Shown here piece after piece: positions 1 to 64,000 of a stretch of 64,000 nucleotides of DNA. This DNA comes from Candidatus Hydrothermales bacterium (lineage in GTDB: Bacteria > Hydrothermota > Hydrothermia > Hydrothermales > JAJRUZ01). The notes beneath the pieces were generated by a model. That model made no database searches. It had not been told where the DNA came from and was given only the letters and a program-made list of their open reading frames with translations. The position numbers were made by a program, and so were the translations under genes. Numbering within the stretch: the stretch's first letter is position 1; each line of letters begins with the position of its first letter. The DNA lies in assembly GCA_039630235.1 (NCBI GenBank), contig JBCNVI010000002.1, forward strand, positions 57,501-121,500, written 5' to 3'.

Positions 1-89
1 AAGTAAAAATATACGTTAATGAAAAAGTTTTTGAAAAAATGAAAATTGATTTAGAAAAGAAAGAAGAAAAGGAAGGAATAAGACTTTAA
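1..89 (+). CDS. 3' end of an unidentified ORF entering from the left edge
   Basis: Open frame from base 3 to TAA at 87-89 (...NEKVFEKMKIDLEKKEEKEGIRL*). Too short to assign. Confidence 0.3.
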   Translation, partial: VKIYVNEKVFEKMKIDLEKKEEKEGIRL

Positions 90-127
90 AAGTAAAATTT
101 ATCCGCTTTCATAGTAAAAACCAATAG

Positions 128-1660
128 ATGAAGTTAAAAGAAGTTGTAATACTTTCTAAAAGATTAAGCGAAATTTCTAGTATAAAAGAAAAGATTAACT
201 TACTTTTAGATTTTTTCAGTAAATTAAAGAAAGAAGAATTTAAGATAGCAATATCACTTTTGATAGGGAAGGCTCCCTATGGAAAACTACAGCTCGGTTT
301 AAAAAGTCTCAGCAATTTTTTTTCTCTAAAAGAGGGAGAAGATAGTGTTGAACTTTTGGAAATAGATAATATTTTAAAAGAGTTAAGTAAAATAAAGGGA
401 GCTGGATCTCAGAGAAGAAAATTAAATATAGTTTACAATCTCTTTAGAAAACTCAGTCAAATTGAGAGAGAGTTCTTTTTGCTCTTTATAATTGGAGAGG
501 TAAGACAGGGTGTTTCAAAGGGGATACTAAAGAAAGCAATCTCAAAATTTTTAAATATAAAAGAAGAAGAAATCGACGAAATTTCACTAAGAAGAGGAGA
601 TTTTCTAGATATGGTAGATAATTTATTAAGCTTAGAGTTTGAGACCCTAAAAGAGTTTTCTTTTCAAGTATTTAAACCCTTTTTATCTATGTTAGGTGTA
701 ATCATACATACACTGGAGGATCTTCCAAAGGGAAGTTATGCAGTGGAATACAAGGTTGACGGAATAAGAATTCAGGTTCACAAAAAGGGTAACGATGTTA
801 GGATTTTTTCAAGGAATCTTAGAGATATAACTACGAATCTTTTAGAAATAAAGGAGATTATTAAAAATTGGAATGGTGATTTTGTTTTAGATGGCGAAGC
901 CGTTGTTTTTGATAGGGAAAACAGAATAATTCCCTTTCAGGACATAATAAGTATAGTAGCAAGAAAAAAGAGGGAAAAGGTCTCATCAATAAAACCCATC
1001 TTTTTTGATATTGTCTATAAAGATGGTGAACAGCTTTTTAAGTATAAAAATTCCGAAAGATGGAAAATATTAAAAGAAACAGTGCCAGAAGATTTTTTGA
1101 TCAAAAGAATTGAAACTGATAAAAAAGAAGAGATTGAGAGATTCTTTCATCAAAGTATAGAAGAAGGCAATGAGGGTATAATGATAAAAAAGATAGACTC
1201 CCCTTATTTTATAGGTTCAAGAAAGAATTACTGGTTTAAATTAAAGAAGGTATATACTTTAGATCTTGTTATTCTGGAGGCAGAGTGGGGACATGGAAGA
1301 AGAAAAAACTGGCTTTCTGATTTTTTACTTGGATGCCTTAGTAGAGATGGTAAAAAATTTTTACCACTTGGAAAAACCTTTAAAGGTCTATCAGATAGTG
1401 AATTCGAAGAGATAACAAAAATTTTACTTACCAAAAAAATAGAGGAAAAGGAAAATGGTATAGTTGTTAAACCTGAACTTGTTGTGGAAGTGGATTTTTC
1501 AGAAATAGTTAGATCACCTTTTTATGAAAGTGGATATGCCCTAAGATTTGCAAGAATAAGAAGAATAAGAAGTGATAAAGATGTAAATGATATAGCGAAA
1601 ATTGATGATATTGAAAGTATTTTTAAAGAATTCAGGAGGAAAAAAGGAGATCTAGTTTAA
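128..1660 (+). CDS. lig: ATP-dependent DNA ligase, three-domain (DNA-binding + adenylation + OB) LigB/archaeal type
   Basis: 510 aa. Motif I is EYKVDGIRIQV, with the adenylation Lys encoded at 752-754. Other motifs: III FVLDGEAVVF, IV EGIMIKK, V YWFKLKK, VI LRFARIRRIRSDK. A long N-terminal helical domain precedes the adenylation domain. Confidence 0.9.
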   Translation: MKLKEVVILSKRLSEISSIKEKINLLLDFFSKLKKEEFKIAISLLIGKAPYGKLQLGLKSLSNFFSLKEGEDSVELLEIDNILKELSKIKGAGSQRRKLNIVYNLFRKLSQIEREFFLLFIIGEVRQGVSKGILKKAISKFLNIKEEEIDEISLRRGDFLDMVDNLLSLEFETLKEFSFQVFKPFLSMLGVIIHTLEDLPKGSYAVEYKVDGIRIQVHKKGNDVRIFSRNLRDITTNLLEIKEIIKNWNGDFVLDGEAVVFDRENRIIPFQDIISIVARKKREKVSSIKPIFFDIVYKDGEQLFKYKNSERWKILKETVPEDFLIKRIETDKKEEIERFFHQSIEEGNEGIMIKKIDSPYFIGSRKNYWFKLKKVYTLDLVILEAEWGHGRRKNWLSDFLLGCLSRDGKKFLPLGKTFKGLSDSEFEEITKILLTKKIEEKENGIVVKPELVVEVDFSEIVRSPFYESGYALRFARIRRIRSDKDVNDIAKIDDIESIFKEFRRKKGDLV

Positions 1661-2248
1661 GACAGCTCTCTTACATTTAACTTTTATCTCGTGCTCTCTC
1701 ATTTTTCTACCTGTTAATTTGCATAGATGTTTTTTATCAGAGTCTGGGAACGCATCTTTTATAAAGTTTTTGCAGTTTATACACATAGGCGAAATTTTTA
1801 TTATTCTCTTATCCTGTAATTCAGTAATTATTTTAATTAGTATCTTAAAAATTTCTATTTTTTCTTCCTTTGTTAAGTTTTTTAAACTTTTTAAAATTTC
1901 CTTTCGATAGTGTAGAAGAATTTTTCTTAAGAGAGCCCTCCCCTTTTCAGTTAAACTTAAAAATTTATACCTTCTATCACCTAGATCTTTTTCCTCAACT
2001 ATTATATTTTTTTCAATTAAAACTCTAAGAGAATCTGATAAGGTTGCCCTTTTAACTCCAAGCTCCTCCGATATTATTGAAGGTAACCTTCTCTCCTTTT
2101 GATTTTCCGAAATAAAAAGTATTACTTGAATACCAAGTGGCGAAATATCTATGTCCTTAGAAGTATCCCAAAGTAAAGACTTGTAGAGATTAACTAACTT
2201 CTCAAAAACATATATTATTTTTACATCAATGCTATTCATATTAAACAA
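1652..2248 (-). CDS. MarR-family transcriptional regulator with C-terminal Cys/His-rich tail
   Basis: Winged-helix core (ISEELGVKRATLSDSLRVLIEKNIIVEEKDLGDRRYKFLSLTEKG). The tail is PMCINCKNF...HLCKL...KCK. The TTG start is at 2248; an alternative ATG lies at 2239. It is the last gene of the Ni/Co transporter string. Confidence 0.7.
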   Translation of the reverse strand: MFNMNSIDVKIIYVFEKLVNLYKSLLWDTSKDIDISPLGIQVILFISENQKERRLPSIISEELGVKRATLSDSLRVLIEKNIIVEEKDLGDRRYKFLSLTEKGRALLRKILLHYRKEILKSLKNLTKEEKIEIFKILIKIITELQDKRIIKISPMCINCKNFIKDAFPDSDKKHLCKLTGRKMREHEIKVKCKRAVLN

Positions 2249-2250
2249 AA

Positions 2251-2270
2251 CTTACAACTTTTATTGTAAG
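2251..2270 (-). terminator. Stem-loop between cbiO and the MarR gene (weak intrinsic terminator or MarR operator palindrome)
   Basis: CTTACAA-cttttа-TTGTAAG is a 7-bp perfect stem with a 6-nt loop. On the minus strand it is followed by TTTT. Confidence 0.3.
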
Positions 2271-2295
2271 GACTTCTAATTATTTATATTATAAA

Positions 2296-2994
2296 CTAAG
2301 ATGAGTCTTCCTCAAAAAGTTTAATTATTTCGTCTTTTCTGAAACTTCTTTGAAACTCCCTTTTTATAGTACCATTTTTTAAAAACAAAATCCTATCAGA
2401 AATCTCAATTGCAAAATCTACATCATGAGTTGCAATCACTATTGTTCCTTTTAAATCCTTTATTAACTTCATAAACTTTCTCCTTGCTAAGGGTGAAAGC
2501 CCAAGAGTAGGCTCATCCAAAAGAAATATTTCAGGCTCATAAGAAAGTAAACTGGCAAGAGATACCCTCTTTTTTTCACCATATGAAAGATGATGGGATA
2601 CCTTATTTTCAAAATCTTTTAGCCCAACCCTGTTTAAGGAATTTCTAACTATCTCATCTAAGTTTCCCTTTATTTTGTAATTCTTTGCACCAAAAGCTAC
2701 ATCATCGTAAACTCTTGGCATAAAAAGTGAATCATCTGGATTTTCAAATAAAAAACCAATCTTTCTTCTTAAACTTTCCTTAAAATCTTCACCATCAATT
2801 AAAACTTTTCCCCTAAATTTTAAAAGTCCACAGATACATAAAAGTAAAGTAGTTTTACCAGACCCGTTTTCTCCTATTATACTTATCCTCTCATTTTCAA
2901 AAATCTTTAAGTTTATATCTTTAAGCACATCCTCCTTTTCTTCATAAGAAAAACTCAAGTTTATAGTCTCTATCTTAACTTTTCTATACTCCAT
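2296..2994 (-). CDS. cbiO: ECF/CbiO-type ABC ATPase of a cobalt/nickel transporter
   Basis: Walker A GENGSGKTTLL, signature LSYGEKKRVSLA, Walker B FLLDEPT, H-loop ATHD. Overlaps cbiQ by 25 nt. Confidence 0.9.
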   Translation of the reverse strand: MEYRKVKIETINLSFSYEEKEDVLKDINLKIFENERISIIGENGSGKTTLLLCICGLLKFRGKVLIDGEDFKESLRRKIGFLFENPDDSLFMPRVYDDVAFGAKNYKIKGNLDEIVRNSLNRVGLKDFENKVSHHLSYGEKKRVSLASLLSYEPEIFLLDEPTLGLSPLARRKFMKLIKDLKGTIVIATHDVDFAIEISDRILFLKNGTIKREFQRSFRKDEIIKLFEEDSS

Positions 2995-3581
2995 CCCCTT
3001 GAAATCATCGCCTTTAATACTTTCTCCGATCTTTCATAAGATCTCAAGAACAAAAAACCAGATAGTATAAGATAGCTTTTAAAGTCAGGCCTTTTCCCCT
3101 TTGAAACCATTGATCTTTTCATTCTTAAAAACTCATCTTCCAGTATAAAAAAGTAGCGATACAGAAAGGATAAAATAAGAGAAATCAATTTTCCGTGTGG
3201 GGCCCTTTCAAGAAGTTTTATAAATTCCTCAATTTTAGTAACTGATAGAAAAAAAATTATACTAAAAACAGAAAGTATTGACCTTACTATGGCAAAAAAA
3301 AATTGTGTTAAACTTTTATTGCTCAAAAGTGAGAGAAAAAAAATAACCATCAAAAATGGCGTGATTAACATAACTCTCTTTAAAAGATAAAGAGGAGGAA
3401 CCTTTGATATGAAAAGGAAGGTTAATAGGATCAGAAAAATGACAAGATAAAAATATAAATTAGGAGGAAAAGCAATCAAGATGGAAAGTAAAAATATTAG
3501 GACTAAAAGTTTAATACGAGCGGGAAGGTTCTGCAAAAAACCTTTTTCATAAGCAAATTGATCAATAAATTTGTGTTTCAT
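2970..3581 (-). CDS. cbiQ: ECF transporter transmembrane (T) component CbiQ
   Basis: 203 aa polytopic membrane protein located between cbiM and cbiO. The C-terminal ...RSYERSEKVLKAMISRG matches the conserved CbiQ/EcfT arginine-containing coupling helices. Confidence 0.8.
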   Translation of the reverse strand: MKHKFIDQFAYEKGFLQNLPARIKLLVLIFLLSILIAFPPNLYFYLVIFLILLTFLFISKVPPLYLLKRVMLITPFLMVIFFLSLLSNKSLTQFFFAIVRSILSVFSIIFFLSVTKIEEFIKLLERAPHGKLISLILSFLYRYFFILEDEFLRMKRSMVSKGKRPDFKSYLILSGFLFLRSYERSEKVLKAMISRGWSIEKLR

Positions 3582-4207
3582 ATCTTTTCGATTTCTAAAA
3601 GTTTAGGCTTTAACTTTTTTATAAAATTAAAGAGAAAAACTGTAAAAATCCCTTCAAGCGAACCAGAGATTGCATGAGAAAAGATAATTATAAAGGCACT
3701 TTTTTGAAAAGAAATTTTCCCCGAAAAGTGAAGTTCTAACGCTACAAGTAAACTTCCAATGAGAATAGTTAAGAGTGCCACAAAAAATATAACAACATTT
3801 TCAAATTTAAGTAAAATTCTTGTTAAAAATTTATAAAGGTAAAAGCCTAAGATACAACCTAAAAAGGCAATGTTTAGTGCATTTGCACCGAGTGTAAGGA
3901 TTCCTCCGTGAGAAAGTAGTAGAGCCTGAAGTAATAGAGATAAAAAATTTATAAAAAATGCTGAAAATGGACCAAGAATAAGAGAGATAAAGAAACTTCC
4001 CTGTAGGTGAACCGAAGTTCCAAAGGGTAAGGGAAAACTTATGCTACTTAATAAAAAAACATAGGCCGCTGAAAGACCTAAAAGGGGTACCTTTTCCGCC
4101 TCTATTTTTTTTAATATTTTTTTTCCAGAATAAAAAAAAGTTAAATAGGAAACTGCACTCGTAACAGCAAGTGTCTTTGCATCTAAAAAACCATCAGGAA
4201 TGTGCAT
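3578..4207 (-). CDS. cbiM: Cobalt/nickel substrate-capture component CbiM/NikM
   Basis: The N-terminus MHIPDGFLD is the hallmark metal-ligating Met1-His2 motif of CbiM/NikM. 209 aa, multi-TM. Confidence 0.9.
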   Translation of the reverse strand: MHIPDGFLDAKTLAVTSAVSYLTFFYSGKKILKKIEAEKVPLLGLSAAYVFLLSSISFPLPFGTSVHLQGSFFISLILGPFSAFFINFLSLLLQALLLSHGGILTLGANALNIAFLGCILGFYLYKFLTRILLKFENVVIFFVALLTILIGSLLVALELHFSGKISFQKSAFIIIFSHAISGSLEGIFTVFLFNFIKKLKPKLLEIEKI

Positions 4208-4610
4208 TCTTCAGTTTTCTATAGGCAAGAATATAAAATATAGATCCAGAAAACATAAGTATAATTCCAAGACCTAGGATTAGTCTTGATTCAAACGTAG
4301 CTTTACTTTTCAGAAAAATTAACTCCTCTAAATTTTCGACCACGATTTCTTTGACTATCCCATGCCCCATACCATCATCCACCTCTATTTTCCATTTTCC
4401 CTTTTCGTTTGGTAAAAATAGTGCCCTTCCTTCCCTGTCAAGCATCCCTTGTGAGAATATTTTTCCATCCGGAGAATAAATTTTATATTCTGCAAAGGAT
4501 AGAGGCGTTCTATCCTCGTAAAAAAATCTTATACCACTTGCTCCCTTAAAAAACTCAAAACTAACTCCATGTGAAAAGATACTTATCGCGAGTAGAAAGT
4601 TAACGTGCAT
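4194..4610 (-). CDS. Small accessory protein of the Ni/Co transporter, in a NikL-like position (no canonical CbiN present)
   Basis: 138 aa. It has an N-terminal hydrophobic segment, a beta-rich middle (KIYSPDGK...GKWKIEVDDGMGHG) and a C-terminal TM (LILGLGIILMFSGSIFYILAY). It overlaps cbiM by 14 nt and the upstream ORF by 28 nt. Confidence 0.45.
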   Translation of the reverse strand: MHVNFLLAISIFSHGVSFEFFKGASGIRFFYEDRTPLSFAEYKIYSPDGKIFSQGMLDREGRALFLPNEKGKWKIEVDDGMGHGIVKEIVVENLEELIFLKSKATFESRLILGLGIILMFSGSIFYILAYRKLKNAHS

Positions 4611-5158
4611 ACTCTATCTTTTTCTCTTTTTATTATTAAATTGAGTCCCTTTTTAGACTTATAAAGGTTTTTGAACCGACCCTTTCCCTTTTCGTTTAAG
4701 AATTCATAGTTAGATGGTGAAAATTTAATCTCTCCTTCCTTAAAGTCAAAGTTTTCCAACTTAATTTCAAAGTCGTATCCTAAATTCTTAAACTCGGTAA
4801 TTTTCTCTAAGTAAAAGTAACTTTTACCTATGTAAAGAACCTCTTCACCTTTTGAAAGGGTAAAAAAAACAAGATAGGTTCCCTTTTCCGAGGGTGTAAA
4901 CTCAGAGACTATATAATTTTTTTCTCTTTTGTACTCAAGTTTAACCTCTTCGCCGGATGGTTTTATTACCTTAAATTCTTTAATAAGGTTTTCTCTTGGC
5001 GCTATCTCTGACTCAAATAATTTATGTCCCCCCTTTATAAATAACTCTATCTTCTCGTTTTCCTTAGGATAAGGATTTGAAATTTCAATCCAAAAGTCAT
5101 GAGAATATAAAAGACCAAGAGTTACTAAAATAAGGCTTACTCCTCTCATTTTTAGCAC
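4583..5158 (-). CDS. Periplasmic DUF4198 / CbiK(NikK)-like metal-binding component
   Basis: 191 aa with signal peptide MLKMRGVSLILVTLGLLYS. The mature protein starts HDFWIE, typical of DUF4198 (COG5266) proteins that accompany CbiM/NikM. Confidence 0.55.
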   Translation of the reverse strand: MLKMRGVSLILVTLGLLYSHDFWIEISNPYPKENEKIELFIKGGHKLFESEIAPRENLIKEFKVIKPSGEEVKLEYKREKNYIVSEFTPSEKGTYLVFFTLSKGEEVLYIGKSYFYLEKITEFKNLGYDFEIKLENFDFKEGEIKFSPSNYEFLNEKGKGRFKNLYKSKKGLNLIIKREKDRVCTLTFYSR

Positions 5159-5177
5159 AGGGGTTTAGAATATATAC

Positions 5178-5897
5178 TTAGAATATATACATTAAAGAGA
5201 CATTAGCTCTAAGATGAGTTGTGTTTTTATTTCCAAATCCAATACCTGTTTTTATTATAGAACGTTCAATGGGGAAATAGAGGGCTGGTAGGAAAAATAG
5301 GGCTCCCTCGTAGTCTCCGAGGATTTCAATTCCACCAGCAATACCATGGGGATCAGCAGAAAGTGGATTTTTGATTCCTAAGGCCCACTCTCTTATAAGT
5401 TCATCTCCCTCCCTGGCAAAAGAAAAATTAACTGATATATTTGAGTGAGTTAGAAAGTTTTTACTTAGTATTATCTCTCCCTCAAAGACTTCTTTACTGT
5501 CAAGATATAATCTACTTCTGTAAAATGGAACCTCGTAGGAAAAAAGAAGAGCTAAATTTAAGAGTCCGAAACTTTTGAATCTTATCTGGAGAGAAAAGTT
5601 GGCTGCCTCAATCATAGGTGAAAGTTCGGCTCTATCTTTCACATAAGCTTTTCCGAATTTTGCAAAGTGTGTATGAACTCCAAACATTATATGGTCTGTT
5701 ATCCCATAGGAAAGGCCAGGAGTGAGTTCCCAATGGTCATAATCTGAGCTGTCTCTATTTTCGACGTAGTAATCGTATATCAGATGAAAGATTTTTTCAT
5801 TTTTTGCACAGGTATTGTAAGACTCTACTGCTATGTATTCTTTAGAGTGGTGAGCGTAAATTGTAAGAGCACCTAAGAGAAGAATTAATTTTTTCAT
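5178..5897 (-). CDS. Putative outer-membrane beta-barrel protein, first gene of the Ni/Co uptake string
   Basis: Signal peptide MKKLILLLGALTIYA followed by HHSKE. Alternating amphipathic beta pattern and a C-terminal ...SLMYIF aromatic terminus. Confidence 0.45.
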   Translation of the reverse strand: MKKLILLLGALTIYAHHSKEYIAVESYNTCAKNEKIFHLIYDYYVENRDSSDYDHWELTPGLSYGITDHIMFGVHTHFAKFGKAYVKDRAELSPMIEAANFSLQIRFKSFGLLNLALLFSYEVPFYRSRLYLDSKEVFEGEIILSKNFLTHSNISVNFSFAREGDELIREWALGIKNPLSADPHGIAGGIEILGDYEGALFFLPALYFPIERSIIKTGIGFGNKNTTHLRANVSLMYIF

Positions 5898-5989
5898 TGA
5901 GATTCTCCTTATTAATTTAGGTTGTAATTATAGCACAGATCAGTTAAAATTTTCATTTAAAATTCCAATTCAATAAAAAATTAATTTAG

Positions 5990-7225
5990 ATGAATGTAAG
6001 GAAAAATTTAAATATTTCTCTTGTTGAAGGAGTTGTATCTGGTATTCATTTTGGAATATCTAATGGTGTTTTTATAACTGCCTTTGCTGTAAAAATAGGT
6101 GCTTTAGCTCATGAAGTTGCTTTTATGAGTTCTCTTTTTAATATCTCCTTTATTTTTACTTTTATTTCAATTTTCTTTCTTTCGATTTTAAAAAGACCTA
6201 TGATCATTGCTGGAGTAACAGGTTTTATATCAAGGGGTATATGGGGCATTTTTCTCTTTGAAATTTTCTGGAATGTAAAAATTCTTTTTTTAATAATATT
6301 TATTTCAGGGATTTTTTTAAACGTTTCTTCTACAGCTTGGAGTTTTTGGTTTGCAAATATTTTGAAAAAAGTCGAACATGGAAGGGGCGAATACCTCGGA
6401 ACAAGACTAGGCGTTATAACACTTTTTCAATCAGTCTCATTTTTTATTGTTGGTTTAATTTTTGAAAAAGTGGGCTTTAAATCTCTTTTTCTTATCCTTT
6501 TTTTACTTTCAATCCTCTCTTTAATTCTGTACTTTTTTCAGGATGAAATTAAGATAGAAGAAAAGTTCAATTTAAAAACCTATTTAAAAGAAATAATAAC
6601 TGACAGGGATTTTAAAGTATTCATTACCTACATTTTTATTTTCAACGTTTTAATAAATGTAACAGCCCCCATGTTTGGTTACTATGCAGTCAAGTATATG
6701 AAGTTAAGGAATTTTGAGATAGCCCTATGGACTGTATCTATGGGACTTGGAAGTGCAATTTTCCAGCCCTTTTGGGGCAAGTTCATAGAAAAAATTTCTC
6801 CACGAGCTACCTTAAAAATAAATCTATTTTTCATCACAACTATTCCATTAATTTGGATAATAAGACCTCCTTGGATGTGGTACTTTATATACCTTGACGG
6901 CTTTTTAAGTACCTTTGGCTGGTCAGGAATAAATCTTGCTCACTCCTACATTAATTTGATGCTTATTAAAAACCCAATATACCAAATCGTCTTTCTCACT
7001 ATTGGAGGAACGGGAAGTTTCATAGGAAATAACATTGGAGGCCTCTTTGTGAAGTGTTTTAAAAGCGAAGAATTGGGAATTAAATTTTCCTTTTTTCTCT
7101 CCTCTCTTTTCAGATTTCTTATTGCTCTTTACTTACCTAAATTCAATGTAGGAAAAATTATACCAACAAAAAAGGCAATGCTTTTTATCGTAAAGTATCT
7201 TCTGTCAAAATTTTTAACAAGATAA
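5990..7225 (+). CDS. MFS-type transporter (putative)
   Basis: 411 aa with about 12 hydrophobic segments in a 6+6 arrangement and a central hydrophilic loop (QDEIKIEEKFNLKTYLKE). Confidence 0.55.
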   Translation: MNVRKNLNISLVEGVVSGIHFGISNGVFITAFAVKIGALAHEVAFMSSLFNISFIFTFISIFFLSILKRPMIIAGVTGFISRGIWGIFLFEIFWNVKILFLIIFISGIFLNVSSTAWSFWFANILKKVEHGRGEYLGTRLGVITLFQSVSFFIVGLIFEKVGFKSLFLILFLLSILSLILYFFQDEIKIEEKFNLKTYLKEIITDRDFKVFITYIFIFNVLINVTAPMFGYYAVKYMKLRNFEIALWTVSMGLGSAIFQPFWGKFIEKISPRATLKINLFFITTIPLIWIIRPPWMWYFIYLDGFLSTFGWSGINLAHSYINLMLIKNPIYQIVFLTIGGTGSFIGNNIGGLFVKCFKSEELGIKFSFFLSSLFRFLIALYLPKFNVGKIIPTKKAMLFIVKYLLSKFLTR

Positions 7226-7229
7226 GTTA

Positions 7230-7790
7230 TCAGAATATATCAATGTTTGGAGGAGAAACTATATGTATAAGAAGAGCAGATTTGTTTTTTGAACGATTTT
7301 CAAAAAAGTGCACCTTATCAGGATGAAAATAGTAGCTTTCACCTCTTAACACTTTTAATCTCCTTTTACCTAACTGAAAAAAAACTGCACCTTTCAAAAC
7401 AAATCCACCTTCTTCTCCTTCATGAGGAGTCTCAGGTCTTGTTGAAGTAAAGGGAGGAATCTCAACCTTTAATATATCAAAAGACTTATTACCTCCAAAG
7501 GGTGTTAACAGCAATATTTTTACGTTCTCTTTCTCTATGTACTTATAGTTTAGTTTACTAAACTTAAATAGGAGACCCTTTTCCTCTTTTTCAAAAAATT
7601 CAGAGAAAGTTAGACCTAAAGCATCAAGTATGTTTTTAAAAGTTGAAATAGTAGGAGTTATTTTACCTCTTTCAATTTGAGAAAGTGCAGACTTTGTAAT
7701 TCCAGATCTTAAGGCAAGTTCACTCAGAGTAATTCCATCTGCCTTCCTTAACTTTCTTATTTTCTCTCCAATTTCTTTTTCAAAAGACAT
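7230..7790 (-). CDS. XRE-family HTH + cupin-domain transcriptional regulator
   Basis: HTH is IGEKIRKLRKADGITLSELALRSGITKSALSQIERG. C-terminal cupin is HEGEEGGFVLKGAV...YYFHPDKVHFFEN. It is divergent from kamA. Confidence 0.85.
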   Translation of the reverse strand: MSFEKEIGEKIRKLRKADGITLSELALRSGITKSALSQIERGKITPTISTFKNILDALGLTFSEFFEKEEKGLLFKFSKLNYKYIEKENVKILLLTPFGGNKSFDILKVEIPPFTSTRPETPHEGEEGGFVLKGAVFFQLGKRRLKVLRGESYYFHPDKVHFFENRSKNKSALLIHIVSPPNIDIF

Positions 7791-7818
7791 ATAATATTTT
7801 AAAGTTTTCCACAGACTC

Positions 7819-7847
7819 TTGACAAACTGTTTTTTTTGTTTTATTAT
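7819..7847 (+). promoter_or_regulatory. Sigma-70-like promoter for the kamA operon
   Basis: TTGACA (7819-7824), a 17-nt spacer, then TATTAT (7842-7847), about 50 nt upstream of the kamA ATG. Confidence 0.4.
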
Positions 7848-7896
7848 TATTAACTGAAAATTTTGTTAAGTAAAATATAACTTTGAGAAGGGGAAC

Positions 7897-9225
7897 ATGG
7901 AAACAAAAAGGGAGGAAAAAAATAAGGAAACTTTGAGGGGGGAAGAACCTCCCCCTTTAGCGGCTCTCTCAGTAGATACTGAGGAGAAATACTTTTGGCA
8001 GAGGTACCCCCTATATAGAGATATTCCCCCTGAAGTTTTCTACGATTGGAAATGGCAAATCAAAAATCTAATTAGAACACCCGAAAAGCTCTTTGAGGCC
8101 TTCCCCTTTCTAAGCGAAAAAGAAAAAAGAGAAATAAGATTAGTTGCAAGAAGCTATCCTATTCTTATTTCACCCTACTACCTTTCACTTATAGACCCTG
8201 ATAATCCAGATGATCCAATAAGAAAGCAAGCTATACCCACAATTCTTGAGATTAAAGATAAAACGGGAGTAAGGGATCCCCTTGAAGAAGAGGAAGATGA
8301 AGCTGCCCCTGGACTTATCCATAGATATCCCGATAGGGCACTTTTAATTACCACAAACTTTTGCACAACTTACTGTAGACATTGTACACGAAAGAGATTA
8401 CTTGGAAAAGGTGGAACTGTTAGGGTCTATAATGAGTTTAATAAAGTAACAGATTATTTAAGTAAACATCCCGAGATTAACGAAATTATACTTTCGGGTG
8501 GTGATCCATTGACACTACCTCTCCTTAAGTTAAAGTTTATTCTTGATGAACTAAGTAAAGTACCTACAATACAAATAGTCAGAATAGGTTCAAGAGTTCC
8601 TGTAACTCTTCCTATGAGACTCTTTGATGAGGAACTTTTAAAACTTCTTTCAAGTTATGATTTTCTGTGGCTCAACACTCACTTCAATCATCCAAATGAA
8701 ATTACAGAACTTTCAAAAAAGGCAGTTTTAAATCTTTTAAAGTGCGGTATACCAGTAAATAACCAAACTGTTCTTTTAAAGGGAGTAAACGATAACGTGG
8801 AAATCATGAGAGAGCTTTTAAAAGGTCTACTAAGAATAAAGGTAAGACCCTATTATCTTTTCCACTGTGACCCTACAAAGGGTGTATCTCACTTTAGAAC
8901 CTCAGTTTATAAAGGAATAGAAATAATGGAAGCTTTAAAGGGACATATTTCAGGACTTGCAATACCTACCTACGTTGTAGATGCACCCCACGGGGGAGGA
9001 AAAATCCCTATTATGCCAAACTACATCATATCACTCTCTGACAATAAAATTATTTTGCGAAATTATGAAGGTATGATAGTTTCCTACTCCTGGAATAACG
9101 AGGAAAAAGAGGAAAATCTAAACTCGTTCGTTAAGGAAGGGGTATACGGACTAATCAAGGGAGAGGGAAAGTATCTAGTTCCAGAGGGTTTAAATAGGAT
9201 AGAAAGAAGGAGAAGTAGAAAGTAG
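7897..9225 (+). CDS. kamA: Lysine 2,3-aminomutase (radical SAM, PLP-dependent; KamA/AblA family)
   Basis: CTTYCRHC radical-SAM cluster motif at 8362-8385. Both lysine-epsilon-amine-binding Asp residues are retained (HCDPT and VVDAP), as is the PLP Lys in GGGK. The 37/7-residue spacing matches the Clostridium enzyme. Confidence 0.85.
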   Translation: METKREEKNKETLRGEEPPPLAALSVDTEEKYFWQRYPLYRDIPPEVFYDWKWQIKNLIRTPEKLFEAFPFLSEKEKREIRLVARSYPILISPYYLSLIDPDNPDDPIRKQAIPTILEIKDKTGVRDPLEEEEDEAAPGLIHRYPDRALLITTNFCTTYCRHCTRKRLLGKGGTVRVYNEFNKVTDYLSKHPEINEIILSGGDPLTLPLLKLKFILDELSKVPTIQIVRIGSRVPVTLPMRLFDEELLKLLSSYDFLWLNTHFNHPNEITELSKKAVLNLLKCGIPVNNQTVLLKGVNDNVEIMRELLKGLLRIKVRPYYLFHCDPTKGVSHFRTSVYKGIEIMEALKGHISGLAIPTYVVDAPHGGGKIPIMPNYIISLSDNKIILRNYEGMIVSYSWNNEEKEENLNSFVKEGVYGLIKGEGKYLVPEGLNRIERRRSRK

Positions 9226-9254
9226 TCAAAAATTTAGAGCTAGAAGCTAAGGTT

Positions 9255-10250
9255 ATGAAGATAGGAATCGCCTTTGATCTTAAACCTAAAGAAGTGCCTT
9301 CTTTTTTACCTGAGGATATCTTTGAGGAATTCGATTCAGAGCAAACTATTGAATCAATAGGAAAGGCTCTTAAAAATCTCGGATTTGAGGTCTTTTATCT
9401 TGGTAGTGGAAAAGCCTTTATCGAAAAAATCTTAGTAAATAAGCCTGATTTTGTGTTTAACATAGCTGAGGGTTTTGGTACAAGATCAAGAGAGGGACAC
9501 ATTCCCTCTATCTGTGAAGTTTTCAACATACCCTATTCTGGCTCTGATCCCTTAGCCCTGAACGTAACTCTTGATAAGGAACTTTGTAAGAGATTTGCCA
9601 AATCCCTAAACATTAGAACCCCTTACTTTAAGGTAATTAAAAGTAAAAAAGACGTTAAAAACTTTAAGTTTAATAAGTTCCCCTGTGTTTTAAAACTAAA
9701 AAACGAAGGATCTAGTATCGGTCTCAGGCTTTCATCAAAAGTAAACAGCTTAGAGGAGCTAAAAGATAAAGCTTTAGAACTTTTTGAACTTTATAATGAG
9801 GAAATCCTTGTAGAAAAATTCATCGCTGGAAAAGAGATTACAGTTGGAATTATAGGGAATAAAAGGATCAAATTTTTAGGTTTCATGGAAATAAGACCTA
9901 AAAAGCTTGAACTTCCTAATTTTCTCTACTCTCTTGAGATAAAGAGAAACTTTAGGGAAGAGGTAGAATATATTGTACCCCCTGAAATACCGGGGGAGAC
10001 ATTAAAGGAAATAAAAAGATACGTTCTTAAGTTATTTAGATATTTAAATTTAAGGGATTTTGCAAGATTTGATTTTAGATTAGATGAGGATTTAAAGCCA
10101 TATTTTCTTGAGATTAATCCACTTCCAGGATTAAATCCTGAAACAAGTGATTTTCCTATAATGGTTTATAAAAGTGGACTTACTTACGATGAAATAATAA
10201 AAATGATACTATACAGTGCCTTTGAAAGATACGGTATTAAAAAAAAATAA
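9255..10250 (+). CDS. ATP-grasp ligase, D-Ala-D-Ala-ligase-like (paralogue 1)
   Basis: 331 aa with Ddl-like architecture: N-domain FNIAEGFG..REGHIPSICEVFNIPYSGSDP, ATP-grasp core VLKLKNEGSSIGL, EKFIAGKEITVGI and FDFRLDE...YFLEINPLPG. Confidence 0.8.
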   Translation: MKIGIAFDLKPKEVPSFLPEDIFEEFDSEQTIESIGKALKNLGFEVFYLGSGKAFIEKILVNKPDFVFNIAEGFGTRSREGHIPSICEVFNIPYSGSDPLALNVTLDKELCKRFAKSLNIRTPYFKVIKSKKDVKNFKFNKFPCVLKLKNEGSSIGLRLSSKVNSLEELKDKALELFELYNEEILVEKFIAGKEITVGIIGNKRIKFLGFMEIRPKKLELPNFLYSLEIKRNFREEVEYIVPPEIPGETLKEIKRYVLKLFRYLNLRDFARFDFRLDEDLKPYFLEINPLPGLNPETSDFPIMVYKSGLTYDEIIKMILYSAFERYGIKKK

Positions 10251-10251
10251 A

Positions 10252-11193
10252 ATGAGAGTTTGTATACTTTTTAATACCTCACGATATATCGGTAGACCTG
10301 ATATAGAAAGTGTTTATGATGAGGTTAATATGGTTAAAGAAGCTCTAAAGCAATTGTCCTATGACTATTTTCTTCTTCCTGTCGACAGAAGCTATCAATG
10401 GATAGATAGGTTAAAGGAAAGGGATTTCGATGTTGTTTTTAATCTCTGTGAAGATTTTGATGGCAATCCAGAGGGGGAAAGTTGGGTTGCTGGAATTCTT
10501 GAAACACTTAGTATTCCATATACGGGCTCACCTCCAACAAGTCTATCTATCTGTTTGGATAAGATAAAAGCAAAAATCTTGGTTTCCTTTCACGGCATAA
10601 AAACTCCATCATTTTTTTTGCCCAATTCAGATAACATTAAATTCTTACCTCTAATTTTAAAACCTATAAGATGTGATGCAAGTCTACATATTGAGAAAAA
10701 AAATGTAATTTATAAAGTAGAAGATTACTTTAAATTTTTAGAGGAGGTAAAGAATTTAAATGTTGAGTTCTTTGCTGAAGAATACATAGATGGAAGAGAG
10801 TTTAATGTTTCTATCTTTGACGATAAAGTGATAGGAATAGGAGAGGTTGTCTTTAAAACAAATCCAAAAGTCTTAACTTATAGTTCAAAATGGAACAAAA
10901 AAAGCAAAGAGTACCTTTTAACTCCAGTCATTTATCCTGCAAAACTGGATGAGGACAAAAAGAGGGAAATTGAAAATCTTTCGCTTAAAGTTTTTAAAAT
11001 ACTTGAAATGAGAGACTACGGAAGAGTAGATCTAAGGATGGATGAAAGTGGTACAGTCTATTTTATTGAAGCAAACCCCAATCCGGATGTATCTTACAAC
11101 TCTGGTTTCTATAGAGCCCTAAAATACGCTGGCATTTCTTACGCTAACTTTGTTAAAAGGCTAATTGAGAAGGCCTTGACAAGAAGCGAGTGA
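10252..11193 (+). CDS. ATP-grasp ligase, D-Ala-D-Ala-ligase-like (paralogue 2)
   Basis: The start is placed at the internal ATG (MRVCILFN), 1 nt after the upstream stop. Motifs: FNLCEDFDG...ILETLSIPYTGSPP, EEYIDGREFNVSI, VDLRMDESGTVYFIEANPNP. Confidence 0.8.
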   Translation: MRVCILFNTSRYIGRPDIESVYDEVNMVKEALKQLSYDYFLLPVDRSYQWIDRLKERDFDVVFNLCEDFDGNPEGESWVAGILETLSIPYTGSPPTSLSICLDKIKAKILVSFHGIKTPSFFLPNSDNIKFLPLILKPIRCDASLHIEKKNVIYKVEDYFKFLEEVKNLNVEFFAEEYIDGREFNVSIFDDKVIGIGEVVFKTNPKVLTYSSKWNKKSKEYLLTPVIYPAKLDEDKKREIENLSLKVFKILEMRDYGRVDLRMDESGTVYFIEANPNPDVSYNSGFYRALKYAGISYANFVKRLIEKALTRSE

Positions 11194-11657
11194 AATTAGA
11201 GGAATTAAAAGTAAAAAAGATTTCTAATGAACATAGGCATTTTGTTGAAGACATAGTTAATAAAACTCAAGATTTTTCGGAAAAAGATAAAAAAACATGT
11301 CTCAATGTTTTTGATGGAATAGAAAAGGGTGAGTATGAGGGGTTAGGAGTATTCAAAGGTGAGAAGCTCACAGGATTTATACTATTTACAGAGAATTCTC
11401 TTGCAGACTCTGTTATTGAACTTTTATGGATAGCAGTTGATCCAGATTTTTATGGAAAGGGTGTAGCACAAATCCTCTGGGATGAATTTTTTAAAGAGGT
11501 TAAAAAGAGAAACGCAAGATTGATTGTCTTAGAAACTCAACCCAGACATAAAAGGGCTAGGGCATTTTATAGGAAAATCGGATTTGAAAAGGAAGCGGAA
11601 ATTAGAGATTTTTATGCAGAGGGGGAACCTAAAGAGATCTGGGTAAAAAGAATTTAG
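11190..11657 (+). CDS. GNAT-family N-acetyltransferase
   Basis: 155 aa. The acetyl-CoA pocket is WIAVDPDFYGKGVAQIL, followed by ...FYRKIGFE. The GTG start overlaps the upstream TGA (GTGA). Confidence 0.8.
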   Translation: MKLEELKVKKISNEHRHFVEDIVNKTQDFSEKDKKTCLNVFDGIEKGEYEGLGVFKGEKLTGFILFTENSLADSVIELLWIAVDPDFYGKGVAQILWDEFFKEVKKRNARLIVLETQPRHKRARAFYRKIGFEKEAEIRDFYAEGEPKEIWVKRI

Positions 11658-11669
11658 CTCTGAGTAAAC

Positions 11670-12308
11670 TTAGAACTTTTCACTTTTTATAAAAGAGTAT
11701 AATCTATAGATTCCATTGTCCCATCTCCATACATTTACCAGCATTAAGCCAAAAATCATAATATAGGGATTTTTAAAGATCTCTGTTAAGATGGAAAAAA
11801 TAAATATGACAAAAACAACAATATCTCTTGTATCTCTTACCAAATGTCTTTTGAAACCCTTTGTATTTTTAACTATGAATTGGGTAATAAGTCTAGTTGC
11901 TATTGTCAATGAAACAGTAAAGAGAATAAGTGTGTTGCTTATTTTATACTTAGTAAGGGATAAACCAAAAGAGAAAGCAGCAATAGAGTCGACTATATAA
12001 TCACACACAGTATCTAAAAGTGCTCCACCTTGTGAACTTAATTTTTTCTTTCTTGCAATCTCTCCATCAACACCGTCAAAAATTGATGCAAGTTGATAAA
12101 AGAGGCCAGTTAAAAAGATGTTTTTAATAATTCCGGATATTATAAGTAGACTCGAAAATATAAAAAGGAAAAAAAGAGTTATTTTGTTAGGGGTAACGTT
12201 TGTTTTTATTAAAATTTTTGTAAAAAGAGAGGATATGTACCTGTTTAGACGTTTAGAAATTATTCCATCCTTTGGTTTTGAGTCTGGGTGTGCCTTAAAC
12301 AATATCAT
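11670..12308 (-). CDS. CDP-alcohol phosphatidyltransferase family protein
   Basis: Signature D(x2)DG(x2)AR(x8)G(x3)D(x3)D is present as FDGVDGEIARKKKLSSQGGALLDTVCDYIVD. 212 aa, multi-TM. Confidence 0.85.
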   Translation of the reverse strand: MILFKAHPDSKPKDGIISKRLNRYISSLFTKILIKTNVTPNKITLFFLFIFSSLLIISGIIKNIFLTGLFYQLASIFDGVDGEIARKKKLSSQGGALLDTVCDYIVDSIAAFSFGLSLTKYKISNTLILFTVSLTIATRLITQFIVKNTKGFKRHLVRDTRDIVVFVIFIFSILTEIFKNPYIMIFGLMLVNVWRWDNGIYRLYSFIKSEKF

Positions 12309-12804
12309 TTTCTTCTAAGTCCTTTAATATTAATTTTAAAGATTCTTCTTCAGATAGTTTAGATGTATCAATTATTAAGGAGTTTGGGGTTATGTTTTTT
12401 AGTAAACTGTTATAAAATTCTAGAAGTCTTTCCTCTCCCTTGGGTTCAACAGAACTTCTATCTCTTTCTAATAGAGTCTCAAAGGGCGGATTTAAAAGAT
12501 AAATCCTATATTTTACTCCCCTTTTTTTTATATATTTTAAAACTTTAGACAACTCTTTTTTGTATGTAAATGAGTAATCGAGAATAAGAGAGTACCCCTC
12601 TTTTAGTAATTTTTTAATGATCTCATAGTAAATTTTAAATCTTATTCTATTTTTTTCAAATTTTTTTTTAATTTTGAAGATCTCGTCATATTGAACAAGT
12701 ACTACTCCTTTTTCTTTGAGGTTTTCAAAAAGCCTCTTAGAGATCGCGGTTTTTCCTGCCCTTGGAGCACCTCTCATAATAATGGCGAATTGAGAATTAC
12801 TCAT
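12295..12804 (-). CDS. P-loop NTPase / small-molecule kinase-like protein (AAA_33/zeta-like)
   Basis: Walker A is MRGAPRAGKTAIS. 169 aa. Overlaps the downstream CDP-alcohol transferase gene by 14 nt. Confidence 0.55.
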   Translation of the reverse strand: MSNSQFAIIMRGAPRAGKTAISKRLFENLKEKGVVLVQYDEIFKIKKKFEKNRIRFKIYYEIIKKLLKEGYSLILDYSFTYKKELSKVLKYIKKRGVKYRIYLLNPPFETLLERDRSSVEPKGEERLLEFYNSLLKNITPNSLIIDTSKLSEEESLKLILKDLEENDIV

Positions 12805-12872
12805 AATGAAATCTTAAATTGAATTTTTGTTTAAATTAATTATATACTAAGAAAATAAAAAAGGGGAAACCT

Positions 12873-13259
12873 ATGAAAGCCGTAATAATAATGGGTTCAA
12901 AGGCTGACTACGATCATGCAATAAAAATATTTGATAAATTAAAGGGGTTCGGCATAGAGTGTGTTCTAAGGGTTGCTTCGGCTCACAAAACCCCCCTGAA
13001 AGTCTTAGAAATCTTAAAAGAATACGAAGATCAAGATGTTGTATTTATTACTGTAGCAGGAAGAAGTAACGCATTAAGTGGATTTGTTGATGCTAACACA
13101 ACAAAACCATGTATTGCTGCACCGCCTTATAGTGATAAGTTCAGCGGCGCCGATATATTTTCAAGCTTAAGAATGCCCTCTGGTGTAGCACCCCTGACAG
13201 TTCTTGAACCTGAGGGAGCTGCTCTAGCCTACCTTAAAAATAATGGCTATGAAAGATAA
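12873..13259 (+). CDS. purE: AIR carboxylase, class II PurE signature
   Basis: MGSKADYDH and SAHKTP motifs. The loop VAGRSNALSG...PCIAAPP (13056-13082) resembles class II VAGRSNGLGP...CPP rather than class I AGGAAHLPG. It is short (128 aa). Confidence 0.75.
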   Translation: MKAVIIMGSKADYDHAIKIFDKLKGFGIECVLRVASAHKTPLKVLEILKEYEDQDVVFITVAGRSNALSGFVDANTTKPCIAAPPYSDKFSGADIFSSLRMPSGVAPLTVLEPEGAALAYLKNNGYER

Positions 13260-13347
13260 AAATTTAGAAGAGAGGTTAAAAAAATATAAAGAAGCTAAAA
13301 TAAAAGAAATTGAAGAATCTGATAGAGAACTTAGAGGGAAATAAGCT

Positions 13348-14370
13348 ATGGGAAGCGTAAAGGATTTAATAGTAATAAAAAAACCAGAATCGAATTTTTC
13401 TGGAGTGGGTAGATTTGAGTTTTCTGATAGGTACTCTGTCTTTGATTGGGGAGAAATGCCAGATCAAATAGAGGGCAAAGGAAAAGCCACATGTATAGTA
13501 ACAGCTTACTTTTTTGAAAAACTTGAGGAAATAGGTATTAAAACTCACTATTTGGGGCTTTATGAGGACAGCACCTTAAAAAAACTTAAAGATTTAAAGG
13601 AACCATGTAACGTCATGGAGATAAAACTTCTAAGAGTTTTAAGACCGGAGATTAAAGAGGGTACCTACGACTACTCAATTTATAAAAAAGAAAAGGGAAA
13701 CTTTTTAATACCTCTTGAGATAATTTATAGAAATTCGCTTCCTGAAGGTTCGTCAGTTTTTAAAAGGCTAAGAGAAGGTAAGTTGAAACTGGAGGATATC
13801 GGTTTAAAGGAAATGCCAAAACCAGGTCATAAACTTGATAGTCCTTTAATTGACGTATCCACAAAACTCGAAATAACAGATAGATACGTTACCTTAAACG
13901 AGGCTAAAGAGATTGCAGCCCTGAAAGATGAGGAAATCGAAGAGATAAAGTCTAAAACACTTTTAATAAATAGTTTAATTACCGAGGAAGTAAAGAAAAT
14001 TAGTCTTTCTAATGAAGATGGGAAATTTGAGTTTGGGTTTGACGAAAATAGGAATTTAATAGTTGTGGACGCTATTGGTACACTTGATGAATGTCGCTTT
14101 ACCTATGAGGGAATTCATTTAAGTAAAGAAATAGCAAGGATATATTATAGAAAAACAGAGTGGTACGAAGAGGTTGAAAAGGCAAAAGAAAAGGATAGAA
14201 TAAATTGGAAAAAACACGTCGGAGTTTTACCCCCTAAATTACCTTCCGAACTAAAGAAGATAATAGAGGATATATATAAGGCCTACGCAAACGAACTAAC
14301 AGAAAGAGAATGGTTCAAAGTAAGACCACTAAAAGAAATTGTTAGGGATTTAAGGGAGTATTTAAGCTAG
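13348..14370 (+). CDS. purC: SAICAR synthetase (long form)
   Basis: N-terminal GSVKDL and FEFSDRYSVFDWGEMPD. 340 aa. Adjacent to purE. Confidence 0.85.
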   Translation: MGSVKDLIVIKKPESNFSGVGRFEFSDRYSVFDWGEMPDQIEGKGKATCIVTAYFFEKLEEIGIKTHYLGLYEDSTLKKLKDLKEPCNVMEIKLLRVLRPEIKEGTYDYSIYKKEKGNFLIPLEIIYRNSLPEGSSVFKRLREGKLKLEDIGLKEMPKPGHKLDSPLIDVSTKLEITDRYVTLNEAKEIAALKDEEIEEIKSKTLLINSLITEEVKKISLSNEDGKFEFGFDENRNLIVVDAIGTLDECRFTYEGIHLSKEIARIYYRKTEWYEEVEKAKEKDRINWKKHVGVLPPKLPSELKKIIEDIYKAYANELTEREWFKVRPLKEIVRDLREYLS

Positions 14371-14386
14371 AAGTAATATAAGATAC

Positions 14387-15115
14387 TCACACCATCCCAC
14401 CATCGATTTGGATCACACATCCAGTTATGTAAGATGCCTTAGAAGAGGCAAGAAAAGATAAAAGCTCTGCAACTTCTTCTGGTTTTCCAAATCTTTTTAG
14501 GGGAATTTGCTCTAAGTATTTCTTTTTCACTTCTTCAGGTAATTTTTCTGTCATAGGTGTTTCGATAAAACCAGGTGCAACTGCAATTACTCTTATATTC
14601 CTAGAACCAACCTCTTTTGCAAGTGATTTTGTAAAGGCAATAAGAGCTGCCTTTGAGGCAGAGTAATTACATTGTCCGATATTACCTGTTATCCCCACAA
14701 CTGATGAAATATTTATAATTACACCTGATTCTTGCTTCATCATCATCTTTACGATCTCTCTTGTTAAGAGAAAGACTCCCCTTAGATTCACGTTAAGTAC
14801 AAGGTCCCAATCCTCTTCTTTCATCCTTACAAGTAGTGCATCTTTTGTAACACCTGCGTTATTTACAAGAACATCAATCCTTTCGTTCCTTAATCTTACT
14901 TCCTGAAGGAATTTATCTATGTCTCCCTTTTTTGATATGTCACCTTTAAAATACCACCCCCTATCCATTATGCTTTCTTCCCAGAAACTTTTAAGCCTTT
15001 CTTCGTCTTTGTCAAAAAGGATAACTCTTGCACCATACTCAACGAACTTCTTTGCGGTTGCCTTTCCTATCCCTGAAGAACCACCTGTTATGATAGATGT
15101 TTTTCCCTCAAGCAT
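14387..15115 (-). CDS. fabG: 3-oxoacyl-ACP reductase (SDR)
   Basis: TGGSSGIGKA cofactor motif, NNAG, catalytic YSASKAA, C-terminal YITGCVIQIDGG. Confidence 0.85.
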   Translation of the reverse strand: MLEGKTSIITGGSSGIGKATAKKFVEYGARVILFDKDEERLKSFWEESIMDRGWYFKGDISKKGDIDKFLQEVRLRNERIDVLVNNAGVTKDALLVRMKEEDWDLVLNVNLRGVFLLTREIVKMMMKQESGVIINISSVVGITGNIGQCNYSASKAALIAFTKSLAKEVGSRNIRVIAVAPGFIETPMTEKLPEEVKKKYLEQIPLKRFGKPEEVAELLSFLASSKASYITGCVIQIDGGMV

Positions 15116-15382
15116 ATTTCCCCCCTTTAATTAAAACTAAAACATATAAAAATTTCATTCTAAAAGCCTTACACTCAAAATTTGTTTTTTCATTAGCTTT
15201 TTGTATAACTCTTTAATGCTTTTACTACACATCCGGTGCTAGAAGTTGCACCTCTATTGCAATTATTTGCGCAAGTTTGAATGTATTTCTTTTTCACTCG
15301 ATTTATATTTTAAAAGCAAAAGTATTTGTAACACAAGTTAGATTTTATTTTTTTATAATAAAAAGGTTTTATAATTAAAAAG

Positions 15383-15401
15383 TTAAATTAGGCTAACAAA
15401 G
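15383..15401. promoter_or_regulatory. DtxR/IdeR-type iron-box-like operator
   Basis: TTAAATTAGGCTAACAAAG matches 14 of 19 positions of the TTAGGTTAGGCTAACCTAA consensus. It lies immediately upstream of the dtxR-like start codon (15410). Confidence 0.35.
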
Positions 15402-15409
15402 TTAGAAAA

Positions 15410-15735
15410 ATGAAACATTTAAGTTCTTCTTTGGAAGATTATCTTGAGGCAATTTATATTTTGAAAGAAAAGAAGGGATTTGCGAGGGTTTCAGAGATTG
15501 CAAATTTCTTGAACGTAAGTATGTCATCTGTCAATTCAGCAATTAAAACTCTTGCGAAAAAGGTAAGAGAGAAGCAAAAAAGATTTATTCAAGAGATCTT
15601 ACTTTAAAAAAATTTTTGAAAGAAATTTTAAAGGTAAAAGAGAAAAAGACTGAGAAAGACGCTTGTAAGATAGAACATCATATAAGTAAAGAGACGTTAA
15701 ATAAACTTGCTAAAGTATATAGAGAGTGTAATTAA
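15410..15735 (+). pseudogene. DtxR/MntR-family metalloregulator, frameshifted with an internal deletion
   Basis: The N-terminal HTH is intact (SSSLEDYLEAIYILKEKKGFARVSEIANFLNVSMSSVNSAIKTLAKK) but the frame stops at 15605-15607. The metal-site/dimerisation part continues in another frame from about 15562 (GKREAKKIYSRDLTLKKFLKEILKV...DACKIEHHISKETLNKL). The usual GLV.Y.KY..I.LTE segment between the two parts is missing. Confidence 0.7.
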
Positions 15736-15737
15736 AG

Positions 15738-15961
15738 ATGATTCTAAGCGAGGTAAAAAAGGAAAAGTTAAAATTGTAGGTTTTTAGGAGGAAAAAAATT
15801 TTCAAAGAAGGATGAGTGCTTTAGGAATTTTTTTAAATGATATTGTTGAAATTATTGCAAATAACTATTACGGTTCTGTGATTATAGGTAAAAGGACTTT
15901 AAGAGTAGGGATAGGATGGAAAATAGCAAGCAAAATACTTGTAGAAAAAGTAGAGAGTTGA
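15738..15961 (+). pseudogene. feoA: feoA remnant (frameshift plus in-frame stop)
   Basis: MILSEVKKEKLKL* is followed, in another frame, by ...MSALGIFLNDIVEIIANNYYGSVIIGKRTLRVGIGWKIASKILVEKVES*, which is the FeoA SH3-like C-terminus. No single frame spans the gene. Confidence 0.65.
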
Positions 15962-17067
15962 AAAGAGTTGCAATCATAGGGAATCCAAACTCCGGCAAAT
16001 CAACTATTTTTAACAATTTAACAGGTTTAAATCAGAAAGTCAGAAATTGGTCTGGTGTAACCGTAGAAAAATATGAGGGAGAATTTACCTATAAAGATGA
16101 AAAGTTTCATATAGTTGATCTTCCGGGAACATATGGGCTCTATAGTCTTTCTACGGATGAAAAAGTTGCGAGAAGATTTTTGATAGAGGAAAAGCCAGAT
16201 GCCGTTATAGTAGTAGTTGATTCAACAAATATAGAAAAACATCTTTTTCTTTCAATCGAAACTCTCGAGATGGGACACAATGCAGTTCTTTGTCTTAATA
16301 TGACTGACCTTGCAAATGAAAAGGGATTAATCATTGACGAAAAAACTCTTTCAAAAATTTTAAAAATACCTTTTATTAAAACAATTGGGAATAAAAATAT
16401 AGGAACCGAGGATTTAAAAGAAGCAATATATCAGGTAGTTAAAAATAAAGAAGAGAAATTTTGAAAATAGATTATGGAAAAGAAGTTGAGGAGTTACTTG
16501 AAAGTTATTAAAAAAGAAATAAAATTTCCTGACTCTTTTCCTGAAAGGGGGGACTTATAAAGATATTTTCAAAGGACGAGGAGGTAATAGAGTTTTTAGG
16601 GGAAAAGAAAGAAGTGCTTCAAAGAACAGATAAGATTTCCCATTATCATGTTTACCGTTTTTTTGAATATCTCGTAATTGAAAAAATGGAGTAAGTTAAG
16701 GAAGTAGGGAATCTATTTTAGTAAAATTGGCTCCTTAATTTCTCCCATTTTTTCACCCGCAGGTTTTGATAGATGGGAAATTACAGTTGCACTTTTAAGT
16801 GGTATTGTGGCAAAAGAACTAGTAGTTGGCACTTTAGGTGTTATCTTTGGCGAAAAGCAGATAGTTACATCACTCAAGAAATTATTTAATCCCTTAACTG
16901 CTTACTCCTTTTTACTTATGTCCCTTATTTATACTCCCTGTATAGCAACAATGATAGCAATAAAGAATGAGGTAGGAATCAAGTATTTACTATTAACAAT
17001 ATTTTATACGCTATTTCTCGGGTGGATTGTGGCAGTAGTATTTTATCAAATAGCCTGTTTATTATAG
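15958..17067 (+). pseudogene. feoB: feoB remnant: G domain intact, helical domain frameshifted, most of the membrane domain deleted
   Basis: The TTG start overlaps the feoA stop. The G domain has VAIIGNPNSGKSTIFNNLTG, DLPG and LNMTD, and stops at 16464. KIDYGKEVEELLES.. and LKIFSKDEEVIEFLGEKKEVLQRTDKIS.. follow in other frames. Only the last ~100 aa of the membrane domain (16807-17067, ...TPCIATMIAIKNE...) remain. The locus spans about 1.1 kb. Confidence 0.8.
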
Positions 17068-17152
17068 ACATCTTTAAAATCAATTCAATTTTAGTCTATA
17101 ATTTTTATAATTCTTAGAGAATTAAAAGGGAGGATTAAAAGGAGTTAAAAAA

Positions 17153-18448
17153 ATGAATAAAATAAAATATGTAAATCTTAGGCCGGAGGAAATTCCAACG
17201 CATTGGTATAACATATTACCAGATTTACCAGAGCCGCTTCCTGAGCCAAAAGATCCACCAGAGGGTGAATCAAGACTAAAAAATTTACCAAAAATGATGC
17301 TTGAAGAATGCTTAAAACAAGAGTTCTCAAATGAAAGATGGATAGAAATACCTGAAGAATTGAGATTTTATTATATGCAAGCAGGTAGACCAAGACCACT
17401 TTTTAGAGCCTATGCTCTTGAAAAGTATCTTGATACACCAGCGCATCTTTACTATAAGGCAGAATTCTATAGTCCAACCGGCTCTCATAAGGTAAATACC
17501 GCACTTGCACAGTGTTACTACGCAAAAAAAGAGGGCTATAGAAGAGTTGTAACAGAAACAGGGGCAGGTCAATGGGGTTCAGCTCTTTCATACGCTGCAA
17601 GACTATTTGGATTAAAGTGCACTGTTTATTGGGTCAGAGCAGTTTATAAGTGGAAAACACAAAGAAGAATCTTTATGAAAATGCTCGGAGCAGATGTCTT
17701 TGCGTCACCCTCTCCAAATACAGAAACAGGAAGAAAACTTTACGAAAAAAATCCCGATCATCCTGGTTCTCTGGCAATAGCTATATCAGAAGGACTTGAA
17801 GATGCCTATAAAAACTCCGATACAGTTTATCTTTTAGGCTCTGTTTTAAATCATGTACTACTTCATCAAACAATAGTAGGTCTTGAAACAAAAAAACAAT
17901 TTGAATACTTTGGTGAATATCCTGATGTAATAATTTCCTGTCTTGGGGGCGGCTCAAATTTTGGAGGTCTTGCGCTTCCCTTTTATTATGATGTGCTAAA
18001 AGAAGGTAAAAAGATAAAGTTTATAGCTGCTCAAAGTGAAGTAGCACCAAACCTTTTAGGAGAATATAGGTATGACTTTGCTGATCACGCAGAAATAACA
18101 CCGATGCTTAAAATGTATACACTTGGACATAAAAAGGAAATGGATCCGATAAAAGCAGACGGCCTTAGATACCATGGGGCAGCACCAATTTTAAGCCTCT
18201 TAAGACACAAGGGTCTCCTTGATGTTAAGGTTTATCCAAAAGATGAAAAGTATGTTTTTGAAAGAGCAAGAGAATTTTTCCAATTAGAGGGATTTCTTCC
18301 TGCACCTGAGTCAGCATACAGTATAGCCTGTGCAATTGATGAAGCACTAAAATGTAAGGAAGCAGGAGAAAAGAAAGTAATAGCCTTTAACGTTTCAGGA
18401 CACGGCTTCCTTGATTTAGATGGTTACGGAGAGGTTCTAGGGATCTAA
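17153..18448 (+). CDS. trpB2: TrpB2-type tryptophan synthase beta-like PLP enzyme
   Basis: 431 aa. It has the long N-terminal extension typical of TrpB2, a PLP lysine in SPTGSHKVN and a GGGSNFGG loop. There is no adjacent trpA. Confidence 0.8.
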   Translation: MNKIKYVNLRPEEIPTHWYNILPDLPEPLPEPKDPPEGESRLKNLPKMMLEECLKQEFSNERWIEIPEELRFYYMQAGRPRPLFRAYALEKYLDTPAHLYYKAEFYSPTGSHKVNTALAQCYYAKKEGYRRVVTETGAGQWGSALSYAARLFGLKCTVYWVRAVYKWKTQRRIFMKMLGADVFASPSPNTETGRKLYEKNPDHPGSLAIAISEGLEDAYKNSDTVYLLGSVLNHVLLHQTIVGLETKKQFEYFGEYPDVIISCLGGGSNFGGLALPFYYDVLKEGKKIKFIAAQSEVAPNLLGEYRYDFADHAEITPMLKMYTLGHKKEMDPIKADGLRYHGAAPILSLLRHKGLLDVKVYPKDEKYVFERAREFFQLEGFLPAPESAYSIACAIDEALKCKEAGEKKVIAFNVSGHGFLDLDGYGEVLGI

Positions 18449-18452
18449 ATAA

Positions 18453-19376
18453 TTATTCTTTTACTATTTCAACTCTTCTATTTTTCGTTCTTCCCTCTTC
18501 AGTGTCGTTTGAGGCAACTGGGCAAAGTGGGCCAACACCAAAAGCTTTTAGTCTATCCCTTGAAATACCGTATTTTTTAACGAGTTCCTCAACAACGCTT
18601 TGAGCCCTTCTTCTTGATAGATCCATATTGTATTCAAGCTTACCAACATTATCTGTATGACCTACTATATAAACTTTAATTTCAGGATTTTCCTTTAAGA
18701 ATTTTGCTATTTCCCTTAAAGCGGGTTCTGATTCAGGCTTTATATCTGCCTTGTCAAAATCAAAGTAAATTCCATATATTGCAACATGTCCCTTTTTCAT
18801 TATTTCTTCCCTTATTTCCTCAGCCCTAATAAGACCGATCTCCATTTCTTTTCTTTCGGCGATTCCCAAAAATACAACAGGGTTATAGTCCCAACCTTCA
18901 AGAACTGTAATTGAAACTCCTATATTTTTTTTCTTTGCTGAAATATGAAAGAATTCAGAAGGCTTATTTTCTGTTTGATAAACAGCACGAAATATTTTGT
19001 TGTACTTTGATAAAAATTCCCTTATGCCCTTAATTTTTTCTCCCTTACCTATATAGATTATTTCAAAATCTCCTTTTTTCAAAGCATGTTCATAATTTTT
19101 AAAGACTTCATAAGTAGATCTTTCTTTAGGACAGTGATACATAATAAAAGTAACTTTACCTTCAAAGAGTTCCTTTTTTGCAGATTCAACATCCTTATCA
19201 GCCGAAGACGGGACTGGTCCAGCAAGAAGATATAACCTTTCAAATTCTCTTACCTCATAAATAGCGATTCTTGAACCAGGAAACCTAGAGATTAAAGGGT
19301 GATCCTTACTTCCCGGAACATCTCCTGTTTTTGCATAAATAATAAGAGACAAAAAAGCTATGATTTTACTCTTCAT
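18453..19376 (-). CDS. OmpA-domain outer-membrane/periplasmic protein
   Basis: Signal peptide. The C-terminal OmpA-like domain reads FDFDKADIKPES...VGHTDNVGKLEYNMDLSRRRAQSV...NRRVEIV. Confidence 0.85.
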   Translation of the reverse strand: MKSKIIAFLSLIIYAKTGDVPGSKDHPLISRFPGSRIAIYEVREFERLYLLAGPVPSSADKDVESAKKELFEGKVTFIMYHCPKERSTYEVFKNYEHALKKGDFEIIYIGKGEKIKGIREFLSKYNKIFRAVYQTENKPSEFFHISAKKKNIGVSITVLEGWDYNPVVFLGIAERKEMEIGLIRAEEIREEIMKKGHVAIYGIYFDFDKADIKPESEPALREIAKFLKENPEIKVYIVGHTDNVGKLEYNMDLSRRRAQSVVEELVKKYGISRDRLKAFGVGPLCPVASNDTEEGRTKNRRVEIVKE

Positions 19377-19411
19377 AACATTCCTCCTTTAAGCTTTAAA
19401 TTTTTAGAGAT

Positions 19412-20824
19412 CTAAACATATTTAATTTCATCGTTAAAGACAACAGCTACTAATTCGTTTTTCTTGTTTAAAATGATTAAATCAGCATCATAGCCCTCTT
19501 TTAGTTTACCCCTGTTTTCCTCTTCAAAAGAGAATATTCTCGGATTTTCTGTATAGAGCTTTAATGAAGTTTCAAAATTGATCCTCTCGGTAGGAATAGG
19601 GTGATTAACAGCTCCTTCTATTCCATACAAAGGTCCTATGGGCATACAATCAGAACCAAAGGAAAGCATAAGGTTTTCAGAAAGTAGCCTGTTAAATGGA
19701 TTCATATTCCTCCATCTTTTTTCGCCAAGTCTTTTATAGTACATTCCATATTTTTCTTGCCACTCCCTTACAAAATTGGGTTGCATTGATATATATATAT
19801 TGCTCTTTTTTGCCATCTTTATAATATTTTTATTAACAAGCTCAAAGTGCTCTATTCTATGTCTTAAGCTGTTATGGGAGATCAGTTTATTAAAAACTTT
19901 TAAAACAAATTCTATTGCAGCATCTCCTATTGCATGCACAAGAAGCTGTAAGCCTTTGTTTTCTGCATATCTTATAAAACCTTCAAGTTCCTTATCACTA
20001 ATCAGAAGTTTCCCTCTTTCACCTTTTGAGTCACTATAACTTCTATTTAAAAAGGCAGTCCTTGCCCCTATTGATCCATCAGAAAAAACCTTTATTCCCT
20101 TTAATTTCAGAAATCTTCTTTCTTTAAATTTATCCTTTATTTTCTCAAACTCATCAATCTCAACTAAACTTTTTAGAGCAACATATAAGTTCACCCTAAT
20201 TAAAAAATCTTTTTCATCAAATTCTAAGATGTTTTCAAAATTTCTAAGACCTAATATTTCATGTACCTCTGTTATTCCAAAAGAGAGAGCAATTTCTTGA
20301 CCCTTAACAAAAGCTCTTTTTATCTCTTCTTTAGAGGGTGGAAAATAGTAATTTAGGTAAAGGGGAACATCTTCTTTCATAACTCCTGTTTCAAAATCAA
20401 TATTTTTAGCCTCTTTTGATTTTAAAATTTCAAGGGCCTTTGAATTTCCTACAGCAAAATGACCACACACTCTCCTTAAAATTATTGGAACATCTTTTGA
20501 TATTTTATCAAGCTCTTCTCTTTTAGGAAACTCTTTTTCTTTCCATTTACTTTCATCGAAATCATAAGCAATAACTAAATCTTTCTCTATCTCTAAGATT
20601 TTTTTTAAAAATTCGTAAACTTCTTCTTTTGATCTTTTTTCTTTTAAAGAGTGCCTTATGTGAGATAATCCCATCTGAATTAAATGGGTATGAGAATCAC
20701 AAAAAGAGGGGAAAATTTTTGCGTCTTCAAATGTAAAGTTTGACTCTATCTCTCCCTTTTTATATACCCCCCTAATTTTTTCCCTTTCTATTTTTATAAC
20801 CTTCTCAGAATCAGCTATTATCAC
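19412..20824 (-). CDS. Metal-dependent amidohydrolase (YtcJ-like, amidohydrolase_3)
   Basis: 470 aa. The N-terminal metal motif is FCDSHTHL. Later motifs HAIGDAA, HFE and GSDCMP fit the amidohydrolase fold. Confidence 0.7.
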   Translation of the reverse strand: MIIADSEKVIKIEREKIRGVYKKGEIESNFTFEDAKIFPSFCDSHTHLIQMGLSHIRHSLKEKRSKEEVYEFLKKILEIEKDLVIAYDFDESKWKEKEFPKREELDKISKDVPIILRRVCGHFAVGNSKALEILKSKEAKNIDFETGVMKEDVPLYLNYYFPPSKEEIKRAFVKGQEIALSFGITEVHEILGLRNFENILEFDEKDFLIRVNLYVALKSLVEIDEFEKIKDKFKERRFLKLKGIKVFSDGSIGARTAFLNRSYSDSKGERGKLLISDKELEGFIRYAENKGLQLLVHAIGDAAIEFVLKVFNKLISHNSLRHRIEHFELVNKNIIKMAKKSNIYISMQPNFVREWQEKYGMYYKRLGEKRWRNMNPFNRLLSENLMLSFGSDCMPIGPLYGIEGAVNHPIPTERINFETSLKLYTENPRIFSFEEENRGKLKEGYDADLIILNKKNELVAVVFNDEIKYV

Positions 20825-20840
20825 AAACGATCCCTAAGCT

Positions 20841-22040
20841 CTATGCTCCAAACTTTTCTAACTTTCCAGATAGGGCAAGTAAAAGTGGTAAAAGCTCTTT
20901 ACCTTTTATAGTCCCGAGATAACCTTTTAAAACTTCTCTTTCATCGAACTTTTTACAATCATCAGGTTCTACAAGTGGTGAATAGATAAGAAGAGGGGTA
21001 GGGTGCCATGAATGACTCCTTAAGACTGCTGGTGTAGAGTGGTCAGCTGTTATTGCTATCACATCTGCACCTGCGTTAACTATTTGAGGAATATACCTAT
21101 CCACATTTTCTATTTCCTTAACTTTACCGTAAAAGTCTCCATCTTCACCCTTTTTGTCGGTTTCTTTGTAGTGAAGATAAACAAAATCGTAATTTTTAAG
21201 AGCCTCTGGCAAAATTTTACAAGCCTCTTCAAAACTGTTCACATTTTCAAAAACATCCATTCCAACAAGCTTTGCAAGTCCCTTATACATAGGATAGTAA
21301 GCAATTCCACAAGCTTTGAGTTTCCATTTTTCTTCAAAGGTTTCCCAGTCTGGTAGAGTAGAAAATCCCCTTAAAAGAACATAATTTGCTCTTTTTTCAT
21401 CCTTTAAGATAGAAGCAGCCTTTTTTAAGAAAGTTTCTACTACTCTTTTTGTTTTTTCTGTTTTTTTATCCTTCGCAATAAGCTCAAGAGGTTTTTTGCC
21501 TTCTTTTAAGGGATCAGTATCTCTAAGTTCAGGTGAAAGATCTTCGCCCCTTAGAATCAAAACAAATCTGTGTTCTTTTCCCGGATATAGTATAATTTCT
21601 ACATCTTCAATTTTTTCAATTTCACCTTTTAACTTCTCAACAAGTTTTTTTGATTCTTCGGTTTCGATTCTTCCAGCTCTTCTATCGATAACATAGCCGT
21701 TTTCGTCGATTTTACAAAAATTGCATCTTATGGCTATATCGCCTTTTCTAAGATCTGCCCCCACTCCAAGTGCTTCAAGAACGCCCCTTCCAATCTGATA
21801 TTTGAATGGATCATAGCCAAAAAGAGAAAGATGAGCAGGTCCGCTTCCAGGTGTTACTCCCCATTCACAGGTCAAAATTCTCCCACATGTAGATTTTTTT
21901 GCAAGCTCATCAAGATTTGGCTTATTTGCTACCTCCATTTCTGTTTTTCCATCCTTGGGAAGTCCAGAAAGACCATCTATAACAAAAAGTAATATTTTTT
22001 TATTATTTTTTATTAAAATTTCCCTTACAATCTCCTCCAT
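20841..22040 (-). CDS. apgM: Cofactor-independent phosphoglycerate mutase, archaeal ApgM family (bacterial homologues are also proposed as alternative homoserine kinases)
   Basis: 399 aa. Motifs LLFVIDGLSGLP, GSGPAHLSLFGYDP and ITADHSTP belong to the alkaline-phosphatase-superfamily metalloenzyme pattern. Confidence 0.75.
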   Translation of the reverse strand: MEEIVREILIKNNKKILLFVIDGLSGLPKDGKTEMEVANKPNLDELAKKSTCGRILTCEWGVTPGSGPAHLSLFGYDPFKYQIGRGVLEALGVGADLRKGDIAIRCNFCKIDENGYVIDRRAGRIETEESKKLVEKLKGEIEKIEDVEIILYPGKEHRFVLILRGEDLSPELRDTDPLKEGKKPLELIAKDKKTEKTKRVVETFLKKAASILKDEKRANYVLLRGFSTLPDWETFEEKWKLKACGIAYYPMYKGLAKLVGMDVFENVNSFEEACKILPEALKNYDFVYLHYKETDKKGEDGDFYGKVKEIENVDRYIPQIVNAGADVIAITADHSTPAVLRSHSWHPTPLLIYSPLVEPDDCKKFDEREVLKGYLGTIKGKELLPLLLALSGKLEKFGA

Positions 22041-22059
22041 AGTTTAATTTTAAAGTTTT

Positions 22060-23064
22060 TTAAAATACAAATTCAGTCTTAACCGACTTATCTACTTCAA
22101 AAGGTAAATTTGCTTTTAACTTCAAAAATATTTTCCAATTACTTTTCTCTGTAATTTTTAAAAAATTAACTTTCTCTGGAAAGTAAAAATCGTTAAAAAC
22201 ATATATATTTCTATCTTTTGAAATTTTTAAATCATATCTTATTTCATAGCTTCCTGCTTCTTGTAGGTTTGAAATTGTCTCTCTGAAAATATGAGGATTA
22301 ATTGAATCACCTTTGTAAATCCATTCTATTTCAAGGTTAAGACTTTTTGCTTTACCCTTATTAAAAAGTGAAACGTGAAATATAGCTTCTCCACCCCTTA
22401 CTTCCAATAAGTTAGCGTGTACACTTAATTCATTCTTAAAATTTAGACCATCTTCCTTTAACTTAAATTTTTCTATAAAAGTATCATCAGTAAATAAAAA
22501 TAGGGCTTTCCTCAAATAAGGGCAACTTAGTACAAAACCTGGACTCTCAATAACTCCGCCCTTTGAATCAAGGTAACCTAAAGCTTTACCTTTTTTAACC
22601 TTTACTTCAAACTCAGAAACATTTTTAAATTCATATCTTTTTTCATCACAAACTCTATACCTTGTAACAACTTTGGGAACCTTTGATTCCTCTAAACTCC
22701 TCTCTATAAAAATTTCTCCACTCGTTATTTTTATCTTTTTAACTTTTTTTCTTAAAACGAACTTAATCAAAAAATTTTCTCTTTCTTCAGAGGTCTTTAT
22801 TTCACCTATATTTTTTAAAAAAGAGTCAACCCAATCTATAGCTTTATTTTTAAAGAAGTGATCTAAAATTGTAAAAAATTCAAACAACAAACTAAAAAAG
22901 ATAAAACTAACAGCAAAATAAAGAACGTAACTTTTCTCAAATCTTTTGTATATTAAATAAAAAGTGATAAGAGTTATTAAAAAAGAAATAATAAAAATAA
23001 AAACGAGGAGAGATATTCTAAAGTGAGGGGGTTTAAAAAAGTTTATCTTCCAAGATGTGGTCAA
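22060..23064 (-). CDS. Hypothetical membrane-anchored protein
   Basis: 334 aa with two N-terminal TM helices followed by a beta-rich soluble domain. I recognise no motif. It overlaps the sirtuin gene by 4 nt. Confidence 0.5.
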   Translation of the reverse strand: MTTSWKINFFKPPHFRISLLVFIFIISFLITLITFYLIYKRFEKSYVLYFAVSFIFFSLLFEFFTILDHFFKNKAIDWVDSFLKNIGEIKTSEERENFLIKFVLRKKVKKIKITSGEIFIERSLEESKVPKVVTRYRVCDEKRYEFKNVSEFEVKVKKGKALGYLDSKGGVIESPGFVLSCPYLRKALFLFTDDTFIEKFKLKEDGLNFKNELSVHANLLEVRGGEAIFHVSLFNKGKAKSLNLEIEWIYKGDSINPHIFRETISNLQEAGSYEIRYDLKISKDRNIYVFNDFYFPEKVNFLKITEKSNWKIFLKLKANLPFEVDKSVKTEFVF

Positions 23065-23786
23065 ATTATCTCCTCAAAAACTTCTTTTGCTTTTCCCCTT
23101 ATTGAAATATCCGCAAAGCAAGATATATCCGTTTCCTCTGGATTTATCTCAAAAACTTTTTTATTTCTCTCTTTAAAAATAAAGGGCAACAAAGCTGCAG
23201 GATAAACAAAAAGAGAAGTTCCAACAACAAGTATTGCCTCCTTTGAATCAATAGACTCAAAAATTATTTTAAGAACTTCACTTGGAATAGGCTCTGTAAA
23301 CCATACTACGTTTGGCCTTAACAAGGAATTACACCTTCCACATCTTGGTGGTAATTCATCTTCTCTAAAAACTTTCTTTTCAAATTTCACATGTCCACAT
23401 CCTGTACAAAGCGTCTCAAATATATTTCCATGCATTTCAACTAACTTCTTTGAGCCTGCGTCTCTATGGAGATTATCAACATTCTGTGTAACAAGTAAAA
23501 AATCTTCTATCATATCTTCAAGTTTTTTTATAGCAAAATGAGCATAATTAGGAGCAGCTTTTAAAATAATACTTCTTCTCCAATTATACCACTCCCATAC
23601 AAGTTTAGGATTTTCTCTAAAAGCATAAGGAGTAGCTAACTTAGTTGCATCATAGTTTCTCCAAAGTCCATCTTCACCCCTAAAGGTTGGAACACCACTA
23701 TCCTTTGAAATACCCGCTCCTGTCAAAACCATCAATGATTTAGCATTTAAAATAAATTCTCTTAATTTCTTAATTTCTTGTTTCAT
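23061..23786 (-). CDS. cobB: NAD-dependent protein deacylase (sirtuin, CobB/Sir2)
   Basis: GAGISKDSGVPTFRG, QNVDNLH, Zn ribbon CTGCG...CGRC, GTSLFVYPA. Confidence 0.9.
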   Translation of the reverse strand: MKQEIKKLREFILNAKSLMVLTGAGISKDSGVPTFRGEDGLWRNYDATKLATPYAFRENPKLVWEWYNWRRSIILKAAPNYAHFAIKKLEDMIEDFLLVTQNVDNLHRDAGSKKLVEMHGNIFETLCTGCGHVKFEKKVFREDELPPRCGRCNSLLRPNVVWFTEPIPSEVLKIIFESIDSKEAILVVGTSLFVYPAALLPFIFKERNKKVFEINPEETDISCFADISIRGKAKEVFEEII

Positions 23787-25050
23787 TGACTAATTCTATT
23801 TTTGCTCCAATTTTTTTTAATTTATCTACAACACTATCGTACCCCCTTTTAATGTTTTCAACGCCGTAAATTTGAGATTTACCCTCTGCTAAAAGAGCAG
23901 CTAAAATAAGCGCTGCCCCAGCTCTTATATCCGGTGCAAAAAGTGGAGCACTCTTTAGATTAGTTTTTCCTTCAACTTTGGCATAGCCAGGACCAACTTC
24001 AATATTTGCCCCCATTTTTATTAACTCACCGACATAACCAAACCTCTCAGGATAGATCCTTTCCCTAACTAAACTTTTACCTTTTGCTTGCGTCAAAAGA
24101 GAAACAATTTGAGGCTGACAATCAGTAGGATAACCAGGATAGGGCGCCGTCGAAACATTAATAGGCTTAAGATCAAAGTCCTTCTGACTTTCTAAATAGA
24201 GGTAATCACCCCTATTTTCTATATAAATACCCATCTTTTTTAGTTTACCTATCACATTCTCTAAAAGATTATATGGGTTTGGTCTTAGAATCAACTCTCC
24301 GCCTGCTCCAGCTACGAACATCATGTAAGTTGCTGCCTCTATTCTATCGGGAATATTAGAGAAGCTCTCTGGAGCCTTTAAATTTCTATTCCCCCATATA
24401 AAGGCCTTTCTCTTTTCAACTTCTATTTTTGCTCCTGCTTTTTTTAAAAACTCAAATAGATGGATAACTTCTGGTTCAAGAGATATATTCTCTAAAACTA
24501 TTTCCTCTTCAATTTTGGCTGCTGTCATAGCAAGATGTGCTGTTGCACCAACACTTACCCTGGGAAAACTTATCTTAGCTCCTTTAAACTTTTTTGCCTT
24601 TGCAATTACATATCCACCCTCAATTTCAATTTCAGCCCCAATTTTTTTAAGTCCGGCTATGTGAAAATTTATTGGTCTTGGTCCAAATGAACACCCACCA
24701 GGAATTCCAACCTTAGCTACACCCTCTGTTACAAGAAGTGGACCCAAAACATAAATAGAGGCCCTCATCTTCTGAATAAAAGAAAGCGGCGCAGAAGAAG
24801 TAACTATGCCCCTATTTTCAATTATCGCCCTATTTTCTTCTTTAATATATTTAACTTCAAGTCCCAGATATGAAAGTAGGGAAAGCATCGTATTTACGTC
24901 TTCAACGTAAGGTATATTAGAAAATTCTGTCTTACCCTCCATTAAAATCATTGATGCAAATAAGGGTAAAGCACAGTTTTTTGCTCCCTGAAGTTTTATT
25001 TCTCCCTTAAGTGGAACACCACCCTCTATACAAATAAAATCCCTATTCAA
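23770..25050 (-). CDS. murA: UDP-N-acetylglucosamine 1-carboxyvinyltransferase
   Basis: 426 aa with active-site Cys loop PGGCSFGPRPIN and a typical N-terminal GGVPLKGEIKLQGAKN. Confidence 0.92.
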   Translation of the reverse strand: MNRDFICIEGGVPLKGEIKLQGAKNCALPLFASMILMEGKTEFSNIPYVEDVNTMLSLLSYLGLEVKYIKEENRAIIENRGIVTSSAPLSFIQKMRASIYVLGPLLVTEGVAKVGIPGGCSFGPRPINFHIAGLKKIGAEIEIEGGYVIAKAKKFKGAKISFPRVSVGATAHLAMTAAKIEEEIVLENISLEPEVIHLFEFLKKAGAKIEVEKRKAFIWGNRNLKAPESFSNIPDRIEAATYMMFVAGAGGELILRPNPYNLLENVIGKLKKMGIYIENRGDYLYLESQKDFDLKPINVSTAPYPGYPTDCQPQIVSLLTQAKGKSLVRERIYPERFGYVGELIKMGANIEVGPGYAKVEGKTNLKSAPLFAPDIRAGAALILAALLAEGKSQIYGVENIKRGYDSVVDKLKKIGAKIELVNETRN

Positions 25051-26695
25051 AGTAGACGAAAGTCTTTTTATAAATTCTATTTCCCTGTTTTAAAACAACA
25101 ATATAAAGACCCCTTTTAAGAGAAATGGTATTTTTACTAAGTCTAACCAGTTTCGGAAAGTTTATGATCTGATTCTCAAAGAATATGTGTTTTAGAAAAC
25201 CGGCTGAATCGTATAGATAAAGAGAGGAAGGCTCTTTAGAACTAGCAACCCAAATTTCAAGTATATCGTCTTTTCCATCGTTATTCGGAGTAAATCTTTG
25301 TGTAGAGAGTTTAAGCTTTTCTTCTCCCATTTCAATTTTATAGGGACCTCTACCAGGTGTTGAACCAGTGGGATCCTGTGAGGAGTTCCAGTTTTCCTTT
25401 AGCCAGGAAGGGCCAAAACTATATCTTTCAAGTGAAACTCCGTAGCTTCCTCCCCAATCGGGAGAGTAATTTACTGAATCAATTCTTTGTTTTAAAGAAT
25501 TTGTTATATAAACAAGATCACCATCGTTGTTAAGCGAGGGGAAATCAGAAAGTTCAAAAACAAAGGGAATTTTACCAAAAATCTGGTAAAATTGAAGAGT
25601 ATCAGATGTGAAAATTGCATAGGTATCACCTGGTATTTTTAGATTTTTTATATAAAAATTCTTATCTGTTAAATCTCTAAGAATCAAATTATCAATAAAG
25701 AGAGTATCCCGAGAAGGATTCTTAACTTCGATCCACTCGGGTTTACCTATATAAAAAATCTCGGTTATGTATAAAAGGGGAGTATCTATTACTATTTTAA
25801 AATTTATAAGATTATTAAAAGAATCTTTTTCCATTATAGGTGGAGAAATTTTAGCTTGAAGATCTAACACACCTTCAGAGTTTTCAAGCATTTCAACACT
25901 CTGTAAAACTGAATCCTTAGACTTTATTGTCCCACTAAATTGGAAATACACTTTATTTGAAATTTTTAAGAAACCATGAATGTTTCCGGAAAAGTCAAGA
26001 GATCCTATATTTTTAATATAAAAATAAACTCTAAAATTTAGTCCTTTTTTTATAAAAGAGGGTTTTACGTAGGCACTTTCTATCACAAGGTCAAAGCCGG
26101 GTGAAACTGAGTTAAATCTCCCTGGGGTAGACCTGTCCTTATCTACTGACTTTGCCCAATTATTAAGGGAATCAGGTTTTTCCAAAATGATCCTTTCAAT
26201 TGAGACTCCATCGTGAGCGCTTGTAAAGGGAACACCATTTATTCCAAAGGTAGAAACATAGACATTTGGGCTTCCGATCTCAAAAATAGCAATCGGATCT
26301 GTATTTGCAAGACCATATCTGTTGTCTCCCAAATCTATATCTTTTATCGTAAATATAAATGTACCTGGGTAAATTTTATAAGGTTGTGGGTGATCTTTAT
26401 TAAGTGTATCAGTGTAATTTCTATCTAAAATGACGCCGAATTTAAAAGGAGGAAGTTTTGTATTTCCAAAAATAACACCTGGATGAAATTTTAAAATTAA
26501 TGAGTCGGTCCAAGCACAAATTGTGTCCCTCTCATCAAAATCAGTTAATCCATAACGGGAAAAATCTATTGTATCAGGCCCTGGATTATAAACTTCTATC
26601 CACTCATTTCTTCTACCACTTGTATCTTCTTTACCTGGCGCATCATTTAAAACCTCTGAAATAATCGGATGAAAAAATAAAATTAAAATTATCAT
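25043..26695 (-). CDS. Secreted protein with two lamin-tail (LTD) domains and a FlgD-Ig/T9SS-like C-terminal sorting domain
   Basis: LTD signatures are NEWIEVYNPGPDTIDFSRYGL and PEWIEVKNPSRDTL. C-terminal features are FTPNNDGKDDILEIWV and ...GLYIVVLKQGNRIYKKTFVYFE. Confidence 0.65.
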   Translation of the reverse strand: MIILILFFHPIISEVLNDAPGKEDTSGRRNEWIEVYNPGPDTIDFSRYGLTDFDERDTICAWTDSLILKFHPGVIFGNTKLPPFKFGVILDRNYTDTLNKDHPQPYKIYPGTFIFTIKDIDLGDNRYGLANTDPIAIFEIGSPNVYVSTFGINGVPFTSAHDGVSIERIILEKPDSLNNWAKSVDKDRSTPGRFNSVSPGFDLVIESAYVKPSFIKKGLNFRVYFYIKNIGSLDFSGNIHGFLKISNKVYFQFSGTIKSKDSVLQSVEMLENSEGVLDLQAKISPPIMEKDSFNNLINFKIVIDTPLLYITEIFYIGKPEWIEVKNPSRDTLFIDNLILRDLTDKNFYIKNLKIPGDTYAIFTSDTLQFYQIFGKIPFVFELSDFPSLNNDGDLVYITNSLKQRIDSVNYSPDWGGSYGVSLERYSFGPSWLKENWNSSQDPTGSTPGRGPYKIEMGEEKLKLSTQRFTPNNDGKDDILEIWVASSKEPSSLYLYDSAGFLKHIFFENQIINFPKLVRLSKNTISLKRGLYIVVLKQGNRIYKKTFVYFE

Positions 26696-26743
26696 ATCTA
26701 AATTATAAAGAAATTTTAGAGGCTTTTACCTTAATATTTAATT

Positions 26744-27601
26744 ATGAAAGGAAAAAAAATTTTAATAATTGCTATAATTATTGCTGCGCTGATAGGTGTG
26801 TACGTAGTTGTATTGCTTTTAACAAAAAAACTAGAGTCTATCTACGTAAAGGGTGGAGTTGGTATCATAGAAGTAAAGGGTATTCTTTCAGATTCGAAGG
26901 ACTATAGAAAAGATCTTGAGTATCTTAAAAAGAGAAAGGATGTAAAAGCACTGCTTTTATATATCGACTCTCCAGGTGGAGGCGTGGTGCCAGCTCAGGA
27001 AATTTATTATTCAGTCTTAAAGTTCAAAGAAGAGAAGAAAGTCCCTGTTGTTGCCTATATTTCAACCCTTGGAGCATCTGGCGCCTACTATGTAGCAATT
27101 TCAGCTGACAAAATAATGGCTGCACCAGGCTCAATAACAGGATCAATCGGTGTAATAGCTCAATACCCTACTCTTCATGGACTATTTGAAAAAATAGGAA
27201 TAAAATTTAGGATATTTAAAAGGGGGAAGTTCAAAGACGCTGGCTCACCCTATAGGGAAATAACAGACGAAGAGAAAAAATACATAGAAGATTTACTTGA
27301 AAATATATACAAGCAATTTTTTAGAGAGGTTGCTTTAAGGAGAAAACTTGATACATTAAATTTAGAAAAGTGGGCCGAGGGAAAAATTTTTACAGGCTTG
27401 CAGGCAAAAAAGTTAGGACTTGTTGACACAATAGGAACCTATGAAGATGCCCTAATGCTTGCAGGAAAACTCGCTGGAATAAAAGAAAAACCAAAGGAAA
27501 TAAGACCTCCTAAGAAAATAAAAGGTTTTTTCCAAACATTTATCGAAAATCTAATAAGTATAGGAATACCAAAAATTGAATACAGACTTTCTCTTGATTA
27601 A
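26744..27601 (+). CDS. sppA: Signal peptide peptidase SppA (36K type)
   Basis: N-terminal TM, IDSPGGG, catalytic Ser region LGASGAYY, and Lys in GKFKDAGSP. Confidence 0.88.
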   Translation: MKGKKILIIAIIIAALIGVYVVVLLLTKKLESIYVKGGVGIIEVKGILSDSKDYRKDLEYLKKRKDVKALLLYIDSPGGGVVPAQEIYYSVLKFKEEKKVPVVAYISTLGASGAYYVAISADKIMAAPGSITGSIGVIAQYPTLHGLFEKIGIKFRIFKRGKFKDAGSPYREITDEEKKYIEDLLENIYKQFFREVALRRKLDTLNLEKWAEGKIFTGLQAKKLGLVDTIGTYEDALMLAGKLAGIKEKPKEIRPPKKIKGFFQTFIENLISIGIPKIEYRLSLD

Positions 27602-27767
27602 TTTTTAAAAAGCGACCTTTTACTTTATTCATACATTGTAATTCCTAAAGCCCTCATAAGTTGTAAAATTTTTAAGCCACTTAAACGCGTTAACTACTAC
27701 CATACATAATAGCAACACCCTTTCTTAAACCAGAAATCACCAAAAAGCCATCCAAAACTCTTAATAT

Positions 27768-28646
27768 TCATTTTTGAGGTAGATGTTTAATAAAAAAATT
27801 ATAGGCATTTAAATACAAAAAAGAGTCTGGTAAATCCCTTACGAATTCGCTTATCTTTTTATGAGAGACGAGATCTTCAATTATATATTTTTTGGGCAAC
27901 CCAAAAAGATCAGAACCCAAAGAAATATTTTCCGGATATTTCTTTAGAAGCCTTTTTATCTTCTTGATCACCTCTTCTTTTTTAATTTTTTTCTCGAAAA
28001 AGAGATGACCCAGGGCAACCCCTGCAATACTATTTCTCTTTTTTATTAAATCCATCTCTTTAAAAGAAATATTTCTACTATTTTTCGGATTTTTTAAAAT
28101 ACCCGTATGAGAAACAAAAAAGGGAACATTCATCTTATAAACATCATAAAAAGTTTTTCTCCCAGAATGTGCAAGATCTACTATTCCTCCAATTTCAGCA
28201 ATAGCACTCACTATCTCTTTTCCAAATTTAGTTAAACCCCCTCCGTTTAAGTCTTCACATGCTGAGGCAATCTGATTTGAATAATTCCACGTTAATGTAA
28301 AAACTCTCACCCCTAAATTAAAAAGTGCCCTTAATATATATTTGTCAGTTATAACAGAAGAGCCCTCTAAATTTATTATAAATCCCTTTTTGTCTGACTC
28401 TAAAACACTTTCTAAATCAGAAGCCTTTTCAACAATTACAAAACCATTCTTTTCTGAAAACTCTCTATAGGTTTCTATTGTTCTTAAAATAAAATTTAAA
28501 TCATAGCTTTCAATAAACTCCTTTTTCCATTTGATTAAAGTAAAAACAGAAACAACATTTATTTTAAAAAAGTCGTTCGCATTTAACTCTTCATTTAGAA
28601 TAAAAGGCAAAGCATCCTGATGAAGATCAAAAATAATTTTTTCCAT
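27768..28646 (-). CDS. Membrane-dipeptidase family (peptidase M19)-like hydrolase
   Basis: IFDLHQD, INLEGSS, FTLTWNYSNQ, GGLTKFGKEIV..GGIVDLAHSG, FFVSHTG, GSDLFG. These follow the order of the M19 metal-ligand motifs. Confidence 0.65.
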   Translation of the reverse strand: MEKIIFDLHQDALPFILNEELNANDFFKINVVSVFTLIKWKKEFIESYDLNFILRTIETYREFSEKNGFVIVEKASDLESVLESDKKGFIINLEGSSVITDKYILRALFNLGVRVFTLTWNYSNQIASACEDLNGGGLTKFGKEIVSAIAEIGGIVDLAHSGRKTFYDVYKMNVPFFVSHTGILKNPKNSRNISFKEMDLIKKRNSIAGVALGHLFFEKKIKKEEVIKKIKRLLKKYPENISLGSDLFGLPKKYIIEDLVSHKKISEFVRDLPDSFLYLNAYNFFIKHLPQK

Positions 28647-28683
28647 TTATGAATTTGATTTAAATTTTAATTTATAATGAAAG

Positions 28684-29610
28684 ATGCCGTCAAGGAAATT
28701 ATTCGCAGGAGTTGATATTGGGGGGACAAGGGTTAAACTGTGCTTTTACGATGGAGAAAAGTTCTCTGAAGAAAAAATATTTAAAATTAATCCTGAAGAG
28801 AACTTTTTAGAAGAAATTATCGAGCATTTAAATAGAAAAAAAAATCTAAAGGCCGTAGCATTTGGTATACCTGGAGTTATTGACGATAAAAACAATTTAA
28901 GATTTGCGCCTAATCTTCCCTTTCTATTTGGTAAAAATTTAGATGAATTAATAAAAAAAAGATTAAAAGTAAAGAATGTTTTCTTTGATAACGATTGTCA
29001 CATGAATGCATATGGGGAGTGGAAATTGGGGAAGGCAAAAGGATTAGAGTGTTTTATTTTTTTAACACTTGGAACAGGTGTTGGAGGCGCGGTTTTTATA
29101 GAAAAAAAACTTTTTAGAGGATATAAAAATCTTGGTGCTGAATTTGGTCATGTAACTGTTGATCCAAATGGTCCTATGTGCTCCTGCGGCAATAGGGGGT
29201 GTCTCGAAGCATTTGCATCAAAGAATGGAATAAGGAATTTTTTGTATATGAAAAAAAAGGAGGGAATCGACCACTTTTTAACAAAGAATCCATCAAAGGT
29301 TGAACCAGAGGAGGTTTATGAATTTGCAAAAAGGAAGGATCAACTTGCCATAGAATGTTTCAAAAATTTAGGATACGCCCTTGGGATCGCGTTATCTGAT
29401 TTTGCAAAAGTTTTTTCACCCCAAAAATTCATAATCGGAGGAGGAATTTCCCATGCCTTTGATATTTTCTACACTTTTATTTTAGAGGAATATACAAAAA
29501 GAGTACCCTCTTATCTTTTAGATATAAAAATTGAAAAGGCAGAGCTCTCTGACGAAGCGGGAATGTACGGAGCTTCACTTTATGCTTATGACAACTTTTA
29601 TAAAAAATAA
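28684..29610 (+). CDS. ROK-family sugar kinase (glucokinase-like)
   Basis: GVDIGGTRVK, LTLGTGVGGA, and the ROK zinc motif GHVTVDPNGPMCSCGNRGCLEA. Confidence 0.88.
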   Translation: MPSRKLFAGVDIGGTRVKLCFYDGEKFSEEKIFKINPEENFLEEIIEHLNRKKNLKAVAFGIPGVIDDKNNLRFAPNLPFLFGKNLDELIKKRLKVKNVFFDNDCHMNAYGEWKLGKAKGLECFIFLTLGTGVGGAVFIEKKLFRGYKNLGAEFGHVTVDPNGPMCSCGNRGCLEAFASKNGIRNFLYMKKKEGIDHFLTKNPSKVEPEEVYEFAKRKDQLAIECFKNLGYALGIALSDFAKVFSPQKFIIGGGISHAFDIFYTFILEEYTKRVPSYLLDIKIEKAELSDEAGMYGASLYAYDNFYKK

Positions 29611-31057
29611 CAAAGAAGCAATATTTTTTTTAATTTTAATTTTTCTTTTAGGAATTTTTTTTATACAGAAATTTCCACATTCGATATTCCACTTAACGAG
29701 TGACACTTACGAATACGGTAATATCGCAAAAAATTTAATCGAAAAAGGGGGATTTTTTGTTAACAATTTATATCCCATCCAGTTAGCTTTTGATTTTTCA
29801 AGAGAAATACCTGTGCCTTCTGTTTTGAGAATGCCAATCTATCCCCTTCTGCTTTCTCTTTTTTTTAAGATTTTTGGAATAAGTGATAAAACAATTCTTT
29901 TAACAAGCTTTTTCTTTTATATTCTTTCCGGCTTTTTATTTTTAATTTTCATTGAAAGTCTAAAAGTAAGCAAAATTATTAAGGTCTTAAGTTTAATCTT
30001 TTTTATGTTAAATCCTATATATCTAGATCTAACTTTAAGAGGGCTTTCAGAGCCACTTGCGGTCTCAATTTTCATTTTGTTTTTAATCTTTTTGTTTAAA
30101 GAAAACAAAACTTTTATCTTAATCTCAAGTTTTTTTCTTTCTATTTTTTCTTTAACAAGATACTACATAGTTTTACTTCTTGTTTTACCTGTTACTTTTT
30201 ATCTTTACAGTAAAAAAAATTTGAAACTTATAGCATTTTATCTTTTTTTTCTTCTAATTCCTCTTTTGCCATGGTTATATAGAACTTATAAACTGACAAA
30301 AAACCCGTTTTTTAACTTAGCTTTCTATACACTCGGTAGCTACGAAATAGCTGGTATTCCTTATATAAGCTCTTTTCAAATAAATTTTTTTGACTTTCTT
30401 GAATCAAAAATTGACTCTCTATTTTTTTATTTAAAAACCCTCAATAACATCTCCCCTTTTTATTTCTTTCCCTTTTCAATAATTTTTTTATTTAAAAACA
30501 ATGCTGATTCTCTTAGACACTTTAAAATTTTCTTCTTCCTTTCACTTACAATTTTCAGTTTAACCTTTGGGATTATAAATCCAGAGCATCGTTTTATACT
30601 TTATTTATCTGTTTTTGTTATACCCTTCTCCATCATTTTCTTAAAAGAACATCCTAAATTCTTGAAGTTCTTTTTAACTTTTGTTTTACTTTTAACACTT
30701 CATGAAAACAAAAATGTTATAAGAGGTGCTATAACTAGAAACAATAACTTTTTTAAAAGTGAGGAAGTTTTAAGGGAAATAGAAAAAATAGAAGAGGAGA
30801 GTTTCTTTGTTTCAAACGCCGATGCTCTCATAGGTTTTTACACAGGCAAAACTTGTATATTTCCTTTAACATACGCAGGAGACTATGAATACCTTTTCAA
30901 ATTAGTTAATGTAAAAGGGATTATAATATTCCAGGGTGTAGACAGGCTCTTTTATATGAAATATGGTTTTAATGATATAATGGGCTTTTTGGAAAAAGAA
31001 TTTCCTCTAAGAAAAACCTTTAGTGATGGAACGATCTTAATTAGGAGGGGGAGTTAA
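29582..31057 (+). CDS. Polytopic GT-C-type glycosyltransferase-like membrane protein (PMT_2/ArnT-like)
   Basis: About 490 aa with more than 10 TM segments. The N-terminal loop reads SDTYEYGNIAKNLIEKGGF... The start is set at the internal ATG because the upstream part overlaps the ROK gene. Confidence 0.5.
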   Translation: MLMTTFIKNNKEAIFFLILIFLLGIFFIQKFPHSIFHLTSDTYEYGNIAKNLIEKGGFFVNNLYPIQLAFDFSREIPVPSVLRMPIYPLLLSLFFKIFGISDKTILLTSFFFYILSGFLFLIFIESLKVSKIIKVLSLIFFMLNPIYLDLTLRGLSEPLAVSIFILFLIFLFKENKTFILISSFFLSIFSLTRYYIVLLLVLPVTFYLYSKKNLKLIAFYLFFLLIPLLPWLYRTYKLTKNPFFNLAFYTLGSYEIAGIPYISSFQINFFDFLESKIDSLFFYLKTLNNISPFYFFPFSIIFLFKNNADSLRHFKIFFFLSLTIFSLTFGIINPEHRFILYLSVFVIPFSIIFLKEHPKFLKFFLTFVLLLTLHENKNVIRGAITRNNNFFKSEEVLREIEKIEEESFFVSNADALIGFYTGKTCIFPLTYAGDYEYLFKLVNVKGIIIFQGVDRLFYMKYGFNDIMGFLEKEFPLRKTFSDGTILIRRGS

Positions 31058-31866
31058 CTTAAATTAAAAGTTCTATAATACCTGCTTGAAGAAAGAGGCA
31101 AGTCAAAGAAGGTGGGGTAAAAATCGTGAAGTTTTGCTATGGTTTTCCATAATCTTTTAACATAAATATTCTTTTTTCCCTTTTTGATTCCCTCTATTAT
31201 TTTCTGAGCAACCTCCCCTGAGTCAGCCCACATCAATTTGTTTTTTCTTATATTAATATTTTCAAATTTTTTTATAGCATTTTTAAAAAAATCAGATTCA
31301 AAGGGACCCGGATAAACACCAATAACTTTTATTTTATATGCCCTTAATTCTCTTCTTAAGGCATCAGTAAAACCACGAACAGCAAACTTTGTAGCAGCAT
31401 AAACGCTCATAAGGGGTAACCCCACATACCCAGCAAGAGAAGAAATATTCACTATGACTCCTTTTCCATTCTTTTTCATATAAGGTAAAAACTCTTTAGT
31501 AACAAGAAAAATACCTTTTACGTTTACATCAAAAAGTTTACTGAAATCACTTTCTTCCACATCTTCAACTTTAGCATAAAGCCCTACTCCCGCGTTATTT
31601 ATGAGACAGTCAACACTTTCAAACTCATATGCAGCAATTTTAGCAAATTCCTTAACTGACTTTTCATCAGTGACATCTAGAAATGAACTAATAACTTTAA
31701 CCTTAAAATTTTTTATAATTTCATCTTTTATTTGGTCAATAATTTCCTTTCTTCGTGAACCGATTAGGAGATTACCGCCTTCACTTGCAATTTTGTGGAC
31801 AAGTTCTTTTCCAAGACCTGAGGAAGCACCCGTAATTATAAAATTTTTGTTCTTAAAACTTTTCAT
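31054..31866 (-). CDS. Short-chain dehydrogenase/reductase
   Basis: TGASSGLGKE, NNAG, YAATKFA. Confidence 0.85.
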   Translation of the reverse strand: MKSFKNKNFIITGASSGLGKELVHKIASEGGNLLIGSRRKEIIDQIKDEIIKNFKVKVISSFLDVTDEKSVKEFAKIAAYEFESVDCLINNAGVGLYAKVEDVEESDFSKLFDVNVKGIFLVTKEFLPYMKKNGKGVIVNISSLAGYVGLPLMSVYAATKFAVRGFTDALRRELRAYKIKVIGVYPGPFESDFFKNAIKKFENINIRKNKLMWADSGEVAQKIIEGIKKGKKNIYVKRLWKTIAKLHDFYPTFFDLPLSSSRYYRTFNLS

Positions 31867-33523
31867 TTATGATTTCCAGATCTAAAATCTTAAAAGATAG
31901 ATCTTTTCTTTTTGAATAGTAGTCAATTTCAGGGCTATAGACGGCTGAAATTTTTGTTTTTCCAGAAACTATTTTATCGTAAAGATCGAATCTTTCAGGA
32001 ACAAAGGCTCTAAAAAATCTACCCTTTTTGATTACATAGAAATCAAGATGTTCATTTTTTCTTAATTTTATATCTCCAACACAAGTTAAATTTTCATCGA
32101 GAAATACAGGTTTTGGATTTCCCTCTCCGAAGGGTTCCATCTTTTCAATTACCTCAGAATAAAGAAAGCTATCCCACTCCTCAATTGGAAATTTGCAATC
32201 AATAGTTACCTCGGGTTCAAAATCCTCTTCTTTAAAGTTAATACTTGCAAGCAAATTAATTTTTTCTTCAAAGACTTCGTAATCTTTCTTTAAAATCTTT
32301 ATACCAGCTGCACAGCTGTGCCCCCCATACTCAAGTATTAGATCGTCTAATTTGTCAAATATTTCCATAAGATCTATATTTTTATTAATTGACCTTGCCG
32401 AACCCCTTAAAATATCCCCTTGTTCCGTAAAAACTATAGATGGCCTATAATACTTTTCTGCTATCTTAGAAGCAACTATTCCTATTACCCCTGGATGAAA
32501 ATCTTTACCTTTAATTGTTATAAAGAAGTTCTTTCCCTTATCCTCCTTTTCAATTGTTGAAAGAGCCCCAGCTAATATTCTCTCCTGTTCCTCCATTCTT
32601 AAGCTATTCATTTTCTCAAGCATCTTAGCCAGTTTCAGAGCCTCCTCAGTTTTTTTTGTAACTAAAAGATTAAAAGATAAACTTGCATCCTGCAACCTAC
32701 CAGCTGCATTAAGCCTTGGTGCAAGAACAAAAAGGATATCCCATGTTCTAAGATTTTCTTCTCTACCAGAAATTTTTTTCAAAACCTTTATACCCATTTT
32801 CTTTGACTTCTCAAGAACCTTCATTCCAAGATAACTTAAGACCCTATTTTCAGAAATAAGTGGAACAATATCAGCAACAGTTCCAAGTACGACAAGATCA
32901 AGATCCCAAATTAGCTCTTTTGGATCTTGTCCCATTTTCTCGTATAGAGCTAGCAAGAATTTAAAAACAACACCAACACCTGAGAGAAACCTAAAGGGAT
33001 AATCAAGATGTGGATTTATTATAGCAAGAGCCTTTGGTAAATCCTTTGATGGGAAGTGGTGATCAGTTATTATAAGATCAAGATTATTTTTAAAAGCCCA
33101 TTCAGCTGCCTCAAAGGACCTTATTCCAGAATCCACTGTTATAACTAAACTAACTCCCTTTTCCCTTAACTCTTTAAGCCCACTTATCTGGACTCCATAT
33201 CCCTCACTTAATCTATTTGGAATTTTTACCTCAACATCAACTCCTAACTTTTTTAAATTCCTATATAAGATAGCACCTCCTGTAATTCCATCTACATCAT
33301 AATCTATATATAGTCCCACCTTTTCTTTTTTATCAATTGCTCTTTTAAGCCTTTCAACAGCCTCTTTCACCCCCTTTAATTTATAAAAAGAGTAAATATA
33401 AGAAAGCTGAGGATCTAAAAAAGCCTCCTTGTCCTCTATCCCCCTTATTTCAAGTAAAAAATCAAGAAGGTTTTCTCTTTTAGGAACCTTGTCAGATCTT
33501 ATAAACCATCTTTTCCTCCTCAT
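31853..33523 (-). CDS. recJ: Single-stranded-DNA-specific exonuclease RecJ
   Basis: 556 aa. DHH motifs DYDVDGITG, TVDSG and ITDHH, then DHHA1 GGHSCAAG, with an OB-like C-terminus. Confidence 0.9.
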   Translation of the reverse strand: MRRKRWFIRSDKVPKRENLLDFLLEIRGIEDKEAFLDPQLSYIYSFYKLKGVKEAVERLKRAIDKKEKVGLYIDYDVDGITGGAILYRNLKKLGVDVEVKIPNRLSEGYGVQISGLKELREKGVSLVITVDSGIRSFEAAEWAFKNNLDLIITDHHFPSKDLPKALAIINPHLDYPFRFLSGVGVVFKFLLALYEKMGQDPKELIWDLDLVVLGTVADIVPLISENRVLSYLGMKVLEKSKKMGIKVLKKISGREENLRTWDILFVLAPRLNAAGRLQDASLSFNLLVTKKTEEALKLAKMLEKMNSLRMEEQERILAGALSTIEKEDKGKNFFITIKGKDFHPGVIGIVASKIAEKYYRPSIVFTEQGDILRGSARSINKNIDLMEIFDKLDDLILEYGGHSCAAGIKILKKDYEVFEEKINLLASINFKEEDFEPEVTIDCKFPIEEWDSFLYSEVIEKMEPFGEGNPKPVFLDENLTCVGDIKLRKNEHLDFYVIKKGRFFRAFVPERFDLYDKIVSGKTKISAVYSPEIDYYSKRKDLSFKILDLEIINEKF

Positions 33524-34032
33524 TAAATCTCTATTTCAAGCTTTTCAAACTCCCTCTGTGAAAGTTTATGATCTAAAAAGTAAAGAGAGGAAACAGAATC
33601 TTTAATTTTGATAATAGTATCTAGTATTACAAAAGTTTGATTTTCCTCTTCAACTTGTTCATCTATAAACCAGTGAAGGAAAGTTTTTGTAGGATAGTCA
33701 TTAAGCTCTTCAGCAAGTTTATAAATTTCATGAATATTTTTTGTTATAAACTTTTCGTGATTATGGGCATCCTCAAAGGCCTCCTTCGGTGAGTTCCATT
33801 CAGATTTGGGCTTTTCAAGTTTATCAAGCTCAGGTTTCTCCCCTCTGTCTGTAATAAACTTATAAAATCTCATGGCATGACCAAGTTCTTCCCATGCCTG
33901 AACTTTCATCCACTTAGCAAAACCCAATAAATTCTCCTTTTCAAACCAAGCAGCCATGGAAAGATAAAGATAGGCAGAGTAAAATTCCCTATTCATCTGA
34001 TCGTTCAAAGCCTTTAAAATTTTCTTATCCAT
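33523..34032 (-). CDS. ftn: Ferritin (non-haem)
   Basis: 169 aa four-helix bundle with ferroxidase ligands in EFYSAYLYLSM, QAWEELGHAMRF and FIDEQVEEE. Confidence 0.88.
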   Translation of the reverse strand: MDKKILKALNDQMNREFYSAYLYLSMAAWFEKENLLGFAKWMKVQAWEELGHAMRFYKFITDRGEKPELDKLEKPKSEWNSPKEAFEDAHNHEKFITKNIHEIYKLAEELNDYPTKTFLHWFIDEQVEEENQTFVILDTIIKIKDSVSSLYFLDHKLSQREFEKLEIEI

Positions 34033-34052
34033 AATTTTCCCCCGCCAAATTA

Positions 34053-35348
34053 TTAATAACTAACAAGAGGAGTAGAACCCCCGCTTAAAATTAAACCCCT
34101 TTTTCCAATATCTTTTCTATAATGCATACCCTCAAACTCTATAAACTTAACACCATAATAGGCTCTTTCAATTGCTTTCTCTAAGGTTTCACCATAACCT
34201 AAGACACCCATAACCCTGCCCCCATGTGTATATAGCTCCCCATCTTTCTCTACAACTCCAGCAAAGAAAACTTTCATATCCTCTGACTTTATCTTTTCAT
34301 ACCCTCTTATTAATTTACCCTTTTCATAACTATCGGGATAACCCTTTGATGCAATAACAACGTAACAAGCATATCCCTCCTTAAATTTAAGTTTTGAAAG
34401 TTTTAAAAGTTCAAATTCTTTGGTATGTTCAACTATTTCTAAAAGATCTGTTTCAAGTAAATATAAAAGAACTTGACCTTCAGGATCTCCCATTCTTACG
34501 TTGTATTCAAGGACATAAGGGCCCTCATCTGTTAACATAAGTCCAAAATATAGAAAACCCTGGTATTCAAAACCTCTTTTTACCATACCTCTTATTGTTC
34601 TTTTAACTATCTTTTCATCTATGTCTTCTAACAGTGAGGGACTTACAAAGGGGCAAGGAGCGTAGGCTCCCATTCCACCTGTATTTGGTCCCTTATCATC
34701 ATCAAAAACCCGTTTATGGTCTTGAGAAGTTATAAAGGGAAGATATTCGTCACCTGCAACAGATACAATAAGTGAAATCTCGACTCCTTGCAGGTATTCT
34801 TCGATTACACAAACATTACCTGATTCTCCGAAAATCTTATCCTCCATTATCTTTTTAATTGCCTCATAGGCTTCTTCTTTTGACCAGCAAACAAAGCTTC
34901 CCTTACCAAGGGCAAGTCCATCTGCCTTAATCACTATAGGTGTGCCCCTTTTATCTACATACTCTCTTGCTTTCTTTGGTTCGTCAAATATTTCAAAGCG
35001 CGCGGTTTTAACGCCATATTCAGACATAAATCCTTTTGCATAAGCTTTACTTCCCTCAAGGATTGATTCTTTTTTTGATGGACCATAGACAAAGGCAACA
35101 TCTTTTACAAAGTCTTTAAATCCCTTTACAAGGGGCTCTTCAGGGCCTACAATAACGTAATCTATTTTTTCCTTTTGAAGAAAATCTTTTATTTCCTTAA
35201 AATCCATTTTAAAGTCTAAGAGTACCTTCATGCTCTCTTTCATGCCGCTATTTCCAGGAATAACAAAGGTCTCATGATTTTTTCTTACTAAAGAGTAAGA
35301 GATAGCATGCTCTCTTGCACCGCTACCTATTACGGCTACCTTTGTCAT
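34053..35348 (-). CDS. purD: Phosphoribosylamine-glycine ligase
   Basis: MTKVAVIGSGAREHAI, ATP-grasp core VIKADGLALGKG, NVRMGDPE. Confidence 0.92.
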   Translation of the reverse strand: MTKVAVIGSGAREHAISYSLVRKNHETFVIPGNSGMKESMKVLLDFKMDFKEIKDFLQKEKIDYVIVGPEEPLVKGFKDFVKDVAFVYGPSKKESILEGSKAYAKGFMSEYGVKTARFEIFDEPKKAREYVDKRGTPIVIKADGLALGKGSFVCWSKEEAYEAIKKIMEDKIFGESGNVCVIEEYLQGVEISLIVSVAGDEYLPFITSQDHKRVFDDDKGPNTGGMGAYAPCPFVSPSLLEDIDEKIVKRTIRGMVKRGFEYQGFLYFGLMLTDEGPYVLEYNVRMGDPEGQVLLYLLETDLLEIVEHTKEFELLKLSKLKFKEGYACYVVIASKGYPDSYEKGKLIRGYEKIKSEDMKVFFAGVVEKDGELYTHGGRVMGVLGYGETLEKAIERAYYGVKFIEFEGMHYRKDIGKRGLILSGGSTPLVSY

Positions 35349-35371
35349 GGCTGCACTTAATTATATATTTT

Positions 35372-37309
35372 TTACTCTTTTGAAATCATCTTTTTAAGAA
35401 TTTTTAAATTTTCGTGGGTATTTTCATAAAAAGGGTTAATTTCAAGTGCTTTTTCAAAGCAAAATAAAGCTTCTTTGAATTTACCTAAGTTCATGTAGAT
35501 GACACCCAAATTGTTATATAAGATCTCGTTCGAAAATCCCCTTTGCTTTAAGCTCAAAAGGCCCTTTTCTGCTTCTTTTAAATTACCAAGCATAAAATAG
35601 ATATAGTATTTTTTCATTTCAAGAAGTGGTGAATAGTTTTTAGCTAATGTTTTCTCGATTATATATAAGGCACTTTCAAAGTCATTTTTTTTAATGAAGA
35701 AATCAGTTAAATGGTCATAAACTGGATAAGAGTCAAAACCGTATCGGTAAGCCAAAAAAATAAATCTTATATCTCCTTCTTTTAGAAATTTAAAAAGAAA
35801 ATATAGACCGGGATTTAAAAATTTTTTGTTTTCTATTAGAGGAAAGTATTTTTTCCAATCGGAGACCACCTCTGCCCATTTTGTTATTTCCTTTTTAAAG
35901 TAGAGTTCATCAAACATAACCTCAAAATCATTAAATCTTTTTGTATGATAAAAAAATAAAGGTTCTATCTTTTCTTTATTAACGTTAGAGCTTTTAAAAA
36001 GAGAGTCTGCCTCTTTAATTTTTCCCAAATGAAGCAAGTAGTTTATTCTGTAGGAAATTATATCTTCGACTTTTATTTTAAAATAAAAATTCAAAAGGAA
36101 AAATAAAATAAAGACAAATATCAAAAAAGAAAAAATTTCGAAGACAAAATTTTTTTTAAAGAGTTTGGATCTAAAGACAAAATAGAATACAAAAAAGAGA
36201 AAGAGAAAGAGAATCAGACCCTTATCCATGAGAAAGAAAACGTTTTCTCTTGAAAAAAAGAGATAACCAAACAAAAAAAGAAGCACCTTTTCAAATACAA
36301 AAGATAAAAAAATTATGATTTTATTTTTGTAAATTTTGATTAAAAAATAAAGAAAATACAGAAGGATAGTCAAAAATAGGTGAAAAAAGGAGAAAAGGGT
36401 TGAGTAAAAGACAATAGTCAAAATTATGAAATTTAAACTTTTTACCTCAGAGATTATAATTTTTTTCGAGATATAAAATAAAAAAGAAAAGCAGAGTAAA
36501 AAGAGAAAAAGTAAGTAGTCAAAGGGATGAACGGTTCCAAAGTCCTTCAGAAAAAACTTGTAACCTGTTAAAAGACCAAGTAGTGGTAAAAAGATGGGGA
36601 AAAAAGAAAAATCTTCCTTTAGTGTTTTTATAAAATTAAATTCTTTTAATAAGAAGGGTAAAAGAAAGAGGAAAGAAATAAAGCCGTAAATTGTTCCATA
36701 CTTTTGAGAATCAATAGGCAAAATACCGCCCTTAAAAAAATCAGGATAAATTTTTATTAAAGAAAGTGGTAAAAGCCCAAAGATTAAGATTGAAAGAAAA
36801 ATTAATATGTAAAGAACAAAACCCTTTAAGATTTTTCCTGTAAACTTTTTAACATAGTAAATTAAAATAAAGAAGGCTAAGATAATTTCGAGCCTCATCC
36901 CTGGAGAGGAGCCAGGAAAATATTTGAATGGATTAATTGCGTTTAAGAAATAATCCTTAAAAGAAAGAGAGGGATCAAGAGGATAAGATAGGTCATATCC
37001 TTTAAAACCTGAAACAAAAAAATCAAAAATCGGAGCAATAAGTATAACGGCAAAGGAATTTACAAGAATTTTTAAAACCTCCTCTATCTTTCTTTTTGTT
37101 ATAAAAATAATTAAATAAAGAAAAATAAAAAGAAGGGTAAAATAAAAGAAAAAAAAGTGAATGTTTATTATTAAAGAAGTGTAGAAATCTTCAGAAAAAA
37201 ATAAAATGTGAGGTTCTTCAAGAAGACTTTCTAAAAAGTTTCTTAAAAGAACTATAACTAAAAAAGTGTAAAAGTATAAATCGTAATTTAACATTGACTT
37301 TTTTTTCAT
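35372..37309 (-). CDS. Large polytopic membrane protein with C-terminal TPR repeats
   Basis: 645 aa with about 12 or more TM helices. The C-terminus carries TPR-like repeats (LYNNLGVIYMNLGKFKEALFCFEKALEINPFY). Confidence 0.55.
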   Translation of the reverse strand: MKKKSMLNYDLYFYTFLVIVLLRNFLESLLEEPHILFFSEDFYTSLIINIHFFFFYFTLLFIFLYLIIFITKRKIEEVLKILVNSFAVILIAPIFDFFVSGFKGYDLSYPLDPSLSFKDYFLNAINPFKYFPGSSPGMRLEIILAFFILIYYVKKFTGKILKGFVLYILIFLSILIFGLLPLSLIKIYPDFFKGGILPIDSQKYGTIYGFISFLFLLPFLLKEFNFIKTLKEDFSFFPIFLPLLGLLTGYKFFLKDFGTVHPFDYLLFLFLLCFSFLFYISKKIIISEVKSLNFIILTIVFYSTLFSFFHLFLTILLYFLYFLIKIYKNKIIIFLSFVFEKVLLFLFGYLFFSRENVFFLMDKGLILFLFLFFVFYFVFRSKLFKKNFVFEIFSFLIFVFILFFLLNFYFKIKVEDIISYRINYLLHLGKIKEADSLFKSSNVNKEKIEPLFFYHTKRFNDFEVMFDELYFKKEITKWAEVVSDWKKYFPLIENKKFLNPGLYFLFKFLKEGDIRFIFLAYRYGFDSYPVYDHLTDFFIKKNDFESALYIIEKTLAKNYSPLLEMKKYYIYFMLGNLKEAEKGLLSLKQRGFSNEILYNNLGVIYMNLGKFKEALFCFEKALEINPFYENTHENLKILKKMISKE

Positions 37310-37363
37310 CTTCTATTATAATTATCAATCATAGGTTCAACTCCAAATCAATAAAATAACATC

Positions 37364-39016
37364 ATGAGATCTATAATTTTAATATTCCTGCTTTTCTTTA
37401 CCATTCCTCTAAAAGCCCAATGGGTAACTCTGCTTAATGAAAATTTTGAAGCAGGTGTAATACCTTCAGGTTGGTCTGTTTATAACGGAAATGGAGACGG
37501 CTATACATGGACAGTTGGAACCTCTACAGATTTAGGTGCTTATCCTCCACCAAATTACGGAACTAAATATGCATACTACACAGATGATGATGCAGGAAGT
37601 GGCGCTCCTATAACCGATGAGCAACTTATTACGCCCTCACTCTCTGTATCTCAAATGGACATTTTAATACTCATCTTTTCTTGGGGATTTAATATGTTTA
37701 GTCCTGGACAAGAATTCTATTATGTAAAAGTTCGATTTTTCAGTGGTGGCTCTTGGGGTCCTTGGATTCAGGTTGCTAACTTACCCGGTGATGCAAATGG
37801 GGTTGATACCATAGATCTATCTTCTTACCTACCAAAAGATTCTGTTAAGATTATGTTTCAATATGTTGAAACTACTGCTAGATGGAACTGGGCTGTAGCA
37901 GTAGATAACGTTACTGTTATGGGTCGTCTTCTGCTCCAAAACAATATGAAGGTTGTAAAAATACTTTATCCAACAGACATAGTTGATAGATATATGACTC
38001 ATTATCCAAAAGTTTGGGTTCAGAATACTGGTTTACAGAGTGCAACCTATAATGCCATATTTGATATATATGACTCATTATTTACAACTCGTCTTTATTC
38101 TGATACACTTTTAAATAATTCTCTTGCTTCTGGAGGAAGCGATACTTTAAATTTTGACAAAGGTTTTAACCCACCTTATATAGGATGGTATAAAACAAAA
38201 GCTACAATAGTATTTCCACCTGATCAATATCCACAGGATAACTCTCTGACATCCCAATTTTATGCTTTTGCGCCTCCTGAATCTCTAACTGAAAGTTTTG
38301 AGAATAACTTTCCTCCCTTTCTGTGGTCGCTATCAGGCCAAATTTCCTGGAGATGGGGTCCTTATTACGGTGACAATATTGTTGAACCCTCAAATGCCTA
38401 TCATGGTACAAGATACGCAAGTTTCCCATCTTTTAATACTCATAGGGGACTTAAGGGAGCACTAATAAGCCCAGGAGTAAGGTTGAATCCAATCTATGGA
38501 ACACCAAGAGTATTTTTCTGGGCATGGAATAGGGGAACAGCAAACAATAACGACACTCTTAAAGTTTTTGTTTCAATAGATAAAGTGACCTGGAATCTAA
38601 TCGATAGGATGGTAGGAGATTTTGAGAGAATTTACGCTTTATCTCTCTCAGCTTACTCTAATCAAACTGTCTACATAAAGTGGGAAGGTATCTCAGATGA
38701 CGGTATTTCAAATATTGTAATTGATTACGTGAAAATAAGCTACGGAACAGACGTCTCAGAGGTTAATTTCGGAAAAGAGAAAGACTATATGATAAACTCA
38801 CTTTCAAAGGATTTAAAAATTAAATTCATCGGTGAAAATTACAGAGATATCATCTTAAACATATATAGTAAGGAGGGAAGAAAAGTTAAAAGTATTAAAA
38901 AAGAAGACATTAGAGAGGGTAAGGGATACATACAAAAAGTTCCATCAGGGCTCTACCTTATTAAAGGTAAAATAGAGAGTAGACCTATAAGGGAAAAGGT
39001 TATAATCCTAAAGTAA
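37364..39016 (+). CDS. Secreted protein with choice-of-anchor-J/MAM-like domains and a T9SS-type C-terminal sorting domain
   Basis: Signal peptide. GWSVYNGNGDGYTW is followed by WAVAVDNV, and a second copy follows. The tail reads ILNIYSKEGRKVKS...SGLYLIKGKIESRPIREKVIILK. Confidence 0.6.
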   Translation: MRSIILIFLLFFTIPLKAQWVTLLNENFEAGVIPSGWSVYNGNGDGYTWTVGTSTDLGAYPPPNYGTKYAYYTDDDAGSGAPITDEQLITPSLSVSQMDILILIFSWGFNMFSPGQEFYYVKVRFFSGGSWGPWIQVANLPGDANGVDTIDLSSYLPKDSVKIMFQYVETTARWNWAVAVDNVTVMGRLLLQNNMKVVKILYPTDIVDRYMTHYPKVWVQNTGLQSATYNAIFDIYDSLFTTRLYSDTLLNNSLASGGSDTLNFDKGFNPPYIGWYKTKATIVFPPDQYPQDNSLTSQFYAFAPPESLTESFENNFPPFLWSLSGQISWRWGPYYGDNIVEPSNAYHGTRYASFPSFNTHRGLKGALISPGVRLNPIYGTPRVFFWAWNRGTANNNDTLKVFVSIDKVTWNLIDRMVGDFERIYALSLSAYSNQTVYIKWEGISDDGISNIVIDYVKISYGTDVSEVNFGKEKDYMINSLSKDLKIKFIGENYRDIILNIYSKEGRKVKSIKKEDIREGKGYIQKVPSGLYLIKGKIESRPIREKVIILK

Positions 39017-39032
39017 ACAAAGGGAGGTAAAA

Positions 39033-41870
39033 ATGTTAGGTCTAATTTTAAGTTTTATAATATCCGTGGAGGTGGGGCCCAAACTAAAGAAGATCCTATC
39101 TGAGGGAAAAGATGGTATATATCCTGTACTGATATACGTTAAAAATACCCTGGATGAAAAAGAGCTTGAAAAACTCACCGAATCTAAATCAAAGGAGTTA
39201 AAAAGAAAAATAGTAATTCAAAAACTAAAGGAAAATGCGGCAGCATCTCAAAGAGAAATTTTAAATTTCTTAAGGGGAAAAAATGTCAAAGATCTAAGAC
39301 CTATATGGATAGTTAATGCGATATATGTAAAACTTGATCTAAAAACTATAAGGGAACTCCTCACAAGGAACGATATAGAGGGAATAGAAATTGATGAACC
39401 TGTAAAGGCAATACTGGGAGATACAAAACCTGGTAAAAAGATAAAATTAAAGTCTATTCCTGCTGCTCCTGACACTGCTTGGGGGGTTAAGTATATAAAT
39501 GCGAAACATGCCTGGAGCTTAGGCTACAGAGGAAATGGAGTCGTAGTTGGAATCTTTGATACAGGAGTAAACTATAACCACAATGATATAAGGGATAGGA
39601 TTTTTAGAAATGAAGTGGAATATGCTGGGCTTCCAGGTGTAGACGATGATGGAAATGGGTATGTTGACGATTATATAGGTTGGGATTTTGCAAACTGGGA
39701 TAACGATCCAATGGATGATTATAGGGATATGTGGGGGAATCCAGTTTTCCACGGGTCTCATGTAGCAGGAACAGTTGCAGGAGATGGAACAAGTGGACTT
39801 TTAACAGGAGTTGCACCAGAGGCAACAATTTTACCTTTAAAGGTTTTAAATTCAGCTGGATGGGCTGCTGAGGGTTGGGTATGGCTCGCAATGGAATACG
39901 CTATTGAAATTGGTTGTGATGTGATGAGCTTCTCTATTGGATGGATGAACGATTGGACCCTTGATAGATCAAGATGGAGATATGCATCAAAAATGGTAAG
40001 ATTAGCCGGAGCAGTTATGTCCTGTGCTGCAGGAAACAACGCAAATGACACCCCTAATGAGAATATACCAAACCCTGGATCTTGCCCTCCGCCTTGGCTA
40101 CATCCCACACAGAGAGCAACAGGTAATATTGGATCTCTCTCAGCTGTAATTACAGTTGGCGCGCTAACCTTAGATGGAGATACTGCTGGATTCTCCTCGG
40201 TAGGCCCTTCACACTGGGGTAATGTTGCACCTTGGAATGATTTTCCTCTCCCAACCGGACTTATTGATCCTGATATCCTTGCTCCTGGAGTCCTTGTTCA
40301 GAGCTTAGCAGGAGAAACAAACGATGGGTATAGACTTATGAGTGGAACAAGTATGTCAACACCCCATATCTCAGGTGTCTTAGCCTTACTCTTTTCAAAA
40401 AATCCTGAAATGACACCAAGAATGGCTGATTCAATAATTGAGTCAACAGCAACTGATATGGGAACACCTGGCAAAGATAACATTTACGGAGCTGGTAGAC
40501 TGAACTTACCTCTTGCAATTAATAGCCTTCCACTACCTCAATTTAATCTTGTTGTTCTTAAGGATTCAGTTTATGATGGAAATGATAATATTATAAAACC
40601 AGGGGAAACTGTAAATTACTATTTAAGGATTAAAAATACAGGAACACATACTATAACTGGAGTTTCTGCTCATCTTACTTCTCCTTCAAGATACATAATA
40701 GTAGTAAATGCAAATGTAAATGTTGGAAATATACCTGCTGGTTCTGTAGCTCTTGTTGGTCCATTTACATTTAATGTATCAAACGATGTTCCAAGGGATG
40801 CAAGAGCAATTTTCTTTACCGAGTTTTATGGAAATTCTAATAACTATTACGCAAAGAGATTTACTGCCTGTAACTTAAATCCATACTCACCAACAGAGGT
40901 TTATGGTCCAGATCTTTATGGATATTATGCTTACGAATCAAAAGATACAGATCCCTATAGACCTGTCTTTAGCTGGATACCTACACCCGCTAATGCCACT
41001 TCACACAACTTGACAGATGATTCAGCTGCAGTAGTAAGTCTTCCCTTTACCTTTAAATACTATAACATGCCTATTTCTAATATAGTGATCGGAAACAACG
41101 GTCATTTAATAGTTGCTGCTTTAACCAGTTTTTCACCTATAGAAAATATGCCTCTCCCCTATAGAGACGCCTATCCAATGATTTCACCCTTGTGGGCTGA
41201 CTATGACCAAACTGTAAACGGAAATTATGGTTATACCTATTCTTTCTATGACGCTGCAAACCATAGGTTTGTTGTCACTTATTATGATGTCAGACATTCT
41301 ACCTACGCAGGTGGTCCATCAAATGCCTATGAGAGGTTCCAGGTTATACTTTATGACCCTGCCTACTATCCAACTCCAACAGGAGACGGTGAAATAGTAT
41401 TTCAATACAAAAGAAAACCTCGTTTACAAGAAGAGTATTATGTTCCATGGAATGTTGGATCAGTTATAGGAATAGAATCACCTTACGAGCATACTGGTAT
41501 AACAGCTTGGTACGCTGATGCTCCAAGATCTGGATTCCATTCTCCTGACTCTAACTATGCAATTAAATTCACTACAGTTCCACCCTCTCCTTTCTCTGAG
41601 CTAAGTATAGAAGAAAGGGACTCTAAAAATAAGCTAGTTTTAAAGAAAACATTTGGCAAAAGAGAGATCTTCTTGTCCCTTGAAGGCGAAGAAAAGGGAT
41701 TTATAACTCTTTACGGATTAGGTGGAAGAAAAATAGCAGTCTTAAAGGATGGAAGATTATCAGGTGATATGTATATCAGAATTCCTAAGGAACTTCCCCA
41801 GGGAATTTACTTTATTAAAGTAGAAACGGATAAGAGAAAGGAAACGGAGAAAATAGTGGTTTCTGAATGA
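39033..41870 (+). CDS. Subtilisin-family (S8) serine peptidase with a long C-terminal extension and a T9SS-type sorting domain
   Basis: Catalytic triad contexts are GIFDTGV (Asp), HGSHVAGT (His) and SGTSMSTPH (Ser), with an I9-like propeptide. The tail reads ITLYGLGGRKIAVL...QGIYFIKVETDKRKETEKIVVSE. Confidence 0.88.
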   Translation: MLGLILSFIISVEVGPKLKKILSEGKDGIYPVLIYVKNTLDEKELEKLTESKSKELKRKIVIQKLKENAAASQREILNFLRGKNVKDLRPIWIVNAIYVKLDLKTIRELLTRNDIEGIEIDEPVKAILGDTKPGKKIKLKSIPAAPDTAWGVKYINAKHAWSLGYRGNGVVVGIFDTGVNYNHNDIRDRIFRNEVEYAGLPGVDDDGNGYVDDYIGWDFANWDNDPMDDYRDMWGNPVFHGSHVAGTVAGDGTSGLLTGVAPEATILPLKVLNSAGWAAEGWVWLAMEYAIEIGCDVMSFSIGWMNDWTLDRSRWRYASKMVRLAGAVMSCAAGNNANDTPNENIPNPGSCPPPWLHPTQRATGNIGSLSAVITVGALTLDGDTAGFSSVGPSHWGNVAPWNDFPLPTGLIDPDILAPGVLVQSLAGETNDGYRLMSGTSMSTPHISGVLALLFSKNPEMTPRMADSIIESTATDMGTPGKDNIYGAGRLNLPLAINSLPLPQFNLVVLKDSVYDGNDNIIKPGETVNYYLRIKNTGTHTITGVSAHLTSPSRYIIVVNANVNVGNIPAGSVALVGPFTFNVSNDVPRDARAIFFTEFYGNSNNYYAKRFTACNLNPYSPTEVYGPDLYGYYAYESKDTDPYRPVFSWIPTPANATSHNLTDDSAAVVSLPFTFKYYNMPISNIVIGNNGHLIVAALTSFSPIENMPLPYRDAYPMISPLWADYDQTVNGNYGYTYSFYDAANHRFVVTYYDVRHSTYAGGPSNAYERFQVILYDPAYYPTPTGDGEIVFQYKRKPRLQEEYYVPWNVGSVIGIESPYEHTGITAWYADAPRSGFHSPDSNYAIKFTTVPPSPFSELSIEERDSKNKLVLKKTFGKREIFLSLEGEEKGFITLYGLGGRKIAVLKDGRLSGDMYIRIPKELPQGIYFIKVETDKRKETEKIVVSE

Positions 41871-43252
41871 TTATAAATCCCTATATATTTCGTGAATACG
41901 ATATAAGGGGGATAGCCGAGGAGGATTTAAGAGACGAAAGTGTATGGCACATAGGTAAGGCAATTGCAAGTTATATAATTAAAAGGGGTGGGAAAACCAT
42001 ATCCTTGGGAAGGGATGCAAGAATCTCATCCCCAAGGATACATGATGTTGTTCTTGATGCGTTTTTAAAATCAGGGGTAAATGTAATTGACATTGGTATG
42101 GTTCCCACCCCCCTTCTTTATTTTTCAGTCTTCCATTTTGGTCTTGACGGAGGGGTTCAAATAACAGGGAGTCATAATCCAAAAGAGTTTAATGGAATTA
42201 AAATAATGTGTGGAAAAGAAACTATATATGGAAAGGAAATTCAGAAAATTAAAGAAATAATTGAAAGGGGGGAATACGTAGAGGGTCATGGAAAAAAGTG
42301 GATAAGAGAAGACGTGATCTTTGAATATATAAGAGAAATAAAAGAGAGGGTTAGATTATGGGATCCTGAAAATTATGAAGTTGCAGTTGATCCAGGTAAC
42401 GGTACCTGTGGACCTGTTATTGAAGAGCTTTATAGGGAGCTTAAAATAAAATTCACCGGAATTTATATGGAACCTAATGGACACTTTCCCAACCACTTAC
42501 CTGATCCTACGGTCGAAAAATATATGGAGGATTTAAAGAATCTAATGAAGAAAGAAAATAGGTTTACTTGTGGATTTGGATTTGACGGTGATGGTGATAG
42601 ACTCGGGGTGATAGATGATAAGTTTAGAATTATCTATGGGGATAAAATTCTTGCGATCCTTTCAAAAAAAGTTTTAGAAGAGAAAAAGGGAAGTAAGATT
42701 ATTTTTGATGTAAAAAGTTCACAGGGAGTTTACGAATATATAAAATCACTTGGGGGTGACCCTATAATATGGAAAACAGGTCACTCTCTAATTAAAGCTA
42801 AACTAAAAGAAGAAAATGCACCGATTGCTGGTGAAATGTCAGGTCATCTTTTCTTTAAGGATAGATTTTATGGATTTGATGACGCTATTTACGCTTCTTT
42901 GAGATTTTTAGAAGTAGTAGATACATTTAGAAAAAAAGTCTCAGAACTTGTTGATGAGATTCCCTTTTATTACTCAACACCTGAAATAAGAGTAGAGTGT
43001 CCAGATGAACATAAATTTAAAGTTGTAGAGAAACTAAAAAAGAAATTTTCAAAGAAATTTAAAATTCTTGACATAGATGGGGTAAGAATAAATTTTCCGG
43101 ATGGTTTTGGTCTTGTAAGAGCCTCTAATACTCAACCAGTTCTTGTTCTTAGATTTGAAGGGAAAACACCAGAAAAAATGGAAGAAATAAAAAATATTAT
43201 ATTAGAAGAACTCTCTAAATTCTCTGAGGTAAATTTAGGTTCAATTCCATAA
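41867..43252 (+). CDS. Phosphoglucomutase/phosphomannomutase family protein
   Basis: Active-site TGSHNPKEFNGIK, Mg loop GFGFDGDGDR, sugar loop GEMSGH. Confidence 0.9.
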   Translation: MIINPYIFREYDIRGIAEEDLRDESVWHIGKAIASYIIKRGGKTISLGRDARISSPRIHDVVLDAFLKSGVNVIDIGMVPTPLLYFSVFHFGLDGGVQITGSHNPKEFNGIKIMCGKETIYGKEIQKIKEIIERGEYVEGHGKKWIREDVIFEYIREIKERVRLWDPENYEVAVDPGNGTCGPVIEELYRELKIKFTGIYMEPNGHFPNHLPDPTVEKYMEDLKNLMKKENRFTCGFGFDGDGDRLGVIDDKFRIIYGDKILAILSKKVLEEKKGSKIIFDVKSSQGVYEYIKSLGGDPIIWKTGHSLIKAKLKEENAPIAGEMSGHLFFKDRFYGFDDAIYASLRFLEVVDTFRKKVSELVDEIPFYYSTPEIRVECPDEHKFKVVEKLKKKFSKKFKILDIDGVRINFPDGFGLVRASNTQPVLVLRFEGKTPEKMEEIKNIILEELSKFSEVNLGSIP

Positions 43253-43267
43253 AAAAGGCTTAACAAC

Positions 43268-43642
43268 ATGAATAAAGAGCCTACCCCTCAAGTAGATACT
43301 CATATAGGGGAATCAACTCATTTAAAAGGGGAAATAAGGGCAAAGGGAGGTATAAGAATAGATGGAGAATTTGAGGGAAACATTGAAACAAGAGATCTTT
43401 TTATTGTAGGGACAAACGGAAAAGTTAAAGTTCAAGAGGCAAAGGCAAAAAACGCAAGGATTGGAGGAAGCTTTACGGGGAAATTAGTAGTGGAGGGGAA
43501 GGCTCACTTTGAAAAAAATGCAAAATTTGAGGGTGAAGTTTATTGCAAGGGACTTATCGTGGAGGATGGTGTGATATTTAATGGTAAATGCTTAATGGAT
43601 GAAAAACTAATTAAGGAGGCAAAACAAAAAGAAGAAAAGTGA
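43268..43642 (+). CDS. Bactofilin-family cytoskeletal protein
   Basis: 124 aa. The repetitive beta-helix pattern is GEIRAKGGIRIDGEFEGNIET...GKLVVEGKAHFEKNAKFEGEV. Confidence 0.8.
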   Translation: MNKEPTPQVDTHIGESTHLKGEIRAKGGIRIDGEFEGNIETRDLFIVGTNGKVKVQEAKAKNARIGGSFTGKLVVEGKAHFEKNAKFEGEVYCKGLIVEDGVIFNGKCLMDEKLIKEAKQKEEK

Positions 43643-44511
43643 ATTTTTCTATAATTGTAGTTAATTTTAACAGTGGAAATTACCTTACCTATACCTTACG
43701 TTCCATAAAATTAAACATTTTAAATAAAGAAGATGACTTTGAAGTTATCGTGGTTGATAATAGTTCTACAGATGGTTCCTTAGAAAAGGCTCAAAAAATT
43801 TTTCCTGAGTTTAAATATATTAAAAGTCAAAAAAATCTTGGCTATGGAGGCGGATGTAACTTAGGAGCAGAGCTATCTAAGGGCAAAATTCTTATTTTTT
43901 CTAATGCTGACATAGTAATTCCACAAGGAACTTTTGATAAAATAAGATGGTATTTTGAAAAAGAAAAAAAACTCGGAATTCTTGGAGCAAAACTAGAGTA
44001 TCCAGATGGAACTTATCAACCAAGTTGCAGAAGATATCCCAGGTTTAAATATCTTTTATTTGGAAGAAAATCAATTGGATCTTTTATTTTAAAAAATAAC
44101 CCTATAACACGAGAATTTCTCTATCTTGACCTTGAAAAAGAGAAAAAAGCATGTGAAGTAGAAGCTGTTTTAGGTGCCTTTATGGCTATAAAAAGAGAAG
44201 TCTTTGAAAGTGTCGGAGGTTTTGATGAAGAATTTTTCTTGTTTGCCGAAGATATCGACTTATGTCTAAGAGTTAAAAAAAGAGGATACAAAGTTTTATA
44301 CGCTCCCGATATAAAAATTATTCATTTTCATGGGGGTTCAAGAAAGTATTTAGGCCCCAAATCTGAACATTATTTAAGAAAATCTATTTTTAAATTTTTT
44401 AAAAAACACAATTCAATAAACACCCTATCAAGGCTAATTTTATACTTAGGACTAGTTGCATCTACTTCCTATTCCTCTGCATTTTCAATTTTCCACACAA
44501 ATAAAAATTAA
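43639..44511 (+). CDS. Family 2 glycosyltransferase
   Basis: FSIIVVNFNSG, VVDNSSTDGS, FAEDIDLCLR. Confidence 0.85.
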   Translation: MNFSIIVVNFNSGNYLTYTLRSIKLNILNKEDDFEVIVVDNSSTDGSLEKAQKIFPEFKYIKSQKNLGYGGGCNLGAELSKGKILIFSNADIVIPQGTFDKIRWYFEKEKKLGILGAKLEYPDGTYQPSCRRYPRFKYLLFGRKSIGSFILKNNPITREFLYLDLEKEKKACEVEAVLGAFMAIKREVFESVGGFDEEFFLFAEDIDLCLRVKKRGYKVLYAPDIKIIHFHGGSRKYLGPKSEHYLRKSIFKFFKKHNSINTLSRLILYLGLVASTSYSSAFSIFHTNKN

Positions 44512-44516
44512 AGCTT

Positions 44517-45242
44517 TTGGAAGGACCGGGTGTTTTCCTTATAGCAGAAAAATTGAAATTTCTAAAAGGGAAAAATCCACTTGAAGTTAAGGGAAATAGT
44601 CGCGAAAGTAAAGAAGTCATCCTAGGGAAAAAAATTTTAGATGTAAAGAGTCATGGTAAAAACTTAATCTTTGAATTTGACTCCTTTTACCTTATAATCC
44701 ATTTTTTAATTTATGGTTCGATCAGAATAAATAGTGTAAAAGAGGGAAAAAAAGAAAGATTATCAATTAGATTTAATGATACTTTAATAAATTTTTACAA
44801 TACCTCAGTTAAAATACTGAACAAAAGGGACTTTAAAATTGATCCAACTATCGATGTAATGAAGAGAAACTTTGATAAGAATAAAGCGAAGGAAAAAATT
44901 ATTAATTCAGATGAGTTTATTTGCGATATTCTATTGGATCAAAAAATTTTTGCTGGAGTAGGAAACATAATTAAAAACGAAGCACTCTTTAGAGCAAAGA
45001 TTCACCCGCTAAGTATAGGGAAAAAAATAAAAGAAGAAAATATTGAAAGATTAGTTAAAGAAGTACTGTCTTTTTCCCGTCTTTTCTATATTACAAGAAA
45101 ATCGAATAAAAGATTAAAGGACTATCTTTTAATATACGGAAAAAAACTCTGTCCAATTTGTAATGGAAAAGTTAACCTAAAATATATAGCAAAAACAAAA
45201 AGAAAAACCTACTTTTGCATGTCCTGTCAATTTTTATATTGA
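44517..45242 (+). CDS. nei: Fpg/Nei-family DNA glycosylase (Nei/NEIL3-like N-terminus)
   Basis: H2TH motif LLDQKIFAGVGNIIKNEALFRAKIHP and C4 zinc finger CPICNG...YFCMSCQ. It has a TTG start, and the N-terminus M-EGPGV lacks the canonical Pro2. Confidence 0.75.
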   Translation: MEGPGVFLIAEKLKFLKGKNPLEVKGNSRESKEVILGKKILDVKSHGKNLIFEFDSFYLIIHFLIYGSIRINSVKEGKKERLSIRFNDTLINFYNTSVKILNKRDFKIDPTIDVMKRNFDKNKAKEKIINSDEFICDILLDQKIFAGVGNIIKNEALFRAKIHPLSIGKKIKEENIERLVKEVLSFSRLFYITRKSNKRLKDYLLIYGKKLCPICNGKVNLKYIAKTKRKTYFCMSCQFLY

Positions 45243-45252
45243 ATCAAAAAAT

Positions 45253-46503
45253 CTAAACTTTATTTAATATTTTAACAGGCACGCCCTTTAAATCAAAATC
45301 TCTTCTAAACCTATTTTTAAGATATCTAAGATAATCTCCACTTAGAAAATCTGTTGAAATTACTTCATAAACTCTTGGAATTTTACTTATTTCTCTCATA
45401 TCTTTTATGTAACAGGGCGGTGTATTTTCTTTTATAGCCTTCGCTAAGAACTTTTTGAGTTCTCTTTTTTCTATTTTTCTATTCATTTCTTTCCAGACTT
45501 CCCTGATTTTTAGTGGAATAGCGTCTATTCCGTATTTTAAAGTAGCAGAAGTAAAAACTTGAGGAATATACGAAAAGTAAGGATAAAGCTCCCTTTTTTC
45601 AGTATAGATATTATTTATTTCCTTTTTCGTCAGTAAGTCTATCTTGTTTAAAATAATAACGATTCCCTTTCCTTTCTCCTCAATTAAAGATAAAATTTTT
45701 CTTTCAATTCTAGTAAAAGGTTCCCTTATGTCCATTACAAACAATACAATTAAGGCATAATCTAGAGAATGTGAGGTTTTCACATAAGAAAAGTATTCAA
45801 GATCACTTTTAAATTTATTTCTTATTCCTGCTGTATCAATAAAAATAAACTCGCCACTTTCAAGCTCTATCGGATCCCTTGTAGTTCCAGGAATAGGTGA
45901 TACTATGGCATAATCTTTTCCTATTAGACAATTTAAAATTGAAGATTTTCCTACATTTGGCCTTCCAATGATTGCTACAGGAATTCTTAAAATTTTTTCT
46001 CCCTTAAAGGGAAAATCTCTTGATAGCACCTCTATTAACTCAGAAATTCCAATCTTATGTGACGCTGAGATCTTAAAAATTTTTTCTTTGCTAACAGGTA
46101 ATAGGGCAAATTCATCGTCTTTTCTTTTTTTCACATCAATTTTATTTATAATAAGGTAAATAGGCTTACCCTTTTTTCTAAGCATCTCCATAATTAACTT
46201 ATCACCTTCGGTTAAGCCCTCTTTCGCATCTACAACAAATAGAAAGGCATCTGCTTCATCTAGTACCTCTAGGACTCTTTTTTCTATCTCTTCATTTAAT
46301 GGATCAACGGAATTAAAAAGACCACCAGTATCACAAATTTCAAAGGCAAAATCGTCGAGGAAAACTTTTTTCCTTAGAACATCTCTTGTAACACCTGGCA
46401 TACTGTGAGTCACAGCAATATTTTTCCCGATTATTGAATTAAAGAGAGTACTTTTTCCTACGTTAACTCTTCCCACAATCACAAAAAAAGGCAAATTACT
46501 CAT
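45253..46503 (-). CDS. der: Ribosome-biogenesis GTPase Der/EngA
   Basis: Two tandem G domains (GRVNVGKSTLFN, DTGG; GRPNVGKSSILN, DTAG, NKID) plus a KH-like C-terminus. Confidence 0.92.
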   Translation of the reverse strand: MSNLPFFVIVGRVNVGKSTLFNSIIGKNIAVTHSMPGVTRDVLRKKVFLDDFAFEICDTGGLFNSVDPLNEEIEKRVLEVLDEADAFLFVVDAKEGLTEGDKLIMEMLRKKGKPIYLIINKIDVKKRKDDEFALLPVSKEKIFKISASHKIGISELIEVLSRDFPFKGEKILRIPVAIIGRPNVGKSSILNCLIGKDYAIVSPIPGTTRDPIELESGEFIFIDTAGIRNKFKSDLEYFSYVKTSHSLDYALIVLFVMDIREPFTRIERKILSLIEEKGKGIVIILNKIDLLTKKEINNIYTEKRELYPYFSYIPQVFTSATLKYGIDAIPLKIREVWKEMNRKIEKRELKKFLAKAIKENTPPCYIKDMREISKIPRVYEVISTDFLSGDYLRYLKNRFRRDFDLKGVPVKILNKV

Positions 46504-46843
46504 CTTTTAAAAAGATAAGAGAAAATAGGGGGAAAAATAAAGTTAAAAATATATTGGTAAAAGTAAGATTAATTATAACAGCTGAAAGCGAAAATGTGGA
46601 AATTCTCAGAATATAAACAGTAAACTCATCTTTTACAAGTTCTTTATATAGCTTAAAAAGGGGAAAATTTTTTAATAATAGAAAAGAATAGAGGAAAATA
46701 AGAGCAGAAATTAAAATAGAAACAAATTTTAATTCTTTGAAAATATCGGGTAAAAATGAGGAAAGTAAATAGGGAAATAAAAAAATTAAAAAATAGAAGA
46801 AAAATTTAGACCCGGGGGACTTTTTTTTAATAATTTTACTTTT
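46504..46843 (-). pseudogene. Possible degraded small membrane-protein gene upstream of der
   Basis: The minus strand is strongly T-rich. It reads KFFFYFLIFLFPYLLSSFLPDIFKELKFVSILISALIFLYSFLLLKNFPLF*, then continues after a 1-nt shift in a T-run as KLYKELVKDEFTVYILRISTFSLSAVIINLTFTNIFLTLFFPLFSLIFLKDE*, ending 8 nt inside der. There is no ATG/GTG/TTG at the 5' end. Confidence 0.25.
46808..46820. repeat. Left arm of the 13-nt perfect inverted repeat bracketing hup (3' UTR side of the minus-strand mRNA)
   Basis: AGACCCGGGGGAC on the plus strand. On the hup mRNA it reads GUCCCCCGGGUCU followed by a U-rich tract. 10 of 13 positions are G/C in an AT-rich genome. Confidence 0.85.
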
Positions 46844-47111
46844 TCAAAAGGTTTTTAAGTTCAGAAGAAGGTCTAAAGAAGGGAACCTTTTGGGCAGGAA
46901 TTTGTATTTCTGCTCCAGTTTTTGGATTCCTGCCCTTTCTTGCTTTTCTTTTCTTAACTCCAAAGGTTCCAAATCCAACCAATCTAAGCTCTGAACCTTT
47001 TTTTAAAGTTTGTTTTACAGCATCTACAAAAGCATCAACGGCTGCCGCAGCAGCCTTCTTTGATATTTTTGCATAATTTGCTACATGACTTATAAGTTCT
47101 GCTTTGTTCAT
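46836..47111 (-). CDS. hup: HU-family nucleoid protein
   Basis: 91 aa. MNKAELI..., GFGTFGVKKRKARKGRNPKTGAEIQIPA. A strong AGGAGG RBS lies upstream. Confidence 0.93.
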   Translation of the reverse strand: MNKAELISHVANYAKISKKAAAAAVDAFVDAVKQTLKKGSELRLVGFGTFGVKKRKARKGRNPKTGAEIQIPAQKVPFFRPSSELKNLLKK

Positions 47112-47137
47112 GGTTTACCTCCTTTTTGTTTTTTTCC

Positions 47138-47150
47138 GTCCCCCGGGTCT
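47138..47150. repeat. Right arm of the 13-nt inverted repeat bracketing hup (extreme 5' end of the predicted hup mRNA)
   Basis: GTCCCCCGGGTCT on the plus strand is the exact reverse complement of 46808-46820. It begins 7-8 nt downstream of the -10 box. Confidence 0.85.
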
Positions 47151-47157
47151 TTTAAAT

Positions 47158-47186
47158 ATTATAACATTTCAATTGAAAAAAGTCAA
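47158..47186 (-). promoter_or_regulatory. Near-consensus sigma-70 promoter of hup
   Basis: On the minus strand: TTGACT (47186-47181), a 17-nt spacer, then TATAAT (47163-47158). Confidence 0.6.
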
Positions 47187-47259
47187 GTCTTTTCATTGAT
47201 AAAGGCCATTTTTCCTAAAGCTTAATTAAAAATTTAAAATTTACTATATTATAATATTT

Positions 47260-48321
47260 CTAATTTAGTATTAAATATACGGGATTAAATTTATCTTTAT
47301 TTTTCAATATCTGCCGTAGATATCTTAAGGAACTTATTATTTCTTCTGATTTTTCCCTTTTTGATTTAAGTGTAACTAAAAACTCTCTAATTTCTTTTAA
47401 ATTTATATGTTGAACGTATTCTGGAATAACTCTTTTTTTTAAAATTATATTTACTAGTGAAACGTAGGGAACTTTAGTTAACAACCTACCCAAAATATAG
47501 GTAGGTTCAGAGACTTTATATATTACAACCATTGGAGTACCAGCAAGAGCACACTCAAGAGCTACTGTCCCACTTACTGTAATTGCATACCTTGCTCTTT
47601 CTATATAGGGAACCACATCCTCCCTTATAATTTCAAACTTACCCTCAACCTTAGACAGTATCTCACTATCACTATATAAAAGTGAAATTAAAAATCTATA
47701 ATCTTTAAAATCTTTTTCTATATAATCTCTTATTCTAACCATGTCATTGACATGCCTTATTATTTCCCTTTTTCTTGAACCAGGCAAAAAAATTATAATA
47801 TTTTCCTTATCTTCATTCCATCTAATTCTTTCAACTATAGGGTTACCGACAAAGAAGGTATTTACTTTCTTTTTTCTTAAAAATTCTGCCTCAAAAGGGA
47901 ACGTAGAAAGAACCCTATCAGTGTATTTCCTAAGTTCTCTGATTCTCCAAGAACCCCAAGCCCAAACTTGAGGAGGTATAAAATAAAAGATTTCCCTTTC
48001 TATCTTTTTTAAAACTCTGGCTAAATTTAAATTAAAACCAGGAAAATCAACAAGAACAACCTTTTTTATATTCTCTCTCCTAACAAAATTAAAAATCTTT
48101 TTTAGTAAATTTTTAAAATATAAAATAGAACCTATAGCTTCGGTAAAACCAATAACTGCCTTATCGGTTATATCTTCAACTAAAATTGCTCCAACTTTTT
48201 TACTTTCCTTTCCTGCATAAGCATAAATTTCTAGGTCTTTTTTTACTTGTTTCAATTTATCTATAAGATAAGAAGCATTCCTATCTCCAGAAGGCTCACC
48301 AGCTACAAATAAAATTTTCAT
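47260..48321 (-). CDS. lpxB: Lipid-A-disaccharide synthase
   Basis: 353 aa with N-terminal MKILFVAGEPSGD. GT19-like layout (FPGFNL, GTVALECA). Confidence 0.88.
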   Translation of the reverse strand: MKILFVAGEPSGDRNASYLIDKLKQVKKDLEIYAYAGKESKKVGAILVEDITDKAVIGFTEAIGSILYFKNLLKKIFNFVRRENIKKVVLVDFPGFNLNLARVLKKIEREIFYFIPPQVWAWGSWRIRELRKYTDRVLSTFPFEAEFLRKKKVNTFFVGNPIVERIRWNEDKENIIIFLPGSRKREIIRHVNDMVRIRDYIEKDFKDYRFLISLLYSDSEILSKVEGKFEIIREDVVPYIERARYAITVSGTVALECALAGTPMVVIYKVSEPTYILGRLLTKVPYVSLVNIILKKRVIPEYVQHINLKEIREFLVTLKSKREKSEEIISSLRYLRQILKNKDKFNPVYLILN

Positions 48322-48884
48322 TTTATATACTTTAATAAAACTCCAACAAATATTAAAAAAAGAATCAGTATTAAAGTTGACTTTTCAAATCTTAATACTT
48401 CTTTTAAATTATATAGCCTTTTCGTTTTTTTTTCATAGGAAGGAAACTTAGGTATAAATCTAAAAGTCTTCCTCTTATACTCCTTATATTCTTCTCCAAA
48501 TTTTTCCTCTAAAAATTTTTCCTCTTCTAAAATAATAAAATAGTATTGAACAAAAAAAAGTATGAAAAATAGAAGATAAAAGATTATAGGAGGGTTATAA
48601 AAAATAACGAAAAAAAGAGCTATAAAAAAATTACCTAAATAAATTGGATTTCTCACATAAGAGTAGGGACCACCAGTAACAAGAAAGTTTGCATTAATTT
48701 CCTTTGCCCTAGTTAGCTCTCCCACATACATCAAACTGTAAATCCTTAAAAACTCACCTAGAAAAAGCAAGGGGATTAAAAGAAAACCTTTAAAGCTTGG
48801 ATTAGAAAAAAAAAGCATTATAACAAAAAAAGGGATTGGGATTTTATCTCTATTTCTATATAGAAACTTACCAAAGTTAATCAA
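48318..48884 (-). CDS. ICMT/PEMT-family membrane methyltransferase (LmtA-like context)
   Basis: 188 aa, multi-TM. Motifs VRNPIYLGNFF and EEEKFLEEKFGEEYKEYKRKT form the ICMT signature. It overlaps both neighbours by 4 nt within the lipid A cluster. Confidence 0.7.
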   Translation of the reverse strand: MINFGKFLYRNRDKIPIPFFVIMLFFSNPSFKGFLLIPLLFLGEFLRIYSLMYVGELTRAKEINANFLVTGGPYSYVRNPIYLGNFFIALFFVIFYNPPIIFYLLFFILFFVQYYFIILEEEKFLEEKFGEEYKEYKRKTFRFIPKFPSYEKKTKRLYNLKEVLRFEKSTLILILFLIFVGVLLKYIK

Positions 48885-49816
48885 AATTTTATCCTCTTTA
48901 AATTATTTTCTATAACTCTTTTTATCCTTAAAGCAATACTTAAACTTTTTATAGCCTCTCTTCCGTCTACAAGAACTTTCTCGCCATATAGACAAGCCCT
49001 AACAAAATTTCTAAGTTCCTCTTTTAAGGGATTAATATTAAAACTTTTAACTGGATAGGGTAAAATCTGATTGTCTTTTTTTATGTAAACTTGTGCTGTT
49101 TTCCCCCTTAAATCAACAGAAATGTATGTATCCTTTTGGAAAAAGCGAATCTTTCTAAAAGGCTCCCTTGATATTCTTGAAGCAGTTAAGTTGCATACTC
49201 CTCCATCTTGAAACTCAATTCTCACATTAGCAATATCTATCTTATCAGTTATAACAGGCACTCCTACAGCCTCCAATTTTTTTATCTTCGAATTTTTAAA
49301 AAGTAATACAAGATCTATATCATGAACCATAAGATCTAAAATAACATCTACATCTGTACCCCTTCCGACAAAAGTAGAGAGTCTTTCTGCCTCAATAAAC
49401 ATTGGATTGAGAATAAGATCCTTTATACTTAAAATACCTGGATTTAGTCTCTCAACAAAACCAACCTGTAAAATAAGACTTCTTTTTTCTGCCTCTTTAA
49501 CAAGCCTTTTGGCTTCACTGATTTTTGTTGTTATTGGCTTTTCCATAAAAAGATGCTTATTGTTTTTTAAAACCATAAACCCAACTTCGTAGTGAGAAAG
49601 TGTAGGAACAGCACATGTCACAGCATCAACCATTTCTAAAAGTTCATAAGGTGAGTTAGCTGCATATAAATTGAATTCCTTTGCTACCTCCTTTGCTCTA
49701 TCTTCATTTATATCATAAACAGCAACAACTTCTGCCTCCTCAATTTCTTTTAAAAGTTTCACATGAATCGAACCAAGATAACCTACCCCGATTGTTCCAA
49801 CCTTTAATTTTCTCAT
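48881..49816 (-). CDS. Gfo/Idh/MocA-family NAD-dependent oxidoreductase (GnnA-like context)
   Basis: The N-terminal Rossmann motif is LKVGTIGVGYLGSIH, followed by EKP. It lies directly upstream of the ICMT gene and lpxB. Confidence 0.75.
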   Translation of the reverse strand: MRKLKVGTIGVGYLGSIHVKLLKEIEEAEVVAVYDINEDRAKEVAKEFNLYAANSPYELLEMVDAVTCAVPTLSHYEVGFMVLKNNKHLFMEKPITTKISEAKRLVKEAEKRSLILQVGFVERLNPGILSIKDLILNPMFIEAERLSTFVGRGTDVDVILDLMVHDIDLVLLFKNSKIKKLEAVGVPVITDKIDIANVRIEFQDGGVCNLTASRISREPFRKIRFFQKDTYISVDLRGKTAQVYIKKDNQILPYPVKSFNINPLKEELRNFVRACLYGEKVLVDGREAIKSLSIALRIKRVIENNLKRIKF

Positions 49817-50502
49817 AAATGACCCTTATATCCAACCTGAAAAGTTCTCATATATGTGTCTGAAAGTAAGTCCCTAAAAGAAAAAGTAAAGAAGAACTGA
49901 TTTATAAGATTAAAAGATACACCAGAGTTAAGAATACCCTTAGTATGTAGTGGATCGTTGTATCCAAGGGCATATTCAAGAAAAAAACTAAACTCGGGTG
50001 AAAAATTCAAAATCAAAGAAGAAAATATATCAAAACCACTTTTTTCATCTTTTGTCTCAAAGGTTCTGTTTAATCCCCCATTTAAAATAAAGCCTGAAAG
50101 CACAGGAAATTCTTTACTTATACATAAATATAGTCCTCGTGACTTTATAAAATACCTTTCATTATCTTCGATATAATGATCAAAGCCCTGAGTCTCTATA
50201 CCTAAAATAGCTGAGGGCCAATATTCTAACTCTTCTAAAATTAGATAGGAAATACTAACACCTGGAGCAGGATTAAATCTAACTTTCCCATAGCCGATGA
50301 TACCTGTGCCTCCATATCTTAATCCAATAGACAATTTATCTAATATAGCTGCATCAATAGAAAATAAAAGACCGCCATCATTATAAAACCTAATATCAAA
50401 TTTATATTCACCTCTTGCAAGATTTTTTGCTATTGGAAAATCACATGGCAAAACAGAAAGAGAAAACAAACTTACAGGAATAACGAGTAATAGTTTATTC
50501 AT
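49813..50502 (-). CDS. Hypothetical secreted / outer-membrane protein
   Basis: Signal peptide MNKLLLVIPVSLFSLSVLP with beta-strand-rich, Gly/aromatic-rich repeats. It is translationally coupled to the lipid A genes. Confidence 0.45.
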   Translation of the reverse strand: MNKLLLVIPVSLFSLSVLPCDFPIAKNLARGEYKFDIRFYNDGGLLFSIDAAILDKLSIGLRYGGTGIIGYGKVRFNPAPGVSISYLILEELEYWPSAILGIETQGFDHYIEDNERYFIKSRGLYLCISKEFPVLSGFILNGGLNRTFETKDEKSGFDIFSSLILNFSPEFSFFLEYALGYNDPLHTKGILNSGVSFNLINQFFFTFSFRDLLSDTYMRTFQVGYKGHL

Positions 50503-50534
50503 TTTTTCTAAATAAATTAGAAATTTTATGATTT

Positions 50535-51383
50535 TTATAGAGCTTTTTTCAAAAATTCAAAATCAGAAATTAGGATAAGGTCACAACCTGCCTTCATAGA
50601 AAGTTTTATACTTTCTCTAAGTGAATAAAACTTTTTTATCCCACCCATTAATAAATCATCTGTTATAACCTTTCCCCTAAAAGAAAGTTTTTTCTTTAAT
50701 AATTTCTTTATAAAATATTCGGAAAAAACAACAGGCTCATCTGAAATTCTTCTGTACTTTATATAACCAGCCATTATGTAAGAAATACCCTCTTTTATTA
50801 ATACTTTATATGGTAAAAGATCCCTTGCAATATCTTTAAGACTAGAATCAGAAACTGGCAAATCCCTGTGGGGATCTTCCCTTGCTCTTGCTTGATTAAC
50901 AAAATGTTTAGCACAACACTCCACACCATTTTCCTTCATTATCTTATAAAATCTATATGAATATTCCATTACAATTTTTAAATTTTTACCAAAACTCCTC
51001 TCTTTTTTGCAGATTACCTCATTTTCTTCATCATAACAGATATCAACACAGGGAGCAAAATTTATATCAATCCCTATACTTTTAAGCTCCTTTGCCATTT
51101 TATTGCAGGATACTTCAAATTCTTCGAGACTATTCTGTCCCCACTTCATCGGTGAGGGGTAACCATCTATAACCCAAGAAGCATAACCACCTTCCTGATC
51201 TGTAGAGAGTTTTAAATCATAACCTGCAAACTTTTTTAAATCTCTTATAAATTCCCTCAGCTCATTCAGATTCTTGTTTTTAAAATGACTTGTTAAAAAA
51301 ATAGAAAAGGGGCTAAAATTTTTTACAACTTCAAAGCCATCCTCATAATCACTTATACCAATAATAAAATTACTAAAATCCAT
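50535..51383 (-). CDS. nagZ: Glycoside hydrolase family 3 beta-N-acetylhexosaminidase (NagZ-like, short)
   Basis: STDQEGG, AKHF and ITDDLLMGGI motifs. 282 aa. Confidence 0.7.
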   Translation of the reverse strand: MDFSNFIIGISDYEDGFEVVKNFSPFSIFLTSHFKNKNLNELREFIRDLKKFAGYDLKLSTDQEGGYASWVIDGYPSPMKWGQNSLEEFEVSCNKMAKELKSIGIDINFAPCVDICYDEENEVICKKERSFGKNLKIVMEYSYRFYKIMKENGVECCAKHFVNQARAREDPHRDLPVSDSSLKDIARDLLPYKVLIKEGISYIMAGYIKYRRISDEPVVFSEYFIKKLLKKKLSFRGKVITDDLLMGGIKKFYSLRESIKLSMKAGCDLILISDFEFLKKAL

Positions 51384-51968
51384 TCAGAAGTTGATCTTTT
51401 TCTCAGTTCCTTCTAAGAGTCTTTTTATGTTAGAAAGATGTGCAATATATATGACTAAAACTGTCATCAAAGAAATAACATCAAAATAAAGAGGATAATC
51501 TTCGATAAACACTATGATTAAAAGCCAAACTAATGAAGCAATGAGTGAACTGAGGGAAACGATTCTAAAGAGTAAAAGAAAGGTAATAAAGGAAATTAAG
51601 GCTATGAAAACTGGATAAGGCGTAAGGGCAAGATAAGCTCCAAAGGCTGTAGCAACCCCTTTTCCTCCTCTAAAATTAAGAAAAGGAGATGTAATATGTC
51701 CTAAAATTGATGCAAAGGCAACTAAAATAGCAAAATTAAAAGAAAAAAATTTAGTGGCAAGAAGTGTAGGGAAAAAAGATTTAGCAGTATCAAAAAGTAG
51801 TGTTAAAATTCCTAACTTTTTGTCATATCTAAAAACATTTGTAGCACCTATGTTTCCACTTCCAAGTTTTCTTATATCGATCCCTTTTAGGGTCTTCACA
51901 AGTAAATATCCAAATGGTACTGCTCCTAAAAAATAAGATAAAATAAGATAGAGAATTTTAACGTGCAT
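51384..51968 (-). CDS. plsY: Glycerol-3-phosphate acyltransferase PlsY
   Basis: GSGNIGATN motif and RGGKGVAT. 194 aa, multi-TM. Confidence 0.9.
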   Translation of the reverse strand: MHVKILYLILSYFLGAVPFGYLLVKTLKGIDIRKLGSGNIGATNVFRYDKKLGILTLLFDTAKSFFPTLLATKFFSFNFAILVAFASILGHITSPFLNFRGGKGVATAFGAYLALTPYPVFIALISFITFLLLFRIVSLSSLIASLVWLLIIVFIEDYPLYFDVISLMTVLVIYIAHLSNIKRLLEGTEKKINF

Positions 51969-51998
51969 TTAATTATTCTAAGCTTTTATAATTTCAAA

Positions 51999-53147
51999 AT
52001 GAAAGCATTTGCACAACTTATCTCTATTATAGTGCCAATTTCTTTCCCACTCTCGGTAACTCTCTCATCCATTTTATTTATAATTCTTATAATATTTCCG
52101 ATTTTAAAATTTAAGGATTTTGCAATTTTTTCGAAAAAATTCAAACTTTTTTATTTACTTTTCTTCCTATTTTTATTATCCTACACGTTATCAGCGATTT
52201 TATCATGCGATACTGTTGATGCAATTAAAAGAGCAAGGGAATATTTTTTCTATCTTGGAATAATCTCTGTAGCCTTTATTTTTAGAGAAAAAATTGACTT
52301 AGAAAAAATTTTGAAGATATTCCTATTTTTCTCGGCAATCTCTGTTTTATATTCAATTTTAAGCATACTAAGGGGAACTGCAAATGAGGGAAGGGCTCAT
52401 GGTTTTTTTCTTCATCCGTTAACATATGCTGGATTCCTTATAATTCCAACTCTCTTTTCGGTTGGACTCTTTTTCATTAAAAAAAAGAGCACTCAAAAAA
52501 TTATCCTCCTATTAATCTCCTTAATACTTTTTTTAGGCTTAATTTTAACTGATTCAAGAGGAGCAATAGTCGTAACCTTTTTGTCCTTGTTAATTCTAAT
52601 CTATAAATTCAGTAAGAAACTGATTTTACCCTTAATAGTAGTGGCCTTATTTTTTTCAGCGCTATTTATCATAAAAAATCCTTTAAATTTGAGAGAGAAA
52701 GCCTTAAGAGAACAAAGTTTAAAAAAGAGATTAGAGTTAATTAGAGCTTTCCCTGAATTTTTTCTTAAAAGAGCACTTTTTGGATACGGTAGAGTCCATA
52801 CACAAAAAATAGTCTCTCACCTTGAAAAAGAAAACTTTAATAGAGAAAAACTTGATCTTTTGAGATATATGAATCATTTTCATGTAAGTTATTTACAGGT
52901 TCTTTTTTATTTTGGTATTTCCGGTTTTCTTTTACTTTACTCTTTGTTTTTTTATCTTCTCTATATTCTTTACAAAAAATCAAGAGAAAGTATCTTTTCT
53001 TTTTTAAATTTAGTAAATCTTTTTGCCTTTTTGACTTATGGATTATTTGAAATAAATATCTTTGCCGATGAGATTCTTTTACCACTTTTCTTCTTTATAG
53101 GAATTTCACTAGTTGAAAATGAGAATAATTCTATTTTCAGGGTTTAA
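51999..53147 (+). CDS. O-antigen ligase / Wzy_C-domain membrane protein
   Basis: Polytopic membrane protein. The loop reads LTDSRGAIVVTFLSL, followed by a periplasmic segment. The start is set at the internal ATG; the GTG at 51963 would overlap plsY. Confidence 0.65.
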   Translation: MKAFAQLISIIVPISFPLSVTLSSILFIILIIFPILKFKDFAIFSKKFKLFYLLFFLFLLSYTLSAILSCDTVDAIKRAREYFFYLGIISVAFIFREKIDLEKILKIFLFFSAISVLYSILSILRGTANEGRAHGFFLHPLTYAGFLIIPTLFSVGLFFIKKKSTQKIILLLISLILFLGLILTDSRGAIVVTFLSLLILIYKFSKKLILPLIVVALFFSALFIIKNPLNLREKALREQSLKKRLELIRAFPEFFLKRALFGYGRVHTQKIVSHLEKENFNREKLDLLRYMNHFHVSYLQVLFYFGISGFLLLYSLFFYLLYILYKKSRESIFSFLNLVNLFAFLTYGLFEINIFADEILLPLFFFIGISLVENENNSIFRV

Positions 53148-54171
53148 ACCCTTTGCAACTGTTTCTTACTTTTATAAATATCTTAAAAGAGAAGAACCAG
53201 ATACAGTGTTTGTTTCCTATGATGAAGGAACAGATTTTTATCTAAATTCACACAAATTAAACTTAAAGAAAATCTTCAAAGAGATATTTGAACCTGATCT
53301 TTTTATATATGTAGAAACAGATCCTGGTAAAGGTTTTTTTATTGAAGACCTTTTAGAGGTAAAAGTTAAGAAGGCCACATGGCTTATTGATAGTCACTTA
53401 AATTTTAGATGGCATAAAAATTTTGCCAAATTATTTGACTACGTGTTTGTTGCCCAAAAATCACTTATTCCTTGGTTTAGAAAATACAGTATAAATCCAA
53501 AGTGGCTTCCACTTGCCTGTGACCCTGAAATTCACAAGGAATGGTTCAAAACAAAAGAGTATGATATTGTTTTTATTGGACATCTAAATAGAGAAAGAGA
53601 AAAATTTTTTAAAGAAATGGAAAGTAACTTAAGAGGAATTAAAATACTTGTAAAAGAAAAAATATACCTTGAAGAGAATGCAAAAATTCAAAGTAAAGGA
53701 AAAATAGGTTTTAATCTACCTGTAAGAAAAGATATTAACATGAGAACTTTTGAAGTTCCAGCCTGTGGCTCACTTTTATTTTCTCCCTTTGTAAAACATT
53801 TAAACGAGATTTTTAGTGAAGAAGAAATTGTAATCTATAGAAATAAAAATGAAATTTATAAAAAAATTGAGTATTTTCTCGAAAGAGACGAAGAAAGGGA
53901 AGAGATGAAAGAAAGAGCTAAAAATTTAGTAATAAATAAGCATAATTACCTTGAAAGAGTCAAAAGTTTTCTTTTTGAAATAAAAAAAGATAAAAAAATA
54001 GGCGAAAAAAGCTACTTTGACTTTTTTTATTTAACCTATAACAAAAACTTCAAAAAGTATAGGAAATTTCATTTTCTTTTTAAGATTTTAAACTTTAAAA
54101 AACTGCTTCAGAATTTGCTACTTGAGTTTGAAGAAAGAATAAGAAAAAAATTTAATAGGTTTCCGTACTAA
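53119..54171 (+). CDS. Glycosyltransferase-like protein (CgeB / Glyco_trans_1_2-type C-terminal domain)
   Basis: NMRTFEVPACGSLLFS motif with a Rossmann-like N-terminal half. Confidence 0.55.
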   Translation: MRIILFSGFKPFATVSYFYKYLKREEPDTVFVSYDEGTDFYLNSHKLNLKKIFKEIFEPDLFIYVETDPGKGFFIEDLLEVKVKKATWLIDSHLNFRWHKNFAKLFDYVFVAQKSLIPWFRKYSINPKWLPLACDPEIHKEWFKTKEYDIVFIGHLNREREKFFKEMESNLRGIKILVKEKIYLEENAKIQSKGKIGFNLPVRKDINMRTFEVPACGSLLFSPFVKHLNEIFSEEEIVIYRNKNEIYKKIEYFLERDEEREEMKERAKNLVINKHNYLERVKSFLFEIKKDKKIGEKSYFDFFYLTYNKNFKKYRKFHFLFKILNFKKLLQNLLLEFEERIRKKFNRFPY

Positions 54172-54175
54172 ATAT

Positions 54176-55141
54176 ATGAAGATATTTGTGGACACAACGC
54201 CGCTTAGGTACACATTTTCTGGTATACAGGTTTTTATAGTAAATTTAGTTGATGAATTAAAAAGGAAAGGTTTAAAAGTAATTGAGATTAAAAAACCCTT
54301 TTTAAGATTAATTTTTGAAAAAGGCGATATCTATCTGGGCCCAGATGGAAGAGTCCCCTCTTTTAAAAACTTTAAACTTTTAACCACTATGATTCACGAT
54401 CTTTGCTTTGAAATATACCCAAAACTTTTTCCACCTAAGGCAATCAAAATATCAAGAAAAAAGATTAAAAAAGCTCTCTATTACTCAGACATTGTATTTG
54501 TCCCATCAAAATTTACAAAGGAAAGTATTATAAAATTTTATGGCTTTAAAGATAAAATTGAGGTAATTTATCCTGGTGTAAAAAAAATAGAAAATTTAAA
54601 AAAAGTTAATAATATAGGAGAGAATTTTTTTCTGTTTGTTGGGGTCATTCAAAAAAGAAAAAACTTAGTAAACCTTGTAAGAGCCTTTAAAGAGTTGAAT
54701 TTAAAAAATCATCATTTATTATTAGCAGGTAAAGAAGGCTTTGGTTATGAAGAGGTTGAAAAAGAAATTGATAATAAAACTTCCTTTTGGCTAAGAAAAA
54801 CTTTTGATCAAAGTGAGATATTTTATTTATATAAAAAATGCACTGCCCTTGTATTTCCAAGTTTCTGTGAAGGATTCGGTTTACCTGTTCTCGAGGCAAT
54901 TTCTCTAAAAAAACCTGTTATTGCCTCGCCACTGAGCGTTTTTAAAGAATATCTCGGAGAAAACCTTTTTTACCTAAATGGATTTGATAAAGAAGATATA
55001 AAGGAAGGTATAATAAAATTTCTGGATGAAAAAAGAGAAAACATTGAAATAAAAATTAACAGGGCCTATGAGATAGTGAAAAGCTTTACGTGGGAAAATA
55101 CAGCTTTGAATATGATAAAAAAATGGAGGGAAAGAATATAA
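54176..55141 (+). CDS. Family 1 (GT4-type) glycosyltransferase
   Basis: FPSFCEGFGLPVLEA and the upstream FLFVGVIQKRKN motif. Confidence 0.85.
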   Translation: MKIFVDTTPLRYTFSGIQVFIVNLVDELKRKGLKVIEIKKPFLRLIFEKGDIYLGPDGRVPSFKNFKLLTTMIHDLCFEIYPKLFPPKAIKISRKKIKKALYYSDIVFVPSKFTKESIIKFYGFKDKIEVIYPGVKKIENLKKVNNIGENFFLFVGVIQKRKNLVNLVRAFKELNLKNHHLLLAGKEGFGYEEVEKEIDNKTSFWLRKTFDQSEIFYLYKKCTALVFPSFCEGFGLPVLEAISLKKPVIASPLSVFKEYLGENLFYLNGFDKEDIKEGIIKFLDEKRENIEIKINRAYEIVKSFTWENTALNMIKKWRERI

Positions 55142-56469
55142 TAAAAAGATTAATAGAGAACCAAGAACTATTAGCACCTGAAACTGAACCTAATCCCCTG
55201 CATTATAAAAACATAACAAGATTTTATGAAATTTTAGAAGAAAAAAAAGAATTCGGAGAAAAAATTTATGTAATAGGTCATGAAGACTTAGATGGTATAG
55301 CTTCTTTATACGGAATTGAACTACTCCTTAAAGAGCTAGAAATAGAGTTTAAAACCTATCTTCCTTCAAGAGAAAATGAATCTTATGGTGTGTCAAATGC
55401 TGTGATTGAAAGATTCGTAAAAGAAAATTTTGATTTTTTAATTACAGTAGACTGTGGACTTTCTAACAGTAACGAAATAAAGCTTTTGAGAGAACTAGGA
55501 TACGATATTTTTATAATAGACCATCACTCTGAGGGGAACTTTGAAGAAGAAAATTTGATACATCCCTTTTTGGGAATTGGATTCCCCTTTTTGTCTAACG
55601 CAGTGCTTGTATTTGTCATACTATTTTTAAAGTTTGGTGAAAGACTTTGGAAAGAGAAAAAATTTTTGGATTTTACCTATCTTTCTGGTCTTTCAGTTCT
55701 TTCAGATAAGGTTCCTCCTTATTCGGTAAACGGTTTTGTTTTAAAGAAATCACAGCTAATTTTTCAAGAAACTGAAATTTATAAGGTTTTCACCGAAGTT
55801 AACACTAAACCACCGGAGTTTAGGAGGATCTCAAGAATTATTCCCTTTATATCTGCAAGAAATGGAACTCACCTGATCATAGAATTCTTAAGAGAAAAGG
55901 ATGAAAAAACAAAGAGAGATATAATGAGCAATATAATATCTAAATATATTGAGGAGCAGGGAAAATTTGAGGAGTCCCTCTTCAATTCGAAAAATTGTTG
56001 GCAAAGCGATGATAGAATGGTATTTATAATATCTAAAAATATTAATCCGAGATATGCAGGATGGGTTGCTTCACGATTTCTTAAAGAAAGTGGACTTCCT
56101 TCAATATGTATAGCAAAAAAGGGAAACAGGTGGGTGGGAGAAGCACGATCTAAACCACCACTCTCTGTGTTAAAAATATTAAAGGAAACATCTTATCTCT
56201 TTGAAGAATTTGGAGGACACCCCTTTGCCTGTGGGTTTAGTATAAGGGAAGAAAACATAGAACCACTTTTAAATAATCTAAAAATTTTGTCAAAAAGAAT
56301 TTCAAATTTTATACCTGAACCTGATCTTTTCCTAAGTGAAGATGAATTTAAAAAAATTAAAAGTATTTTAGAAAAAATTGGCCTTATGGGTATCACTGTA
56401 TACTTTAAAGTGGACGAAAAAATGTACTACACCTCCCCCAGCGGAATTTTAGAGATTGTTCTTACATAG
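55123..56469 (+). CDS. DHH-family phosphoesterase, RecJ-like paralogue
   Basis: GHEDLDGIAS, TVDCG, IIDHH and DHHA1 GGHPFACG. It has no OB-fold tail. The start is set at the internal ATG. Confidence 0.65.
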   Translation: MEGKNIIKRLIENQELLAPETEPNPLHYKNITRFYEILEEKKEFGEKIYVIGHEDLDGIASLYGIELLLKELEIEFKTYLPSRENESYGVSNAVIERFVKENFDFLITVDCGLSNSNEIKLLRELGYDIFIIDHHSEGNFEEENLIHPFLGIGFPFLSNAVLVFVILFLKFGERLWKEKKFLDFTYLSGLSVLSDKVPPYSVNGFVLKKSQLIFQETEIYKVFTEVNTKPPEFRRISRIIPFISARNGTHLIIEFLREKDEKTKRDIMSNIISKYIEEQGKFEESLFNSKNCWQSDDRMVFIISKNINPRYAGWVASRFLKESGLPSICIAKKGNRWVGEARSKPPLSVLKILKETSYLFEEFGGHPFACGFSIREENIEPLLNNLKILSKRISNFIPEPDLFLSEDEFKKIKSILEKIGLMGITVYFKVDEKMYYTSPSGILEIVLT

Positions 56470-57582
56470 GGACTTAGCCGTTACAACAGTGTAAGCAAAA
56501 ATAAAATCTCTATATAATCCTTCAGATGTCTTTGCTTTTATACTTATAACTTCAGGTTTTATTTTCAAAATTTTTGCTAATTTTTCCCTTATTTTTTTCT
56601 TTTTTTCTCCAAGCTTTGGAGAGTCAAGTAAAATAGTTATATCAATATTTGAAATTTCATAGCCATCACTCTTAAAAATTTGAAAAATTTTCTTTAAAAA
56701 AAAAGTAGATCTTTTCCCCCTCCATCTCATATCAGTATCTGGAAAAAAATCTCCTATATCTCCCCTTACAGTAATCCCTAATAAGGCATCACATAGAGAG
56801 TGAATAACTGCATCACCATCTGAGTGTCCAACTGCATAAATTCCCTTTTTTATAGCTACACCACCTACAAAAAGACTTTTATTTCCTCTTGCTAACCTAT
56901 GTATATCGAAACCAAAACTTGTTTTAAAATTAAAGTGACCTAAAAAATAATCTAAATCAGAAAGATCCCTGTCATAAGTGATTTTAAAATTAAAAAGAGA
57001 ATCTTTAACATAAAAAGGGTTAATATTTAAGACTTCTTTAAGTAGAGTACTTTCATCAGGGTAATCTCTTTTTTCTGTTTTTTCAAGGGCTTTTAATATT
57101 AAACTCTTTTTTGTTGCCTGAGGTGTATGAATTAACTTAACGTTATCTCTATCGATTCTTTTATTCTCGTAGATGCAGGTATCATAGGGTGAAAAATAGG
57201 GAACAACGATATTGGCTTTTTTAAGTTTTTTTCTCATGTCTACTACTAGTGATTTTGAAAAGAAAGGTCTTGCAAGATCATGAATAAAAACATATTCAAA
57301 TTTAGCCTTTTTGACAGCCTTCTCCATACTTTCACATCTTGTTTTTCCACCCTCTATTACTTTCACTTTTAGTTTAGGTTTTTGGTTTTTAATCTCTTTT
57401 TTAACCTTTGACTTATACTCCGCTGGACATGCAAGGATTACTTCTCCGATAAATTCTATACCTTCAAGTTTTTCAATTAAATACTTATAAATAGGTTTAT
57501 CCTCTATTTTTAGAAAAATCTTTGGTTTTCCGATTCTTTCCCCTTTTCCGGCCCCTAGTATAATAAAAGATGTATCTTTCAA
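56449..57582 (-). CDS. ispDF: Bifunctional IspD/IspF (MEP cytidylyltransferase / MEcPP synthase)
   Basis: N-terminal GAGKGERIG. The C-terminal IspF half has GFDIHRL and GHSDGDAVIHSLCDALLG. Confidence 0.9.
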   Translation of the reverse strand: MKDTSFIILGAGKGERIGKPKIFLKIEDKPIYKYLIEKLEGIEFIGEVILACPAEYKSKVKKEIKNQKPKLKVKVIEGGKTRCESMEKAVKKAKFEYVFIHDLARPFFSKSLVVDMRKKLKKANIVVPYFSPYDTCIYENKRIDRDNVKLIHTPQATKKSLILKALEKTEKRDYPDESTLLKEVLNINPFYVKDSLFNFKITYDRDLSDLDYFLGHFNFKTSFGFDIHRLARGNKSLFVGGVAIKKGIYAVGHSDGDAVIHSLCDALLGITVRGDIGDFFPDTDMRWRGKRSTFFLKKIFQIFKSDGYEISNIDITILLDSPKLGEKKKKIREKLAKILKIKPEVISIKAKTSEGLYRDFIFAYTVVTAKSLCKNNL

Positions 57583-57845
57583 ATTTTTTGTAAGAGATAT
57601 ATCATAAGAAAAATAAGGACAAAAGTTAGGATATTTATTGAGAAATTAAATCCAAATTTAAAGTCTAGTATAATGAGATTGATTTTTAGTTCTTCTAAAC
57701 CAATTTTGGAGCTATAGAGCACTACGTCTCTGGCAGGAGATGGGGGTATAAGATTTTTAAGTATGACGCCTAAAATATCACCCAATGCTCCTGCCAGTAT
57801 TACAGCAATAATGTTTCTGATTGTAAAAATTTTACGGGAAGACAT
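57579..57845 (-). CDS. Small membrane protein (DUF4321-like)
   Basis: 88 aa with two hydrophobic helices. The N-terminal region is IIAVILAGALGDILGVILKNL. It is translationally coupled to ispDF by a 4-nt overlap. Confidence 0.5.
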   Translation of the reverse strand: MSSRKIFTIRNIIAVILAGALGDILGVILKNLIPPSPARDVVLYSSKIGLEELKINLIILDFKFGFNFSINILTFVLIFLMIYLLQKI

Positions 57846-57856
57846 TTATTTTATTA

Positions 57857-57940
57857 TGCCGGGGGCGGGACTCGAACCCGCACGGGGTCACCCCCAGGGG
57901 ATTTTAAGTCCCCTACGTCTACCGATTCCGTCACCCCGGC
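57857..57940 (-). tRNA. tRNA-Leu (anticodon UAA), type II with long variable arm
   Basis: The minus strand reads GCCGGGGTGACGGAATCGGTAGACGTAGGGGACTTAAAATCCCCTGGGGGTGACCCCGTGCGGGTTCGAGTCCCGCCCCCGGCA. It has a 7-bp acceptor stem, anticodon stem GGGGA/TCCCC with loop CT-TAA-AA, and T-loop GGTTCGAGTCC. No CCA is encoded. Confidence 0.93.
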
Positions 57941-58039
57941 ATAACCCTCCCTCTGACTTGCTTTTTATATTTTAATAAAATTAAAATTAATTTTCAAGAT
58001 GGTTCAACTCCTTATGTTTTTAAGAAAGGAGAACCTTAA

Positions 58040-58276
58040 ATGGATGTATTTGCAACATTAAGAGATATAATAGTAGAAGAATTAAACGTTACACCAGAAC
58101 AAGTAACAATGGAAGCTAGATTTCAAGAAGATTTGGGTGCTGATTCTTTAGATGTAGTCGAGCTTGTCATGAAAATTGAAGAAAAGTTTGGCATTGAAGT
58201 TCCTGATGAAGATGCCGAAAAAATCAGAACAGTAAAAGACGCAGTTGAGTATATACAAAGTAAACTAAAAACATGA
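58040..58276 (+). CDS. acpP: Acyl carrier protein
   Basis: 78 aa with phosphopantetheine site [13 protein letters not shown]. Confidence 0.93.
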
Positions 58277-59520
58277 AAGAAAGAGAAGTAGTCGTTACAG
58301 GAATAGGAATCCTTACTTCACTTGGCAGAACTAAGGATGAAAATTTTGAAAACTTATTAAAGGGTAAAAGCGGAGTATCAAGAATAGAAAGATTTGACAC
58401 CTCTAATTTACCATCAAAAATTGCAGCCGAAATTAAAAATTTCAACCCAGAAGAAAGATTATCTAGCAAAGAAATTAAAAGACAAGATCTTTATACTATC
58501 TACTCCCTTTATGTAACCGAAGAGGCTTTAGAAGATGCAGGATGGGGTAATGGTTTTCCCTATAAAGGCGAAGATGTAGGAGTTATAATTTCATCTGGAA
58601 TAGGGGGAATAATTACACTAGAAGAAGAGATCAGAAAAATGTATGAAAGGGGAGTTAAATGGGTTTCTCCTTTTCTTGTTCCTATGATGATACCAGATAT
58701 TGCCTCTGGTGTAATTTCAATTAAATACGGATTTAAAGGGCCTAACTTTTCGGTTGTTTCTGCCTGTGCCTCTAGTGCCCACGCCATTGGTGAAGCGATG
58801 CTACTTATTAAAAACGGACATGCCAAGGCAATTATAGTTGGTGGATCAGAGGCACCTTTAACTCCAATTGCACTTGCGGGTTTTGGCAACATGAAAGCAT
58901 TGTCAACGAGAAACGATGAACCAGAAAAGGCTTCAAGACCTTTTGATAAACTGAGAGATGGATTTGTAATGGCTGAAGGTTGTGCTGTTCTTGTACTTGA
59001 AGAAAAAGAAAGTGCTATGAAAAGAGGTGCAAGGATTTATGCTGAGCTTGTTGGATACGGAGCAACTGCAGATGCATACCATATAACTGCTCCCTGTGTT
59101 GACGGAGAAGGAGCCTATAGATCTATGAAAAGGGCCTGTGAAAGTGCCTCTGTAGACCCTATGGAAATAGACTACATAAATTCTCATGGAACTGCAACAC
59201 CTAGAGGTGATGTAGCAGAAACTTTGGCTATAAAAAGACTTCTGGGGGAAAGAGCCTATAAGATACCTATCAATTCCACAAAAAGTATGGTTGGTCACCT
59301 ACTAGGGGGAGCTGGAGCTTTGGAGGCGGGGGTTACAGTGTTATCTATATATCACAAAAAAGTACATCCCACAATTAACCTTGAATATCCTGATCCTGAA
59401 TGTGACCTTGACTATGTTAAGGAGGGCGCAAGAGAAGTTGATATAAGGTATGCACTTTCAAATTCTTTTGGCTTTGGGGGACATAACTGTTCCCTTTTAT
59501 TTAAAAGATTCGAGGGTTAA
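58273..59520 (+). CDS. fabF: Beta-ketoacyl-ACP synthase II
   Basis: Active-site [14 protein letters not shown] and VGHLLGGAG. Overlaps acpP by 4 nt. Confidence 0.92.
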
Positions 59521-59522
59521 AA

Positions 59523-60536
59523 ATGAAAGATGAGAGGAAAAAAGCACTTGAATTAGCAGTAAAACAAATAGAGAAAGTCCACGGCAAAGGTGCCATAATG
59601 AGACTTGGCGAAAAGGAACTTATAAAGGTTCCAGTAATCCCCACTGGTTCAATTTCTCTTGATCTTGCTATTGGAATAGGTGGATATCCAAGGGGAAGGA
59701 TAGTAGAGATATATGGTCCAGAAGCATCAGGAAAAACTACTTTAGCACTTCATGCGATAGCAGAAGTTCAGAAAGAAGATGGAATTGCAGCTTTCATAGA
59801 TGCTGAACATGCGCTCGATCCAGCCTATGCTGAAAAACTTGGAGTAAATTTATCAGAGCTGTGGATTTCTCAACCAGATACTGGGGAACAGGCTCTTGAG
59901 ATAGCTGAAACTTTAGTAAGATCAGGAGCGGTTGACCTCATAGTAGTTGATTCGGTAGCGGCTCTTGTGCCTAAAGCTGAGATAATGGGAGAAATGGGAG
60001 AGTCCCACGTTGGACTGCAGGCAAGACTTATGTCACAGGCTATGAGAAAATTAGCAGGTGTACTCAATAAATCAAAAACTTGTGCAATTTTTGTAAATCA
60101 GATAAGACACAGGATAGGGGTACTTTATGGTAATCCTGAAACAACACCTGGAGGACTTGCTTTAAAGTTTCATGCATCTTTAAGATTAGAGATTAAAAAA
60201 GTTGAGAATATAAAGGTAGATGAAGAGGTAATTGGAAGTAGAGTTAAAGTAAAAGTGGTAAAAAATAAACTTGCACCTCCCTTTAAAGAGGCGACTTTTG
60301 ACATACTTTACGGCAAGGGAATTTCAAAAGAGAGTGAATTAATTGATCTTGCTGTTGAAAGAGGAATAATACAGAGATCTGGAACATGGTATTCCTATAA
60401 AGGAAAACAACTTGGACAGGGGAGGGAAAATGTAAGGAAATTACTTGAAGAAAATCAAGCTCTCTTTAGCGAGATTGAAAAGGAATTGAAAAAGGAGATT
60501 TTCGAGAAACAAGCAAAGGAAGAGAAAAAAGATTAA
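59523..60536 (+). CDS. recA: Recombinase RecA
   Basis: [12 protein letters not shown] Walker [10 protein letters not shown], and the L1/L2 loops. 337 aa. It starts 3 nt after the fabF stop. Confidence 0.95.
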
Positions 60537-60537
60537 G

Positions 60538-61434
60538 GTAGGTGTAATTTTTAATCCCTATTCAGGCTCAGGAAAATCTTTTAAAATTCTTAGGTGGTTA
60601 AAGGAGAGATTAAAAAGGGATAATCTAAAATTTTTTATTGAGAAAATAGAGAAGAAGATTAATATAAAAGAAAATTTGTTAAGATTAAAGGAGAAAGGGG
60701 TTGATAGAGTTATAGTTCTTGGGGGTGATGGAACACTTTTTCATATTATTAACAACTTACCAGTTGATTTTAAAATACCCTTTTGCCTTTTTCCCTCAGG
60801 GTCAGGAAATGATTTTCTAAAGACAGTTTTTGGGAAAAAGAGAGACTTAAATTTTTTCTATACTGTTTTCAAAGAGGGTGAAGTTAGAGAAAGCTTTACT
60901 GGAGAAATAGAAACAGAGAAAAGAAAGCTATTATTTACTAATGCTGCAGGTATCGGATTTGATGCCAAAATAGCAAAGAGAGCACTTAAAATTAAAAATT
61001 TAAGGGGTTTACCAAGATACCTACTTTCACTTCTAATTGAGCTAAAAGGAAAAATTTCATATAAGATGGAACTAAGAAACGGTGATAATTTTTTAGTCGG
61101 AGAATACCTCCTTTTAGGAATTGGACTTGGTAAATATGTGGGTGGTGGATTTAAACTTTTTCCAAACGCTTCACCCTTTAAAGATGAATTTTCCGTTTGC
61201 ATAATTAAAAATATGGGGAAAATAGAAGCTTTAAGAAAGCTCCCCTATGTGATAAAGGGAACTCATCTTTCTTTACCGGATTGTATTTATTTTAAAACAA
61301 AAGAATTAAAACTCAACATCAAGGAAGATTCTCTAATTCAACTTGATGGTGAGGTTTTAAATTTAAAAAGAGGAGATATTAAAGCAAGGATATCTCAAAA
61401 AAAGTTCCTCTTTCTTTATAAGACCTCTATTTGA
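60538..61434 (+). CDS. Diacylglycerol/lipid kinase family protein (DAGK_cat, YegS-like); 5' boundary uncertain
   Basis: Catalytic GGDGT is present in VIVLGGDGTLFHIIN. The in-frame upstream sequence VGVIFNPYSGSGKSF (60538-) is the conserved N-terminus. No ATG/GTG/TTG occurs in that frame before the TTG at 60676. Confidence 0.7.
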   Translation, partial: VGVIFNPYSGSGKSFKILRWLKERLKRDNLKFFIEKIEKKINIKENLLRLKEKGVDRVIVLGGDGTLFHIINNLPVDFKIPFCLFPSGSGNDFLKTVFGKKRDLNFFYTVFKEGEVRESFTGEIETEKRKLLFTNAAGIGFDAKIAKRALKIKNLRGLPRYLLSLLIELKGKISYKMELRNGDNFLVGEYLLLGIGLGKYVGGGFKLFPNASPFKDEFSVCIIKNMGKIEALRKLPYVIKGTHLSLPDCIYFKTKELKLNIKEDSLIQLDGEVLNLKRGDIKARISQKKFLFLYKTSI

Positions 61435-62575
61435 AAATTATCTTAGAGACTATATTTTCTCTATCACTACTAATGATGACTTTACCTTTTTTGTTTTTAC
61501 CGAATATTCCGAAAGCAACTTTTTCAAGCTCTTTAAGAAGTTCACTTTCTATTCCTCTTGCTCCTGTTCCTCTTTTGAGAGCTTTTTGAACAATTAAATC
61601 TTTAGCCTTTTCAGTAATAACAACATCAAAACCTTCCAGTTTAAATTCATTTTTTAATTTTTCTAATTTAAGATCTAGGATATCTTTGAGGGTTTCTTTA
61701 TCAAGAGCTTCAAAGGGTATTATTCTTTGAAACCTCGCGATGAGTTCAGGTAAAAAGCCGTATTTTAGAAAATTTGTAAGATCTTCCTCTTCTCCCCTTA
61801 GTTTATATGCTATTAATTCCTCATTTTCCTCAATTTCCCTTAAAAAACCAATACTCTCTCTCTCTATTTCTCTTTTAAAACCAGTGAAGGCTCCTATTGC
61901 AATAAAAAGTATCTCCCTTGTATTTATTTTTCCCTCTACGTTATGATCCTCGCCATATTCAAATATTTTATGTTCAAGAAGTTTTAGAAGCTCTCTCTGA
62001 ACTCCATAACCAGAAACATCTTTTTGAGTCCCAGCTCCAGCAAATCTTAAATTACTAGTTGACCCTGCTATTTTATCAAATTCATCAATAATTACTGCTC
62101 CAATTTGAGCTAAGTATTTGTTTCCCCTTGCTGCCTCAATTAATTTATAGGGAATATTTATGACATTTTCACCTACGTATCCTGTTTCACTGTATTTTGT
62201 AATATCAATTATCACATAGGGAATTTTCAGGATTTTACCAAAAAGTAGCTCCACTATATAGGTTTTTCCACAACCTGTAGGACCCATGAATATGTAATTT
62301 ACCTTCTCTGGAAGTAACTCGGGCGCAATTTTGTCTTCATAAATCATCTTTATTCTTCTAAGATGCCTATAGATTGCCACACAAACCATTTTCCTTGCTT
62401 CTTTTTGCCCTCTATAACCCTCTTTTTCGAGAAGCTCAAAAAGTTCTCCAGGTGAATATAAAGGTAAATCTCTTACAAATTTCTCAAATTCTTTTATTTT
62501 CTGACCCTCTATTTCAGAAACTTTATTAAGAAAGAAGAAAAAATCATCAGCATACCGGTATTTTTTTTCCTTCAT
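61427..62575 (-). CDS. ClpX-family AAA+ ATPase lacking the N-terminal zinc-binding domain
   Basis: Walker A GPTGCGKT, pore-1 loop TGYVGENV, Walker B VIIDEFDKI, DVSGYGVQRELLKLLE, an IGF tripeptide (ESIGFL), and sensor-2 GTGARGIES. There is no C4 zinc ribbon and no RKH loop. Confidence 0.75.
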   Translation of the reverse strand: MKEKKYRYADDFFFFLNKVSEIEGQKIKEFEKFVRDLPLYSPGELFELLEKEGYRGQKEARKMVCVAIYRHLRRIKMIYEDKIAPELLPEKVNYIFMGPTGCGKTYIVELLFGKILKIPYVIIDITKYSETGYVGENVINIPYKLIEAARGNKYLAQIGAVIIDEFDKIAGSTSNLRFAGAGTQKDVSGYGVQRELLKLLEHKIFEYGEDHNVEGKINTREILFIAIGAFTGFKREIERESIGFLREIEENEELIAYKLRGEEEDLTNFLKYGFLPELIARFQRIIPFEALDKETLKDILDLKLEKLKNEFKLEGFDVVITEKAKDLIVQKALKRGTGARGIESELLKELEKVAFGIFGKNKKGKVIISSDRENIVSKIIFK

Positions 62576-62606
62576 TTTTAAAATTATAAGAAACAGGTAT
62601 TTCTAT

Positions 62607-62636
62607 TTGACAAAGTGTATACTTAGACTTTATTAA
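62607..62636 (+). promoter_or_regulatory. Possible sigma-70-like promoter upstream of dnaA
   Basis: TTGACA (62607-62612), an 18-nt spacer, then TATTAA (62631-62636). Confidence 0.3.
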
Positions 62637-62740
62637 ATTAACTACCCTGGGAAAAGACAAAAAAATTAGAGTAATTGTAACAAAAATTATGGACAAAATT
62701 GATTTAGAGAGAAATTTTAAAAAAATTCACTTTAATGTTA

Positions 62741-62826
62741 TGTGGAAATTTTCCCTTGATTTTAAAAATCTTGCTCTTAGAGAAGTAAATATTTATAGAA
62801 ATAAATGTGGAAAACTTTGTGGAAAA
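62741..62826. promoter_or_regulatory. Three DnaA-box-like sites (dnaA autoregulation / oriC-proximal)
   Basis: TGTGGAAAT at 62741-62749, TGTGGAAAA at 62806-62814 and TGTGGAAAA at 62818-62826. All share one orientation and differ by 1-2 mismatches from the reverse complement of TTATCCACA. Confidence 0.5.
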
Positions 62827-62851
62827 ATTTTATATCAAGGAGGGATTTAAA

Positions 62852-64000
62852 ATGAGAGTGAAACTATGGGATCTTATTAAGGAAAGGTTGCAAACAGAAT
62901 TATCTGAAAGTGAGTATAAATTTTTTGAAAAAGCAAAAGCAAGTGATCTTGAACCTGATCATGTGATGAGAATAATCTGTGACAATGACTATGTGTTAAA
63001 TATAATGCAGAAAGTATTTGATGTAAAGTTAAGGAGAATACTTATGGAACTTGGGTATCCAATGGTTAAACTTGTTTATGAAGTGAGAAAGGATGAAAAA
63101 GAGGACGAGAAAAAAGATCCTGTAATCGAAGTTAGGGATGTAAATGTCGAAGCCTCAAGATATGGATTAAATTCAAAGTATACTTTTGAAAATTTTGTTA
63201 CTGGTAAAAACAATGAAATGGCTTATACTGCAGCAAGAGCTGTTGCTCATGCTCCAGGGAGTGAATATAATCCCTTTTTTATATATGGGGGAGTTGGACT
63301 TGGAAAAACTCATTTACTCCATGCTATTGGAAACGATATTTTAAAAAGAAGAAGAAATACGAAGATCCTTTTAATTACAACAGAGGAACTTATTTCTAAA
63401 ATAGTAGAGGCTATACAAAAAAGAAAAATGAATGAATTTAGATCAAAGATTAGATCCTTTGAAATCTTATTAATTGACGATATTCATTTTTTGGCTGGAG
63501 CAGATTTTTCTCAAGAGGCACTCTTTCATATTTTTAATTCGTTTTATAATGAGAAAAAACAGGTTGTATTTACGGCAGACCGTGCACCATGGGAACTAGA
63601 TAATATTGCTGAGAGGCTGGTAGACAGATTCTCATGGGGACTTGTAACTGACATAAAACCACCTGAATATGAAACAAGACTCGCTATTTTAAAACTAAAG
63701 GCGGAAGAGAGGGGTCTTGAAGTTCCAAATGATGTTTTAGAATTAATTGCGAAAAATGTTAAGAAAAACGTTAGACTTTTGGAAAGCTGTATAATTAAAC
63801 TCTATGCACTTCAATCAACAAAAAATATAAAAATTAACTTAGCTATTGCTCAAAAGGTACTAAGTGATATATTTTCAAAGTCTCAATCTAGTGATCTTGA
63901 GGATGTTTTAATAACTGTTTCAGAGTACTATAATTTACCAAAAACTGAAATAATGAGTAAAAAGCAAAAGAAAGAGCTTGTTCATGCAAGACAAGTAAGT
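62852..64000 (+). CDS. dnaA: Chromosomal replication initiator DnaA (5' partial; runs off the window)
   Basis: Not in the ORF track because no stop lies within the window. The ATG at 62852 follows AAGGAGGG. Sequence features: MRVKLWDLIKERL..., YTFENFVTGKNNEMAY, Walker A GGVGLGKTHLL, LLIDDIHFL, and sensor RVDRFSWGL-type motifs. Confidence 0.92.
   Translation, partial: MRVKLWDLIKERLQTELSESEYKFFEKAKASDLEPDHVMRIICDNDYVLNIMQKVFDVKLRRILMELGYPMVKLVYEVRKDEKEDEKKDPVIEVRDVNVEASRYGLNSKYTFENFVTGKNNEMAYTAARAVAHAPGSEYNPFFIYGGVGLGKTHLLHAIGNDILKRRRNTKILLITTEELISKIVEAIQKRKMNEFRSKIRSFEILLIDDIHFLAGADFSQEALFHIFNSFYNEKKQVVFTADRAPWELDNIAERLVDRFSWGLVTDIKPPEYETRLAILKLKAEERGLEVPNDVLELIAKNVKKNVRLLESCIIKLYALQSTKNIKINLAIAQKVLSDIFSKSQSSDLEDVLITVSEYYNLPKTEIMSKKQKKELVHARQVS

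Follow-up and report, generated by a model that had tools for sequence, protein, structure and literature searches.

The stretch of DNA analysed here, 64 kb in length and referred to below as the window, carries a regulated operon which we lean, if only slightly, towards reading as a pathway for a small N-acetylated, peptide-like metabolite of beta-lysine, made without ribosomes or NRPS. If this is true, an undescribed beta-lysine-containing acetylated peptide is made in many, mostly uncultured, phyla. Gene content, residue conservation and gene order across phyla are observed directly; what the product is, and whether it serves as a solute, a polyamine-like compound or a secreted peptide, we can only infer.

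The locus comprises the following features:

5990-7225, + strand: MFS transporter (411 aa; MFS_1), a lineage-specific accessory gene
7230-7790, - strand: XRE-HTH and cupin regulator (186 aa; HTH_3 and Cupin_2), divergent
7791-7896, no strand: divergent promoter region between the regulator gene and the KamA gene
7897-9225, + strand: KamA-family radical-SAM/PLP aminomutase (442 aa; Radical_SAM and LAM_C), a predicted lysine 2,3-aminomutase
9255-10250, + strand: AG1, a Ddl-like ATP-grasp ligase (331 aa; Dala_Dala_lig_C)
10252-11193, + strand: AG2, a second Ddl-like ATP-grasp ligase (313 aa from the ATG; Dala_Dala_lig_C)
11190-11657, + strand: GNAT N-acetyltransferase (155 aa; Acetyltransf_1)

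All six open reading frames described in the initial annotation were found at the coordinates and on the strands it gave, and domain matches agree with its calls of an XRE-HTH/cupin regulator, an MFS transporter, a radical-SAM enzyme, two ATP-grasp proteins and a GNAT. The tight packing of the four co-directional genes is likewise confirmed: KamA and AG1 are 29 nt apart, the AG1/AG2 junction reads TAA-A-ATG, a gap of 1 nt if AG2 starts at 10252 (translation might instead begin at a GTG at 10216), and the AG2 stop overlaps the GNAT start in the sequence GTGA (11190-11193).

Gene order across phyla

Gene order was surveyed at 80 loci from other genomes, with MAGs throughout as the evidence for adjacency and with evaluable cases as denominators. 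The four-gene adjacency, on which the original interpretation depended, holds in distant phyla: KamA lies directly upstream of AG1 in 65/73 loci, AG2 lies downstream of AG1 in 63/74, and the complete four-gene set is present in 45/67. The surveyed loci are spread over about ten major lineages, mostly uncultured phyla, and in Chloroflexota the four genes stand together in 36 of the 39 sampled loci, including one in a 1.7-Mb genome. Ten further genomic contexts are consistent with the conserved order. Each core protein has hundreds to thousands of homologs elsewhere in matching order, and the cluster is therefore not due to chance.

Reduced variants consist of KamA and AG1 alone (L080, L087 and the Gemmata loci), and this minimal unit ties AG1 to beta-lysine. 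The GNAT gene follows AG2 in 49/72 loci, with a marked difference between Chloroflexota (40/42) and Planctomycetota (1/11), and a WOR-3 variant (L001 and L084) has no GNAT but a 404-aa protein inserted instead; acetylation is thus not universal. At a Margulisiibacteriota locus (L013) a weakly RimK/LysX-like ATP-grasp protein stands in for AG2, and the two-ligase design is retained there through non-orthologous displacement.

The aminomutase

The window KamA passes the TIGR00238 family model (314 > 199), and its best equivalog is AblA (TIGR03820), though below the cutoff (465.7 vs 525.4). AblA is also the top NCBIfam match for the KamAs of 10/10 diverse loci, and 9/10 cluster-linked homologs likewise fall below the AblA cutoff; the matches cover approximately positions 5-365 of the 417 in the model, those of the cluster-linked homologs also ending near 365. 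Against the solved lysine enzyme (PDB 2A5H; E 7.6e-130), C156/C160/C163 (8362-8385) align with C125/C129/C132, while D325 (8869-8871), D362 (8980-8982) and K369 (9001-9003) are the equivalents of D293, D330 and K337, with the same spacing of 37 and 7 residues. The CxxxCxxC motif, the two Asp codons and the PLP Lys codon claimed from the first inspection are thus all present. In the Clostridium enzyme, K337 is the PLP-binding lysine and D293/D330 the pair that binds the epsilon-amine of lysine. Equivalents of the CxxxCxxC motif, R134, D293, D330 and K337 are invariant in 69 cluster-linked KamA homologs. Four cysteines of 2A5H (C268, C375, C377 and C380), the zinc-site cysteines of the Clostridium enzyme, are absent from the window KamA and across the family; the C268 equivalent is N300 and the other three positions are non-Cys or gaps.

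Two other identities were considered and rejected. The EpmB model (TIGR03821) gives 236.6 against a cutoff of 369.3, compared with 465.7 for AblA, and neither efp nor epmA is found in the 64-kb window or in the surveyed loci, so that the EpmB assignment named at the outset as grounds for refutation does not apply. Glutamate 2,3-aminomutase (TIGR04368) scores 423 vs 650, and Asp is kept at the D293 and D330 equivalents, where the glutamate enzyme is said by Ruzicka & Frey to have Lys/Asn; the earlier prediction of lysine rather than glutamate as the substrate therefore stands. KamA is thus lysine-aminomutase-like, neither EpmB nor a glutamate aminomutase, and is predicted to convert L-lysine to beta-lysine.

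The ATP-grasp ligases and the acetyltransferase

Public annotation labels the ligase family 'D-alanine--D-alanine ligase' almost everywhere. The Ddl model NF002378 has a cutoff of 243, of which AG1 reaches 173.5 and AG2 152.4; the remaining Ddl and Van models give even lower scores. Numbered after E. coli DdlB (PDB 2DLN), both window proteins keep the equivalents of K97, K144, E180, E187, K215, R255, D257, E270 and N272, and these catalytic residues are kept in nearly all family members (AG1 n=73, AG2 n=64). Since the full Ddl catalytic set is retained, both are probably active enzymes. Changes at the D-Ala-binding positions (E15, H63, S150, Y216 and S281/L282), in contrast, are family-wide. 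In AG1, H63 is replaced by E72, E68 by R79, L282 by D299, and Y216 by R231 or a gap; in AG2 the replacements are S150 to A, H63 to E, G276 to D, Y216 to W and L282 to G, and at the position of E15 the window protein carries D where most family members carry A. AG2 is the faster-evolving paralog, with 30% identity to AG1 (E 1e-29). Bona fide D-Ala-D-Ala ligases were on these grounds rejected, as the initial annotation had anticipated, and the public label is wrong. Read against DdlB, the substitutions give some indication of the substrates: the pocket of AG1 is enriched in invariant acidic residues (E24, E25, D27, E72 and D299), and would therefore suit a diamino substrate.

Among NCBIfam models the GNAT matches RimI best (56 bits; cutoff 86), and there are weak matches to sat4 (E 1e-4) and sat3 (E 2e-3), far below cutoff. 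An AblB-type GNAT had been raised as a point to check; 13 NCBIfam families are matched at E <= 0.01, none of them AblB (TIGR03827).

Regulation and accessory neighbours

The promoter reported ahead of KamA is present on the + strand (TTGACA 7819-7824, N17, TATTAT 7842-7847) and is the best-scoring site of the region at 11/12, in a scan that overall found 24 sites vs 22 expected from shuffled sequence, i.e. no enrichment. What lends it credibility is where it lies and the fact that a WOR-3 relative has kept it, rather than scan statistics: in L001 both the -35 and -10 boxes are conserved, as is a TGTTAAGTAAA box. A - strand promoter (TTGTCA 7825-7820, N18, TAAAAT) has a -35 box that overlaps that of the + strand. 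No Rfam element was found in the divergent promoter region, and no riboswitch at the cluster.

The regulators, transporters and hydrolases or deacetylases that accompany the core vary by lineage. Regulators are of three kinds: XRE-cupin proteins, MarR-like winged-HTH proteins (in approximately 20 Dehalococcoidia loci), and histidine kinases with sigma54 activators. The XRE-cupin gene is in the matching position in the WOR-3 relatives L001, L081 and L084, and in five delta/Desulfobacterota-like loci (L003, L004, L005, L007 and L019) it precedes KamA and reads in the same direction. It recurs beside the cluster in two phyla, but it is lineage-specific and outside the universal core. Much the same can be said of the MFS gene, which the closest relative (L081) retains and which has homologs of 20-24% identity adjoining the cluster in L013, L041, L042, L065 and L071; such homologs recur in three phyla, but the gene is absent from most loci and is an accessory to the core. 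Five kinds of transporter occur by the cluster (MFS, MarC/NAAT, CitMHS, YfcC-like and RND, the last in a TetR-OEP-MFP-RND set next to the cluster in L087). They are of diverse types and many loci have none, such that export of the product is no more than possible.

Directly downstream in 11 Dehalococcoidia loci is an acetylpolyamine-amidohydrolase-like deacetylase (PDB 6PHR, E 4.7e-76), and peptidases of the S66 and Zincin_1 types are also among the neighbours. The accessory set would suit a small amine compound that is acetylated, transported and under regulation. In the surveyed loci no conserved carrier protein or precursor-peptide ORF was found near the cluster; two small-ORF candidates (c27 and c40) merely shadow a winged-HTH regulator gene on its antisense strand. 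Neither mur nor other wall-synthesis genes are among the recurrent neighbours of these loci, and ribosomal protein genes are linked neither in the window nor in the loci.

A proposed pathway

What might these proteins do together? KamA (radical SAM and PLP) would convert L-lysine to beta-lysine, and AG1 would use ATP to make an acyl-phosphate, joining beta-lysine to an amine or carboxylate partner. AG2 would make a second amide bond, and the GNAT would acetylate a leftover free amino group, most likely an aminoalkyl amine contributed by beta-lysine. The XRE-cupin protein, of repressor type, may control the operon via the overlapping divergent promoters, and the MFS protein probably carries the product or a precursor through the membrane in this lineage. 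What we infer here is which substrates AG1 and AG2 take, in what order the steps run, where the acetyl group goes and what the physiological role is. The overall reading of the initial annotation is supported, and every refutation check it named that can be run in silico agreed.

Alternative explanations

A beta-lysine antibiotic or other interference compound as the product, with the GNAT providing self-protection and an MFS or RND pump exporting it, would accord with the mechanism of streptothricin resistance, which is acetylation of the beta-lysine amine. The weak sat4 and sat3 matches of the GNAT, the exporter-type transporters adjoining the cluster in several lineages, including the RND set of L087, and the negamycin precedent (10.1101/2025.05.27.656397) point the same way. 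We nevertheless regard this as unlikely: the sat matches are far under cutoff, many loci have no transporter, and near-universal presence in the sampled Chloroflexota loci, a 1.7-Mb genome included, and in about ten major lineages is more what one would expect of a housekeeping or stress metabolite than of a specialised weapon. Quite unlikely, in our view, is a polymer, either oligo- or poly-(beta-lysine) or a cyanophycin-like polymer of Asp and beta-Lys, made for storage or as a polycation and capped or neutralised by the GNAT. ATP-grasp enzymes do include processive polymerases (RimK and the cyanophycin synthetase G domain), the acidic AG1 pocket would suit a polyamine-like growing chain, and the cluster in L082 and L083 is flanked by a protein that passes the cyanophycinase equivalog model (205.5 > 126.6) as well as by a beta-aspartyl dipeptidase (369.6 > 331). 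However, this cyanophycinase linkage is confined to one lineage among 91 loci, the close relatives L088 and L089 being without it, and the enzyme has a signal peptide, as in the secreted type, and its own AT-rich spacer; together with a transporter and the dipeptidase it forms a self-sufficient module for scavenging external cyanophycin. With neither CphA nor RimK among the best families of AG1 and AG2, and neither CphA-like domains nor recurrent cyanophycinase/isoaspartyl dipeptidase linkage found, a cyanophycin-type system was rejected.

Ligation of beta-lysine, or of a short peptide containing it, onto a protein has precedents in EpmB/EpmA, which beta-lysylate EF-P, and in RimK (ATP-grasp) and RimI (GNAT), which modify ribosomal proteins; RimI is moreover the best match of the GNAT. 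We consider such a role very unlikely given the distance of KamA from EpmB, a RimI score under cutoff, ligases that are Ddl-like and not RimK-like, and the lack of linkage to efp, epmA or ribosomal protein genes in the window and loci, the recurrent neighbours being instead small-molecule-type regulators, transporters and the acetylpolyamine-deacetylase-like enzyme. There is similarly very little likelihood that the aminomutase acts on arginine or ornithine and that the pathway runs on beta-arginine or beta-ornithine. The acidic pair (D293/D330) would accept a guanidinium or a shorter amine as well, and the arginine 2,3-aminomutase model gives 342-432 bits on cluster-linked KamAs (368 on the window KamA; cutoff 600), but the AblA model beats it in 11/11 proteins tested, by 65 to 125 bits, and in both spacing and identity the residues agree with those of the solved lysine enzyme. 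Finally, the genes might be neighbours by accident, with KamA and the GNAT making N-acetyl-beta-lysine in the style of AblA/AblB and the ATP-grasp proteins being genuine cell-wall D-Ala-D-Ala ligases, as the public label and the AblA match of KamA would have it. This we judge extremely improbable: the ligases are 70-90 bits under the Ddl cutoffs and have lost H63, Y216 and L282 of the D-Ala site (AG2 also E15 and S150), KamA and the GNAT enclose them, with gaps of 1-29 nt or overlaps, in an order kept in distant phyla, wall-synthesis genes do not recur nearby, and the GNAT has no AblB match.

Comparison with known systems

An operon for a small N-acetylated beta-lysine peptide, the reading we prefer, has counterparts for several of its parts. 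With DdlB and the Van ligases, AG1 and AG2 have in common the fold family (Dala_Dala_lig_C) and the residues for ATP/Mg2+ binding and phosphoryl transfer, but their D-Ala positions are replaced, their scores are under all Ddl and Van cutoffs, and their genes stand within a beta-lysine operon and not in a cell-wall context. The regulator has the HTH_3 and cupin architecture of PuuR, but on the PuuR model it scores 81 bits (cutoff 211); it is alike in design but a different family member. The AblA/AblB pathway makes N-epsilon-acetyl-beta-lysine, a compatible solute of methanogens, and is similar in its lysine 2,3-aminomutase, to which KamA is closest, in having a GNAT later in the operon, and in a likely end point of an acetylated beta-lysine amine. 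It differs in that here two ATP-grasp ligases stand between aminomutase and GNAT, KamA falls under the AblA cutoff, and the 155-aa GNAT does not match AblB. Microviridin/graspetide clusters also combine two ATP-grasp ligases with a GNAT and a transporter, but the likeness is one of superficial composition: the ligases here are Ddl-like and their constant partner is a free-amino-acid aminomutase. A graspetide RiPP cluster was rejected, there being no precursor-peptide gene conserved beside the cluster.

In NAGGN synthesis (Ngg and AsnO; Sinorhizobium, Pseudomonas), a non-ribosomal N-acetylated small peptide is likewise made by acetyltransferase and peptide-bond-forming activities, both united in Ngg, from an operon that includes a peptidase gene and has its repressor transcribed divergently (PMC8070244). 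The substrate there is glutamine, however, with both activities in one protein and neither aminomutase nor second ligase, whereas the cluster here has no AsnO homolog and its GNAT gave no match to an Ngg model in the NCBIfam search. Condensation of free amino acids by ATP-grasp enzymes is a feature of L-amino-acid-ligase clusters and of carnosine synthase, an ATP-grasp enzyme that activates a beta-amino acid. Curated families and the searchable literature yielded no description of the four-gene cluster, in keeping with the original claim that no characterised pathway has this composition, but that claim is tempered by a partial precedent, the negamycin cluster, which pairs beta-lysine formation with ATP-grasp enzymes (10.1101/2025.05.27.656397). 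The L-amino-acid-ligase and negamycin clusters are narrow and lineage-specific, with tailoring by a KinJ-type heme enzyme, a hydroxylase and a methyltransferase, whereas the four-gene core described here extends over about ten major lineages.

Organisation of the cluster

Judged from its sequence, the cluster appears to encode a widespread, uncharacterised pathway in which two Ddl-derived ligases have been added to beta-lysine formation; the overall observation of the initial annotation is thus confirmed, and its interpretation in terms of beta-lysine and two ligases supported. The six open reading frames that it delimited coincide exactly with those we computed, and all the domains that it named (MFS_1; HTH_3 with Cupin_2; Radical_SAM with LAM_C; Dala_Dala_lig_C twice; GNAT) were detected. 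The features are:

5990-7225, + strand: transporter of the MFS type (MFS)
7230-7790, - strand: XRE-cupin regulator
7819-7847, + strand: TTGACA-N17-TATTAT promoter
7897-9225, + strand: radical-SAM aminomutase (KamA)
9255-10250, + strand: first Ddl-like ATP-grasp ligase (AG1)
10252-11193, + strand: second Ddl-like ATP-grasp ligase (AG2)
11190-11657, + strand: acetyltransferase (GNAT)

The junctions are likewise as first described, with a 29-nt gap between KamA and AG1, AG1 and AG2 joined as TAA-A-ATG, and the AG2 stop overlapping the GNAT start in GTGA. The proposed promoter is present and is the top-scoring match in its region, although the scan overall returned no more sites than shuffled sequence did. 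Its credibility comes not from scan statistics but from its placement inside the 106-nt divergent intergenic region and from conservation: one WOR-3 relative (proteins 55-70% identical) shares with the window its -35 and -10 boxes and a TGTTAAGTAAA box downstream. A minus-strand promoter-like site for the XRE-cupin regulator overlaps the plus-strand -35 box, a layout typical of an autoregulated divergent pair.

Upstream of the MFS gene, at 2296-5897 on the minus strand, lies an ECF-type CbiM/CbiQ/ABC-ATPase metal (cobalt/nickel) uptake cluster, accompanied by a DUF4198 protein and two unannotated proteins, and this synteny is retained in the closest relative (L081). Convergent to GNAT, at 11670-12804 on the minus strand, are genes for a CDP-alcohol phosphatidyltransferase, whose top match is the di-myo-inositol-phosphate-phosphate synthase domain at 80 bits, far under the cutoff, and an overlapping AAA_33-type kinase. 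The window and L081 have this pair as well as GNAT, and the WOR-3 loci L001 and L084 lack all three genes; the pair could serve thermoprotectant or lipid head-group synthesis, or belong to an indel of three genes.

The aminomutase

KamA aligns end to end with the lysine 2,3-aminomutase of Clostridium (PDB 2A5H; E 7.6e-130) and matches its three cluster cysteines, R134, D293, D330 and the PLP lysine K337, all of which are invariant in 69/69 KamA homologs adjoining AG1-type ligases in other genomes. Among NCBIfam models AblA scores best (465.7 bits), followed by glutamate aminomutase (423), arginine aminomutase (368) and EpmB (237). However, only the general KamA family model is passed and every equivalog cutoff is missed, and ten diverse cluster-linked homologs behave in the same way, their matches to the AblA model ending near position 365 of 417. 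Four cysteines of the Clostridium enzyme, which we take to be its zinc site, are missing from KamA. By these comparisons KamA is a lysine-type clade of its own, and clearly neither EpmB nor a glutamate enzyme. This bears out the earlier prediction of a lysine-type rather than glutamate-type enzyme, made from the Asp pair and the PLP lysine; as to EpmB, which had been raised as an alternative, its score is under the cutoff and neither efp nor epmA was found in the 64-kb window.

At their N-termini the KamAs of the window (7897-8000) and of WOR-3 (L001, 5451-5540) are extended by a charged, low-complexity stretch of about 35 residues (e.g. METKREEKNKETLRGEEPPP) that is missing from the Clostridium enzyme. 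In planctomycetes and Krumholzibacteriia the homologs appear to be much longer ORFs, 537-595 aa by a crude ORF call.

The ligases

Public databases label AG1 and AG2 as D-alanine--D-alanine ligase. The two are paralogs, 30% identical to each other, and were compared with E. coli DdlB (sequence identical to PDB 2DLN). Both retain the complete set of residues that bind ATP/Mg2+ or stabilise the acyl-phosphate (K97, K144, E180, E187, K215, R255, D257, E270 and N272), and the set is kept in nearly all of 73 AG1 and 64 AG2 family members as well as in the window. Because these residues are all retained, both enzymes are probably active.

The D-alanine-contacting positions of DdlB, in contrast, are altered family-wide for both substrate molecules. 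In AG1 the changes are H63 to E, E68 to R and L282 to D, with Y216 becoming R or a gap depending on the alignment, and an invariant E24, E25 and D27 lie near the first substrate site. In AG2 they are E15 to D in the window (A in most of the family), S150 to A, H63 to E, G276 to D, Y216 to W and L282 to G. Both ligases score 70-90 bits under the lowest Ddl cutoff, which, with the altered D-alanine positions, supports the earlier view of them as Ddl-like and speaks against a true Ddl; a second, genuine ddl was not found in the 64-kb window. With a planctomycete AG1 as query, the top 120 matches are all metagenome or MAG entries.

Conservation and locus variants

A pattern search of species-representative genomes returned at least 593 loci with an AG1 relative. 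Among the best 80 of these, with denominators that allow for contig ends, KamA lies directly upstream of AG1 in 65/73, AG2 downstream in 63/74 and GNAT downstream in 49/72; all four genes are present in 45/67, and in 36/39 of those from Chloroflexota. The gene order on which the initial annotation had wanted a survey is thus conserved, and ten further contexts, obtained by exact protein look-up, are consistent with it. The closest relative among them is another Candidatus Hydrothermales, with an AG1 86% identical and MFS, regulator and four-gene core arranged alike. The loci come from Chloroflexota/Dehalococcoidia, Planctomycetota, lineages labelled Deltaproteobacteria or Thermodesulfobacteriota, WOR-3, Margulisiibacteriota, Omnitrophota, Krumholzibacteriia, Myxococcota and Alphaproteobacteria, and protein matches additionally name Aminicenantia, Dadabacteria and Acidobacteriota.

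Departures from the four-gene order are informative. The most reduced versions (L080, L087 and Gemmata loci) retain KamA and AG1 and no other core gene, a pairing that links AG1 to beta-lysine. In one Margulisiibacteriota locus an unrelated, weakly RimK/LysX-like ATP-grasp protein stands in place of AG2, so the two-ligase design has been kept by displacement. GNAT is missing from most planctomycete loci and from a WOR-3 variant in which a 404-aa protein is inserted between KamA and AG1 (L001, 6787-8001; L084, 5782-6996). The two copies of this protein are 74% identical and match nothing in Pfam or NCBIfam; an alternative tailoring role is possible.

In a delta/Thermodesulfobacteriota group (L034, L040, L047, L048; also L036, L038) genes for a PAS histidine kinase, a sigma54-dependent response regulator and a single-domain receiver lie between AG1 and KamA-AG2, with a second kinase/regulator pair and tatC upstream. 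One Dehalococcoidales MAG (Zod_Metabat.1321) holds two separate AG1-AG2-GNAT copies (L067 and L078); some genomes may thus have two clusters, unless the bin is a mixture.

Accessory genes

Beyond the four-gene core there are no universal genes, and recurrent neighbours vary by lineage. Regulators include the XRE-cupin protein (WOR-3 and five loci of a delta/Desulfobacterota-like group), a small MarR-like winged-HTH protein encoded divergently from KamA in about 20 Dehalococcoidia loci, and a histidine kinase with sigma54 activators in a second delta/Thermodesulfobacteriota group. As for transporters, homologs of the window MFS adjoin the cluster in three phyla and a MarC/NAAT transporter does so in ten Dehalococcoidia loci, while CitMHS, a YfcC-like protein and an RND efflux set are each confined to a single lineage. 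Directly after GNAT or MarC in 11 Dehalococcoidia loci (e.g. L037, 4759-6501) is a 580-aa protein, an apparent acetyltransferase-deacetylase fusion: acetylpolyamine amidohydrolases are the nearest matches of the C-terminal domain (E 4.7e-76 to 6PHR), and the N-terminal one, with a GGGIGG motif, looks weakly GNAT-like (E 0.016). S66 and Zincin_1 peptidases lie beside the cluster in other loci. Neither a small carrier protein nor a precursor peptide is conserved beside it, and a riboswitch search of the window and of 8 diverse loci was negative. The accessory genes are characteristic of a regulated pathway whose product would be small and transportable and would bear an acetylatable aminoalkyl group. 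The cluster has the appearance of neither a protein modification system nor a RiPP pathway.

Small ORFs conserved upstream of KamA in Dehalococcoidia (ORF clusters c27 and c40), considered as a carrier or precursor, proved to be antisense shadows of the real winged-HTH regulator gene. In another WOR-3 genome (L087, 1-6964) the reduced KamA-AG1 pair is immediately preceded, in the same orientation, by genes for a TetR regulator, an outer-membrane factor, a membrane-fusion protein and an RND pump.

A putative beta-lysyl peptide pathway

From the genes present and conserved in these genomes we infer substrates, an order of steps, an acetylation site and a role. KamA would convert L-lysine to beta-lysine, AG1 would couple this to a partner via an acyl-phosphate, AG2 would add a second amide bond, and GNAT would acetylate a free amine. 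We consider a pathway of this general kind probable, if narrowly so. A more specific form, advanced tentatively and a little short of probable in our judgement, is that the product is an undescribed primary metabolite, a small, reversibly N-acetylated beta-lysyl di- or tripeptide that would take the place of polyamines or act as a stress solute. It would do so across many uncultured phyla (Dehalococcoidia, Planctomycetota, WOR-3, Desulfobacterota-like lineages, Omnitrophota and others), whose thousands of 'D-alanine--D-alanine ligase' database entries would then constitute a new beta-amino-acid ligase family.

A cyanophycin-like polymer might be proposed instead, given that a cyanophycinase and an isoaspartyl dipeptidase adjoin the cluster in two loci (L082 and L083). 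The link is nevertheless missing from the other 89 loci, close relatives L088 and L089 included; the cyanophycinase has a signal peptide, and so looks secreted, as well as its own spacer; and together with its transporter and dipeptidase it makes up a self-contained scavenging module. On these three grounds we regard a polymeric product as very improbable and prefer the small beta-lysyl peptide. The genes concerned (L082, 10524-13913; also L083) encode the signal-peptide cyanophycinase, a YfcC-like basic-amino-acid antiporter and a beta-aspartyl dipeptidase, are flanked by hutH and hutI, and look like a module for scavenging extracellular cyanophycin.

If the beta-lysyl peptide proposal is correct, a widespread beta-lysine-based small molecule is missing from the metabolic maps of several abundant environmental phyla; Dehalococcoidia genomes can be small yet keep the four genes, one locus lying on a 1.7-Mb chromosome. 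A large family (at least 6583 clusters at 90% identity, E <= 1e-40) would also be systematically mis-annotated as D-Ala-D-Ala ligase, which would distort inferences on cell-wall synthesis where the presence of peptidoglycan is debated, and AG1 and AG2 would be new ATP-grasp ligases accepting a beta-amino diamino acid, useful for beta-peptide synthesis. The finding gains weight from how broad the family is and how systematically it is mis-annotated; against this, the product is a predicted one, and conserved operons of unknown product are not rare. With a length of just 3.8 kb and no need of further partners, the operon lends itself to a direct test of the proposal by heterologous expression.

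Comparison with known systems

NCBIfam (release of June 2026) has no model named for AG1, for AG2 or for this clade of KamA. A full-text literature search did not find a description of the cluster; an earlier in-silico prediction is possible, for example in the 2009 amidoligase survey of Iyer et al., which reportedly covered ATP-grasp amidoligase neighbourhoods. The AblA/AblB pathway is a near precedent, but it is without ligases, whereas the cluster has two; Ddl has its fold in common with AG1 and AG2, but the substrate sites differ. Two further systems are also near precedents: NAGGN synthesis by Ngg, which combines acetylation with peptide-bond formation and has a divergent repressor (PMC8070244), and the ATP-grasp amino-acid ligases, including that of the negamycin cluster, where beta-lysine formation co-occurs with an ATP-grasp member (10.1101/2025.05.27.656397).
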